A stretch of 53,424 nt of DNA from contig JABSSB010000002.1 of the NCBI GenBank assembly GCA_013214715.1, forward strand, positions 1 to 53,424, read 5' to 3'. This stretch comes from Paracoccaceae bacterium (lineage in GTDB: Bacteria; Pseudomonadota; Alphaproteobacteria; Rhodobacterales; Rhodobacteraceae). Shown here in pieces: positions 1 through 53,424 of this stretch; position 1 is the first letter of the stretch; every line of letters starts with the position of its first letter. The notes beneath the pieces were generated by a model, which saw only the letters and a program-made list of their open reading frames with translations, did not search any database and was not told where the DNA came from. The position numbers and the translations under genes were made by a program.

Positions 1-494
1 GCAGAGGCGTCCTTGGTCTGATCAACATGGACATGGGTATGACCGTGATCGTGGGAATGGGTGCGCCCGTGGCCATAGGCGCCGCCCTCGGGTGTGAAGG
101 GTTCTTGCACCGGGCGCGTTGCGGCCCCCAAAAGTGTCAGCATGTCCGCGATGACCTTGTCGGGTTGGATCAGCAACCGCCCGGCTTCGATCTGGCAGGG
201 GGTGTGGCGGTTGCCCACATGCCAGGCGATGCGGGTCAGGTCGGGCGCTGTGACCTCAAGCAAGGCTTCGGGCGCCGCCTCAATGGCGATCAGGCGTCCA
301 TCCGCCAGTTCCAGCGCATCGCCATGATCCAGAGAGGTTGTCGATGGCAGATCGACAAGGAGGCTTTGCCCGCTTTGGGTCACCAGAACCTTGCGGCGCA
401 GGAACCGGTCATCATAGCTCAGGCTCAGCCGATCTGTGGTGTGGCGCTGATGCCCGGCCTCAAGGCGCGTCTGGGCGAGGGGCAGATCACTCAT
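1..494 (-). CDS. ureE: urease accessory protein UreE (N-terminal part; gene runs off the window start)
   Basis: Own minus-strand translation from ATG at 494: MSDLPLAQTRLEAGHQRHTTDRLSLSYDDRFLRRKVLVTQSG...WHVGNRHTPCQIEAGRLLIQPD...GHGRTHSHDHGHTHVH. UreE-like core plus His-rich tail. Missing from the ORF track because it has no stop inside the window. Lies downstream of ureC. Confidence 0.8.
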   Translation of the reverse strand, partial: MSDLPLAQTRLEAGHQRHTTDRLSLSYDDRFLRRKVLVTQSGQSLLVDLPSTTSLDHGDALELADGRLIAIEAAPEALLEVTAPDLTRIAWHVGNRHTPCQIEAGRLLIQPDKVIADMLTLLGAATRPVQEPFTPEGGAYGHGRTHSHDHGHTHVHVDQTKDAS

Positions 495-599
495 GGCAAG
501 CTCCTTCGGGCCGTCATGCAAAAACACCCCTGCCGCGGGGTGCAGCAGAGGTGTGTGCAAGGTGATTTTGGGGGCCCGGCACAGGCCGGACTTTGTCGA

Positions 600-815
600 T
601 CAGACCCAGCCGCCGAAGACGTGGCCGGCAATCTCTTCGCGCTTCAGCCCACGCTTGGCAAGCTCGGCATCCGACAGCTCGACCAAGGCCTGCGCCTGCT
701 GAAGGCGCGGGTTGGCTTCGGCCATGAAGGCCAGCGTTTCGCCGATTTTGTTCAGCGCGCGGGCAAAGATGTTTTCGGTCTGGCCTGTGCGGGCGTCGTA
801 GCTGATATGGGCCAT
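600..815 (-). CDS. DUF1127-like small protein
   Basis: ORF 600..875 trimmed to ATG 815 (GGAGAG about 5 nt upstream). The 71-aa product ends in ...LSDAELAKRGLKREEIAGHVF, the C-terminal pattern typical of DUF1127. Confidence 0.65.
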   Translation of the reverse strand: MAHISYDARTGQTENIFARALNKIGETLAFMAEANPRLQQAQALVELSDAELAKRGLKREEIAGHVFGGWV

Positions 816-942
816 GGGGCTCTCCAATCCGGTCATCATCCGTCTTGGCCCCAATGTATTGTGCAGATGCAGCATGAGTTAGCCCCCGGCTGGAATAGCC
901 GGTCTGCGTGTCATGCAATGCTGCCCTTGGGTCCCGCATGGC

Positions 943-2703
<1,761 letters not shown>

Positions 2704-2724
2704 GAGGCTCTCCGGGGGCGTCGA

Positions 2725-3093
2725 TCAATAGGGTTCGGCATAGGCACGGATTTCCTCCGTGCGCGCGTTTGTCAGGCGAGTGAGGCAGTCGGCGTGCATC
2801 ATCGGTTGGATTGAGCCGCCCTCATATTTGGCGGCCACGGCCGAGCAATGGGCGTCGCGATAGCTCAGCCAGGCGCGTTGAGCGGTCAGCAGAGCTTGGC
2901 CGGACGGCGCGTTTCGCCCGCCAAGCCAATCATTCATGGCCAGTTGATAGGTGGCGTTGAGGTCAGCATCCGCGGCCTGATAGGCCAGCCCGGCGCAGTG
3001 GGTCATATCGGCCTGTGTTTGAGGCGCGCTGCAATCTACCGCCTGCGCGGCGGCTGGTCCTGTGCAAAGGATGAACGCAGCGGCCAGCCTCAT
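2725..3093 (-). CDS. DUF1311 / LprI-family periplasmic protein embedded in the urease operon
   Basis: ORF 2725..3129 trimmed to ATG 3093 (GGGAG upstream, 1 nt after the ureB stop). Signal peptide MRLAAAFILCTGPAAAQA. Shows the Cys-containing DUF1311 pattern (DCSAPQTQADMTHC...ADADLNATY...QRAWLSYRDAHC). Confidence 0.75.
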   Translation of the reverse strand: MRLAAAFILCTGPAAAQAVDCSAPQTQADMTHCAGLAYQAADADLNATYQLAMNDWLGGRNAPSGQALLTAQRAWLSYRDAHCSAVAAKYEGGSIQPMMHADCLTRLTNARTEEIRAYAEPY

Positions 3094-3094
3094 C

Positions 3095-3403
3095 TCACAA
3101 ATCTCCCATGACCTGCTGGTTGAAGCCAAAAATTCGGCGGGCGCCGCTGATTTCGATCAGATGCACATCGCGTTCCTGGCCGGGTTCGAACCGCACGGCG
3201 GTGCCCGCGGCAATGTCCAGCCGCCGCCCGCGCGCAGCATCGCGGTCGAACTCAAGCGCGCTGTTGGCTTCGGCAAAATGATAATGGCTGCCAACCTGCA
3301 CCGGGCGGTCGCCAGTATTGGCCACGCGCAGGGTGATGGCGTCGCGCCCGTCATTCAGGGTCAGCTGGCCGGGGGCGGGGAAGAGTTCACCTGGGATCAT
3401 CAT
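3095..3403 (-). CDS. ureB: urease beta subunit
   Basis: 102 aa. MIPGELF...[26 protein letters not shown], canonical UreB. Confidence 0.95.
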
Positions 3404-3413
3404 GCGCTCCTTC

Positions 3414-3716
3414 TCAGCGGATCGGGTTGTGGACGGTCACCAGCTTGGTGCCGTCGGGAAAGGTGGCCTCGACCTGAACCTCGTGGATCATCTCGGCCAC
3501 GCCCTCCATGCATTGATCGCGGGTGATGACCTGCGCGCCCGCCATCATCATTTCGGCCACAGATTTGCCGTCCCGCGCGCCTTCGACCACGGCATCGGTG
3601 ATCAGGGCGATGGCTTCGGGATGGTTCAGCTTGACGCCGCGCGCCAGACGGCGGCGGGCCACGTCGGCGGCCATGGCCACCATCAGCTTGTCTTTTTCTC
3701 TTGGGGTCAGGTTCAT
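3414..3716 (-). CDS. ureA: urease gamma subunit
   Basis: 100 aa. [39 protein letters not shown], canonical UreA. Confidence 0.95.
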
Positions 3717-3720
3717 CGGG

Positions 3721-4569
3721 TCACAACATCCAGGGTCTGGGAAGATCGGTTTCGGTCAGGGTTTCCAACAATGGGATCAGCAGTTTGCGCAGCTCATAGC
3801 CGGAGCGGGCGAGAATACGACAGCTGATCAGATCGGGGCGGATCAGGCTGGCGCCACCGCGCGCAGGGCCTGCCGCAGGCAGGCGGGCGCGCAGGATGGG
3901 CAGCATGGCGTCCGCCCTTGGGCTGGCAAGGATCACTGTGGCGGCGGCGCGGTGTCCGGCCAGAGTGGCGCTGTGATCGGCCCGCACCAGATCCGCCGAC
4001 AGCCTTGTGCGGTCTGCATAAAGCAGCGCGCCATCGCGGTGAATGTCGATCCGTTCGACAAAGCTCAGCTGCGCCAGATCTTCGCCCATCGCCGCCCGGC
4101 CAAGCACCAGAGGTTCCACAATCAGCGCCTCGGCATCGGGGGCCATTGTCACGCTCAGTCGCCGCGACAGCGCGGAGCCGTCAAACAGGATGGTTTCCTG
4201 CGGCAACCAGAACAGCCGCGCCCCGGCACCAATATCCAGCCGCGTCTGCACCCGCCCGACCTCTCCCGGCTGCGCGCGATAGGCGCGTTCGGCGGCTTGT
4301 GTTGTCAGACGCAGCGTGGCGCCGGTGTCCACTTGGGCCGAGATATCAAAGCGGTCGCCGCCGGTCACGCCACCGGCGGAATTCAGAATCACCGCAGTCA
4401 TGCCCTCATGGCTGCGCGGAAACAGCAATTTGGTCGACCCGCTTTGTTCCAGATCGCGCAGCACGGTCAGCTTGCCACGCAGCCCGGCGCGGACGCGGCC
4501 TGTGCCTCTGGCGCGGGGCTGGGCGGGCAAGGCGCGGGCCGTTGCGTCGCGAATGGGTGCAATCTGCAC
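3721..4569 (-). CDS. ureD: urease accessory protein UreD/UreH
   Basis: 282-aa ORF ending 4 nt upstream of ureA. Length, position and general UreD-like sequence (…[15 protein letters not shown]…) fit. The call rests partly on context. Confidence 0.8.
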
Positions 4570-4864
4570 GCTGTGGCCCTCCTCTTCTTGTCTGCCTTCG
4601 TGATCAACCGACCGGAGTGACTCTGCACAGGCAGGACCTTGGCGGCAAGTTCGCGGCGCGTCGGAATGATGAAATCATGGGCGCTTTGGTGCTGGCTGGT
4701 CAAGTTTTGGGCGATGTCTGCGGCGTATTGCGACGGGAACTGACGCAAGGTCGCGCGGGCAAAAGCCTCGCCATGATTGCGACAAGCCCGATCAGGGGGC
4801 TAGTCTTTGCGCGGGAGACAGCGCCGCAGCGCGCTGCAGGACATTTTTTGGGGGAAGATGCCGG

Positions 4865-6952
4865 ATGGCGGATGCGATGCTTTACACGCTTGAGGGCGAT
4901 ATTGCCGTTCTCGGAGCGCAAAACCCGCCGGTCAATGCGTTGGGTCTGGCGGTGCGGCAGGGGCTGATGGAGGGCATCGCCCGCGCCGAAGCTGATGGGG
5001 CCAAGGCTTTGGTCATTTACGGCACCGGGCGCACCTATTTCGCGGGCGCAGATATTCGCGAGTTTGGCAAACCTCCGATGGATCCCTACTTGCCCGATGT
5101 CTGCCTGCGGCTTGAGGCCTCGCCCCTGATCATTGTCTCGGCCATGCATGGCACGGCGCTGGGCGGCGGGCTCGAAGTGGCTTTGTCAACGCATTACCGT
5201 ATTGCGGTGCCTTCGGCCCGGATGGGTCTGCCCGAGGTGCATCTGGGCCTGATCCCCGGCGCGGGCGGCACGGTGCGCCTGCCGCGTGTTGCGGGGGTGA
5301 TGGCGGCGCTGGATATGGTCACGTCGGGCCGTCATGTCCCGGCTGCCGAGGCGTTGGACATGGGCGTGATCGACCGCATCGCCGATGGCGACCCGCGCGA
5401 GATCGGCATCGCCTATGCGCGCGACCTGATCGACAGCGGCGCCGCCCCGCGACCTGTCAGTGAACTGCCCGCGCCAGAGGGTATCGATTTTGACGCCGCC
5501 TATGCCGCGGCGCTGGCCAAGGGGCGGGGGCAGCTATCGCCCGCCTATGGTGTGCGCGCGGTGCAGGGCGCCTGCGAATTGCCCTTCCTCGATGCGCTCA
5601 AACGCGAGCGGGCGCTGTTTTCGGAGCTGATGGAGACCGATCAACGCAAGGGTATGATCCACGCGTTCTTCTCGGAGCGCGCGGTGAGCAAGCTGCCGGA
5701 ACTGGAGGGCGTCGCGCCGCGTGATGTGCAGGCATTGGGCGTGATTGGCGGTGGCACGATGGGCGCGGGGATCGCAACCGCGGCGCTTTTGTCGGGACTG
5801 TCTGTGGTGATGCTGGAAATGTCGCCCGAGGCGGCGCAGGCCGCCAAGGATCGCATCGCCGGAAACCTGCAAGGCGCGTTGAAGCGGGGCAAGATCGATC
5901 AGGCGGGCTTTGAACACCTGACCGAAAAGGCGCTGACGCTGGCCACCGAGTATGACGCGCTGGCCGGGGCCGATCTGATCATCGAGGCTGTGTTCGAAGA
6001 GATGGCGGTCAAGAAAGAGGTGTTCCGCAAGCTCGACGCCGTGGCGAAACCCGGCGCGGTTCTGGCCTCCAACACCTCCTATCTGGATATTGACGAGATT
6101 GCGTCCGTCACCTCCCGCCCGGCGGATGTGCTGGGGCTGCATTTCTTTTCGCCGGCCCATGTCATGAAATTGCTCGAGGTTGTTGTCGGTGAGGCCACTG
6201 CGCCCGAGGTCGCCGCCACCGGCTTTGCGCTGGGCAAGCGGTTGAAAAAGATTGCCGTGCGGTCGGGCGTGTGTGACGGGTTCATCGGCAACCGTATCCT
6301 GTCGACCTATCGCACGGCGGCGGATCACATGGTTCTGGATGGGGCGAGCCCCTATCAGATTGACAAGGTGATGACCGATTTCGGCTTTGCCATGGGGCCC
6401 TTTGCGGTGGCTGATCTGGCGGGGCTGGACATTGGCTGGGCCGTGCGCAAGCGCAAACGCGCCGAGGGCCTGCCTGAAGGCGCACGTGACAGCACCTATG
6501 TCGACAAGCTCTGTGAAGACGGCCATTTTGGCCAGAAAACCGGCACCGGCTTTTACATCTATGAGGCTGGTAAGCGGGCGGGCGTGCCGAACCCTCAGGT
6601 CGATGACCTGATCGCCGCTGAGCGGGCCGAGCAGGGCATCACCCCGCAGGATTTCAGCGATGACGATATCCTGCGCCGTTACATGGCCGCGATGGTGAAC
6701 GAGGCCGCAAAGGTCGTCGGCGAAGGCATCGCGCGGCGCCCACTGGACGTGGATATGGTGCTGCTCTTTGGCTATGGCTTCCCGCGCTTCAATGGCGGGC
6801 CGCTGAAATGGGCCGATATGGTCGGGCTTGAAGGCCTGCTGTCCGATATCAAGGCCTATGCCGAAACCGACCCGCATTTCTGGACCCCCGCCCCGCTGCT
6901 CGAGCAGTTGGTGGCCGAGGGCCGCACATTTGATGATCTGAACAAGGGGTAA
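4865..6952 (+). CDS. bifunctional enoyl-CoA hydratase / 3-hydroxyacyl-CoA dehydrogenase (FadJ/FadB/PimF-like)
   Basis: 695 aa. N-terminal crotonase fold ([23 protein letters not shown]), a central Rossmann motif [12 protein letters not shown] and a C-terminal 3-hydroxyacyl-CoA dehydrogenase domain. Confidence 0.9.
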
Positions 6953-6956
6953 TGAG

Positions 6957-8144
6957 ATGGACCTGAGCTATTCCGCCGAAGAACAGGCCTTCCGCGAGGA
7001 AGTGCGCGAGTTTCTGGCCAAGGACCTGCCCAAGGAGCTTTCGGACAAGGTCAAAAACCGGTCCGACATGGGTAAAGAGGATTTCGACCGCTGGCACGCG
7101 ATCTTGAATGCGCGCGGCTGGCTGGCCCCGAACTGGCCGCGCGAATTTGGCGGCTGTGAATGGAACGCGGTGCAGCGCCACATTTTTGAAGAAGAATGCG
7201 CCTATGCCAACGCGCCGCGTGTTGTGCCCTTTGGTCTGACAATGCTGGGGCCGGTCTTGCAGAAATTCGGCTCCAAAGAGCAGCAGGAGCGGTTCCTGCC
7301 GCGGATCCTGTCGGGCGAAGACTGGTGGTGTCAGGGCTATTCCGAACCGGGCGCGGGCTCGGACCTGGCCTCGCTGAAAACCAAGGCCGAACGCGACGGC
7401 GACCATTATATCGTGAACGGGCAAAAGACCTGGACCACGCTGGGCCAGTTCGCCAACTGGATTTTCTGTCTTGTGCGCACCGACCCGAATGTGAAGCAGC
7501 AGGAGGGGATTTCCTTTCTGCTGATCGACATGAACACGCCGGGCATCGAAGTGCGCCCGATCATCCTGCTTGATGGCACGCATGAGGTGAACGAGGTCTG
7601 GTTTACTGATGTGCGCGTGCCGGTCGAAAACCTTGTGGGCGAGGAAAACAAGGGCTGGACCTATGCCAAATACCTGCTGACGCATGAGCGCACCAATATC
7701 GCGGGCGTGGGCTTTTCGCTGGCCGGTCTGGATGCGGTAAAGCGCATGGCACGGTCCGAGATGGCAGGCGGGCGCCCGCTGATCGAAAACCCGCAATTCG
7801 CCGCGCGACTGGCTCAGGTGGAATGTGATCTGATGGCGATGGCGACCACCAACCTGCGTATCATATCGAAGGCCGCTGTGGGGCAGGCGCCGGGGGTCGA
7901 AGCCTCGATGCTGAAAATCAAGGGCACCGACATCCGGCAGGAAATCAACGATCTGGCCCGCCGAGCAGCCGGGCCTTATGCGATGCCGTTTGCCTCCGAG
8001 GCCGTGGGCGACAATGACCCGCTGGGTGTCGAAGGCGCAGCCAAATCCGCGCCCGCCTATTTCAACAATCGCAAACTCTCGATCTTCGGCGGCTCGAACG
8101 AGGTGCAGCGCGGGATCATCGCCAAAGTGAAGATGCAGGGGTAA
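6957..8144 (+). CDS. acyl-CoA dehydrogenase (large-subunit-like member of an adjacent pair)
   Basis: 395 aa. WWCQGYSEPGAGSDLASLKT, NGQKTWTT and the C-terminal IFGGSNEVQRGIIAK are ACAD-family segments. Confidence 0.9.
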   Translation: MDLSYSAEEQAFREEVREFLAKDLPKELSDKVKNRSDMGKEDFDRWHAILNARGWLAPNWPREFGGCEWNAVQRHIFEEECAYANAPRVVPFGLTMLGPVLQKFGSKEQQERFLPRILSGEDWWCQGYSEPGAGSDLASLKTKAERDGDHYIVNGQKTWTTLGQFANWIFCLVRTDPNVKQQEGISFLLIDMNTPGIEVRPIILLDGTHEVNEVWFTDVRVPVENLVGEENKGWTYAKYLLTHERTNIAGVGFSLAGLDAVKRMARSEMAGGRPLIENPQFAARLAQVECDLMAMATTNLRIISKAAVGQAPGVEASMLKIKGTDIRQEINDLARRAAGPYAMPFASEAVGDNDPLGVEGAAKSAPAYFNNRKLSIFGGSNEVQRGIIAKVKMQG

Positions 8145-8148
8145 GGCC

Positions 8149-9282
8149 ATGAATTTCGACCTGACCGAAGAACGGCAGATGTTGCAGGACAGCCTGCGGC
8201 GGTTTCTGCGCGACAAATACGACACCGCCACGCGCAATGCGATTTTGGACAGCGACACCGGGTTCAGTGCGGAAATCTGGGCCGAACTCGCGGAGCTGGG
8301 CGTGATTGGGGCGCTCTTCTCGGAAGAAGATGGCGGCTTTGGCGGTGCCGGCTTTGATCTGGCCGTTGTGTTCGAAGAACTGGGCCGCGCAGGCGTGGTG
8401 GAGCCGATGCTGGACAGCGCGGTTCTGGGCGGCGGGCTGATCGCGGCTTTGGGCGATGACACGCAGCGCGGTCTGATCGACGAGATGATTGCAGGCAGCC
8501 TGCATTTGGCGCTGGCGCATGGCGAACCCAGCAGCCGTTATGACCTCAGCCGAGTGGCGACCACGGCCACGGAAAATGGCGACACGATCACGCTGTCGGG
8601 GCGCAAGGCGGTTGTCGTGAATGCCGAAGCGGCGGACATGCTGATCATCTCTGCGCGCGAAAGCGGGGATGTGGCGGATGAAGATGGGATTTCGCTGTTT
8701 CTCGTGCCCACGGATTTTGCCGGGTTGTCGATGCGCGGCTATCCGATGATCGCCGGGGGGCGGGCCGCTGAGATTGTGCTGGATGATCTCACGATCCCGG
8801 CCTCTTTCCGGTTAGGGCCTGCGGGGCAGGCTTGGTCTGCGCTGGCCGCGCGGGTCGCTGCGGCCGAGGTGGCGATTGCCGCCGAGACGCTGGGCGCGAT
8901 GGAAACGGCGACGGAACTGACGCGTGGCTATCTGATGACCCGCAAGCAGTTCGGGCGGCCGATTGGCACGTTTCAGGCGCTGGCCTTCCGCTTTGCAGAT
9001 ATGCTGACCGAGCTGGAACAGGCACGCTCTGCCGTGATCAATGCAGCCGGGCATCTGCAGGCTGACGCCCGCATCCGCGACATGCAGATCGCCGCCGCAC
9101 GCAATCTGCTGGGCCGGGTGGCGCGTCAGATTTCCGAGGAATCGATCCAGATGCATGGTGGCATCGCGATGACGCAGGAATATGAACTCGCTCATATCGC
9201 CAAGCGTATCACGATGGCCGATCACCGTTTTGGCGATACCGACACGCAGTTGGAGCGGTTCATTGCCCTCTCTGCGGCCTGA
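8149..9282 (+). CDS. acyl-CoA dehydrogenase family protein (second member of the pair)
   Basis: 377 aa, starting 4 nt after the previous ACAD. ACAD-like segments: FSEEDGGFGG, RKQFGRPIGTFQAL, HGGIAMTQEYELAHIAKR. Confidence 0.85.
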   Translation: MNFDLTEERQMLQDSLRRFLRDKYDTATRNAILDSDTGFSAEIWAELAELGVIGALFSEEDGGFGGAGFDLAVVFEELGRAGVVEPMLDSAVLGGGLIAALGDDTQRGLIDEMIAGSLHLALAHGEPSSRYDLSRVATTATENGDTITLSGRKAVVVNAEAADMLIISARESGDVADEDGISLFLVPTDFAGLSMRGYPMIAGGRAAEIVLDDLTIPASFRLGPAGQAWSALAARVAAAEVAIAAETLGAMETATELTRGYLMTRKQFGRPIGTFQALAFRFADMLTELEQARSAVINAAGHLQADARIRDMQIAAARNLLGRVARQISEESIQMHGGIAMTQEYELAHIAKRITMADHRFGDTDTQLERFIALSAA

Positions 9283-9685
9283 AAATGGGATCATTGCGGG
9301 CCAGACCGGTGCGCAGCGTCTGATTGGCTACAAGATCGATGTTGGCCAGCCCGACCGCCGCGCTCGTGCGGTGCTGGAGGTCGGGCCGGATCATGCCAAC
9401 CGCATCGGCGCGCTGCATGGCGGGATCATCGCGATGCTTCTGGATGCGGCGATGGGCTTTACCGCGTCGCTCTATTTCGGCGAAGGTGAACCTGAGGTGC
9501 CGCTGGTCACCGTGTCGATGACCACCAATTTCGTGTCGATCGCCAAGATCGGCAGCACGGTCACGGCGACGGGGCTTGTGGCGGGGGGCGGTCGCTCCAT
9601 CGCGCAGGTCACAGGGGAACTGGTGGATGATGGCGGCGCGGTGATTGCCACGGCCACGGGGGTGTTCCGGCGCATCAAAGGGTAG
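9263..9685 (+). CDS. PaaI/hotdog-fold thioesterase
   Basis: Frame of ORF 9182..9685. Hotdog core ...NRIGALHGGIIAMLLDAAMG...GGRSIAQVTGEL. There is no ATG after the ACAD stop. An in-frame TTG at 9263 with GGAG 7 nt upstream is the most plausible start, but the start remains uncertain. Confidence 0.7.
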   Translation: MPSLRPENGIIAGQTGAQRLIGYKIDVGQPDRRARAVLEVGPDHANRIGALHGGIIAMLLDAAMGFTASLYFGEGEPEVPLVTVSMTTNFVSIAKIGSTVTATGLVAGGGRSIAQVTGELVDDGGAVIATATGVFRRIKG

Positions 9686-9714
9686 ACCCGACAGCTTTGG
9701 GAGGGGCGGACGGC

Positions 9715-10497
9715 ATGACATTGGCACGGATCGAAGATCGCGGGGATCACATCGCGATCATCAACAGGAACGCCGCCAAACGCGGTGCCTTGTCGGTTGA
9801 ATATTACGAGGCGGTGATGGCCGGGTTCAAAGCCGCGCAGGAGCGGCGGATCCGCGCGGTTCTGCTCACATCCGAAGGCGGGTTTTTCTGCGCGGGCGGC
9901 GATTTGACCGTGCTGATCGAACGCCACAAACTGCCCGAGGATGAGCGGCATCAAAAGATCGACGCGCTGCATGACATGATCCGTGCCATCCGCGCCAGCC
10001 CGGTGCCGGTGGTCTGCGCCATTGAAGGCGGTGCGGCAGGCGCGGGGCTGTCGATTGCGCTGGCCTGCGATCTGATCGTCGCCGCCGAAGATGCCAAATT
10101 CACCGCGGCTTATGTTAAAGCGGGTTTGGTGCCAGATGGCGGTCTGACCTCGGCCCTTGCGCGCGCGGTGCCGCGGCAGATGGCGATGGAGATGTGTCTG
10201 CTGGGCCGGTCCTTGCCGGTCACGCGCTTTGCCGAGGCCGGGGTGGTGACGGCGTTGACAGCACCCGGCGCGGCCGATCAGGCGGCAGCTGACCTGGTTG
10301 CGCGCCTGACGGCTGGTCCGCGTGATGCACAGGGCGTGATCCGGACTTTGGTGGCCGACGCCTATGAGCTGTCCGAGGAAGATCAACTGGCCGCCGAACA
10401 GATCGGCATGGCCCGGGCGCAAGGTGGGGCCGAGGCGGCGGAAGGCATTGCCGCGTTTCTTGAAAAACGTCCGCCCCGGTTTGGCGATCTGCCATGA
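9715..10497 (+). CDS. enoyl-CoA hydratase/isomerase (crotonase) family protein
   Basis: ORF 9697..10497 trimmed to ATG 9715 (GGGAGGGG upstream). Crotonase segments: FFCAGGDL, AIEGGAAGAGLSIALACDL, AYVKAGLVPDGG. Confidence 0.85.
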   Translation: MTLARIEDRGDHIAIINRNAAKRGALSVEYYEAVMAGFKAAQERRIRAVLLTSEGGFFCAGGDLTVLIERHKLPEDERHQKIDALHDMIRAIRASPVPVVCAIEGGAAGAGLSIALACDLIVAAEDAKFTAAYVKAGLVPDGGLTSALARAVPRQMAMEMCLLGRSLPVTRFAEAGVVTALTAPGAADQAAADLVARLTAGPRDAQGVIRTLVADAYELSEEDQLAAEQIGMARAQGGAEAAEGIAAFLEKRPPRFGDLP

Positions 10498-11987
10498 CCG
10501 AGCGGGTCGAGCATCATCTGGCCCGGCAGGTTGCCGCGCAGCCCAAGGCGCCCGCGATCAGCGACACGACCGGGGCGGCATGGACATGGTCGGATCTGGC
10601 TGCGGCTGCGGCGGATATGGCGCTCTTGCTGCGGGGCGAAGGGGTTCAACCCGGCGACCGGGTTATGCTGGTGACGGAAAACTGCGCGGCCTCGGTCGCG
10701 GCGATGCTGGGCGGCTGGCAGATGGGCGCGGTGATGGTGCCCGTGAACGCCCGCCAAACCGCACCTGAAATCGACCGGGTCGTGGCCCATGCCGAACCGG
10801 CGGCGGTTCTGTTTGCCGACCATGTCGCTGGCGACGCCGCTGCCCATGCCGACCGGTTTCAGGCCTGGACGGTCAGCGGCGGCTTTGGTCGCTTGCGCAT
10901 GGCCTGCCCGCATGACAGCGCACCCGATGCCGTGCAGGATCTGGCCGTTATCCTTTACACCACTGGTACAACCGGCACGCCAAAAGGCGTGATGCTGACC
11001 CATGCCAACCTGCTGTTCGGAGGTCGCGCGAGTTGCGAGTTCCGGTCGATGAGTTCTGCAGATTGGGTCTATGGCGTCTTGCCGATCACGCATGTCTTTG
11101 GGCTCGCCTCGATCATGGTCGGGGGGATGATCGGTGGCGCGCGCCTGTCGATGGAGGCGCGGTTTTCCCCGGCCAAACTCTATGAGGCGCTGACAAGCGG
11201 TGTGACCCTGTTTTCCGGGGTGCCACAGATGCATGCGCAGCTGATGCATTACGTCCGTGAGCGTGGCCATGACCGGCTGGGCAGTGACAGCCTGCGCTAT
11301 GTTTCCTCGGGCGCGGCGCCGCTGGACCCGGAATGGAAGCGTCAGGCCGAGGCGTTTTACGGCGTGGCGATCCAGAACGGCTATGGCATGACGGAAACCA
11401 CAGCGGGGGTGGCTGTGTCACGCAATCAGATCGGCAGCCTCGACATTTCCTGTGGGCCGCTGATCGACGGCTGTGAGCTGCGCATCGATGAAACCGTGCC
11501 CGGTGGCGGTGATGGTGCCGGAGAGGTCGTGACCCGCGGCCCCAACATCATGCGCGGCTATTATCGCAACCCCGAGGCCACCGCGCAGGTTCTGGATTCT
11601 GAAGGCTGGCTGCGCACGGGCGATCTGGGCCGGGTGGATGCGGCAGGGCATCTGCATATTCTGGGCCGCTCGAAAGAGCTGATCATTCATGGCGGTTTCA
11701 ATGTTTATCCGCCCGAGGTCGAAGCCGCGCTGAACGAACATCCTCAGGTGATCCAATGCGCCGTCATAGGCCGCCCGCGCGATGGGGATGAGGAGGTTCT
11801 GGCCTTTGTCATGGCCGCCGCCGCCGATATGCCCGATGTGGCCGACCTGCGCAGCTTTGTAGCCGCGCGTCTGGCGGGATATAAACGACCGTCAAAAATT
11901 ATTGTGGCCACTGCTCTTCCAGCTGCGCCAACTGGTAAAATTTTGAAACACAAACTGATAGACCAGTTTGCCGATTGGCTGAGCTGA
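10494..11987 (+). CDS. AMP-dependent acyl-CoA synthetase/ligase
   Basis: 497 aa. AMP-binding motifs ILYTTGTTGTPKGVMLTH, YGMTETT and GDLG...GRSKELII. ATGA overlap with the crotonase gene. Confidence 0.9.
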   Translation: MTERVEHHLARQVAAQPKAPAISDTTGAAWTWSDLAAAAADMALLLRGEGVQPGDRVMLVTENCAASVAAMLGGWQMGAVMVPVNARQTAPEIDRVVAHAEPAAVLFADHVAGDAAAHADRFQAWTVSGGFGRLRMACPHDSAPDAVQDLAVILYTTGTTGTPKGVMLTHANLLFGGRASCEFRSMSSADWVYGVLPITHVFGLASIMVGGMIGGARLSMEARFSPAKLYEALTSGVTLFSGVPQMHAQLMHYVRERGHDRLGSDSLRYVSSGAAPLDPEWKRQAEAFYGVAIQNGYGMTETTAGVAVSRNQIGSLDISCGPLIDGCELRIDETVPGGGDGAGEVVTRGPNIMRGYYRNPEATAQVLDSEGWLRTGDLGRVDAAGHLHILGRSKELIIHGGFNVYPPEVEAALNEHPQVIQCAVIGRPRDGDEEVLAFVMAAAADMPDVADLRSFVAARLAGYKRPSKIIVATALPAAPTGKILKHKLIDQFADWLS

Positions 11988-12188
11988 TCTTTTTTGATCT
12001 CACCCGCTTTTTTTGCGCGAAAAAACTGGTTTGCCGGGCCGTTTTGGGCGGCTGCAGGGCGTGGGCGGGTCGCTTCTGCGACGAAGCACAGGCAGACTAA
12101 CAGATCTGTAATGGTCATGGTGGAAACTGTGTGTTGACTTGAGCCCTTGATGACCTGTGGGCTTCAGCTCTGGGAGGCGCTGATCGGT

Positions 12189-12692
12189 ATGCTGTTGAGC
12201 CGCCGCGATGTTTTGCGAGGCCACTCTGTTCAGGCAGATCCGATCTACATGCGCCCATTTGGGGCCGACCCCGCCCGATTTGACGATCTATGCCGGGACT
12301 GCTCTGCCTGCCTGTCCGCCTGCCCGGAGGGCATCATCGTCACGGCCGCTGATGGCCGCGCGGCGGTCGATTTGCGCCGGGGCGCCTGCAACTTTTGTCA
12401 GGCCTGCGCACAGGCCTGCCCGACTGGCGCATTGCGCGACGATAACCAAACATGGGACTGGCATGCGCGGATCGACACCCAATGCCTGTCGATACAGGGC
12501 ATCAGCTGCCGCGCCTGTCAGGATGTCTGTGAACCGCGCGCGATTTCTTTCAGACTGGCCACCGCCGGGCGGGCCATGCCCCAGCTTGAGCTGGACAGCT
12601 GCACCGGCTGCGGCGCCTGCGCGGGCGCTTGCCCGGCCGATGCCATTCGATTTGATCACCGACCCCAGAAAGAAGAAGAGGCCGCCGGATGA
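12189..12692 (+). CDS. napF: ferredoxin-type protein NapF
   Basis: ORF 12147..12692 trimmed to MLLSRRDVLRG. Carries several CxxCxxCxxxCP motifs (CSACLSACP, CNFCQACAQACP, CTGCGACAGACP) and lies immediately upstream of napD-napA. Confidence 0.8.
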   Translation: MLLSRRDVLRGHSVQADPIYMRPFGADPARFDDLCRDCSACLSACPEGIIVTAADGRAAVDLRRGACNFCQACAQACPTGALRDDNQTWDWHARIDTQCLSIQGISCRACQDVCEPRAISFRLATAGRAMPQLELDSCTGCGACAGACPADAIRFDHRPQKEEEAAG

Positions 12693-12961
12693 ATATTTGT
12701 GGATGCCTGGTGCATGTCGCCCCACGCTATGCCGATGCCGCCGCAGCGGATATGGCCGCCCGTGACGGGGTGGAGGTGCATGCCCGCAGCGAAGACAGCC
12801 GCTTTGTTGTCGTTGTCGAGGACACGCCCCAGCGCATGGCGTCCGAGGCGATCATGGATCTGCATCAGATCCCCGGCGTCGTGTCCCTGACGCTGACCTA
12901 TCACCATTTCGAGCAGCTGCCCGAAAGCGCTGCCCGCCAACCTTCCATGCCAGCCACGTAA
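12689..12961 (+). CDS. napD: NapD chaperone
   Basis: 90 aa. MNICGCLVHV...IPGVVSLTLTYHHFE is typical of NapD. 4-nt overlap with napF, directly before napA. Confidence 0.85.
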   Translation: MNICGCLVHVAPRYADAAAADMAARDGVEVHARSEDSRFVVVVEDTPQRMASEAIMDLHQIPGVVSLTLTYHHFEQLPESAARQPSMPAT

Positions 12962-12976
12962 TCCGGAGCAAGCATC

Positions 12977-15472
12977 ATGACCATCAGCGAAACACGCCGG
13001 ACATTTCTCAAGGCTTCTGCCGCAACGGCCACCGCCTCGGCCGCGGGAATTCCGCTGGCGACGGGACAGGCCACCGCCGCGATCCAGACGCCAGATATCA
13101 GCTGGGACAAAGCGCCCTGCCGGTTCTGCGGCACGGGGTGTTCCGTGCTTGTGGGCACCAAGGAAGGCCGCGTTGTGGCCACGCAGGGCGACCCGGACGC
13201 GGAGGTGAACCGGGGCCTGAACTGCATCAAGGGCTATTTCCTGTCCAAGATCATGTATGGCGAAGACCGTCTGAAAACGCCGCTCTTGCGCAAGACGAAC
13301 GGTGTCTATGACAAGAACGGTGAGTTCGAGCCTGTGAGCTGGGACGAAGCCTTCGACGTGATGGCCGCCAAGTGGAAAGAGGCGTTGGCCGCCAAAGGGC
13401 CGACCAGCGTTGGCATGTTTGGCTCGGGTCAGTGGACGGTCTGGGAAGGCTACGCCGCCGCCAAGCTGATGAAGGCCGGGTTCCGGTCGAACAATATCGA
13501 CCCCAACGCGCGACATTGCATGGCGTCGGCCGTGATGGGGTTCATGCGCACCTTCGGCATCGACGAGCCGATGGGCTGTTATGATGATTTCGAGGCGGCG
13601 GATACGTTCGTGCTCTGGGGCTCGAACATGGCCGAGATGCACCCGATCCTGTGGTCGCGCCTGACGGATACGCGCCTGACCAAGCCCGGCGCGCAGGTCC
13701 ATGTGCTGTCCACCTATCAGCATCGGTCCTTCGAGCTGGCCGATAATGGCATGGTGTTCAAGCCGCAGACCGATCTGGCGATCCTGAATTATATCGCGAA
13801 TTACATCGTCTCAAACGGCTATGTGAACGAAGACTTCATGGCCAAGCATGTGAACATCACGCGGACCGAGACCGATATCGGCTATGGCCTGCGCCCGGAA
13901 AACCCGCTGCAGGAGTCCGCGGCCCATCCCGATAGCGGGGATCTGACCCCGATCGACATGGATGAATACGCCGCCTCGGTTGCGGAATATACGGTTGAAA
14001 TGGTGTCCGAGCTGTCCGGCGTTCCCGCCGAGCAGTTGGAAAAACTGGCCGAGCAATATGCCGACCCCAATCGCAAGGTGATGAGCCTGTGGACGATGGG
14101 CTTCAACCAGCATACGCGCGGCTCCTGGGTGAATTCGCTGTGCTACAACGTGCATCTGCTGACTGGCAAAATCTCGGAACCCGGCAATTCACCTTTCTCG
14201 CTGACCGGGCAGCCCTCGGCCTGCGGCACCGCGCGTGAGGTCGGCACATTCAGCCACCGCCTGCCTGCGGATCTGGTCGTCAACAACCCCAAGCATCGCG
14301 AGATTGCCGAAGGCATCTGGAAAGTGCCGCCCGGCACCATCCCCGAAAAGCCTGGCTTCCACGCTGTCTTGCAGAACCGGATGCTGAAAGATGGCGTGCT
14401 GAACGCCTATTGGGTGCAGTGCAACAACAACATGCAGGCCGCGCCGAACCTGAACGAGGAAAGCTGGCCCGGCTATCGCAACCCCGAAAACTTTGTCGCT
14501 GTGTCAGACCCGTATCCGACCGTGACAGCGATTGCCGCCGATCTGATCCTGCCAACGGCGATGTGGGTTGAGAAGGAAGGCGCCTATGGCAATGCCGAAC
14601 GTCGCACGCAGTTCTGGCGTCAGCAGGTGCATGCCCCCGGCGAGGCGAAGTCGGATCTGTGGCAGCTGATGGAATTCTCCAAACGTTTCACCGTTGAAGA
14701 AGCCTGGGGCAATGCGTTCGCCAATGCTAATCCGGAATACAAAGGCAAGACACTGTTCGACGTCCTCTATGGCAATGGACAGGTGAACCAGTTCCCGCTG
14801 GCCGACATGCAGGAAGGTCACCCGAATGACGATGCCGAGCATTTCGGCTTCTATGTTCAGAAGGGTCTGTTTGAAGAATACGCAACATTTGGCCGTGGAC
14901 ACGGGCATGATCTCGCGCCGTTTGAATCCTACCATCAGGCGCGGGGCCTGCGCTGGCCCGTGGTGGACGGGAAAGAAACGCGTTACCGCTTCCGTGAAGG
15001 CTATGATCCTTTTGTCGAAGCGGGCAGCGAAGTACAGTTCTATGGCCATCAGGACAAGAAGGCCAAGATTATCTTTGCGCCCTATGAGCCGCCCGCCGAA
15101 AGCCCTGATGACGAATTTGACCTGTGGCTTTGCACCGGTCGTGTGCTGGAGCATTGGCATTCCGGCTCGATGACGCGGCGTGTGCCCGAATTGCACCGCG
15201 CTTTCCCGATGGCGGTGGTGTTCATGCACCGGGCCGATGCCGAAAAGCGCGGGCTGCGCAATGGGCAGGAGATCGTGATCTCCACCCGGCGTGGCGAGAT
15301 GCGGTCAAAATTGTCGACGCGTGGCCGCAACAAGGTGCCAGAAGGTCTGGTTTTTGTGCCTTGGTTCGATGAAGGCCAGCTGATCAACAAGCTGACGATG
15401 GATGCGACCTGCCCGCTGTCGAAACAGACCGACTTCAAGAAATGCGCCTGCAAGGTCGAGCGCACCGCCTAA
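12977..15472 (+). CDS. napA: periplasmic nitrate reductase catalytic subunit
   Basis: 831 aa. Tat leader [16 protein letters not shown]-terminal 4Fe-4S motif [12 protein letters not shown] and molybdopterin oxidoreductase body. Confidence 0.97.
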
Positions 15473-15505
15473 CCCCAACCGCACAGCCAGGCCCGGAGCC
15501 ACGCC

Positions 15506-16741
15506 ATGCCCCTGTCAACGCTTTCCCCAGCCCGCCGCCGGTTTTTGACCGATGGCGCCCGCATGGCGGAAAGCTTTGCGGTGGCCGGTCTGGGCCTGAG
15601 CTATGTTGCGCGGGACGCCCGTGCGCTTCCAGTCAACGCACTGCGCCCCCCAGGCGCGGTGGATGAAGGCCGGTGTCTCGCGTCTTGCATTCACTGTGGT
15701 CCTTGCCTGCGGGATTGCCCGTTTGATACTCTCACGCTGGCCGAACTGGGCGAAGACGGCCCGGTGACCGGCACGTCCTATTTCACCGCCCGCGATGTGC
15801 CCTGCGAGATGTGCGATGACATCCCCTGCGTCGCGGCCTGCCTGACCGGAGCCTTGGATCCGGGCCTCGATGACATAGACAATGCGCGGATGGGCACCGC
15901 CGTACTGGCGGATCGGGAAAACTGTCTGACCTTCCTCGGGTTGCGCTGCGACCTGTGTTATCGGGTCTGCCCGTCGATCGATAAGGCGATCACGCTGGAG
16001 CTGTCGCATAACACCCGCACCGACGCCCACGCGATTTTCGAACCCACCGGGCATTGGCCCGCGCTGACAGCGCTGATCGGGGCGGGCATCGTGCTGGCAG
16101 CCTATGTGCTGATCGCGGGGCGGATGTATTGTTCATGGGTCTGCCCGATCAACCCGGTCACGGATGCGGCGCATTTCCTGCATCGCAAGCTGGATCTGCC
16201 CAAAGGTTGGCAGCCCAAACGCGAGGCGCGGTTGTGGATCATGGGGGCCGTTCTGGTCGTATCCTTTGTCACGGGCACCATCGTTTGGGAGGTCGTCAGC
16301 CCGATCACGCTGCTGCATCGCGGGCTGATCTTTGGCATGGGCGCGGTTTGGGCGCTGGTGCTGGGGATCTTCCTCTTTGATCTGGTCGTCTCGCGGCCGG
16401 GCCGGTGTGGCCATATCTGCCCGGTTGGGGCGTTTTATGGCCTTATCGGTCAGAAAAGCCTGCTGCGGGTTAGTGCCGCCAATCGCGCGGCCTGCGATGA
16501 TCGCGCGGCCTGCGATGATCGCATGGATTGTTATGCCATCTGCCCCGAGCTTCAGGCGATCTCTCCGGCGTTGCGCGGCAAGGGTGATGGCACGCCGCTG
16601 ATCCTGGACAGTAACGGCACCAATTGCGGCGGATGTATCGATATCTGCGCGCAGAATGTCTTTCACTTTACCCATCGGTTCGACGACCAGATCGCCGCGC
16701 CGGAGATCACATCCGCGCCCGAACAGAGCGCCGCAAGATAG
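15506..16741 (+). CDS. NapG-NapH fusion protein (NapG-like about 15506-16048, NapH-like about 16049-16741)
   Basis: One 411-aa ORF. The N-terminal part has a Tat leader (ARRRFL) and NapG ferredoxin motifs CIHCGPCLRDCP, CEMCDDIPCVAAC and CLTFLGLRCDLCYRVCP. The C-terminal part has three hydrophobic helices, the NapH CxxxCP motifs (CSWVCP, CGHICP) and degenerate C-terminal Fe-S motifs. Confidence 0.8.
   Translation: MPLSTLSPARRRFLTDGARMAESFAVAGLGLSYVARDARALPVNALRPPGAVDEGRCLASCIHCGPCLRDCPFDTLTLAELGEDGPVTGTSYFTARDVPCEMCDDIPCVAACLTGALDPGLDDIDNARMGTAVLADRENCLTFLGLRCDLCYRVCPSIDKAITLELSHNTRTDAHAIFEPTGHWPALTALIGAGIVLAAYVLIAGRMYCSWVCPINPVTDAAHFLHRKLDLPKGWQPKREARLWIMGAVLVVSFVTGTIVWEVVSPITLLHRGLIFGMGAVWALVLGIFLFDLVVSRPGRCGHICPVGAFYGLIGQKSLLRVSAANRAACDDRAACDDRMDCYAICPELQAISPALRGKGDGTPLILDSNGTNCGGCIDICAQNVFHFTHRFDDQIAAPEITSAPEQSAAR
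16483..16518 (+). repeat. perfect 18-bp tandem duplication inside the NapH-like coding region
   Basis: TCGCGCGGCCTGCGATGA at 16483-16500 is repeated exactly at 16501-16518. It is in frame and duplicates RAACDD. Confidence 0.95.
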
Positions 16742-16762
16742 ACCCATGAAGGAGTTGATCCG

Positions 16763-17206
16763 ATGAAAAAACTGGTTTTCGCGGGTATCACCGCCCTTGT
16801 GACCGTGTTGACGCTTGGCAGTTTTGTATTGGCGCAAGAGGTGCAGATGATGCGCAGCACGCCAATTGACGCCGACAACCGGCTGGGCGCGGATTTCAAA
16901 TGGGAAGGCAAGGAAGGCCGGATGCAGCGGAATTACCGCCAGCAACCGCCCCTGGTCCCGCATTCGATCGCGCAATATCAGATCGACACGCGGGTCAACC
17001 AGTGCCTCGGCTGCCATGACTGGACCAAGGCGGGCGCGCGTGGCGCACCGACCTTGTCGATGACGCATTACCTCGACCGGGAGGGCAATGAGCTCGATCA
17101 CATCGCGGGCACGCGGTTTTTCTGCAACCAGTGCCATGTGCCGCAGGCCGATGTATCGCCGCTGGTTCCCAATGTGTTCGAGGCGTCTTCGCCGATTGAG
17201 AACTGA
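16763..17206 (+). CDS. napB: NapB dihaem cytochrome c
   Basis: 147 aa. Signal peptide, two CxxCH motifs (CLGCH, CNQCH), GAAGGAG RBS. Confidence 0.9.
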   Translation: MKKLVFAGITALVTVLTLGSFVLAQEVQMMRSTPIDADNRLGADFKWEGKEGRMQRNYRQQPPLVPHSIAQYQIDTRVNQCLGCHDWTKAGARGAPTLSMTHYLDREGNELDHIAGTRFFCNQCHVPQADVSPLVPNVFEASSPIEN

Positions 17207-17231
17207 TCCGATTTCCTAGGAGGCATCTGAC

Positions 17232-17948
17232 ATGGCCGATGACAATAACAAGCGCCGCGGTCTGCTTGGGCTGTGGGACTGGTTCTGGGCGCCGACCGCC
17301 GTGCTGAGCATAGGGTTCGTCCTGCTGGCCGGGTTTCTGGGCGGCATCCTGTTCTGGGGTGGGTTTCACTGGACGCTGGAAATGACCAATACCGAAGAGT
17401 TCTGCGTCAGCTGTCACAGCATGGAAACCAATCTGGGCGAATATCGCGAGACCATCCATTACAACAACCATTCCGGCGTGCGCGCGATCTGTTCGGATTG
17501 CCATGTGCCCAAGGAATGGCAGCACAAGATCAAGGCCAAGGTGATGGCGGTCAAGGACGTCTATCACGAGGCCGTTGGCACCATCGACACGGCCGAAAAA
17601 TACGAATCGCACCGCCTGCATATGGCCGAGGCCGTCTGGCGCAAGATGAAAGCCTCGGATTCGCGGGAATGCCGGAACTGCCACAATTTCCAGTATATGG
17701 ACTTCACCATTCAGGAAACGCGTGCCGCGGCCGAACATCAGCGCGCGTTGGACAACAACATGACCTGTATCGACTGCCATCAGGGTATCGCGCATAGCCT
17801 GCCGGCCGGGCATCTGGACGCCTATAAAGCCTTGGTCGAAGAGATGGCCGCTGCCGAGACCGGCGAAAGCGGACCGGCGCTGCGCCAAAGCGGGATCGGC
17901 GTCGATCTTCAGCCTTTGCGCGACGTCTTGTCAGAGCGTGGCAACTGA
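17232..17948 (+). CDS. napC: NapC/NirT-family tetrahaem quinol dehydrogenase
   Basis: 238 aa. N-terminal membrane anchor and four CxxCH motifs (CVSCH, CSDCH, CRNCH, CIDCH). Confidence 0.92.
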   Translation: MADDNNKRRGLLGLWDWFWAPTAVLSIGFVLLAGFLGGILFWGGFHWTLEMTNTEEFCVSCHSMETNLGEYRETIHYNNHSGVRAICSDCHVPKEWQHKIKAKVMAVKDVYHEAVGTIDTAEKYESHRLHMAEAVWRKMKASDSRECRNCHNFQYMDFTIQETRAAAEHQRALDNNMTCIDCHQGIAHSLPAGHLDAYKALVEEMAAAETGESGPALRQSGIGVDLQPLRDVLSERGN

Positions 17949-18007
17949 TCACATCGGCGCATCGGCACCCATGTCGATGCGCGTCAGGAATAGAAGGACA
18001 CTGAAAA

Positions 18008-18274
18008 ATGCTGACCATTCTCGACCTTCTGGGCACCATCGGGGGCAATGTGCTGAGCTTGCCCGGCATTCTGGGGCTCGCTTTGGGGATGATGACCCGC
18101 CGCCTGCCGCTGGGCGCGGCGCTGGGCGGTGGTGTCGGGATCTTTGAAACGCTGGTCTTTGCCGGGTTTCAGCTGCAAGCGATCGAACCGCTTGAGTTGA
18201 TCGTGGCGGTGGTGGTCGGCGTTATGGCCGGGTCTGTCGGCACGTTGATCCGGCAAAAGGGCGCGACGGTCTGA
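18008..18274 (+). CDS. hypothetical small membrane protein
   Basis: 88-aa ORF, Gly/Ala/Leu-rich with 2-3 predicted TM helices, AAGGA upstream. No family recognised. Confidence 0.4.
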   Translation: MLTILDLLGTIGGNVLSLPGILGLALGMMTRRLPLGAALGGGVGIFETLVFAGFQLQAIEPLELIVAVVVGVMAGSVGTLIRQKGATV

Positions 18275-18291
18275 CCGCGCGCCCTGACAAG

Positions 18292-19446
18292 TCAGGCGGT
18301 ATGATCGACCACTTGCAGATGCTGTGCCAGTGTGTCGATTTCAGACATCCAGGCGATCACGAGTGCAGGGTCTGACGGTGCGGCGTGCACGCCCGCCGGG
18401 ATCCGACGCGCCAGCACGGCCTCGACGGCCAATGACACGGGAACAGAGACCAGCCGCGCCATCGCGGTGCCGCGCGCATCGCCCCAGGCATCCATGACAT
18501 AGGTCTGATGCCAGACCTCTTGCCCGTCCTTTTCGGCCTTGAGACCGACGCAAAGGACAACGCGGTCAGGCTCACCCTCGTCATAGGCATTATCAGTCCA
18601 GAACTGATCGGACATGTCTTTCAGGCGCGCCTCTCCGGCCGCACCTTCGAGTGTTTCAATCTCGGCAAAGACGTCCTTCCACGCGTCCGCCCAGCCGTTC
18701 AGGCGCAAGGTACCTCGGACGAAGTCCTTGACGGTCCAATGCGGTTCAAACCCGTATTCGGCCATGAAGGGCAGGCTGTCGCGGTTTGGGTAGACCTCAA
18801 AGGTTTCGGGGGTTGGTAGCGGAGCGCCATAGCTTGAAATTGCGTCCCAGGGGCGGGACACGGTGAGTTCGGTGTAATTGCGCAGAGATTTCGAGGGCGA
18901 TCGCAGCGCCTTCAAAACGCCCAGCGGCGACCAGCTGAATTTGTAGCGGAACGGGTTGGGATGTTTCGGCACGCCGCCGCAATAAGAAATGAAGCTGAGA
19001 TGGTTGTCGGCATCAAACGCGTCCGAGGCACGATAGGCCGCCACAAGGTGATGCGCCATCAGGTGGTCGATGCCAGGGTCCAGCCCGACCTCATTGACCA
19101 GGGCTACGCCTGCCTCCTGCGCGGCGGGGTCAAGCGCGCGCATCTCGGGCGCGATGTAGGACGAGGACACGAAATGCGCGCCGCTTTGGATGGCCAGTTG
19201 GGCCAGTGGCACATGCCAGTCGCCGGGCAGCATCGACACCACGATATCGCCGGGGCCAAGCACATCGCCAAGCGCATCGATGTCAAAGGCCCGGATATCG
19301 CTGGTCAGATCGCCCACGGTCTCTTCGGCCTTGGCCGTGGTGCGATTCCAGACCGTGACCTTATGGCCGGCTTCGATCAGGCGGCGCAGGCCGGGAATGG
19401 CCGAAAGGCCGGTGCCGCACCAGTGGATGGTCGGGGATTGGGTCAT
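18292..19446 (-). CDS. saccharopine dehydrogenase, LYS9-like (L-glutamate-forming type)
   Basis: 384 aa. SSSYIAPEMRAL, NEVGLDPGIDHLMA, YCGGVPKHPNPFRYKFSWSPLGVLKALR and YPNRDS track yeast Lys9 as I remember it. Confidence 0.85.
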   Translation of the reverse strand: MTQSPTIHWCGTGLSAIPGLRRLIEAGHKVTVWNRTTAKAEETVGDLTSDIRAFDIDALGDVLGPGDIVVSMLPGDWHVPLAQLAIQSGAHFVSSSYIAPEMRALDPAAQEAGVALVNEVGLDPGIDHLMAHHLVAAYRASDAFDADNHLSFISYCGGVPKHPNPFRYKFSWSPLGVLKALRSPSKSLRNYTELTVSRPWDAISSYGAPLPTPETFEVYPNRDSLPFMAEYGFEPHWTVKDFVRGTLRLNGWADAWKDVFAEIETLEGAAGEARLKDMSDQFWTDNAYDEGEPDRVVLCVGLKAEKDGQEVWHQTYVMDAWGDARGTAMARLVSVPVSLAVEAVLARRIPAGVHAAPSDPALVIAWMSEIDTLAQHLQVVDHTA

Positions 19447-19601
19447 GGGCTCGCTCCAGTCATCGGTTTGGCCAAAGGTGTTTCACATCCGCTGGGGCGA
19501 GGGAAGAGGCTCCGCGACAGGATGTCCCGATGCGGTGGCTTGATTGGATAACGCGGTGTCGGGAGACTGACCGGGTCATGCGTTTGGGAAAGGGTCTGCC
19601 C

Positions 19602-20102
19602 ATGTTGCCAACGCCGAGAGGGTTTTCGCATATCGGCCTGTCTGTGCCGGATCTGGATGCGGCGGTGAAGTTCTATGCCGAGGTCATGGGGTTTTACACG
19701 ATCATGCCGCCGACGCTGATCGAAAAGGATGACAGCGATATCGGGGTGATGTGCTCGGATGTCTTCGGCCCGGATTGGACGCGGTTTCGCATCGCGCATA
19801 TGTCAACGGGCGATCGGATCGGGATCGAGCTGTTCGAGTTTCCCGATGGCTATGCGCCGGAAAACAATCTGGATCATCGCCGCCACGGCATCTTCCATTT
19901 CTGTGTACAGGACCCGGATGTGGAGGGGTTGACGGAAAAGATCGTCGCTGCCGGTGGCAAACAGCGAATGCCGGTGCGGATGTATTACCCCGACGACAAG
20001 CCCTATCGCATGGTCTATGTCGAGGATCCGTTTGGGATCGTGTTTGAGATTTACTCGCATGGCTACGAGCTGACCTATTCCGCCGGAGCCTATTCTGATT
20101 GA
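19602..20102 (+). CDS. VOC/glyoxalase-family protein
   Basis: ORF 19530..20102. FSHIGLSVPDLDAAVKFYAEVMGF is the VOC N-terminal motif. The start could be 19602 or 19578. Confidence 0.8.
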   Translation: MLPTPRGFSHIGLSVPDLDAAVKFYAEVMGFYTIMPPTLIEKDDSDIGVMCSDVFGPDWTRFRIAHMSTGDRIGIELFEFPDGYAPENNLDHRRHGIFHFCVQDPDVEGLTEKIVAAGGKQRMPVRMYYPDDKPYRMVYVEDPFGIVFEIYSHGYELTYSAGAYSD

Positions 20103-20160
20103 GCGCCGCTGGCGCGGCGCGGCCTCCGGCGGGGGTATTTTGTAAGCAAAGAAATTGAGG

Positions 20161-21219
20161 TCAGCCCAAAGCGGCGCTGTGGCGGGCGAACTCTGCCTTT
20201 GCGCGGCCCCAGACGCCGGTGCTGAGGTCGTCCAGCGTGCGCAGGGATGGCAGGAGCTGGTCGGCGTAGTCTTCGGAGCTTTCGACCGGCAGCATCGAGG
20301 GCAGGTTGTCGATGGCGGTGACATCTAGAGGTGGGGTGTCATGGACGCGCAGGGCGGGGTCGTGCCAGTCGGTCACCCGGTCATAGATTTTGATCGGAGA
20401 GAAATCACTGGTCGGGTCGCAGGCAATGTCTCCGATCACGCCAAGGCGGCGCGGCGCTGTTTTGGCTGAGGCCGGGACAAAGACCGGCGTTCCCGGGCGC
20501 GCGAGGATGCAGTTGAGAAAGATGTCATGGGCGAGCACCTCGGGGAAGGGCCCGCCATGGGCGGTTTCCGCCATGTCCCATTTGGTGACCGGCACGCCCA
20601 TCGCGCGGCAAAGGTCGGATGCGCCCGTGCCCACGCGACCCAGTGCACCTATCACGATGGCTGTGGGCCGTTGAGCGCCGATGGCGACGAGTTCTGATTG
20701 CAGATCAAGCTGGAGATGTGCGGCGCTGTCCTGCACGCCGACGGGGCCGCAGATCGTGCCGCGTTGCTGGGCGGCCCAGCATTTCAGGGCTACCGCCGCC
20801 CCGGCATAGCCCGCCCAATAGCCAAAGGCGGCGACGCGACGGCCTGCCTCATCCACCAGATATTCGAGATCATAGAGCGTGCCGCCGCCCGCGCGGAAGC
20901 GGCGCAGAAGCTCCTGTCCGGCGGGTTGGCCTTTATAGGCATGGCCGAACATGATGTGGCGATGGGTGAGCGGGGTGCCGTCTTCGGGCAGTTCCTTTAG
21001 GCCGAAGATGATGGCGTCTTCGGGAGCCTGACGCCAGCTGCCTTCCGCGGCGGTCGCGCAGCCTGCTGCCACGAACCCATCCATTGGCATGGCGCGTTGC
21101 GTGCTGTTTTCGACAGTCACCGAGAACCCGGCGCGCAACAGCTCTGCCGCGCCTTGCGGCGTGAGGCCCACGCGCTGTTCATTGTGGCGTTCTTCGGCCC
21201 GGACCCAGAGATGTGTCAT
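20161..21219 (-). CDS. saccharopine dehydrogenase, LYS1-like (L-lysine-forming) / lysine-oxoglutarate reductase
   Basis: 352 aa. LWVRAEERHNEQRVGLTP, GLKELPEDG, GGTLYDLEYLVDEAGRRVAAFGYWAGYAGAA and IIGALGRVGTGA track yeast Lys1 as I remember it. Confidence 0.85.
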   Translation of the reverse strand: MTHLWVRAEERHNEQRVGLTPQGAAELLRAGFSVTVENSTQRAMPMDGFVAAGCATAAEGSWRQAPEDAIIFGLKELPEDGTPLTHRHIMFGHAYKGQPAGQELLRRFRAGGGTLYDLEYLVDEAGRRVAAFGYWAGYAGAAVALKCWAAQQRGTICGPVGVQDSAAHLQLDLQSELVAIGAQRPTAIVIGALGRVGTGASDLCRAMGVPVTKWDMAETAHGGPFPEVLAHDIFLNCILARPGTPVFVPASAKTAPRRLGVIGDIACDPTSDFSPIKIYDRVTDWHDPALRVHDTPPLDVTAIDNLPSMLPVESSEDYADQLLPSLRTLDDLSTGVWGRAKAEFARHSAALG

Positions 21220-21281
21220 GTTGCAGCCCCCGTGATGCGTCGCATGTGCTTAGGCCGGGGGCGCGAGGGCTGCAAGCGGGA

Positions 21282-21908
21282 TCAGCCGAGGTTGGGCAGC
21301 ATCCCGTCGGCGATGGCTTTTTGCACAGACGGCCGCGCCTGCATCTGCGCCATGAAGGCGCGGATTTTGGGGAAGGGGGTCAGATCGACCTCATCGCCCG
21401 GCAGCCAGTTGCAGACGGTGAAAAGATAGGGGTCGGCCAAGGACGGCGTATTGCCCAGAACAAAGGGGCCGCGCAGGCAGTTGGCTTCGACAAAGGCGGC
21501 GGATTCGGCCATGGTTTGCGGAACTTTGGCGGTCATGTCCTGCCAGCTGGCCTTGTTGTCCGCCCAGCGGTAGCCGCGCATCTTGTGGGCGTGGTTCACA
21601 TGCATGGTTGAGGCGAGGTAATACATCACCTCGCGCATCCGCGCGGCCATGACCGGATCATCCGGGACCAGCCCCGCCTGCGGCGCGCGGGCGGCGACAT
21701 AGTCCAGAAGCGCGCCGGTTTCCGTCAGGATGCCGCCATCCACCACCAGCGCGGGCACGCGGCCTTTGGGGTTGATCGCATGATAGGCGGGTTTGGTCTG
21801 CTCGCCGCTGGCGAAATCGACATTGATCGCCTCATAGGCCAGCCCGGCTTCGTTCAGGGCGATGGCGGTGGCGATCGAAATGGTGCCGGGGGCATAATAA
21901 AGTTGCAT
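21282..21908 (-). CDS. glutathione S-transferase
   Basis: C-terminal 208 aa of ORF 21282..22475, starting MQLYYAPGTISIATAIALNEAGL...INPKGRVPALV (GST N-domain). The longer upstream extension is Arg/Gly/Pro-rich and was discarded. Confidence 0.9.
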   Translation of the reverse strand: MQLYYAPGTISIATAIALNEAGLAYEAINVDFASGEQTKPAYHAINPKGRVPALVVDGGILTETGALLDYVAARAPQAGLVPDDPVMAARMREVMYYLASTMHVNHAHKMRGYRWADNKASWQDMTAKVPQTMAESAAFVEANCLRGPFVLGNTPSLADPYLFTVCNWLPGDEVDLTPFPKIRAFMAQMQARPSVQKAIADGMLPNLG

Positions 21909-21925
21909 GAGATTTCCTTCAGCCG

Positions 21926-22576
21926 TCAGACATGGGTCTGCGCAAATTGCCGTTCCGGTGTGTCCAGGTGGGGCACCGCGTTGAAAAGCACAGGGCTGAG
22001 ATGCCCGCCAATCGGGAACATCCGGTGCATCGATGTGTTCATGATCGCCAGCGCCATGCGCGACATGCCCGGAATATCCAGCCCCAGCGCCTGCCGCATC
22101 ACATTGGCAATCAACCCGCCCGAGGTCACGACCAGCGCGGGGCCGTCGCCTTCGGCAATCTCGGCCAGCACATCCGACACGCGCGTTTCGAACGCCTCGA
22201 AACTTTCGGGGGCACCGTCGATCTCTCCGGCCTGCCAATGACCGAAGACCTGCGGCAGATGCGCGACGAAGCCTTCGCGTTCGACCGGGATGTCTATGCC
22301 CTTTTGATCCTGCAAGAGCGTCGCCATGGTAAAATATTGCAACTCGTTCAGGCGGGGATCCTGCACGGCATCCTCGTGCCCCATCGACCGGGCGGTTTCG
22401 ATGTGCCGACGCAGCGTGCCGCAATAGACGCGGGTATGGGTCGGGCCACAGGCGTCCAGATGCGCGCCCAGCCATCCGGCTTGCTGATGGCCAAGGTCGG
22501 ACAGGCGGTCATAGCCTTCTTCATCCCGCGCGCCGTAATTGGCCTGACCGTGCCGGATCAGCGTGATATGCGACAT
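21926..22576 (-). CDS. histidine phosphatase (phosphoglycerate mutase-like) family protein
   Basis: Last 216 aa of the 925-aa ORF 21926..24703, starting MSHITLIRHGQANYG (RHG motif). The remainder of that ORF is antisense to the formate dehydrogenase gene. Confidence 0.85.
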   Translation of the reverse strand: MSHITLIRHGQANYGARDEEGYDRLSDLGHQQAGWLGAHLDACGPTHTRVYCGTLRRHIETARSMGHEDAVQDPRLNELQYFTMATLLQDQKGIDIPVEREGFVAHLPQVFGHWQAGEIDGAPESFEAFETRVSDVLAEIAEGDGPALVVTSGGLIANVMRQALGLDIPGMSRMALAIMNTSMHRMFPIGGHLSPVLFNAVPHLDTPERQFAQTHV

Positions 22577-22744
22577 CTGATTTCCTTTCGCCTGTGGTCC
22601 GAGGTGTAGGGGAGTGTCTCTGCAAAGACCAGACTGTCGCGCATCGGAAACGCGGCTTGGCGCAAAACTGACCAACTGCGTCGGGATTGACCCTTCGGGC
22701 GGGGGTTTTGCCTGCCTATAGTCTGCGCAAGCAGGGAGGCATGC

Positions 22745-25510
22745 ATGTCTGACACGATCCGATTCTCGCTGGATGGCGAGGTGGTTGAAGCCCAGCCGGG
22801 CATGACCATCTGGGAAGTGGCCAATGGCCGCGGTCTGGTGATTCCGCATCTGTGCCACAAGCCTGCGCCCGGCTATCGCCCTGACGGCAATTGTCGCGCC
22901 TGTATGGTTGAAATCGAAGGCGAGCGTGTGCTGGCTGCGTCGTGCATACGCGAACCCTCGGAAGGCATGGTGGTCACCACCAATTCGGCCCGCGCGACCG
23001 GTGCCCGGAAGATGGTGATGGAGATGCTGGTCGCTGATCAGCCCCCGCGTGAGGAGGCCCGGGACCGCTCCAGCCATTTGTGGGAGATGGCCGAGCTGAA
23101 CGAGGTCAGCGAAAGTCGCCTGCCCAAGCTGGAACAGGAGCGTATCCCCCTTCTGGATGACAGCCATGTGGCGATGCGGGTCAATCTGGATGCTTGCATC
23201 CAATGTGGTCTTTGCGTCCGCGCCTGTCGTGAAGTGCAGGTCAATGACGTGATCGGCATGTCGGGCCGCGGCCATGACAGCTATCCGTCTTTTGATCTGT
23301 CTGACCCGATGGGCGCGTCGACCTGTGTGGCCTGTGGTGAATGTGTGCAGGCCTGCCCGACCGGCGCGCTGATGCCGGCGACGGTGCTGGACGCCAATGA
23401 ACAGGGCGACAGTGCTGATTATGATCGGGAGGTCGACAGCATCTGCCCCTTCTGTGGGGTGGGCTGTCAGGTCTCGCTGAAGATCAAGGACAACAAGGTC
23501 AAATATGTCGAAGGCATCAATGGGCCGGCGAATGAAGGGCGGCTTTGCGTCAAGGGGCGCTTTGGCTTTGACTATATCCACCACCCCCACCGCCTGACCA
23601 AACCTCTGATCCGGCGCGAGGATGCGCCTGCCAAGGGGCTGAATGTCGATCCCGGCAATGTGCTGACCCATTTCCGTGAAGCCTCGTGGGAAGAGGCGCT
23701 GGAGGCCGCGGCTGGCGGGCTGAGGGGCCGTGGGCGTGAAGTGGCCGGATTTGGCTCGGCCAAGTGCACAAATGAAGAAGCCTATCTGTTCCAGAAATTC
23801 ATCCGGCAGGGCTTTGGCCATAACAACGTGGATCACTGCACGCGTTTGTGTCACGCGTCCTCGGTTGCGGCGCTGATGGAGAACGTGGGCTCTGGCGCAG
23901 TGACGGCGACATTCAATGAGATCGAAAACGCCGATGTGGCCATCGTGATCGGCGCGAACCCGACCGAAAACCACCCCGTTGCGGCGACTTATTTCAAGCA
24001 ATTCGCCAAGCGCGGCGGCAAGCTGATCGTGATGGACCCGCGCGGTCAGGGGCTGAAACGTCATGCCTCGCATATGCTGCAATTCCGCCCTGGCGCGGAT
24101 GTGGCGATGCTGAATGCGATCATGCATGTGATTGTTGAAGAAGAGTTGTATGACCGCCAATACATCGCCGCCATGACCGAAAACTGGGAGGCGGAGAAGA
24201 TGCATCTGGCCGCCTTCGCCCCTGAAAAGATGTCCGAGATCTGCGGGATCGCGCCCGAGCTGCTGCGCGATGTGGCGCGCAGCTTTGCGCGGGCGCAGGC
24301 GGGCATGATCTTCTGGGGCATGGGCGTCAGCCAGCATATCCACGGCACGGACAATTCGCGCTGTCTGATCTCTTTGGCGCTGATGTGCGGTCATGTCGGC
24401 CGCCCCGGCACCGGCCTGCATCCGCTGCGGGGGCAGAACAATGTGCAGGGCGCGTCGGATGCTGGGCTGATCCCGATGTTCCTGCCGGATTATCAGTCTG
24501 TGATGAACGATGAGATCCGCGCGCATTTCAATGGCATCTGGGGCTCGGGTGATTTTTCGGATCAGAAGGGCCTGACCGTCACGGAAATCTTGGATGCGGT
24601 CCATGCGGGCGACATCAAGGCAATGTATGTTCTGGGTGAAAACCCGGCCATGTCCGACCCGGATGTGGATCACGCGCGCGATGCGCTGGCCGCTTTGGAC
24701 CATCTGGTGGTGCAGGACATCTTCCTGACTGAAACGGCCAATTATGCCGACGTGATCCTGCCTGCCTCGGCCTTCGCCGAGAAATCCGGCACCGTGACCA
24801 ATACCAACCGACAGGTCCAGATGGGCCGCCCCGCTGTTCCTCCCCCGGGCGAGGCGCAGGAGGATTGGTGGATCACGCAGGAACTGGCGCGGCGCTGCGG
24901 CATGGACTGGCGCTATGACAGCCCGGCAGATGTGTTTGCCGAAATGAAGCAGGGGATGAAATCGCTCGATAACATCTCATGGGACCGTCTGGCTGGAGAG
25001 AACGCGGTGACCTACCCGTCGCTGTCGCCCGAAGATCCGGGACAGGCGATTGTCTTTGCGGATGCCTTCCCGCGCGAGAATGGCCGGGCGAAGTTTACAC
25101 CGGCTGCTGTGATCCCGCCGGATGAGGCCCCGGATGGCGACTATCCGATGATCCTGACCACCGGGCGCCAGCTTGAGCATTGGCATACCGGGTCAATGAC
25201 CCGCCGATCTGCCGTGCTGGATGCGGTGGAGCCGGAGGCGAATTGCTCCCTGCATCCCAAGACGCTGCGCGCGCTGGGCGTGGAACCCGGTGGGATGCTG
25301 CGCCTGACCACGCGCAGAGGCTCGATCGAGATCATGGCACGGGCGGATCGCGCGGTGGCCGAGGATATGGTGTTCCTGCCTTTTGCCTATGTCGAAGCGG
25401 CTGCCAACCTGCTGACCAACCCGGCGGTGGACCCTTATGGCAAGATCCCGGAGTTTAAATTCTCCGCCGTGCGGGTCGAGAAAGCTGCAGGAGCGATGGC
25501 AGCGGAATAA
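22745..25510 (+). CDS. formate dehydrogenase alpha subunit (FdhA/FdsA-type, Cys variant)
   Basis: 921 aa. N-terminal 2Fe-2S ferredoxin (CRACMVEIEG), 4Fe-4S motifs (CIQCGLCVRAC, CVACGECVQACP) and a molybdopterin domain with CTRLCHASSV. The ORF is continuous, so there is no in-frame TGA/Sec. Confidence 0.92.
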   Translation: MSDTIRFSLDGEVVEAQPGMTIWEVANGRGLVIPHLCHKPAPGYRPDGNCRACMVEIEGERVLAASCIREPSEGMVVTTNSARATGARKMVMEMLVADQPPREEARDRSSHLWEMAELNEVSESRLPKLEQERIPLLDDSHVAMRVNLDACIQCGLCVRACREVQVNDVIGMSGRGHDSYPSFDLSDPMGASTCVACGECVQACPTGALMPATVLDANEQGDSADYDREVDSICPFCGVGCQVSLKIKDNKVKYVEGINGPANEGRLCVKGRFGFDYIHHPHRLTKPLIRREDAPAKGLNVDPGNVLTHFREASWEEALEAAAGGLRGRGREVAGFGSAKCTNEEAYLFQKFIRQGFGHNNVDHCTRLCHASSVAALMENVGSGAVTATFNEIENADVAIVIGANPTENHPVAATYFKQFAKRGGKLIVMDPRGQGLKRHASHMLQFRPGADVAMLNAIMHVIVEEELYDRQYIAAMTENWEAEKMHLAAFAPEKMSEICGIAPELLRDVARSFARAQAGMIFWGMGVSQHIHGTDNSRCLISLALMCGHVGRPGTGLHPLRGQNNVQGASDAGLIPMFLPDYQSVMNDEIRAHFNGIWGSGDFSDQKGLTVTEILDAVHAGDIKAMYVLGENPAMSDPDVDHARDALAALDHLVVQDIFLTETANYADVILPASAFAEKSGTVTNTNRQVQMGRPAVPPPGEAQEDWWITQELARRCGMDWRYDSPADVFAEMKQGMKSLDNISWDRLAGENAVTYPSLSPEDPGQAIVFADAFPRENGRAKFTPAAVIPPDEAPDGDYPMILTTGRQLEHWHTGSMTRRSAVLDAVEPEANCSLHPKTLRALGVEPGGMLRLTTRRGSIEIMARADRAVAEDMVFLPFAYVEAAANLLTNPAVDPYGKIPEFKFSAVRVEKAAGAMAAE

Positions 25511-25533
25511 CGCTTGCTGCGTCAGGCCGTGGC

Positions 25534-26127
25534 GTGTTTGCTGACGCCATGGCCAACGCTGTGTTCATCCAAAACCCGGAGTCGATCTACAAGGACGAGC
25601 CTGGGGTCCGCTATCATTTCCCAAAAATGTATCTCAAGCGGGTGCAGGCCTGTGTCGGCGATTGGGTGGCGTTCTATGAAGGCAAGGAAGGCGCGTTGAG
25701 ATATACATCCATCCAGCGTGTCGCCTCTGCTCATCCGGACCCGGACACGCCAGATCAGTCTTTCGCGCGCATGGTAAAACGCGCCTATAATGGGCGTTGC
25801 GCGATTTCGGGTTTCGACCTGCGCAATGGACTGGGCCGGGCCGAGGTTCGGGCGGCCCATATCCGCCCGGTTCAGCATAAGGGCCCGGATGTCGTCAGCA
25901 ACGGATTGGCGCTTTCGGCCACGTTGCATTGGATGTTTGATCGTGGGCTGATCTCGGTTGGCAAAGATCACGACATTCTCGTGTCTGACAACAAGGTGGC
26001 GCCCGATGTGCGTCGGAGGCTGATTTCACCCAGCGGCAAATTGCATCTGCCTGATAATCCGCGCGATTATCCCCATCCTGAATATCTGAGATACCATCGC
26101 GAAAACATCTTCGGAGCGGCTGCATGA
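25534..26127 (+). CDS. HNH endonuclease family protein
   Basis: 197 aa (GTG 25534, or ATG 25549). C-terminal half is HNH-type: [10 protein letters not shown]...[36 protein letters not shown]. The stop overlaps the next gene's ATG. Confidence 0.8.
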
Positions 26128-27320
26128 CCCTTCCCATCCAACCCAACCGGTTCCTGTCCGACCTTCATAGCCTGCGCCAGTTTGGCGCTGCAGGCGTGGG
26201 AAAAGGCGTGCAGCGACGGGCATTTTCGGAAGCTGATCTGGCTTCTCGCCGCTGGCTGATGGACCAGATCGAAAACGCTGGACTGACCCCGCATATGGAT
26301 GCTTGCGGCAACATCTTTGGGTTGGCCGATGGTGTCGGGCCGCTGATCGGGTCCCATACGGACAGCCAACCCGAAGGCGGGTGGCTGGATGGGGCGTTGG
26401 GGGTCATCGCGGGTTTGGAGATTGCCCGCGCCGCGAAAGAGGCGGGGCGGCCCGTATCAGTCGTCAGTTTTCAGGATGAAGAGGGGCGCTTTGGTGCGCT
26501 GACCGGGTCGTCGGTTTGGGGCGGAGCGATGTCGTTGGCAGAGGCGGACGCACTGACCGATGATTCCGGTGACAGCTTTGCCGCCGCACGAGCTGTGTTG
26601 GGCAAGACAGGCGATGACGTGGACCCTGCGCGCTTCAGCGGGTTTTTGGAAATGCATATCGAACAGGGGCCGTCGCTGGACCTGTCGGGTGAGAAGATCG
26701 GGGTGGTGACGGATATTGTTGGCATCCGCGATATGCGCATCACGATGACCGGGCAGCAGAACCATGCCGGCACCACGCCCATGGCGCTGCGTCGCGATGC
26801 GTTTCAGGCGCTGTCGGGGTTCAATGTCTTGCTGAATGACCGGCTGCGCAATGTCGTGACGCCACAGACAGTATGGACCATCGGCCATGTGACGCTGCAT
26901 CCTAATGCGTCCTCGGTTGTGCCGGGGCGGGTGACGTTTTCGATGCAATGGCGCGACGGTGACCTTGATCGACTGGCGCGGATGGAGGCGGTGATCCGGG
27001 ATGTGCTGACCACTATCGCCGCGGATTGTGACGTGACGGTTGAACCGTCAGAGGTATTGGGCATAGACCCTGTGCCGATGGACCCGGCGCTGCAAAAGGC
27101 TTTGGCCCAAGCCGCCGAGGCCGAGGTGCCAGGCAAATGGCGAAAGATGCCGTCGGGCGCCTTGCATGATGCGTCGAATGTGGCGCAGGTGCTGCCCGTG
27201 GCGATGCTGTTTGTGCCCTCGATTGGCGGGGTCAGCCATACCTTTGCCGAGGATACCGCCGAGGCGGATCTGGTCACCGGCTTGCAGGTCTTGGCACGGG
27301 CCGCGACATCGTTGCTTTGA
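26124..27320 (+). CDS. M20-family amidase (allantoate amidohydrolase / N-carbamoyl-amino-acid hydrolase type)
   Basis: 398 aa. [35 protein letters not shown] and NHAGTTPM are typical of the AmaB/AllC family. Confidence 0.88.
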
Positions 27321-27396
27321 CCTAACAGTTGACAGGTTGGGCGGGGGCATGGCTGGCTGTCACGTAGCAAACGGATTTGTTTTGGGAGGCTGTGCC

Positions 27397-28368
27397 ATGT
27401 TGCGGCAGTTATGTTGTGTCCTGGCGTTTGTGGTGCCATCGGGGCTTTGGGCTGATCCCTTGCCATCCTGGTCCGAAAGCCGCGCAAAGACCGAGATCGT
27501 TGTCTTTGTGGAGGCGGTGACGGACCCCTCATCGGAGATGTTCGTGCCGGTCGCGGATCGCATTGCGGTGTTCGACAATGACGGCACCCTCTGGTCCGAG
27601 CAGCCGGTTTACTTTCAACTGATTTACGCCGTCGAGATGTTGCAGGACAAAGCAGCGTCCGACCCGTCGATCCTGACCTCTGACACGCTCAAGGCTGCCG
27701 CCGCAGGCGATTGGGCGACGCTGGCGCAGGGTGGCAAGGAGGCATTGATCGAGGTTCTGGACGTGTCCCATTCTGGGATGAGTGTCGCGGAGTTTCAGGC
27801 GAACGCTTATGACTGGGTGACCACCGCCCAGCATCCGACCAGCGGGCTGACCTATGCGCAGATGACTTATCAGCCGATGCTGGAATTGCTGAGCTTCCTG
27901 CGGGATAAAGGGTTTGCCACCTATATTGTGTCAGGGGGCGGGATCGATTTCATCCGCGCCATTGCCGAGGAAGCCTATGGCATCCCGCCCGAACAGGTCA
28001 TCGGCAGCCAAGGCGCGCTGAGCTATCAGGTGGTCGATGGTGTTCCGATGGTCGTCAAGGGTGGCGGGGTGGTCTTTGTCGATGATGGCCCGGGCAAACC
28101 CGTTGGCATCATGCGCCATATCGGCAAGCGACCGATCCTTGCGGGCGGCAATTCTGACGGCGATTTGGAGATGATCGAATGGACCACATCCGGTGACGGC
28201 CCGCGTCTTGGCGTGCTGGTGCATCACACCGACGCAGACCGCGAATTCGCCTATGACCGTGAGGGGCATATCGGCGTTTTGAACCGCGGGCTGGATGAGG
28301 CGAACGACCGGGGCTGGGTGTTGGTCGATATAGCGCAGGATTGGGGCCGGGTCTGGTCCGGCCCCTGA
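27397..28368 (+). CDS. secreted HAD-superfamily hydrolase
   Basis: ORF 27166..28368 trimmed to ATG 27397 (GGGAGG upstream; the upstream part overlaps the amidase gene). Signal peptide MLRQLCCVLAFVVPSGLWA, HAD motif I VFDNDGTLW, and a later GNSDGD. Confidence 0.75.
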   Translation: MLRQLCCVLAFVVPSGLWADPLPSWSESRAKTEIVVFVEAVTDPSSEMFVPVADRIAVFDNDGTLWSEQPVYFQLIYAVEMLQDKAASDPSILTSDTLKAAAAGDWATLAQGGKEALIEVLDVSHSGMSVAEFQANAYDWVTTAQHPTSGLTYAQMTYQPMLELLSFLRDKGFATYIVSGGGIDFIRAIAEEAYGIPPEQVIGSQGALSYQVVDGVPMVVKGGGVVFVDDGPGKPVGIMRHIGKRPILAGGNSDGDLEMIEWTTSGDGPRLGVLVHHTDADREFAYDREGHIGVLNRGLDEANDRGWVLVDIAQDWGRVWSGP

Positions 28369-28373
28369 GGCCC

Positions 28374-29247
28374 CTAGCGATGCACAGGCAGCGCCTTGTC
28401 GAGCGCTTCGAACAACGTGTTCTTTTCGCCGGGTTTCATGCCGATATTGTTCTGCGGATATGGAAAGTTCTGCGCGGTGACCTCGCTGTGAAAGGCGGTC
28501 AAAGCCTGCATATGTTCCTCGCGGATCTGCTTTTGCAGTCGACCATGATTGCCAGAGGCGTGGGCGTGTTTGGGGGCTTCGCCTCTTCGCTTTCGGCGCC
28601 GCAGATTTCGGCCACGAAAGACATGATCACATCGCCAGCATTGCTTGAGCCCAGCGAAAACGTCACGATTGAGGTTTTGAGGTTCACGGCCTCCAACACC
28701 TTTTTGGCGATGCATTCGGCTTCAACGGTGACATCGCCCGCATCTTTCATGCGTTTGAGCATGTCGTAGATTATCATCGCCTCATCCGCGGTGCGGCCCC
28801 AGCCGCGCAGACCCCCGCCATAATGGCGGAAGCTCGGGATCAGTCGGATATGGCTTTGCACCGGGACGCCTTCGCGCACCAGTGTTTTGATCACGTCATA
28901 TGAGCGCAGCGTGTAATAGAGATCTCCACCTTTGCGCATATATCAAAGGCGTGGTCGATGATTTCTTGCGTCGAGGTGAATTGCGCCCAGGTTGATCCGA
29001 CACCGGCGAAATGGGTTGGGGTGATCTCACGCACCTGTTCAATCTGCTTGTCCCAGACCACCAGAAGGTCGATACCCGCCGCGATGCAGGCCTGCAGGCC
29101 TGCGGCATTCGCCGGGTTGGACACGGACAGTTTCCGGTCCGACCCTTTCAGGGCCTGCAAATCGGCCATGGTATGATTTCGCGCGGCGGGGCAGCGGGCG
29201 AAGTCATAGATGCGTTTCATCGTGGATCCTTCAGCTGATGGGATCAT
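28374..29247 (-). pseudogene. PanB-family (3-methyl-2-oxobutanoate hydroxymethyltransferase-like) gene split into three frames
   Basis: ORFs 28891..29247, 28499..28939 and the tail of 28374..28715 together read like one PanB-type protein (…DLLVVWD…, MRKGGD…, HIRLIPSFRHYGGGLRGWGRTADEA, …PKHAHASGNHG…FPYPQNNI). The frame changes fall at an ATATAT run (28938-28943) and a G5 run (28572-28576). Confidence 0.7.
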
Positions 29248-29294
29248 GGAAAGCGCAAGGCCACAGGGGCCAGCCTGCTTGTGACATCAGCATG

Positions 29295-29326
29295 AAAAAA
29301 ACGGACGGTCCTGAGGGACCGCCCGT
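29295..29326 (-). terminator. rho-independent terminator of the fasciclin gene
   Basis: Minus strand reads ACGGGCGGTCCC-TCAG-GGACCGTCCGT followed by T7, 25 nt after the stop codon. Confidence 0.7.
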
Positions 29327-29350
29327 TCGAAACCCCAAGGAGGGAGCAGA

Positions 29351-29836
29351 TCATTCCGGCAGCAGAACCTTGTCGATGACATGGATGACGCCGTTGGATG
29401 CTTCGACATTGGCGGCCACAACTTCTGCGCCGTTGACCTTGACGCCGTTCAGGCCGTTCACGGCCAGACGGTCACCTTGCACGGTCAGAACGCGCGTCCG
29501 GCGGTCCGCCAGGTCGGCAGCCATCACCTTGGCCGGGACAACGTGGAAGGTCAGGATCTCAACCAGCTTGTCCTTGTTTTCAGGCAGCAGCAGCGATTCA
29601 ACCGTGCCCTCGGGCAAGGCTGCAAAGGCTTCGTCGGTCGGCGCAAACACGGTGAAAGGGCCTTCGCCGGTCAGTGTCGGCGCCAGTCCGGCTGCGGTGG
29701 CGGCGGCCAGCAGGGTGTTGAACGAACCTGCTTCAACAGCGGTTTCAACGATGTTCTTGGTTGCGTCGGCCTGAGCCATCGGTGCGCCCATCAGGGCAAT
29801 GGCTGCGCCAGCAGCGAGCAAGGTCTTGCGGATCAT
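29351..29836 (-). CDS. fasciclin (FAS1) domain protein, secreted
   Basis: ORF 29351..29911 trimmed to [26 protein letters not shown]1 motifs: [15 protein letters not shown] and [13 protein letters not shown]. Confidence 0.9.
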
Positions 29837-29932
29837 GTGAGTCTTCCTTCTGTGAACAACATGGGTGTTACGGTGGAAGGGGATAACAAGATCAACACGA
29901 GATGTTCCCAATTGCGTGATGTTGGCGTGAAG

Positions 29933-30637
29933 TCAGCTCCAATTCACATCGCCGACAAAGATATAGCCCGCGCCATAGATGGTTTTGATCAGGCGCGGGT
30001 TTTTAGGGTCTTCGCCCAGCTTGGCCCGCAGGCGCGAGATGCGCACATCCATCGCGCGGTCAAAGCTTTCGCCCGCGCCGCCGCCCAGTTGATCCTGCAT
30101 CTGCGCCCGAGAGATCAGCCGTTTGGGGTTTTCCAGAAACAGGCGCAGCACTTCGCCTTCGGCATGGGAAAACCGTGTTTCCTGCCCTTGCGCATCAATC
30201 AGGACGTAACGGTCGAACTGCGCCTGCCAGCCGCTGAACCGGGCGGCGGTGCCGCTTTCGGCGGGGGCGTTGCGTGGGTTGCGCAGGCGGGCGCGAATGC
30301 GGGCGACAACCTCGATCGGATCAAAAGGTTTGGTGATGTAATCATCGGCCCCCAGTTCCAGACCCGTCACCCTGTCCTGCACCTGCGCCCGGCCCGAGAT
30401 GATGATGACCGCCGCACCTTTTTCCAGCGCCAGCCTATGCACCAGCGCCAGCCCGTCTGTGTCCGGTAAGGACAGATCGACCAAACAAACATCCGGTGTT
30501 GTGCGCTGCAGCGCGGTTTCGAAATCGCGAGCGCGGGCGAAGCTTTGGGTCTGAAACCCGGCTTCTTCCAGCGTGTCGGTCAGCAGGTGCCGGATTTCCG
30601 GGTCATCATCAAGGATGCTTACAAGCGGGTCACTCAT
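29933..30637 (-). CDS. OmpR/PhoB-family response regulator
   Basis: 234 aa. Receiver domain (ILDDDPEIRHLL…VDLSLPDTDG) plus winged-helix output (…IKTIYGAGYIF). 4-nt overlap with the kinase gene. Confidence 0.92.
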   Translation of the reverse strand: MSDPLVSILDDDPEIRHLLTDTLEEAGFQTQSFARARDFETALQRTTPDVCLVDLSLPDTDGLALVHRLALEKGAAVIIISGRAQVQDRVTGLELGADDYITKPFDPIEVVARIRARLRNPRNAPAESGTAARFSGWQAQFDRYVLIDAQGQETRFSHAEGEVLRLFLENPKRLISRAQMQDQLGGGAGESFDRAMDVRISRLRAKLGEDPKNPRLIKTIYGAGYIFVGDVNWS

Positions 30638-32547
30638 GCGGCGTCTTTCGGGATCAGCGCGGACAGCGCGGCGGCAGAGAATGGTTTGGACAGCATGGGG
30701 CCAAGTGCGGCAGCCTGCTGGTAAAGAGGATCACTGACGGGCAGGGATGTCATCAAAACCACCGGAACCTCCTGCGTGGAGAGCCTGTCGCGTAGGTCCA
30801 GCCCGGTGGCGTCGCCCTGCAGGCGGATATCGGAGAGAACCAGCGCCAGATCGGGCAGGTCTGCGGTCAGGGCCATTGCTTCGTCGACAGAGGTCGCCTC
30901 GATCACGATATAGCCAAGATCCATCAGCATATCGCGGAACCCGGCGCGCAGATCGGCATCGTCTTCGACCAGCAGGCACAGGCCGCCCGAGACCGCGCCA
31001 GAGGTCGCCGTGGGGGCTGGGCGATGCGGCAGGCGCAGTGTCACAGCCGCGCCGGTGACGGTGTTGGACAAGCGCAGATCGCCCCCCGCCAGTTTGACCA
31101 TGTCATAGACCATCGGCAGGCCCAGCCCGGTGCCTTCAGACCCTTTGGTGGTGAAAAACGGGTTCAGGGCATTTTTCAGGGCTTCGGTCGAAAAGCCTGG
31201 TCCGGTGTCGGTCACGACGATCTCGGTCCATACGGTGCCGACGCGATGCGCGGTCACCGTGATCTGCCCCTGCAGGCCGCACGCGTCCCGCGCGTTCAGC
31301 ACAAGGTTCAGCAGCGCATCCTGCAACATCGCGTCATCCAGCATGACAGGCAGGCGCGGGGTGTGATCGACAACAGACAGACCAATCCCGCGCGGCAGCG
31401 ACGGCCCGGCCAGAACTGCCAGATCCGCCAGAAGTTGATGCAGGTCGGTCGGGCGCGGGCGCAGGCTGCGGGCGCTGGTCATGTCGGCGATCTGGTTCAG
31501 AAGCCGCCCGCCGCGCCGCGCCGCTGCGCGGGTGGCTTCGACCAGTTCGATCGCTTCGGGTGCCAGATCGGCCCGCGCGAGGCGGCCTTGCATCCCCAGT
31601 ATAATCGTCAGCAGGTTTGCGAAATCATGCGCGAGACCCGATGTCATCTGCGCCGCCATTTCCCGACGGCGGGTCTGTTGCAAGGCCACACGGGTCTGGG
31701 TTTCGGCGGTCACATCCATCGACAGGATATAGACCCCGCCTGTCTCATCGGGGGTAAAGGCCACCCGGATCCGGCGTCCATCCTGCGTTTCGGTAAATTC
31801 GAAAACCGGGTTTTCGCCATCATAGGCCGCGGCCAGTCGCGGTTCGATCCGACCATAGGCATCTGCGCCAAGCGCGTCTGAGATGTGCAGGCCGACAATT
31901 TCCGATGGTCGTCCGGGGATCACCGCAGACAGGCGGCGGTTGGAATAGGTGTAAATCCCATCCGGCCCTACATGCGCGATATGGGCCGGCATCATTTCGG
32001 TGGTGAGCCTTGTGCGGGCCTCCATCTCGGTCAACTCGCGCTTGGCTTCTTCGAGGGCTGCATTCGTTGCAGCAAGTTCGCGGTTGGTCGCCGCCAGTTC
32101 CTCGGTATAGGCGATCAGTTTTTCAGACAGCTCTTCGGACCTTGCGCGCAGTAGCGAGTCCGAGGTCTTGGCGCGGGTGATGTCGGTGTAGACCGCGACC
32201 CAGCCGCCCATCGGCAAGGGCGCGCCTTCGACGGTGATGATCTTGCCATTGGCGCGGGTGCGTTCGAAGAAATGCGGCTCGAAGGCGCGGGCGGTGGCGG
32301 TGCGCTGGGCGACGAAATCCTCGACATCCTCGACCTCGCCATATTCGCCCTGGGTTATCATGAAACGGATCGTGTCGGAAAAGCGCGCGCCGGGTCTCAC
32401 CAGCGCATCGGGCAGGTTGAACATCTCCTGAAACCGGCGATTGCCCGCGACCAGCAGCAGATTGCGGTCATAGATCGACAGCGCCTGATCGATCAGGTTC
32501 AACCCGGCGGCGGTCATCTCGGCAATGCGGCGGTCCGGCGTGGACAT
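30634..32547 (-). CDS. hybrid PAS sensor histidine kinase with C-terminal receiver
   Basis: ORF 30634..32583 trimmed to ATG 32547 (GGAG upstream). PAS-like N-terminal halves, H-box SGLAHDFANLL, ATPase GTGLGLPMV, receiver LLVEDDADLR. Confidence 0.9.
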   Translation of the reverse strand: MSTPDRRIAEMTAAGLNLIDQALSIYDRNLLLVAGNRRFQEMFNLPDALVRPGARFSDTIRFMITQGEYGEVEDVEDFVAQRTATARAFEPHFFERTRANGKIITVEGAPLPMGGWVAVYTDITRAKTSDSLLRARSEELSEKLIAYTEELAATNRELAATNAALEEAKRELTEMEARTRLTTEMMPAHIAHVGPDGIYTYSNRRLSAVIPGRPSEIVGLHISDALGADAYGRIEPRLAAAYDGENPVFEFTETQDGRRIRVAFTPDETGGVYILSMDVTAETQTRVALQQTRRREMAAQMTSGLAHDFANLLTIILGMQGRLARADLAPEAIELVEATRAAARRGGRLLNQIADMTSARSLRPRPTDLHQLLADLAVLAGPSLPRGIGLSVVDHTPRLPVMLDDAMLQDALLNLVLNARDACGLQGQITVTAHRVGTVWTEIVVTDTGPGFSTEALKNALNPFFTTKGSEGTGLGLPMVYDMVKLAGGDLRLSNTVTGAAVTLRLPHRPAPTATSGAVSGGLCLLVEDDADLRAGFRDMLMDLGYIVIEATSVDEAMALTADLPDLALVLSDIRLQGDATGLDLRDRLSTQEVPVVLMTSLPVSDPLYQQAAALGPMLSKPFSAAALSALIPKDAA

Positions 32548-32682
32548 GGTCAGGCTCCTGCTGAGTGGAGACAGGGCTATCACCGCTCTGACGACGCGTC
32601 AAAGCACTGGCGACCCCTGCGAAAGCCTTGGCCGCTTCGGCCGGGCGTCATTGGGATCCAGGCAGGTCAAAAGGGGGCGGCC

Positions 32683-34190
32683 ATGCGGCGTCTCATTGTG
32701 ATCCTGCTTGGGGTGCTGGCGGTTGGGTGGGTCGGGCTGTTTGTGGCGCCGCGGCTCTCGGGCCCGACAGAGGTCGCGGTTGCGGATCTGTCCGTATTTG
32801 ATGCTGTAGATGGCGTCATTGCAATCAAGGATGAGGTCGATCCATCCACGATGATCATCGAAGAGGATGTGCCGATCCTGACGCGCGACGGCACGCGACT
32901 GTCGGCCAAGCTGCACCGGCCCGTCACCGATGCGCCTGTGTCTGTGGTGATGTCTTTTTGCCGCCTATCGCAAAGATGTCGGGCTGAATGGCATGTCCTA
33001 TCTGGCCATTTCGCAATGGGTTGCAGGCTCAGACACTCCACCATCCTCTCTGAAAGCGATAATCCCGTGGCAGGGGCAATCAGATAATTTCCGCGAGATC
33101 CTGTATCGCGGTGGCATCCCTGAAACCGGGTTCACCGGGTTCTGGATGAACCGGATTTCCGGGCTGGCGCATGACAGCCCCTTGCCGCCCCTGCCAGTGG
33201 TGCGGCGCGTGCATCGGCATCCGATGCTGATGAAACATGTGCAAGACCGCCTGACGCCGCCATCGGGCATTGATCTGCCATCAATCTCGATGCCCGCTCT
33301 GATCGCCGGCACATGGTCGGATCAGGGGCTGCACATGCGCGGATCCTGTGAAGGGATTCAAGCAGATCGAGTCGGAGCAGAAATGGCTGTTCGCCCATGG
33401 CCGCCCAAAATGGAGCACCTAAGATAGCGCCGAGGCACTTGCGGTGCAGACCGCGTTTTTTCCATTTCCTGAACGGCCTAGCGAACGGGGTACAACCGCC
33501 CGCCTGCGCGGCTGGAAAGTCGCGAAACGCGCAACGTTTCCACGGTGCCTGATGAAGCGGATTGGCCGATCCCGGCCGCGGAGTATCGTCGGTTGTCTCT
33601 GGACATGACAGGCGGCGGGTTGGTGACAGAGCTGCCTGCCGCCGAAGCGCAGATCACCTATGATGCTTTGGACAAACAGGCGCGGTTCACGCTGCGCTTT
33701 GATCGCGATACCGAACTGAGTGGCAATATGAAGCTGCGGCTTCGGGTATCGGCAGACTGGGCGCGGGACATGAGACGGGGCGCGGGACATGGATTTGTTC
33801 ATTGGCATCGACAAGCTGGATGCCAGCGGTGCGCGCTTACTCTTCTATGCCAAAACCGGATTTATGGAGGGGCCGGTGGCCATGGGGTGGCAACGCGTAT
33901 CGCTGCGCGATCTGAATCTCGCACGGTCAACGCCGCAGCAAGCGCTGCTGTCCTTTGCCGGGTCGCAGCCCATATCCGGGGGAGAGATCATGCCGGTTGA
34001 GATCGAAATCCTGCCATCCAGCACGCTGTTTCGGGCTGGCGACAGCTTGCAGCTGACCGTGCAGGGGCGCGATTTGTTCGACCATCCGATGCTGCATCAT
34101 GCCGACACGGTCAATGCCGTGCAGCACGTTCTGCAGGGCGGCAGGACCTATGATCCGCATCTGCCGGTCCCGGTCATCCCGCTGCGCTGA
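32683..34190 (+). pseudogene. CocE/NonD-family (X-Pro dipeptidyl-peptidase S15-like) hydrolase, multiply frameshifted with an internal deletion
   Basis: Family-like segments lie in at least four different frames. They include MRRLIV…VPILTRDGTRLSAKLHRP…VVMSF, (AAYRKDV)GLNGMSYLAISQWVAG…LKAIIPWQG, …ALIAGTWSDQGLH, …ITYDALDKQARFTLRFDRDTELSGNMKLRL and …DLFIGIDKLDASG…LQLTVQGRD. The stretch expected between YRKD and the GxSYxA nucleophile elbow is absent. Confidence 0.7.
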
Positions 34191-34347
34191 GCTTGTTACA
34201 ATTCGTTAGATTCTGGAAAACTTGACGCAAGACTCCGGCGCAATGGTGCACCCACACCGCCAGAGAGGGTCGACGAATCGGCCCCCGAGTTGCGGCCGAG
34301 GTGGGGCCATACGGCCCGCGTTGGGAGGAAAAGAATTGGCTCAGTCG

Positions 34348-36306
34348 ATGACGGGCGCCGGGGACTATCAGTCCATCCCGGCGCTGTTGCACCGTAATGC
34401 GTCCGAGTTTGGCGACAGCCCGGCCTATCGGGAAAAGGAATTCGGGATCTGGCAAAGCTGGACCTGGTCCCAGACGGAAAAAGAGATCGAAGCGCTGGCG
34501 CTGGGCCTGATCAATATGGGTGTGGCCGAAGGCGATTTCATCGCCATCATCGGGCGCAACCGGCCTTACATGTATTGGTCGATGGTCGCGGCGCAGATGG
34601 TCGGCGCGGTGCCTGTGCCCCTCTATCAGGATGCCGTGGCCGAAGAGATGGCCTATGTCCTGAGTCACTGCGGGGCGCGGTTCGTGATCGTGCAGGATCA
34701 GGAACAGGTCGACAAGGTCATTGAGGTGCAGGATGAGCTGCATCAGTTCGAGCATATGATCTATCTCGACCCGCGCGGCCTGCGGAAATACGACCATACG
34801 CATCTGCATCAATACAGCCACGTGCAGGATCAGGGCCGCTCGGCCTGGGACGAGCTGCATACTGAGCTTGAGGCGCGTCAGGCCAAGCTGACTTACGACT
34901 CGACCTGTGTGATGCTGTACACGTCGGGCACGACCGGCAAGCCCAAGGGCGTTGTGCTGTCGAACCGCAACGTCATCGAAAGCGCCAAAGCGTCGAGCGA
35001 GTTCGACCACCTGTCGCGTGACGAAGAAATTCTGGCCTATCTGCCGATGGCCTGGGTGGGGGATTTCATCTTTTCGATCGGGCAGGCCTATTGGACGGGC
35101 TTCTGTGTAAACTGCCCTGAGAGCGCGGATACGATGATGACCGACCTGCGTGAGATCGGGCCGACCTATTACTTTGCCCCGCCACGCGTGTTTGAAACGC
35201 AGCTGACCAATGTGATGATCCGGATGGAAGATGCCGGGCGGCTGAAAAAGCGGCTGTTTGATCACTACATGGCTGTAGCCCGGCGCGTGGGGCCGAAGAT
35301 TCTGGATGGAGAACCGGTCGGGATGGGGGATCGGATCGCCTATGCCCTTGGAAATATGTTGATCTATGGTCCGCTGAAAAACACGCTGGGATTTACCAAT
35401 ATCCGCGTGGGGTATACGGCGGGCGAAGCGATCGGGCCGGAGATTTTCGATTTCTACCGCGCGCTGGGTATCAATCTCAAACAGCTTTACGGCCAGACCG
35501 AAGCCACTGTGTTCATCACGGCGCAGCCCGATGGGCAGGTGCGGTCGGATACGGTCGGCGTGCCCAGCCCCGGCGTCGAGATCAAGATCGACGACAATGG
35601 CGAAGTGCATTACCGCAGCCCCGGCGTGTTTGTGGAGTATTACAAGAACGCCGAAAGCACGGCTGGTACAAAGGATGCCGAAGGCTGGGTGGCGACGGGA
35701 GACGCTGGGTTCATCGAGCAGGATACTGGCCATCTGCGCATCATCGACCGGGCCAAAGACGTGGGCAAAATGGCCAGCGGCGGGATGTTCGCGCCGAAAT
35801 ATGTCGAGAACAAACTGAAATTCTATCCCAACATCCTTGAGGCCGTGGTCTTTGGCAACGGGCGGGATCGCTGCACGGCGTTTATCAATATCGATCTGGC
35901 CGCGGTCGGGAATTGGGCGGAGCGCAACAATATCGCCTATGCGTCCTACCAGGAACTGGCAGGTCATCCCGAAGTTTTGAAAGCGATCCAGGGTCATGTG
36001 GAAGAGGTGAATGCCTCGGTTGCGGAAGATGCGATGCTGTCGGACTGCCAGGTGCATCGCTTTGTGGTTCTGCACAAGGAACTGGATGCCGATGATGGGG
36101 AGTTGACGCGCACCCGAAAAGTGCGGCGGCGGATCATCGAAGACAAATACGGCGATATCATCACCGCGCTTTATGACGGATCGGCACAGGTCAGCACCTC
36201 GACCGAGGTGACCTATGAAGATGGTCGCAAAGGCGCAATCAGCGCCACGCTGGATATTCGCGACGCGGCCGTAGCGCCCGTGGCAACGAAGATGGCAGCA
36301 GAATGA
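34348..36306 (+). CDS. AMP-dependent synthetase/ligase (long-chain acyl-CoA ligase-like)
   Basis: ORF 34222..36306 trimmed to ATG 34348 (TTG 34336 is also possible; GGGAGG at 34323). Motifs MLYTSGTTGKPKGVVLSN, YGQTEAT, GDAG…DRAKD. Confidence 0.88.
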   Translation: MTGAGDYQSIPALLHRNASEFGDSPAYREKEFGIWQSWTWSQTEKEIEALALGLINMGVAEGDFIAIIGRNRPYMYWSMVAAQMVGAVPVPLYQDAVAEEMAYVLSHCGARFVIVQDQEQVDKVIEVQDELHQFEHMIYLDPRGLRKYDHTHLHQYSHVQDQGRSAWDELHTELEARQAKLTYDSTCVMLYTSGTTGKPKGVVLSNRNVIESAKASSEFDHLSRDEEILAYLPMAWVGDFIFSIGQAYWTGFCVNCPESADTMMTDLREIGPTYYFAPPRVFETQLTNVMIRMEDAGRLKKRLFDHYMAVARRVGPKILDGEPVGMGDRIAYALGNMLIYGPLKNTLGFTNIRVGYTAGEAIGPEIFDFYRALGINLKQLYGQTEATVFITAQPDGQVRSDTVGVPSPGVEIKIDDNGEVHYRSPGVFVEYYKNAESTAGTKDAEGWVATGDAGFIEQDTGHLRIIDRAKDVGKMASGGMFAPKYVENKLKFYPNILEAVVFGNGRDRCTAFINIDLAAVGNWAERNNIAYASYQELAGHPEVLKAIQGHVEEVNASVAEDAMLSDCQVHRFVVLHKELDADDGELTRTRKVRRRIIEDKYGDIITALYDGSAQVSTSTEVTYEDGRKGAISATLDIRDAAVAPVATKMAAE

Positions 36307-36396
36307 CGGCTGGTGGTTTGGACGGGGTCGGACGCTCGCGCCCTTGGGCGCATCGCCCCGCCCACCGTCCCGCAGGCGCCGATTGGGAGGCAGGAT

Positions 36397-37215
36397 ATGC
36401 TTGATCAGACCGAAGGCTATGTGACTGAGGACGGTCGCCAGATCGGCGGAGTGGTGATGGAGATGAAGAACATCACCCTGCGCTTTGGCGGGGTCGTGGC
36501 GATCAAGGATATCTCTTTCGATATTCGTGAAGGCGAGATCCGCGCCATTATCGGCCCGAACGGGGCTGGGAAATCGTCTATGCTGAACGTGATTTCCGGC
36601 TTTTACATCCCGCAGGAGGGCGAGGTCTGGTTCCGTGGATCGAAGCGCCCGCCGACGCGGCCCTATGAGGTCGCGCAGCAGGGCATCGCGCGGACGTTCC
36701 AGAACATTGCCTTGTTTGAAGGCATGTCGGTTCTGGATAATGTGATGACCGGCCGTCTGACCCAGATGAAATCGTCGATCTTCCATCAGGCGCTGTGGCG
36801 CGGCAAGGCCGAGGCCGAGGAAACCGCCAATCGCGAGATTGCCGAAAAGATCATCGACTTCCTTGAGATCCAGCATATCCGTAAGACGCCGGTCGCGCGT
36901 CTGCCCTATGGCCTGAAGAAGCGTGTGGAACTGGCGCGCGCCTTGGCTGCGGAGCCGAAACTTCTGCTGCTGGATGAGCCGATGGCGGGCATGAACGTTG
37001 AGGAGAAGGAGGATATGTGCCGCTTCATCCTCGACGTAAACGACGAATTTGGCACCACCATCGCCCTGATTGAACATGACATGGGTGTCGTGATGGATCT
37101 GAGCGACCGTGTGGTGGTGATGGATTACGGCAAGAAAATCGGCGACGGCACACCCGATGAGGTGCGCGCCAACCAAGAGGTGATCGATGCCTATCTGGGG
37201 GTCAGCCATGATTGA
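36397..37215 (+). CDS. ABC transporter ATP-binding protein (LivG-like, HAAT family)
   Basis: Trimmed to ATG 36397 (GGGAGG upstream). Walker A GPNGAGKSS, plus LLLDEPMAGMN. Confidence 0.9.
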   Translation: MLDQTEGYVTEDGRQIGGVVMEMKNITLRFGGVVAIKDISFDIREGEIRAIIGPNGAGKSSMLNVISGFYIPQEGEVWFRGSKRPPTRPYEVAQQGIARTFQNIALFEGMSVLDNVMTGRLTQMKSSIFHQALWRGKAEAEETANREIAEKIIDFLEIQHIRKTPVARLPYGLKKRVELARALAAEPKLLLLDEPMAGMNVEEKEDMCRFILDVNDEFGTTIALIEHDMGVVMDLSDRVVVMDYGKKIGDGTPDEVRANQEVIDAYLGVSHD

Positions 37216-37239
37216 TGTGATTGTGACCAAGGAGGGCCT

Positions 37240-38229
37240 GTGATGCCTGATCAACTGGTTTTCGCGATGGAGATCACGATCAACGGCCTCATGGCCGGGG
37301 TTCTCTATGCACTTGTCGCACTGGGCTTTGTGCTGATCTACAAGGCGTCCGGCATCTTCAACTATGCCCAAGGCGTGATGGCGCTTTTTGCCGCGATGAC
37401 GCTGGTGGGGATCATGAATGGTCAGGTGCCTTTTGCGCATCTCATCAACGCGATCTTGGGTACCAAGGTGCATCATTTCGGCTGGCATGTGCCTGCGTTG
37501 CTGGCGATCTTGGTGACAGTGGTGGTGATGATTGGGCTCGCTTGGGCGGTGCAGGTGCTGGTGATGCGGCATCTGGTCAATCAGGAACCGATCATCCTGT
37601 TCATGGCGACGATCGGTCTGGCCTATTTCCTTGAAGGTCTGTCAGATCTGATGTGGGGGTCCGAGTTGAAGGCGCTGGATGTCGGTTTGCCCCAAGGGAT
37701 CAACCTGTGGATCGATGAAACAACCTTCGAGATGTTCGGGTATGGCTTCTTCATCGACAATCTCGACATTGTTGCGACGATCATCGCGGCGCTTCTGGTG
37801 ACGGCTCTGATCGCGTTCAGCCAATATACCAAGCAAGGTCGCGCGATGCGGGCTGTGGCGGATGACCACCAGGCAGCCCTGTCGGTCGGCATTTCCCTGA
37901 ACTTTATCTGGGTTCTCGTGTGGTCGCTGGCGGGCTTTGTTGCCCTCGTCGCGGGCATCATGTGGGGCACCAAATCGGGTGTGCAGTTCTCGCTGTCGCT
38001 CATCGCGCTCAAGGCGCTGCCGGTCTTGATGCTGGGTGGCTTCACATCGATCCCCGGTGCGATTGTGGGGGGGCTCATCATCGGTGTGGGCGAGAAGCTG
38101 TTTGAATTCCTTGTTGGCCCGCTGATTGGTGGCGCGACCGAAAACTGGTTCGCCTATGTGCTGGCGCTGATCTTTCTTGTCTTCCGACCGCAGGGTCTGT
38201 TTGGCGAGAAGATCATCGAGAGGGTTTAG
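37240..38229 (+). CDS. branched-chain-amino-acid-type ABC permease (LivH-like)
   Basis: 329 aa, polytopic. The LivH-type N-terminus …INGLMAGVLYALVALGFVLIYKASGIFNYAQG. Confidence 0.9.
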   Translation: MMPDQLVFAMEITINGLMAGVLYALVALGFVLIYKASGIFNYAQGVMALFAAMTLVGIMNGQVPFAHLINAILGTKVHHFGWHVPALLAILVTVVVMIGLAWAVQVLVMRHLVNQEPIILFMATIGLAYFLEGLSDLMWGSELKALDVGLPQGINLWIDETTFEMFGYGFFIDNLDIVATIIAALLVTALIAFSQYTKQGRAMRAVADDHQAALSVGISLNFIWVLVWSLAGFVALVAGIMWGTKSGVQFSLSLIALKALPVLMLGGFTSIPGAIVGGLIIGVGEKLFEFLVGPLIGGATENWFAYVLALIFLVFRPQGLFGEKIIERV

Positions 38230-38231
38230 CC

Positions 38232-38492
38232 ATGCGCAAGCTAATCGCCATCCTCAACGTGGTCGCCTGGGCCGGGTTCTGGGCCTTTGGCTACATCGCT
38301 CTGGGCGTTGATGGGTTGAGCGATGGGCAGGTGGTCATTGCAGCCATCCTCGCCTTTGGCGGGCTGATGGCCGGGATGATCGCATATATGAAACTGGTGC
38401 GGATGGCCGAAGAAACAGGCTATGCCCGCGCGTCAAACCAGCTCACGCCGCAAGAGCGTGACAGCGCGCAGGCGCAATGGGAGGTGTCATAA
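38232..38492 (+). CDS. hypothetical two-TM small protein inside the ABC operon
   Basis: 86-aa ORF starting 2 nt after the livH-like stop. Its TAA overlaps the livM-like ATG (TAATG). Two hydrophobic helices plus a charged tail. Confidence 0.5.
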   Translation: MRKLIAILNVVAWAGFWAFGYIALGVDGLSDGQVVIAAILAFGGLMAGMIAYMKLVRMAEETGYARASNQLTPQERDSAQAQWEVS

Positions 38493-39619
38493 TGTTTTAT
38501 CGCGAAGCGGGTGATTTCCACACCTCTTACCCCTCGGACAACCAAACCTTTCCGATCCGTCTGGACCGCTATCGCTATTACGCCGTGCTGGCGGTAGCCT
38601 TCGGGGTGATCCCGTTCCTGATCAATGATTACTGGGCCAATGCGATCCTGCTGCCTTTCCTGATCTATTCGATCGCAGCGATCGGGCTGAACATCCTTGT
38701 CGGCTATTGCGGACAGGTGAGCTTGGGCACCGGGGGCTTCATGGCGGTGGGCGCCTATGCTTGCTACAAATTCATGACGGGTCTGGATATCTGGCTGCCG
38801 ACGGGGCCAGAGGGCGAATATGTCCGGTATGCTCTGCCCGAGATCAATATCTTTTTCTCGGTTCTGCTGGCAGGTGTCGTGACAGCGGCCGTGACTGTGC
38901 TGTTCGGTCTGCCCTCTTTGCGGATTAAAGGGTTCTATCTGGCCGTGGCAACGCTGGCGGCGCAATTCTTTCTGGTCTGGATGTTCAACCGGGTCGCGTG
39001 GTTCTACAACTACTCGGCCTCAGGACAGATTAACGCGCCTGAACGCGGCTTTCTGGGTATTCCGGTGACCGGCCCTGCGACGGAGGCCTGGGCGACATAT
39101 CTCTTCTGCCTGATTTTCACGGTTGGCGCGGCCATTCTGGCGCGCAATCTGACACGTGGCACAATCGGGCGAACATGGATGGCGATCCGCGACATGGATA
39201 TCGCGGCCGAGATCATCGGGGTGAACCCGATGCGGGCCAAGCTCACGGCCTTTGCGGTGTCGGGCTTTCTGGTCGGTGTGTCGGGCGCGCTGTTCTTTGC
39301 GGTCTATCTGGGCGCTGTGGAAGTAGGGGAAGTCTTTGGCATCACCAAATCCTTCCTTGTGCTGTTCATGATCATCATTGGCGGGTTGGGGTCGATCTTT
39401 GGCTCCTTTGCAGGGGCGGCCTTCCTTGTGCTGCTGCCAGTGTTCTTGAAACTTCTGGGCGTCGATCTGCTGGGCTTCCCCACCGATATCGTGGCGCATA
39501 TGCAGCTGATCATCGTGGGCGCGCTGATCGTGATCTTCCTGATCATGGAACCGCACGGCCTGGCGCAGCTATGGCGTGTCGCGAAAGAGAAACTGCGGCT
39601 CTGGCCGTTTCCACACTGA
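38492..39619 (+). CDS. branched-chain-amino-acid-type ABC permease (LivM-like)
   Basis: ORF 38477..39619 trimmed to ATG 38492 (GGAGG upstream). Polytopic, with …LNILVGYCGQVSLGTGGFMAVGAY. Confidence 0.9.
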   Translation: MFYREAGDFHTSYPSDNQTFPIRLDRYRYYAVLAVAFGVIPFLINDYWANAILLPFLIYSIAAIGLNILVGYCGQVSLGTGGFMAVGAYACYKFMTGLDIWLPTGPEGEYVRYALPEINIFFSVLLAGVVTAAVTVLFGLPSLRIKGFYLAVATLAAQFFLVWMFNRVAWFYNYSASGQINAPERGFLGIPVTGPATEAWATYLFCLIFTVGAAILARNLTRGTIGRTWMAIRDMDIAAEIIGVNPMRAKLTAFAVSGFLVGVSGALFFAVYLGAVEVGEVFGITKSFLVLFMIIIGGLGSIFGSFAGAAFLVLLPVFLKLLGVDLLGFPTDIVAHMQLIIVGALIVIFLIMEPHGLAQLWRVAKEKLRLWPFPH

Positions 39620-39703
39620 TTGATTCGAGCAATCCAAGACCCGGTGCGGGGACACAACCTCGCCCAAGAAACCATCGGACAAGACATGGGAGGACATGAC
39701 CCG

Positions 39704-40984
39704 ATGAAACTGAAGATAACCACGCTGGCGCTAGGCGCCGTGATGGCAGCCGGCCCCGTGATGGCAGACCTGGTGTTCCCGTCGCTCAGCTATCGCACAG
39801 GCCCCTATGCCGCAGGTGGGATTCCATTTGCTGATGGCTATGCCGACTACTTCACCCTACTGAACGAACGCGATGGTGGCATCGGTGGTGTCCCGACCCG
39901 CGTTCTGGAATGCGAAACCGGCTATAACACCGAAAAAGGTGTGGAATGCTATGAATCGACCAAGGGCGAAGGCTCGTTGGTGTATCAGCCGCTCTCGACC
40001 GGCATCACCTATCAGCTGATCCCGAAAACCACGGCTGATGACATCCCGATGCACACGATGGGCTATGGCCGCACCTCGGCCAAGAACGGCGCCGTGTTCA
40101 GCCACACGTTCAACTATCCTGCAAACTATTGGGATGGAGCCTCGGGTGCGGTGAATTACCTGCTCGAAGTCAATGACGGTGACATTTCGGGCAAGAAAAT
40201 CGCGCTGGTCTATCATAACTCTGCCTATGGCAAAGAGCCGATCCGCACGCTGGAAGGTCTGGCCGAAAAGCATGGCTTTGAACTGCTACTGCTGCCGGTC
40301 GATCACCCCGGTCAGGAACAGAAATCCCAGTGGCTGCAAATCCGCCGCGAGCGTCCGGACAATGTCCTGATGTGGGGCTGGGGCGTGATGAACCAGGTCG
40401 CCGTGCAGGAAGCGGTGAACATCCGCTATCCGATGGAAAACTTCATCGGCATCTGGTGGTCGGGTTCTGAGAACGACGTGATCGCCGCGGGCGATGGGGC
40501 CAATGGCTACAAGGCGCTGACCTTCCACAATGTGGGCAGCGACTTCCCGGTCTTTGACGATATCCAGCAATATGTTGTGGACACCGGCAAGGCTGCGGGC
40601 GCTGGCGATCAGATCGGTACCGTGCTGTATAACCGTGGTCTCTATGCCGCGATGCTGGCGGCCGAAGCTGCCAAGACCGCGCAGGAAATCCACGGCACTG
40701 CCGACATCACACCGGCGATGATGCGCGACGGGATGGAAGCGCTGGACATGAATGCCGACAAGATGGCCGCGTTGGGTATGCCCAACTTTGGCCCGGCCTT
40801 CTCGGTCAGCTGCGAAAACCACGGTGGCCCCGCGCTGGTCGGTGTGACGCAGTGGGATGCGTCGGCACAGACCTGGTCGCTGATCTCGGACTTTAAACCG
40901 ACCGATGCTGAAATCCTCGCACCGCTGATCGCCGAAGATTCGGCGGCCTATGCAGCCGAGGCCGGTATCGAGCCACAGTGCTGA
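39704..40984 (+). CDS. ABC substrate-binding protein (LivK-like, type I periplasmic binding fold)
   Basis: Trimmed to MKLKITTLALGAVMAAGPVMA (GGGAGGA upstream). About 426 aa, secreted. Confidence 0.85.
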   Translation: MKLKITTLALGAVMAAGPVMADLVFPSLSYRTGPYAAGGIPFADGYADYFTLLNERDGGIGGVPTRVLECETGYNTEKGVECYESTKGEGSLVYQPLSTGITYQLIPKTTADDIPMHTMGYGRTSAKNGAVFSHTFNYPANYWDGASGAVNYLLEVNDGDISGKKIALVYHNSAYGKEPIRTLEGLAEKHGFELLLLPVDHPGQEQKSQWLQIRRERPDNVLMWGWGVMNQVAVQEAVNIRYPMENFIGIWWSGSENDVIAAGDGANGYKALTFHNVGSDFPVFDDIQQYVVDTGKAAGAGDQIGTVLYNRGLYAAMLAAEAAKTAQEIHGTADITPAMMRDGMEALDMNADKMAALGMPNFGPAFSVSCENHGGPALVGVTQWDASAQTWSLISDFKPTDAEILAPLIAEDSAAYAAEAGIEPQC

Positions 40985-41056
40985 TCGGTTGAAATGACAC
41001 CCGGCGCGGCGGATCACCCGCCGCGCCACCCCAAGGATCTAGAACAAGAGGCCGCC

Positions 41057-41881
41057 ATGCTGGATGCCGGACAGACAGACGAGACCCTGCTTGAGGTCAA
41101 CAATATCGAGGTGATCTACAATCACGTGATCCTCGTGCTGAAAGGTGTCAGCCTGCGCGTCCCCAAAGGCGGGATCACCGCGCTACTGGGCGGAAATGGC
41201 GCGGGCAAGACGACGACGCTCAAAGCCGTGTCGAACCTGCTGCATTCTGAACGTGGCGAGGTCACCAAAGGGTCGATCACCTATCGCGGCACGCCGGTGC
41301 AGGACAGTGACCCGGCTGACCTTGTGCGCCAGGGCGTGATCCAGGTGATGGAAGGTCGTCACTGCTTTGAACACCTGACCGTCGAAGAGAACCTGCTGAC
41401 CGGCGCCTACACACGCGGTGTGTCAGGCGCGGAAATCGCTGACAGTCTGGACATGGTCTATAACTACTTCCCGCGTTTGAAGGAACGCCGCAAATCGCAG
41501 GCCGGTTACACCTCGGGCGGGGAACAGCAGATGTGCGCCATTGGCCGTGCGCTGATGTCCAAACCCGAAACCATTCTGCTGGATGAGCCGTCGATGGGAT
41601 TGGCCCCGCAATTGGTCGAAGAGATTTTCGGGATCGTGCGCGATCTGAACGAAAAGGAAGGCGTGTCCTTCCTGCTGGCCGAACAGAACACCAATGTGGC
41701 GCTGCGCTTTGCGCATTATGGCTACATTCTGGAATCGGGCCGCGTGGTGATGGACGGCCCCGCTGCTGAGCTGCGCGAAAACCCGGATGTGAAGGAATTC
41801 TACCTCGGAATGTCGGAAGAAGGCCGCAAATCCTTCCGCGATGTGCGGTCTTATCGCCGGCGGAAACGGTGGCTGAGCTGA
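41057..41881 (+). CDS. ABC transporter ATP-binding protein (LivF-like)
   Basis: Trimmed to ATG 41057. Walker A GGNGAGKTT, signature SGGEQQM, and LLDEPSMGLAP. Confidence 0.9.
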   Translation: MLDAGQTDETLLEVNNIEVIYNHVILVLKGVSLRVPKGGITALLGGNGAGKTTTLKAVSNLLHSERGEVTKGSITYRGTPVQDSDPADLVRQGVIQVMEGRHCFEHLTVEENLLTGAYTRGVSGAEIADSLDMVYNYFPRLKERRKSQAGYTSGGEQQMCAIGRALMSKPETILLDEPSMGLAPQLVEEIFGIVRDLNEKEGVSFLLAEQNTNVALRFAHYGYILESGRVVMDGPAAELRENPDVKEFYLGMSEEGRKSFRDVRSYRRRKRWLS

Positions 41882-43116
41882 TGCGGGACGGTGTGACGAT
41901 GAGTTATTTCGATGAATTTGAGACCCGCAGCGTCGACCAGCGTGATGCCGACCTGGCTGCGCGTCTGCCGCAGCAGATCGCCAATGCGCAAGCCGCCCCG
42001 GGCTATGCCGACCGTCTGGCAGGGATTGATCCGGGCACGATAACGGATGTGGCCGCTTTGGCGCGCCTGCCAGTGCTGCGCAAATCTGATCTGACTAACG
42101 CCCAAAGCCCGGATGCGCCTTTTGGTGGGTTCACGGTCAAGCCTGCTTCGGGCTTTGCCCATGTGTTTCAATCCCCCGGTCCGATTTATGAACCCGGCGG
42201 GATCGACCATGATTGGTGGCGTATGGGCCGGTTCCTGCACGCGGCTGGCGTGGGCAAGAGCGATATCGTTCAGAACTGCTTTGGCTACCATCTGACGCCG
42301 GCTGGCATGATCTTTGAAAGCGGCGCGCGCGCTGTTGGCGCGGCGGTGCTGCCAGCGGGCACGGGCCAGACAGAATTGCAGGTCACTGCGGCGCATCATG
42401 TCGGCACCACCGCCTATGCCGGAACGCCGGATTACCTGAAAATCATCCTCGACAAAGCCGAGGCGATGGGCGTTCCGCTCAAGATCGCCAAGGCCACCGT
42501 GGGCGGTGGTGCTTTGTTCCCGTCTCTGCGGCAGGAATATGCAGATCGCGGCATTGCCTGTCTGCAAAGCTACGCGACGGCTGATCTGGGCAACATCGCC
42601 TATGAAAGCGCCGCGATGGAGGGGATGATCGTCGATGAGCATGTGATCGTCGAGATTGTCACCCCCGGCACCGGCACGCCAGTTGCGCCCGGCGAGGTGG
42701 GCGAGGTGGTGGTCACCACATTGAACCCTGATTACCCCCTTATCCGGTTTGCCACGGGTGATTTGTCAGCAGTCATGCCCGGCATGTCCCCCTGTGGCCG
42801 CACCAATCTGCGGATCAAGGGCTGGATGGGCCGCGCGGATCAGACCACCAAGATCAAGGGCATGTTTGTGCGTCCAGAGCAGGTAGCCGCATTGGTCGAC
42901 AAACATAGCGAGATCATCAAGGCACGGGTCATTGCCAGCCGCGATGGTGAGATGGACATGATGACAGTGCAGATCGAAGCCGACGGTGGCGACGCGGCGC
43001 ATTTTGGGCAATCCGTGATGGAGACACTCAAGTTGAAAGGCGCGGTCGAAGTCGTGGCGCCAGGCGCCTTGCCAAAGGATGGTCTGGTGATCGAGGATCA
43101 GCGTAAATACGACTAG
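41881..43116 (+). CDS. phenylacetate-CoA ligase (PaaK)-like adenylate-forming enzyme
   Basis: ORF 41869..43116. ATG 41881 overlaps the livF-like stop (TGATG); ATG 41899 is an alternative. PaaK-family-like N-terminus YFDEFETRSVDQRDADLAARLP and a short ANL fold. Confidence 0.82.
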   Translation: MRDGVTMSYFDEFETRSVDQRDADLAARLPQQIANAQAAPGYADRLAGIDPGTITDVAALARLPVLRKSDLTNAQSPDAPFGGFTVKPASGFAHVFQSPGPIYEPGGIDHDWWRMGRFLHAAGVGKSDIVQNCFGYHLTPAGMIFESGARAVGAAVLPAGTGQTELQVTAAHHVGTTAYAGTPDYLKIILDKAEAMGVPLKIAKATVGGGALFPSLRQEYADRGIACLQSYATADLGNIAYESAAMEGMIVDEHVIVEIVTPGTGTPVAPGEVGEVVVTTLNPDYPLIRFATGDLSAVMPGMSPCGRTNLRIKGWMGRADQTTKIKGMFVRPEQVAALVDKHSEIIKARVIASRDGEMDMMTVQIEADGGDAAHFGQSVMETLKLKGAVEVVAPGALPKDGLVIEDQRKYD

Positions 43117-43159
43117 GCTCAAGGTCTCTGGCCTTTCCGAGCAAAATTGTCATAAACAG

Positions 43160-43187
43160 ACGGGGTGTCCGGCGGGCACCCCGTTTT
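43160..43187 (+). terminator. rho-independent terminator after the PaaK-like gene
   Basis: ACGGGGTG-(9 nt)-CACCCCGT followed by TTTT, 44 nt after the stop. Confidence 0.6.
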
Positions 43188-43239
43188 GCATGATCATAGG
43201 CGCTTACACGTGACCGACACATTAGCCATTTTACGGCCT

Positions 43240-44880
43240 ATGAAGCGACGCAAGGCCAAACCGGCCCGGGCGCTGGCGGTGATTGGTTGGATCGTGGCGG
43301 GGCTGTGCCTTTTGCCGATGGTCGCGGCGGCGCTGGCCGCGCTGACCAGCGGGACAGACACGATCACCCATCTTTGGCAGACAGTCTTGCCATCCTACGC
43401 GGTGACCACTTTGCAACTGGTTGTGATGGTTGCCCTAAGCACCGGCCTGATCGGCGTTGGCGCGGCTTGGCTGGTGACAATGACCCGCTTTCCACTGGTG
43501 CGGTTCTTTGAGGTCGCGTTAGTCCTGCCCCTTGCCTTCCCGGCCTATGTGCTGGCCTATGCCTATACGCATATTCTGGATCATCCGGGTATCGTGCAAA
43601 GCCTGCTGCGCGATGTGACAGGTTGGGGGCCGCGTGACTATTGGTTTCCCGAGGTTCGCTCCGTCGGCGGAGCGGCGGCGATGCTGATCCTTGTTCTTTA
43701 TCCTTACGTCTATCTGCTCGCGCGGGCGGCGTTCCTGCAACAGACAGGCGGCGCTTATCTGGCGGCGCGGGCTTTAGGGCGGTCACCCTTTGGGGCTTTT
43801 CTGAGTGTTGGTCTGCCTATGGCGCGCCCCGCGATTGCTGCGGGTGTGTTGCTGGCAGTGATGGAGACCATCGCCGACTATGGCACCGTCGCCTATTTTG
43901 GCGTGCCGACCTTTGCCACGGGGATCTATCAAAGCTGGTTCACAATGGCCGACCGTGGGGCTGCGGCACAGCTTGCGTCCTGCCTGTTGGTTTTTGCCCT
44001 GATGCTGGCCGCGGCCGAGCGGTTGCAACGCGGCAAGGCCCGGTATCACGCAGCGGGCAAGCGCCATGTGCCCGTGCCGCCGGAAACCCTGACCGGCTGG
44101 GTGCGGTGGGGCGCGACCTTGCTTTGCGCAGTGCCGGTTTTGTTGGGGTTTTTGCTGCCCACAGTGATCCTGATCGACATGGCCTTGGGGTCCGAGCAGG
44201 ATTTGCTGAGCCGTCGCTATATCGGGTTTATCCGCAATTCGATCACTTTGGCAGGTGTGGCTGCGATCGTCACGGTGGCCGCGGCCATTTCCCTTGGGTA
44301 TTTCCAGCGGCTGCGTCCCGGACGCGGGTCGGGGACAGCGGGGTTGATTGCGCGGTTGGGCTATGCCGTTCCGGGCGGGGTGATCGCCGTGGGGCTTTTG
44401 GTGCCTTTTGCGGCTTTTGACAATTCGCTGGATGCGTTCATGCGCGAGAGCTTCGATATCTCGACCGGGCTGCTGCTGACCGGGTCGATCTGGGCGCTGG
44501 TGCTGGCCTATATGATCCGTTTTCTGGCCGCTGCTTTGGGTGCGTATGAAGGCGGGCAGGCGATGGTGCATCCTAATATGGATGCTGCCGCGCGGTCTTT
44601 GGGGCAGGGGGCGTTTGGCACGCTCCGGCGCGTGCATTTGCCGATCCTGACGCCATCGATCCTGACGGCGCTGCTGATCGTGTTTGTCGACGTGATGAAG
44701 GAGCTTCCGGCCACATTGATTATGCGGCCGTTCAATTTTGACACCTTGGCCGTGCAGGCGCATCGACTGGCCGCCGATGAACGATTGGAAGGCGCGGCGG
44801 TGCCGTCCCTTGTCATTCTGGCGGTTGGCCTTGTCCCGGTGATCCTGATCTGTTTGCAGGTGCGGCGCAAAAACGCCTGA
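43240..44880 (+). CDS. two-domain ABC permease (FbpB/ThiP-like iron(III)-type)
   Basis: ORF 43165..44880 trimmed to MKRRKAKPARAL. 546 aa with two tandem MetI-type permease modules. No cognate binding protein or ATPase gene is adjacent. Confidence 0.82.
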   Translation: MKRRKAKPARALAVIGWIVAGLCLLPMVAAALAALTSGTDTITHLWQTVLPSYAVTTLQLVVMVALSTGLIGVGAAWLVTMTRFPLVRFFEVALVLPLAFPAYVLAYAYTHILDHPGIVQSLLRDVTGWGPRDYWFPEVRSVGGAAAMLILVLYPYVYLLARAAFLQQTGGAYLAARALGRSPFGAFLSVGLPMARPAIAAGVLLAVMETIADYGTVAYFGVPTFATGIYQSWFTMADRGAAAQLASCLLVFALMLAAAERLQRGKARYHAAGKRHVPVPPETLTGWVRWGATLLCAVPVLLGFLLPTVILIDMALGSEQDLLSRRYIGFIRNSITLAGVAAIVTVAAAISLGYFQRLRPGRGSGTAGLIARLGYAVPGGVIAVGLLVPFAAFDNSLDAFMRESFDISTGLLLTGSIWALVLAYMIRFLAAALGAYEGGQAMVHPNMDAAARSLGQGAFGTLRRVHLPILTPSILTALLIVFVDVMKELPATLIMRPFNFDTLAVQAHRLAADERLEGAAVPSLVILAVGLVPVILICLQVRRKNA

Positions 44881-44909
44881 GCCGCCGCGCAGTCAGACCA
44901 AGTCCGGTC

Positions 44910-45077
44910 TTACCCGTGGCAGGCGCACCCCGTGTGACCGCAGCCTTTGCCTTCAGGATGGCCCTTGGCGCAGTTTTCGCTGCAATAGTTACGGTCATCG
45001 TGCTTCACCGCATCCTTGATGTCGACGATACAGACGCAGTCGGGGCAGGCGCATTTCTGTTGGGTGACGGTTGGCAT
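44910..45077 (-). CDS. bmtA: bacterial metallothionein (SmtA/BmtA family), 55 aa
   Basis: Own translation: MPTVTQQKCACPDCVCIVDIKDAVKHDDRNYCSENCAKGHPEGKGCGHTGCACHG, with 9 Cys and 4 His. The KCAC…C.C…YCSE.CA.GH…GCGHTGC.CHG pattern matches SmtA as I remember it. GAGGAG RBS, 15 nt after the regulator gene. Too short for the ORF track. Confidence 0.85.
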   Translation of the reverse strand: MPTVTQQKCACPDCVCIVDIKDAVKHDDRNYCSENCAKGHPEGKGCGHTGCACHG

Positions 45078-45092
45078 TGTCAAAGCTCCTCT

Positions 45093-45425
45093 TTAGGGGT
45101 CATCCACTGTGTCGTGGTCATGGAAGAAAAGGTGATCAATCATAATGTTGAGCACGCTGTGCACACAGGCATCCGCCATCGTGTAAAACATCTGTTTGCC
45201 GCGCCGTTCGGATCTGAGAATCCGGGCCGAGCGCAGCAGGCGCAGGTGATGGCTGGTCAAAGAGGGCGACACGCCGACATGCTCGGCTATGTCACCGGCC
45301 GACCGTTCCACTTCCATGCAGGCGATAACAATCGACAAGCGTGTGGGATCGGCCAACAGGCCGAATGTTTCGGCCAGTTCCATTGTCTGATCTCGATATA
45401 GATCACGATTCTCCATACTAAACAC
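45093..45425 (-). CDS. ArsR/SmtB-family metal-sensing repressor
   Basis: 110 aa (GTG 45425 or ATG 45416). [11 protein letters not shown], w[32 protein letters not shown], and a His/Asp/Cys-rich C-terminus [22 protein letters not shown]. Confidence 0.88.
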
Positions 45426-45504
45426 TTAAACGGTTGTTCAATTGTTGTCACTGCTGATCTTCTGCGGCAGAGCAGCGCGGCGGAAGGCCCAATTTTCCAC
45501 TTGC

Positions 45505-45519
45505 GTTATGTTATAACAT
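45505..45519. promoter_or_regulatory. candidate Zur box 1 (GTTATGTTATAACAT)
   Basis: Contains the perfect 12-bp palindrome ATGTTATAACAT (45508-45519), 36 nt upstream of the COG0523 TTG start. It sits in the divergent region shared with the SmtB-like gene and is nearly identical to the site upstream of zur. Confidence 0.7.
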
Positions 45520-45554
45520 TCGCCAAATACATCCGCCTGAGAAGGAGAACAGTT

Positions 45555-46775
45555 TTGACGCAGCATGACACACGCCTTCCCGTCACGGTCTTGTCGGGTT
45601 TTCTTGGGGCCGGAAAAACCACCTTGTTGAACCGGGTTCTGAACAATCGCGAAGGCCGCCGTGTCGCCGTGATCGTGAATGACATGTCCGAGGTGAATAT
45701 CGACGCCGATCTGGTGCGAGCCGACACCGAACTAAGCCGGACCGATGAGACCCTTGTGGAAATGTCCAATGGCTGCATTTGCTGTACCCTGCGGGATGAT
45801 CTTCTGGACGAGGTGCGGCGCCTCGCGGCGGAAGGGCGCTTTGATTACCTGCTGATTGAATCCACCGGAATTTCAGAGCCATTGCCCGTCGCTGCCACGT
45901 TTGATTTCCGCGATGAATATGGTGACAGCCTTTCGGATGTATCGCGCCTTGACACGATGGTGACCGTGGTTGACGCGGTAAATCTGCTGAAAGATTATTC
46001 CAGCCATGATTTCCTGCGTGACCGGGGCGAGGTCATGGGCGACGAAGATGATCGCACGCTTGTGCATTTGCTGACCGATCAGATTGAATTCGCTGATGTG
46101 GTCATTCTGAACAAGGTCGATGACGCAACCCCCGATCAAGTGGAAGCGGCCCGCAAGATTATTCGAAGCCTGAACGCCGACACAAAGATCATCGAAACAA
46201 ATCATTCGGATGTGGCGGCGGATGAAATCCTGGATACGGGTCTTTTTGACTTTGAAAAGGCGCATGAGCATCCGATGTGGGCGAAAGAGCTTTATGGCTT
46301 TGCCGATCACGTGCCGGAAACCGAAGAATATGGCGTGACCAGCTATGTCTATCGCGCCCGCCGCCCGTTTGAGCCCGAGAAGATCCTAAAGGTGCTGAAT
46401 GGTGATCTGCCAGGCGTGATCCGGGCCAAGGGCCATTTCTGGATCGCCACCCGCCCGGATTGGGTGGCCGAGTTTTCGCTGGCCGGGGCGCTGTCATCGG
46501 TTAAACCATTGGGCACATGGTGGGCATCGGTTCCGGTTGAACGCTGGCCCGATCACGATAGCGCAAAGGAATACATGGCAGCCCATTGGCAGGAACCTTG
46601 GGGCGATCGGCGGCAAGAAATCGTGTTCATCGGCGCGGGTATCGACTGGCCGGCGCTGACGGCCCGCCTCGATGCCTGTCTTTTGCCCGAGCATTTGGCC
46701 CCCGACCCGGAGTCGCTGCCGCAGGATCTGCCGGACCCGTTCCCGCTTTGGCGCCGGGCCGAGGCGGCGGCATGA
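45555..46775 (+). CDS. COG0523 (CobW/ZigA/YeiR-like) metallochaperone GTPase, paralog 1
   Basis: ORF 45501..46775 trimmed to TTG 45555 (AAGGAG 7 nt upstream). Walker [13 protein letters not shown], metal motif [14 protein letters not shown], and a CobW C-terminal domain. Confidence 0.9.
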
Positions 46776-47425
46776 CGGTGCTGCACCCCCTGAACGCTGC
46801 GCCGCCCAAAGGTGTGCGTTTGGCCGAAGCCTCCGACGCGTTGGAGGCCATTCACCACGCAGATTGTGCCGCTGCTATCTGGCAGCGCGCGTTTCCCGAC
46901 GGGTTCGCAGAGTGGATCGACGGATTGTCACCCGAGCAGTTGCCCTCCGCACGGGTAGTGTTGACACCAGATCGCGTGGCCGATGCTGTGACAATGCTTT
47001 GCGATGGGGCCGACACGCCGGCATCTGCGCATCGGGAGTTTCTTATCAGCGATGCCGCTGATCTTGCGACGCATTTTGCGACCATCATGGACGCGCCTTA
47101 CCTGCGGATGCGGCTCGACAAGGTCACGACAAATGCGTGCCGCAAATTCCATATGGACGCGGTGGTGGCCCGGCTGGTGTGCACCTATCGCGGCTCGGGC
47201 ACGCAATATGGCACTTCAGTCGCTGGTGGCGATCCCGAGGTGATTGCGCGCGTGGCTACGGGGTCTCCGATTGTGATGCGTGGCTCGCTTTGGCCCGAAA
47301 CGCCCAAATCAGGTCTGCTGCACCGCTCGCCTCCGATTGAGGGCAGCGGAGAGACGAGGTTGCTGTTTGTCCTGGATCCTGTATCCGACCCGGAGCAGAC
47401 GGCTGATTTGCATCACTTGCACTGA
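46772..47425 (+). CDS. DUF1826 family protein
   Basis: ORF 46586..47425 trimmed to ATG 46772 (ATGA overlap with the COG0523 stop). At 217 aa the product resembles DUF1826 proteins (…[21 protein letters not shown]…), which I remember as frequent COG0523 neighbours. Confidence 0.7.
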
Positions 47426-47520
47426 GCCGCCAGGCCCGGAGTCCGCTCTGGGCAAACGGGCGCACTGCTGTATAGAGCGGTGCGGCCGGTTTGGGCTGTC
47501 TGTGCGGCTAGGATATCGCG

Positions 47521-48627
47521 ATGGTTGAAAAACGACTTCCACTCACCGTGTTGACCGGGTTCCTTGGTGCTGGGAAATCGACTCTGTTGAACAAGGTCCT
47601 GGCCCAGCCGGGTGGCGACAAGCTGGCCTTGATCGTGAACGAATTCGGAGAGATTGGCCTCGATCATGACCTGATCGAAGCCAGCAGCGACGAGGTCGTG
47701 TTGATGGCGTCGGGGTGTTTGTGCTGTTCGATCCGGGGTGATCTGGCGCAAACGGTGTCCAGGCTTTTGACCCGCCGCGCCCGCGGGCAGCTGGAGTTTG
47801 ATCGCATCGTCATCGAAACAACAGGTCTGGCGGACCCGGTCCCGATCCAGCAGACGGTTCTGGCGGACCCGCTGCTGGCACGGGCTGTTTATCTGGACGG
47901 GATCGTCACGGTGGTCGATACGGTGACGGGTGCCCGGACTTTGGATGCTCAGTTCGAAGCCGTGTCTCAGGTGGCGACCGCAGATTTGCTGTTGCTGTCC
48001 AAAACCGACCGGGCGGACCCCGCGTCCATCACCGCATTGACGCAAAGGCTGCGCGGTTTGAACGCCACGGCGGATGTGCGAACAACAGCTGACGCCGCAG
48101 CCAATCCGTCGATGATGTGGCAACGCTCCGCGATGCGGCGGGATGTATCACGAAATCAGGCCATTGACTGGCTGACGCCTTCGCAAACCGCGCCGGACCC
48201 TCTGGCCAATCTGTCCGGGCTTGCGGGGGTCGCACTGCCCGATCGGACCGCGACCTTGGCGCATGATGGTCGCATTAGCTCAGCTTCGATCAGTTTGGAC
48301 GAACCGCTTGATGATTCTGTCTTTGATAATTGGCTGGACACGCTGATCACCCTGCGCGGATCTCAGATACTGAGGATCAAGGGAATCGTGTTCCTCGAAG
48401 GGATCGACCATCCATTTGTCTTTCACGGTGTGCAGCATGTGTTTGACCCTCCGGTCCCGTTGAAAGACTGGCCTGACGGGGACACATGCTCTCGCATCGT
48501 GGTCATCGCCCGAGATGTGCCCGAACAGGAGCTTTACCGCAGCTTTGATATGTTGCGCAAAAACGCTGCGCCAAAGCCGCGGGCGTTTCCCGATTGGCAA
48601 CCGGTTGCGCCAAAGCCATCATCTTAA
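47521..48627 (+). CDS. COG0523 (CobW/YciC-like) metallochaperone GTPase, paralog 2
   Basis: 368 aa. GFLGAGKSTLLN, GCLCCS, ETTGLADP, and a CobW_C domain (…ILRIKGIVFLEG…). Confidence 0.9.
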   Translation: MVEKRLPLTVLTGFLGAGKSTLLNKVLAQPGGDKLALIVNEFGEIGLDHDLIEASSDEVVLMASGCLCCSIRGDLAQTVSRLLTRRARGQLEFDRIVIETTGLADPVPIQQTVLADPLLARAVYLDGIVTVVDTVTGARTLDAQFEAVSQVATADLLLLSKTDRADPASITALTQRLRGLNATADVRTTADAAANPSMMWQRSAMRRDVSRNQAIDWLTPSQTAPDPLANLSGLAGVALPDRTATLAHDGRISSASISLDEPLDDSVFDNWLDTLITLRGSQILRIKGIVFLEGIDHPFVFHGVQHVFDPPVPLKDWPDGDTCSRIVVIARDVPEQELYRSFDMLRKNAAPKPRAFPDWQPVAPKPSS

Positions 48628-48646
48628 GCGGCGTGGCTTGCGAAAC

Positions 48647-48661
48647 GTTATGCTATAACAT
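48647..48661. promoter_or_regulatory. candidate Zur box 2 (GTTATGCTATAACAT)
   Basis: Differs from box 1 at one position. Lies 32 nt upstream of the zur ATG. Confidence 0.7.
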
Positions 48662-48692
48662 ACAGACGACGACAGGTTTGGGATGATGCGCA

Positions 48693-49097
48693 ATGACCCG
48701 TGGTGAACAGATGCAGGCCGACATTCTTTCTGTGCTGATGGCGCAGGACGGGGTGATGTCGGCCTATGATATTATGGATGCTCTCAAGGGATCTTATCCC
48801 AAGATCGCGCCGCCCACCGTGTATCGTGCGCTGTCGGCACTGACCAAGGCCGGACAGGTTCACAGGCTGGAATCGCGCAACGGTTACATGGCCTGTCAGC
48901 ATGATCATGCTGAGGAAACGGCCGTGCTGTCGATTTGCGATGATTGCGGCGCCGTTGAGGAAACCGCCTCGAACAAAATCCTCGATGATCTTGCCTATGT
49001 CGCGAAGAAATCTGGATTCGTGCCGTCCCGCCATGTGATCGAGATGATCGGCACATGCGGCGACTGCGCCAGCGCCGAGCGGGACGCATCGTCATGA
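48693..49097 (+). CDS. zur: zinc uptake regulator (Fur family)
   Basis: 134 aa. wHTH …TVYRALSALTKAGQVHRLE…, two CxxC pairs (CDDC, CGDC), directly upstream of znuCBA. Confidence 0.88.
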   Translation: MTRGEQMQADILSVLMAQDGVMSAYDIMDALKGSYPKIAPPTVYRALSALTKAGQVHRLESRNGYMACQHDHAEETAVLSICDDCGAVEETASNKILDDLAYVAKKSGFVPSRHVIEMIGTCGDCASAERDASS

Positions 49098-49225
49098 GCG
49101 AGGGGCGCACAGCGAAAAGGCTGCTGCTGATCGGCGCGGGTCCCCGCGTGGCAGGAGCCATGGTGATCATCGTCTTTCTCTGGCTTGGCTATTTATGGGC
49201 CACAGCGACGCCTGGATCGCTATGA
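49094..49225 (+). CDS. possible 43-aa single-TM peptide between zur and znuC
   Basis: Own translation: MSEGRTAKRLLLIGAGPRVAGAMVIIVFLWLGYLWATATPGSL. Its ATG overlaps the zur stop (ATGA) and its TGA overlaps the znuC ATG at 49222 (ATGA). No family recognised. Confidence 0.35.
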   Translation: MSEGRTAKRLLLIGAGPRVAGAMVIIVFLWLGYLWATATPGSL

Positions 49226-49965
49226 CAACCGCACTTTCCTTTGAGAACCTGACCCTTGGCTATGATCGCTTGCCAGCGGTGCAACGGCTTGAGACCGAAA
49301 TCCCCCAAGGCAGCCTGACAGCGGTTGTCGGCCCGAACGGGGCGGGCAAATCAACCTTGTTAAAAGGTGTGATCGGAACGCTGACACCATTGGAAGGCAA
49401 GATCGGCTTTGGGGAATTCTGTCGTGACGATATCGCGTATTTGCCTCAGCAATCTGATATTGATCGGGGCTTTCCTCTGACCGTTGTGGATCTGGTCAGC
49501 ATGGGCCTGTGGCGTCAGATTGGGCCTTTTGGTCGCGTGCGCCGCGCCCAACGTGCGCGTGTGGCGGATGCGATTGCCGCCGTCGGGCTGACCGGTTTCG
49601 AAAAACGCTCCATCGGGTCGCTGTCGGGAGGGCAGATGCAGCGGGTGTTGTTCGCCCGGTTGTTGCTGCAGGACGCGCAGCTTGTCTTGCTGGACGAACC
49701 GTTCAACGCGGTCGATACGCGCACAATGGCAGACCTGCTTGAGATCATCGCGCGCTGGCATCGTGAAGGCCGCACGGTTCTGGCCGTGCTTCATGATTTC
49801 GACTCGGTGCGCACGCATTTCCCCCGCACATTGATGCTGGCCCGCGAAATGGTGGCGCATGGCGCGACCGAAGATGTTCTGACCTCGGAAAACCAGTTCC
49901 GCGCGCGCCAGATGTGCGAAGCCTGTGCCAGCACGCCCCATGTCTGCGGGAAGGATGCCGCATGA
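49222..49965 (+). CDS. znuC: zinc ABC transporter ATP-binding protein
   Basis: ORF 49195..49965; the start is probably MTTALSFENLTLGY at 49222. Walker A GPNGAGKST, signature LSGGQMQR, and LLDEPFNAVD. Confidence 0.9.
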   Translation: MTTALSFENLTLGYDRLPAVQRLETEIPQGSLTAVVGPNGAGKSTLLKGVIGTLTPLEGKIGFGEFCRDDIAYLPQQSDIDRGFPLTVVDLVSMGLWRQIGPFGRVRRAQRARVADAIAAVGLTGFEKRSIGSLSGGQMQRVLFARLLLQDAQLVLLDEPFNAVDTRTMADLLEIIARWHREGRTVLAVLHDFDSVRTHFPRTLMLAREMVAHGATEDVLTSENQFRARQMCEACASTPHVCGKDAA

Positions 49966-50831
49966 TCTGGGATGCGATCATTGCGCCATTTGCGGAATTT
50001 GGCTTCATGCGGCGCGCCTTGCTGGGCTGTGTCGCGATTTCGCTCGGTGCAACGCCGGTCGGCGTGTTCTTGATGCTGCGGCGGATGAGCCTGACAGGCG
50101 ATGCGATGGCTCATGCGATCCTGCCGGGGGCGGCGATTGGCTATCTGGTGTCGGGCCTGTCGCTGGGCGCGATGACCATTGGCGGGCTGGTCGCAGGTAT
50201 GGCTGTGGCGCTGGCATCCGGTTTTGTCACGCGGGCGACGGCCTTGCGGGAAGATGCAAGCCTTGCGGCCTTTTACCTGATCTCGCTTGCGCTGGGCGTG
50301 CTGATCGTGTCGACGCGCGGCAGCAATGTTGATCTGATGCATGTGCTGTTCGGGACGGTTCTGGCGCTGGATAATGCGGCGCTGATCCTGCTTTGCTCGA
50401 TCGCGAGCCTGTCGATCCTGGGTGTTGCCATTTTGTTCCGGCCCTTGGTGATGGAATGCGCGGATCCACAATTTCTGCGGTCTGTCAGCGGGTTGAGCGC
50501 GGTGACGCATTTCACTTTCCTCAGCCTGTGCGTGCTGAACCTTGTGGGCGGGTTTCACGCCCTGGGCACGTTGATGGCCGTGGGTATCATGATTTTGCCG
50601 GCCGCCGGCGCGCGGTTTTTCGCCAGCTCTATCGCCGGGCTGATAGGGGTCGCGGTTTTGATCGCGATTGGCTCGAGCGTGACAGGTTTGTTGCTGTCTT
50701 ACCATTTCAGCCTGCCATCCGGCCCGGCCATCATCCTCGTCGCGGGCATCGCCTATGTTCTGGCCCTTCTGTTTGGGCCGGTGGGTGGGTTGGTGACGCA
50801 GGCCATTCCGAAATCCCAAGTTAATCCGTGA
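49962..50831 (+). CDS. znuB: zinc ABC transporter permease
   Basis: Trimmed to MIWDAIIAPFAEFGFMRRALLG (ATGA overlap with znuC). ABC-3 family polytopic permease. Confidence 0.9.
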   Translation: MIWDAIIAPFAEFGFMRRALLGCVAISLGATPVGVFLMLRRMSLTGDAMAHAILPGAAIGYLVSGLSLGAMTIGGLVAGMAVALASGFVTRATALREDASLAAFYLISLALGVLIVSTRGSNVDLMHVLFGTVLALDNAALILLCSIASLSILGVAILFRPLVMECADPQFLRSVSGLSAVTHFTFLSLCVLNLVGGFHALGTLMAVGIMILPAAGARFFASSIAGLIGVAVLIAIGSSVTGLLLSYHFSLPSGPAIILVAGIAYVLALLFGPVGGLVTQAIPKSQVNP

Positions 50832-50842
50832 AGGACGACATT

Positions 50843-52090
50843 ATGACCCAACGCAGAACGCTTTTGAAATCCGCCACGGCCGTGCTGGCCCTGGCTGTGG
50901 CCAGCCCGGCCTTTGCGCAATCGACCGACGCGACCCGCGTCGTGGCAAGTTTTTCGATCCTGGGTGACATGGTCGAACGCATTGGAGGCGAGCATGTGGC
51001 CGTGACGACTTTGGTCGGACGCAATGGCGATGCGCATGTCTACCAACCGACACCGGCCGCCGCCAAGAACGTGAGCGAGGCCGACATTCTGATCGTGAAC
51101 GGTCTGGAATTCGAAGGCTGGCTGGACCGTCTGGCCGAAGCAGCGTCGTTTGATGGCGAAATGATTGTCGCGACCAGCGGGATCGACCCGATCCCCTACG
51201 GTGAAGACGATGATCATGATGATCATGATGATCATGATGATCATGGCCATGACGATCATGCAGATCATGATGATCACGACCATGAGCATGAAGACCATGC
51301 GGACAAGGATCACGATCACGCGCATGATGATCACGGTGACGAAGACCACGCCGATGCGGGCCACGATGATGACCATGATCATGGCCACGAAGATCATGCG
51401 GATGCCGAGCACGACCATGATCACGGTCATGAGGATCACGCAGACGCCAAGCACGACCACGGTCACGGTCATGGTCATGAGGATCACGCAGACGCCGAGG
51501 CGGACCATGATCACGATCATGAAGAGCATGCGCATGACGATCACCACGGTCATGACCACGGCGCATTTGATCCGCACGCTTGGCAAAGCCTGACCTTGGC
51601 GGTGACCTATGTCGACAACATCACCGCCGCACTTGCGCAGGCCGACCCGGCCAATGCGGGCGACTTCTATGCAAACCGTGCAACTTATGTTGCTGAAATC
51701 GAAGCATTGGATGCCGAGATCAAAGCGATGATGGCGGCTTTGCCCGAAGACAAGCGCACGGTTGTAACCTCGCATGATGCGTTCCAGTATTTCGGTCGCG
51801 ATTACGGGCTTACATTCCTTGCGCCGCAGGGGTTGAGCACGGAGTCCGAAGCCTCTGCTAAGGATGTTGCGGCATTGATCGAGCAGATGCGCGAAGAAGG
51901 TATCTCTGCCGCTTTTGTCGAGAACATCACCGATCCGCGTTTGCTGACGCAAATCGCGAATGAAAGTGGTGCGACCATTGGCGGATCGCTCTTTCCGGGT
52001 GCCTTGTCAGAAGAGGACGGTCCGGCGCCGACCTATCTGGACATGATGCGCCATAATGCAATGACGATCGCGGGGGCTTTGGGCTCTTGA
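50843..52090 (+). CDS. znuA: zinc ABC transporter substrate-binding protein with a greatly expanded His/Asp loop
   Basis: Trimmed to MTQRRTLLKSATAVLALAVASPAFA. Cluster A-I SBP segments: GDAHVYQPTP, VNGLEFEGWL, FDPHAW, VTSHDAFQYF. Total length 415 aa. Confidence 0.92.
   Translation: MTQRRTLLKSATAVLALAVASPAFAQSTDATRVVASFSILGDMVERIGGEHVAVTTLVGRNGDAHVYQPTPAAAKNVSEADILIVNGLEFEGWLDRLAEAASFDGEMIVATSGIDPIPYGEDDDHDDHDDHDDHGHDDHADHDDHDHEHEDHADKDHDHAHDDHGDEDHADAGHDDDHDHGHEDHADAEHDHDHGHEDHADAKHDHGHGHGHEDHADAEADHDHDHEEHAHDDHHGHDHGAFDPHAWQSLTLAVTYVDNITAALAQADPANAGDFYANRATYVAEIEALDAEIKAMMAALPEDKRTVVTSHDAFQYFGRDYGLTFLAPQGLSTESEASAKDVAALIEQMREEGISAAFVENITDPRLLTQIANESGATIGGSLFPGALSEEDGPAPTYLDMMRHNAMTIAGALGS
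51203..51562 (+). repeat. His/Asp-coding low-complexity repeat tract inside znuA
   Basis: (GATGATCAT)x4 is perfect at 51209-51244. The 24-mer GGTCATGAGGATCACGCAGACGCC occurs exactly at 51425-51448 and again at 51473-51496. Three GHEDHADA(E/K)-type modules are present. Confidence 0.9.
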
Positions 52091-52099
52091 TCCAACAAT

Positions 52100-52123
52100 C
52101 GCCCTGCCGCCATTGGCAGGGCG
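52100..52123 (+). terminator. possible hairpin terminator after znuA
   Basis: CGCCCTGCC-GCCATT-GGCAGGGCG, 10 nt after the znuA stop. No T-run follows. Confidence 0.4.
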
Positions 52124-52176
52124 ACCGATCCGCAGATGGGCTTGACGCGATCTGTCAGAGTGGCAGGGTGCAGGAC

Positions 52177-53424
52177 ATGTTTGAAAGGCTCACCCTATTG
52201 GCCCGATCAAATCCGCTGAGACTTCTGTGCCTGATGTGGTTTGGGTTGGTCTGGGCGCTATCGCCGGTTCAGGCCCAGCAACCCGAGGTGGTGAACTGGG
52301 ATGCCCTGACGATTTCAGCCTCGGATGCGGAAACGACGCAGAGCCTGATTCCGAGGTTGCAGGATCGGTATGATCCGGATCTGCTAAAGGAATTTGACCT
52401 CTCAGTCTGGGAAGATCTGCCCTTGGCCGAGCCTTTGCTTGGCCGCGATGTGGCGATTGATGGCTATGTTCTGCCGCTGGTGTCCGAAGGCGCGCGCGTG
52501 ACCGAATTCCTGCTGGTTCCTTGGATAGGTGCCTGCATTCATGCGCCGACGCCAGCGCCGAACCAGATGGTGCACGTGTCTTATCCGGATGGGCTGAGGC
52601 TGGACAAACCCTATGACCCGATGCGCATCCGTGGCGTTTTGCAGAGCCAGCCGGATTACCATCCCTTGTTTCTGGTTGATGGCAGCCGTGCTGTGCCAGC
52701 GGCCTATGTTTTGGAGAATGCAGCAGTCTTTGGAACGCCCGGGGTGATTTCGGCTGCCTCGGCAGCTGATGTGCCGCTTTTGGCTCGTGCTCAGATCTGG
52801 GTGAATGATCTGTTTCTCACAGCAATGTCCGGCCTGTCCGGGGACGGTCTGTCCAATGCGTTGCTTTTCGCATTACTGGTGTCGTTTGGCTATGGGGCGC
52901 TGCATACATTCGGGCCGGGCCATGGGAAATCGGTTGTCGTTTCCTATTTCGTCGGGACAGGCGGCAGCCTTGGGCGCGGGGTGACAATGGGCATTCGTAT
53001 TGCCGTGATCCATGTGCTGTCGGCTGTGATCGTTGTCTGGCTACTGGATTTCGCGGTGCGGCAGGCCACTGGCAGCGCGCCTTCGGATTACCGGGCCATC
53101 CGTCTCGGAAGCTATGCGCTGATCTGTGCAATCGGATCCGTCATGCTGTTTCAGGCTGTGCAGGCTCTGCTGTCATATCGCCGGGCGTCCGACCATGATC
53201 ATAACCATCACCATGACCATCACCATGACCATCACCATGATCATCACCACAGCGGTTGCGCAGCCTGCGAGGCGGCCGCCTCCACGAAAGGCGGCGGATG
53301 GATCGCTCTGTCTGTCGGGATCGTGCCTTGCACAGGGGCCCTGCTGGTCATGCTGTTCGGGCTCGCCAATGATCTGATCTGGCCTGCGATTCTCATGGTG
53401 GCCTTTATTTCACTGGGCATGGCC
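52177..53424 (+). CDS. DUF3299-like periplasmic domain fused to a NicO/RcnA (COG2215)-type metal permease (3' end beyond the window)
   Basis: Own codon-by-codon translation from ATG 52177: 416 codons with no stop. Signal peptide …LVWALSPVQAQQ. DUF3299-like VAIDGYVLPL…EFLLVPWIGACIHAPTPAPNQMVHV. Permease motifs GALHTFGPGHGK and GIVPCTGAL. Loop DHDHNHHHDHHHDHHHDHHHSGCAAC. Confidence 0.8.
   Translation, partial: MFERLTLLARSNPLRLLCLMWFGLVWALSPVQAQQPEVVNWDALTISASDAETTQSLIPRLQDRYDPDLLKEFDLSVWEDLPLAEPLLGRDVAIDGYVLPLVSEGARVTEFLLVPWIGACIHAPTPAPNQMVHVSYPDGLRLDKPYDPMRIRGVLQSQPDYHPLFLVDGSRAVPAAYVLENAAVFGTPGVISAASAADVPLLARAQIWVNDLFLTAMSGLSGDGLSNALLFALLVSFGYGALHTFGPGHGKSVVVSYFVGTGGSLGRGVTMGIRIAVIHVLSAVIVVWLLDFAVRQATGSAPSDYRAIRLGSYALICAIGSVMLFQAVQALLSYRRASDHDHNHHHDHHHDHHHDHHHSGCAACEAAASTKGGGWIALSVGIVPCTGALLVMLFGLANDLIWPAILMVAFISLGMA
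53206..53250 (+). repeat. 12-nt His-codon microsatellite in the permease loop
   Basis: CATCACCATGAC at 53206-53217 and 53218-53229, CATCACCATGAT at 53230-53241, then CATCACCAC. Encodes (HHHD)3HHH. Confidence 0.9.

Follow-up and report, generated by a model that had tools for sequence, protein, structure and literature searches.

In line with its annotation, we take ZevAB of Haemophilus influenzae to be a pair of a DUF1007 protein and a NicO permease. ZevAB mutants are reported to be defective under zinc restriction. [quoted passage not shown] DUF3299 has been described as a free-standing protein, ZrgE or PA4066, encoded beside a MacB-type ABC transporter in the Zur-regulated zrgABCDE and PA4063-66 operons; the literature and the structure 4HSP agreed on this point with the original prediction, which had named PA4063-PA4066 as an example. 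ZrgE of Vibrio is Zur-regulated and is up-regulated 76-fold under zinc limitation. Zinc binding was not evident in the crystal structure of PA4066 (4HSP), and PA4063-66 was reinterpreted as an exporter, the operon being linked to pyochelin-cobalt. DUF3299 is strongly induced by zinc starvation in Vibrio and lies in a Zur-regulated operon in Pseudomonas, and it is an orphan despite a solved structure.

Architecture of the DUF3299-NicO protein

The window, i.e., the whole 53,424-nucleotide stretch of Paracoccaceae DNA analysed here, ends within an open reading frame (ORF) on the forward strand (52177..53424) that encodes a fused DUF3299-NicO protein and is cut by the window end. Translation gave 416 codons without a stop, as had been claimed; the other two forward frames contained 16 and 14 stop codons, and the probability of 416 open codons by chance, computed for this base composition, was ~1.7e-6. 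Contig L081, which is 98.3% identical to window positions 50907-53424, supplied the missing 3' end of the ORF. The L081 allele, P0001, has 488 aa and adds TM6 and a short tail. Essentially its sole difference from the window protein is the His loop, which is 8 residues shorter in P0001, and the full length of the window allele was estimated at ~496 aa. Each motif quoted in the original prediction (GACIHAP, HTFGPGHGK, the His loop, CAAC and PCTGAL) was located in the ORF. The ORF at the window end is a genuine gene for a membrane metal transporter with its own periplasmic domain.

The protein begins with a Sec-type signal peptide (52177..52275, + strand), which was recognised from the sequence, a hydropathy peak at residues 13-31 and a helix in the AF2 model. 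Its presence had been foreseen correctly; its extent, given as residues 1-34, was corrected to residues 1-33 with a VQA|Q cleavage site. The DUF3299 domain had been placed at residues ~92-184. The identity of the domain held, but its start did not, as the Pfam match (PF11736; 52297..52668, +) opens at residue 41 and extends to residue 164 (E=1.4e-26; 93.7 bits versus a gathering cut-off of 22). The domain is an OB-like periplasmic beta-barrel, the core strands of which occupy residues 91-184 (to 52728) in the AF2 model. Similarity to PA4066/4HSP was detected by sequence (E=2.6e-15) and by fold (Foldseek E=3.2e-6; TM 0.64 normalised to the target; model pLDDT 74), and 4HSP was the sole significant PDB match in Foldseek. 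Within the barrel, the GACIHAP motif (52528..52548, +) is a candidate periplasmic metal site; its C120 and H122 are also conserved in PA4066. The AF2 model was moderate (pTM 0.58), with the two invariant motifs as its least confident points within folded regions, and pLDDT was <50 at residues 119-122. A helix, ARAQIWVNDLFLTAMSGL (52783..52836, +), links the barrel to TM1 in this model, and a comparable pre-TM helix is present in unfused relatives.

The C-terminal half was assigned to NicO (PF03824) at residues 231-357 (E=1.1e-13; 51.7 bits versus a gathering cut-off of 27.7), in agreement with the predicted NicO/COG2215 membership; the match covers just the first half of the profile, since the window end truncates the ORF. 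Against RcnA (NF007454), the only transporter family matched in NCBIfam, the window ORF scored 53.4 bits and full-length P0001 scored 37.7 bits; both values are far below the cut-off of 195. For the permease half, Foldseek returned no solved structure. On the basis of Pfam, hydropathy and AF2 helices, TM1-TM5 of a NicO/RcnA-type permease lie within the window (52867..53424, +), with TM1 at residues ~224-246, TM2 at 275-293, TM3 at 307-332 and TM4 at 376-394 (368-386 in P0001 numbering). Hydropathy and AF2 predicted that the N-terminus lies in the periplasm, that six TM helices follow and that the His loop faces the cytoplasm. The positive-inside rule was obeyed (K+R 12 inside versus 2 outside), and loop charges, hydropathy and AF2 together supported the originally proposed order of a periplasmic N-terminal domain followed by a polytopic permease with a His-rich loop. 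The HTFGPGHGK motif (52903..52929, +) is located at the cytoplasmic end of TM1 and is common to unfused DUF1007-partnered permeases. The cytoplasmic His/Asp-rich loop, DHDHNHHHDHHHDHHHDHHH (53191..53250, +), is encoded by 4.9 copies of a 12-nt repeat, GACCATCACCAT, and is followed by CAAC (53257-53268) and, in TM4, by PCTGAL (53326-53343), which contribute invariant Cys residues (53257..53343, +). Across 31 fused homologues, the invariant residues were C120/H122 (GACIHAP), H243/H249 (HTFGPGHGK), H279, D291, C353 and C377.

Genomic context and distribution of the fusion

As originally described, the fused ORF comes after zur-znuCBA (48693..52090), i.e., zur (48693-49097), znuC (49195-49965), znuB (49914-50831) and znuA (50828-52090), all upstream on the + strand. 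ZnuA in the window is of the ZnuA/AztC type and contains a very long His/Asp loop. A zinc-limitation module encoding a ZigA-like COG0523 GTPase, a DUF1826 protein and a second COG0523 GTPase lies upstream of zur (45555..48627, +), and an ArsR-family ORF is present at 45093-45425. Two perfect Zur boxes were found in the window versus 0.31 expected by chance: GTTATGCTATAACAT (48647..48661, +) at the head of zur-znuCBA, the nearest upstream of the fused gene, and GTTATGTTATAACAT (45505..45519, +) before zigA. These boxes match the EMSA-validated Zur motif of Paracoccus (Rhodobacterales). The 86-nt gap between znuA and the fused ORF contained no Zur box, the window's only two being those at 45505 and 48647. 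The term 'Zur-controlled locus' used in the original prediction was overstated for the fused gene, as the boxes lie before zigA and zur.

Just after the znuA stop, the gap contains a hairpin with a 10-bp G+C-rich stem and without a T tail (52100..52123, +); similar hairpins are present in the L008 and L013 gaps. This hairpin may act in attenuation or may stabilise the mRNA. A CTTGAC hexamer (52141..52146, +) lies 31 nt before the ATG. All five syntenic gaps contain a similar hexamer about as far from the gene, and CTTGAC may therefore be the -35 element of a promoter belonging to the fused gene. Since the gap combines a hairpin and a -35-like hexamer with the lack of a Zur box, Zur control of the fused gene is a point that we infer.

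We searched 80 fused loci for Zur-type palindromes using a 15-mer at <=2 mismatches and an exact GTTAT-N1-5-ATAAC scan. Matches were found solely at the operon heads of L008, L010 and L013, which share the gene order of the window; L001 shows the same order. No Zur box was found within 10 kb in the amidohydrolase-linked loci, and the cyanobacterial upstream regions showed no clear operator by eye. The ribosomal protein L36 gene downstream in L081 was considered as a Zur-regulated zinc-independent paralogue and was rejected as evidence. It encodes the C- form with a single Cys, and many alphaproteobacteria normally have this form as their only copy. The sole Zur box match near this gene, in front of the adjacent SBP gene, had 3 mismatches and was equalled in 12 of 200 shuffles. 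At the other side of the window, urease genes are located ~50 kb from the fused gene. An Rfam match (5_ureB_sRNA, 2212-2499) was discarded, as it is probably urease coding sequence and is too distant to bear on the fused gene.

The original prediction had set the fusion against normally free-standing DUF3299 proteins; the fusion is not peculiar to this locus. All 120 best database relatives were fused and contained PF03824. Among the 80 best loci of species-representative genomes, 79 had the two domains next to each other on one strand. The one seemingly unfused copy was rejected, as it is apparently a remnant truncated where the contig ends and not a natural split, and in another locus the fused gene is interrupted by a frame break. 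The 80 loci span Alphaproteobacteria, Cyanobacteria, Planctomycetota, Verrucomicrobiota and Desulfobacterota. The prediction had also allowed for a common, already characterised architecture. The fusion is common, but we found no paper in the literature describing a DUF3299-NicO fusion and therefore call the architecture uncharacterised; it is widespread in marine bacteria yet unstudied. Databases name the relatives 'DUF3299 domain-containing protein', 'HoxN/HupN/NixA family nickel/cobalt transporter' or 'nickel/cobalt exporter'.

The commonest neighbours family-wide were Sec-exported amidohydrolases (40/80 loci) and OprB porins (17 loci). The amidohydrolase genes (PF01979) occur as one to four per locus, usually directly upstream on the same strand, and their products are related to Caulobacter Xaa-Pro dipeptidase and PRK09061 metallohydrolases. 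Nearly all of these products carry Sec-type signal peptides, indicating that their metal must be acquired in the periplasm. Among alphaproteobacteria, linkage to znu was limited to a single subclade. At least five genomes retained the synteny with zur-znuCBA or COG0523. Linkage to zinc genes recurred in cyanobacteria, with COG0523 directly downstream of the fused gene in five loci. One further locus has a ZnuA-family gene immediately before the fused gene, and in two others the zinc-excess module smtB-smtA precedes it. In L002, znuABC and the fused gene converge and hence cannot be co-transcribed.

The nearest unfused permeases (35-50% identity) are ZevB-like. Five of the six that were looked up had a DUF1007 gene directly upstream, three in the order ZnuA-DUF1007-NicO; for these nearest relatives, the expected pairing of COG2215/NicO permeases with a separate DUF1007 protein was thus confirmed. 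Strong Zur palindromes precede their DUF1007-NicO operons, at positions -35 to -61. Zur-boxed operons that place a NicO-type permease next to ZnuA occur repeatedly, and some of them have no ZnuBC genes nearby. A tblastn search with four DUF1007 query proteins detected no DUF1007 gene in the window or in the 80 fused loci; therefore, DUF3299 takes the DUF1007 position. Judged by sequence, the fused protein would be a variant of the two-gene ZevAB-type system, in which the periplasmic partner has been swapped for DUF3299 and fused to the permease.

Candidate roles of the fused protein

The fused gene closes a zinc-starvation gene cluster, and for this reason an auxiliary route of zinc uptake would be its most likely role. 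We postulated that the product may be a permease for auxiliary Zn2+ uptake to which a hand-off domain is tethered, a proposal that we hold to be about evenly balanced between right and wrong. It would be an inner-membrane divalent-metal transporter of the NicO/RcnA/ZevB type, most likely for Zn2+. Once the signal peptide is cleaved, the OB-like DUF3299 domain with its invariant Cys-x-His would sit in the periplasm, tethered by the helix to a six-helix permease with invariant His, Cys and Asp residues and a cytoplasmic His-rich loop. As the last gene of the Zur-boxed zur-znuCBA cluster, it would act during zinc limitation, provided that it is co-transcribed with znuA, as we infer together with the metal, the transport direction and the hand-off step. 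The tethered DUF3299 would receive periplasmic metal, possibly from ZnuA, and present it to the permease; periplasmic capture and translocation in one polypeptide is a plausible candidate mechanism. Uptake is favoured by the Zur-boxed ZnuA-DUF1007-NicO operons of the nearest unfused relatives, the zinc response of ZrgE, the two Zur boxes of the window, the shared synteny and the recurrence of zinc genes beside the fused gene in other loci. Several observations speak against uptake. The gap has no Zur box, the conserved -35-like hexamer, behind the strong hairpin that follows znuA, suggests an independent promoter, and an importer is a poor explanation for the amidohydrolase linkage in half of the loci. 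Further points are the convergent arrangement in L002, the match to the exporter RcnA, far below the cut-off, the PA4066 crystal structure with no evident zinc binding, the interpretation of PA4063-66 as an exporter and the two loci with smtB-smtA.

The frequent amidohydrolase and OprB-type porin genes would be expected if the protein moved metal from the cytoplasm to the periplasm, where DUF3299 would hold Zn or Co/Ni/Mn and load it onto apo-proteins. In most genomes, its clients would be the Sec-exported amidohydrolases; in the genome studied here, they might be ZnuA or other zinc proteins of the periplasm. Nearly all linked amidohydrolases are Sec-exported and hence metallated in the periplasm, and their relatedness to the Caulobacter dipeptidase and PRK09061 metallohydrolases fits this scheme. 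So do the sole NCBIfam match, as RcnA is an exporter acting with RcnB, the smtB-smtA genes preceding the fused gene in two loci and the amidohydrolase-type alphaproteobacterial loci without a Zur box. However, the nearest unfused permeases are encoded in Zur-boxed operons together with ZnuA-family proteins, the latter being binding proteins for uptake, and ZevAB mutants are reported to be defective under zinc restriction. Moreover, exporting zinc while ZnuABC imports it would create a futile cycle, and the linkage to COG0523 and znu recurs in the window's subclade and in cyanobacteria. We consider export for metallation possible, although rather unlikely.

If the metal were instead leaving the cell at metal excess, the protein would be an RcnA-like detoxification pump for Ni/Co (or Zn), and the adjacency to znuA would be a coincidence. 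RcnA is the best NCBIfam match and has the same six-TM plan and His-rich cytoplasmic loop, relatives are named 'nickel/cobalt exporter' in databases, and the window contains an ArsR-family ORF. We nevertheless regard such a pump as very improbable: the RcnA score is 53 bits versus a cut-off of 195, none of the scanned neighbours stood out as an RcnR- or RcnB-type gene, the zur-znuCBA or COG0523 synteny persists in at least five genomes with zinc-limitation genes recurring in cyanobacteria, and Zur boxes, sites of repression at replete zinc, precede the nearest unfused relatives. A zinc-independent transporter of another metal or chelate (Ni for urease, or Co), expressed from its own promoter, would suit a gap that has a promoter-like hexamer and lacks a Zur box; DUF3299 would then be a gate or ligand-binding lid and not a metallochaperone. 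Ni/Co permeases occur among the NicO relatives, urease genes are present within the window, and PA4066 shows no evident zinc binding while its operon is linked to pyochelin-cobalt. Yet the urease genes are ~50 kb away, linkage to ZnuA, Zur, COG0523 and metallothionein genes is found in three phyla, and zinc would fit the invariant Cys/His ligands no less than nickel or cobalt; this transporter therefore seems improbable.

The widespread natural fusion to a ZevB-type permease at the DUF1007 position constitutes Rosetta-stone evidence and suggests a direct action of DUF3299 on the periplasmic side of a metal transporter. DUF3299 might even be a general periplasmic metal hand-off domain that couples membrane transporters to periplasmic metalloproteins, which we regard as doubtful. 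In its outward version, NicO would feed Sec-exported amidohydrolases via DUF3299, forming a dedicated periplasmic metallation machine. In its inward version, ZnuA-family proteins would dock on DUF3299 or DUF1007 and feed a secondary permease, i.e., a binding-protein-dependent, non-ABC zinc importer. Either version, if true, would provide a function for the orphan ZrgE/PA4066 proteins. The findings also raise the question of the metal source of Sec-exported metalloenzymes in metal-poor seawater. Current views are not overturned; the analysis delimits a family of several hundred proteins, and the fusion is a tractable and useful lead.

Comparison with known metal transport systems

NiCoTs (HoxN/NixA) are characterised by eight TM helices, the second of which bears the signature HX4DH. 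The fused protein shares with them a NicO Pfam match at the clan level, whereas it has six TM helices and an HTFGPGH motif, which sets it apart from the NiCoTs; the database name 'HoxN/HupN/NixA family' nickel/cobalt transporter is probably a misnomer. RcnA/RcnB resembles it in the NicO Pfam family, the six-TM plan, the central His-rich loop and the use of a periplasmic accessory protein, and RcnA has HxxxPGHxK and PC motifs comparable to those of the fused permease. However, RcnB is not joined to its permease and comes from another family, and RcnA belongs to a context of Ni/Co excess, in contrast to zinc limitation in the window. YcnJ is alike in design, with an extracytoplasmic metal-binding beta-barrel at the N-terminus of a metal permease; its domains (CopC, CopD) are unrelated, its metal is copper and its host is Gram-positive, making it an analogy only.

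ZrgE and PA4066 share the DUF3299 domain, the conserved GACIHxPxPxxNQ, the periplasmic location and the link to Zur. They are separate proteins of ~150 aa whose genes adjoin those of a MacB-type ABC transporter and a zinc-binding protein with DUF2796, whereas no MacB-type or DUF2796 gene was found between 34 kb and the window end; in the window, DUF3299 is fused to a secondary permease, and its neighbours are zur-znuCBA and COG0523 genes. With the DUF1007-NicO pairs (COG2215), including ZevAB, the permease has in common YGALHxxGPGHGK, the His-rich loop and VPCTGA. Some of these pairs, like the fused gene in the window, have a ZnuA-family gene directly upstream, and they are likewise connected with Zur boxes and zinc limitation. 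Unlike them, the fused gene has no Zur box of its own, and the partner of its permease is a DUF3299 domain that has no sequence similarity to DUF1007 and is covalently fused to the permease.

The fused gene and its zinc cluster

The reading frame at 52177–53424 (+) comprised 416 codons with no stop and continued past the end of the window, as the original prediction had claimed; the other two forward frames over this interval contained 16 and 14 stops, and the probability of 416 open codons at the given composition was about 1.7e-6. Pfam upheld both proposed domains above their cut-offs, with DUF3299 (PF11736) at residues 41–164 (E = 1.4e-26; 93.7 bits versus 22) and NicO (PF03824) at residues 231–357 (E = 1.1e-13; 51.7 bits versus 27.7), and the motifs quoted for them were all found at the positions described. 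The fused gene is genuine and its domain reading is correct. Its missing 3' end was recovered from L081, a 5-kb marine-metagenome contig that is 98.3% identical to window 50907–53424 and encodes a 488-aa counterpart (P0001). P0001 matches the window protein apart from a His-rich loop 8 residues shorter, and continues past the window end with the final transmembrane helix and a short tail. Because this 98%-identical allele has the shorter loop, loop length is polymorphic, probably via repeat slippage. The loop-coding stretch (53191–53249) is a 12-nt repeat, GACCATCACCAT, in 4.9 copies.

The predicted upstream order zur, znuC, znuB, znuA was borne out. The full series, all (+), was a ZigA-like COG0523 GTPase (593 bits versus the ZigA cut-off of 600), a DUF1826 protein, a second COG0523 GTPase, zur, znuC, znuB and a binding protein of the ZnuA/AztC type. 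Downstream of the fused gene, L081 carries a convergent solute-binding-protein gene, an L36 gene, a tRNA and a formylglutamate amidohydrolase gene, indicating that the fused gene is the last of the zinc cluster. The DUF1826 gene (46586–47425 (+), E = 3e-51) sits between the two COG0523 genes; its listed frame runs back about 190 nt into the end of zigA, which makes a later start probable. In znuA (50828–52090), tblastn splits the protein around a His/Asp-rich insertion of unusual length, roughly 120 residues (51209–51525), whose coding sequence consists of imperfect tandem repeats (periods 9, 24, 33, 42, 48 and 90 nt). The only Rfam match in the window, 5_ureB_sRNA (2212–2499 (+), 123.6 bits), is most likely conserved urease coding sequence, suggesting that a cluster for urease, a nickel enzyme, lies at the window's far end.

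A perfect 15-mer, GTTATGYTATAACAT, occurs twice in the window, at 45505 before zigA and at 48647 before zur; 0.31 matches are expected there by chance even at 3 mismatches. It closely matches the gel-shift-validated Zur motif of Paracoccus denitrificans (GTAATGTAATAACAT, GTAACGATATAACAT). An exact GTTAT-N1-5-ATAAC scan of the 53-kb window returned only these two sites, and the same pattern occurred only four times in 1.39 Mb of related loci, two of them heading zur-znuCBA-fused operons. In this genome, the fused gene ends a cluster with two Zur boxes. Since no Zur box lies in the 86 nt that separate znuA from the fused gene, Zur could control the latter only through transcripts reading on from the zur promoter. 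This gap holds a hairpin (52100–52123) whose stem is 10 bp and G+C-rich, without a T tail, and a CTTGAC hexamer 31 nt before the ATG of the fused gene; the gaps of syntenic loci have comparable hairpins and hexamers.

An ArsR/SmtB-family frame (45093–45425 (-), 110 aa, His/Asp-rich C-terminus) diverges from zigA, and the Zur box at 45505 falls in the intergenic region common to both. The mechanical zigA start (TTG 45501) overlaps this box; TTG 45555, with GGAG ahead, is the more likely start. On L081, a weak Zur-like palindrome with 3 mismatches (GTTATCTGACAACAT, 3834–3848 (-)) lies about 30–45 nt upstream of the convergent solute-binding-protein gene; at least one such match turned up in 12 of 200 shuffles.

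Predicted structure and conserved residues

Hydropathy assigned a signal peptide to residues 1–33 (VQA|Q), along with six transmembrane helices. The N-terminal domain was placed in the periplasm and the His-rich loop in the cytoplasm because the loop charges satisfy the positive-inside rule only in that orientation (12 K + R inside versus 2 outside). An AlphaFold2 model built from 31 homologues (pLDDT 74, pTM 0.58) gave a beta-barrel at 91–184, a connecting helix at 201–220 and then six long helices. Its sole significant structural neighbour in the PDB was PA4066 (4HSP), the DUF3299 protein of P. aeruginosa; weaker matches were OB-folds, and no solved structure in this search covered the permease half. 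The protein has two domains, DUF3299 in the periplasm and a NicO permease of six helices.

Conservation was scored over 31 fused homologues in P0001 numbering. C120 and H122 were invariant in the periplasmic domain, as were H243, H249, H279, D291, C353, C377 and N390 in the permease; invariant Cys, His and Asp residues occur on both sides of the membrane. The ACIH and PGH motifs are two invariant candidate metal sites. Within folded regions, the confidence of the model (m90de79304821) was lowest exactly at ACIH (119–122) and PGH (247–249).

Distribution, relatives and neighbours

The two domains had been described as normally separate. PF11736 and PF03824 were joined in one protein of ~485–600 aa in all of the best 120 of 1027 relatives, under source names such as 'DUF3299 domain-containing protein', 'HoxN/HupN/NixA family nickel/cobalt transporter' and 'nickel/cobalt exporter'. 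When one genome per species was scanned, 246 stretches encoded a relative; among the best 80 loci (L001–L080), 79 had both domains adjacent on one strand, 76 of them as complete frames of at least 450 aa. The gene occurs in Rhodobacterales and other Alphaproteobacteria, Cyanobacteria (Leptolyngbya-like), Planctomycetota, Verrucomicrobiota and Desulfobacterota. Planctomycetota proteins (L026, L029, L032, L034, L036, L041) carry two tandem DUF3299 domains before the permease and reach about 730–800 aa. The fusion is common and already annotated, and not a singular case; it is nevertheless uncharacterised, as a literature search on DUF3299, NicO, DUF1007, COG2215, ZevAB, ZrgE and PA4066 found no paper describing it. 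Extra free-standing DUF3299-like matches lay in the same loci as the fused gene, at L004 6818–7111, L014 15080–15367 and L018 5673–5948. Two copies are probably pseudogenes or assembly errors: the second copy in Ruegeria arenilitoris (L059 9836–10877), a permease part alone at a contig end behind scrambled sequence, and L064 10001–11964, with its halves in different frames.

Searching 1.84 billion cluster representatives with the permease half (E ≤ 1e-3) returned 4180 relatives, with about 20–27 fused representatives at the top and, below them, a large unfused set of 300–350 aa with 35–50% identity. A DUF1007 gene directly upstream overlapped the permease gene in five of the six unfused relatives looked up, which we take to be the ZevAB arrangement; the contigs of the sixth were too short to show the upstream gene. 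Three had the order ZnuA-DUF1007-NicO (L083 3347–6005, L087 1561–4025, L088 3109–5697). Strong Zur-type palindromes preceded these operons: ATGTTATTATATAACAT at -61, plus a second palindrome, at L083/L084, TGTTATGAGATAACA at -35 at L087 and TAATGTTATAACATTA at -41 at L088. Because neither znuB nor znuC was found within 5 kb of the L083 operon, its ZnuA-family protein may serve the secondary permease rather than an ABC transporter. At L082 1750–2142, a PRA-CH (HisI-type) gene lies immediately 3' of the DUF1007-NicO pair; HisI paralogues belong to zinc-limitation regulons.

Fused and unfused permeases share YGALHxxGPGHGK, a His-rich loop and VPCTGA, and the unfused ones have their own N-terminal signal-like helix, periplasmic linker and pre-transmembrane helix. 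Neither the window nor any of the 80 fused loci contained a DUF1007 gene, and no similarity between DUF1007 and DUF3299 was detectable. The protein is the fused counterpart of the DUF1007 + NicO pair. Given the shared motifs and layout and the fused loci lacking DUF1007, it looks like a ZevB-type permease in which DUF3299 takes up the periplasmic segment at the N-terminus and stands in for the separate DUF1007 partner.

Window-type synteny (zur and/or znuCBA, sometimes COG0523, then the fused gene, on one strand) recurred in L001, L008, L010 and L013, with a Zur box wherever the contig includes the operon head; in L002, the fused gene adjoins znuABC convergently. In a rough neighbour-joining tree, znu-linked members formed one alphaproteobacterial subclade nested among differently placed members. 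Among Cyanobacteria, COG0523 was immediately 3' of the fused gene in five loci, a ZnuA-family gene was immediately 5' in L061, and several loci had znu genes within 10 kb. Two related cyanobacterial MAGs (L071 186–2596 and 2848–3646; L068 1139–4666) carry an ArsR/SmtB-type regulator (-), a prokaryotic metallothionein (+; PF02069, E = 1.6e-25), the fused gene and COG0523. The transporter there has a zinc-excess module on one side and a zinc-limitation gene on the other.

The commonest neighbours family-wide differ from zinc genes: one to four amidohydrolase genes (PF01979), mostly directly upstream on the same strand, in 40 of 80 loci, an OprB-family porin gene in 17 and an AraC-type regulator in 8. 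Immediate upstream genes (n = 63) included Amidohydro_1 (17), OprB (5), ZnuA (3) and CobW (2). The amidohydrolases have N-terminal signal peptides, nearly all Sec type and one or two Tat-like, and resemble the Caulobacter periplasmic Xaa-Pro dipeptidase or PRK09061-type metallohydrolases. Paralogous arrays of 2–4 such genes precede the fused gene at L003 3701–8039, L004 3437–8580, L030 6977–9711, L048 6410–9488 and others, often accompanied by the porin and regulator. Alphaproteobacterial loci of this type had no Zur box within 10 kb; COG0523 genes were present in four amidohydrolase-type loci.

Direction of transport and comparison with known systems

We give about even odds that the substrate is Zn2+ and that the protein serves zinc acquisition under limitation. 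The tethered DUF3299 domain would take up periplasmic metal, perhaps handed over by ZnuA, and pass it on to the permease pore. We prefer this reading because, in several lineages independently, the nearest unfused permeases are preceded by Zur boxes and accompanied by ZnuA-family binding proteins, because the window repeats their ZnuA-partner-NicO layout, and because ZevAB and ZrgE are both linked in print to zinc limitation. H. influenzae reportedly requires ZevAB when zinc is severely restricted; in Bordetella, a NicO-DUF1007 pair adjoins a metal ABC importer.

The zinc-gene and amidohydrolase contexts point in opposite directions. If the permease instead fed metal outward and DUF3299 loaded Sec-exported apo-enzymes, the dominant amidohydrolase-porin context would be accounted for, consistent with the RcnA precedent of efflux with a periplasmic partner and with the smtBA neighbourhood; such export fits the ZnuA and Zur linkage poorly, and we consider it the main rival but rather unlikely. 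A zinc-independent role is more doubtful than either uptake or export, and plain Ni/Co detoxification is the least probable. A neutral formulation, in which DUF3299 links a metal permease with metalloproteins of the periplasm, would cover both uptake and export.

The fusion overturns nothing currently held. It gives a concrete and testable lead on what the orphan DUF3299/ZrgE/PA4066 domain does, and brings to light an as yet unexplained association with exported amidohydrolases. The fused protein belongs to both Pfam families, DUF3299 and NicO, but not to the RcnA subfamily (53 bits versus a cut-off of 195). The NiCoT class is defined by a signature motif and helix count; the fused protein lacks both, so the common database name 'HoxN/HupN/NixA family' is probably wrong. 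DUF3299 is represented by ZrgE in Vibrio zrgABCDE, which is Zur-regulated and 76-fold up under zinc limitation, and by PA4066 in P. aeruginosa PA4063-66, whose structure showed no evident zinc binding. Both are free periplasmic proteins beside a MacB-type ABC transporter; with no such transporter found between 34 kb and the window end, the fused protein is not a system of this kind. The analogy with YcnJ of B. subtilis is architectural and nothing more. ZevAB-type systems are the most similar functional arrangement, of which the fused protein, lacking a separate DUF1007 partner, is a variant rather than a member. It is best filed as an uncharacterised, zinc-linked form of the NicO permease with a periplasmic partner.
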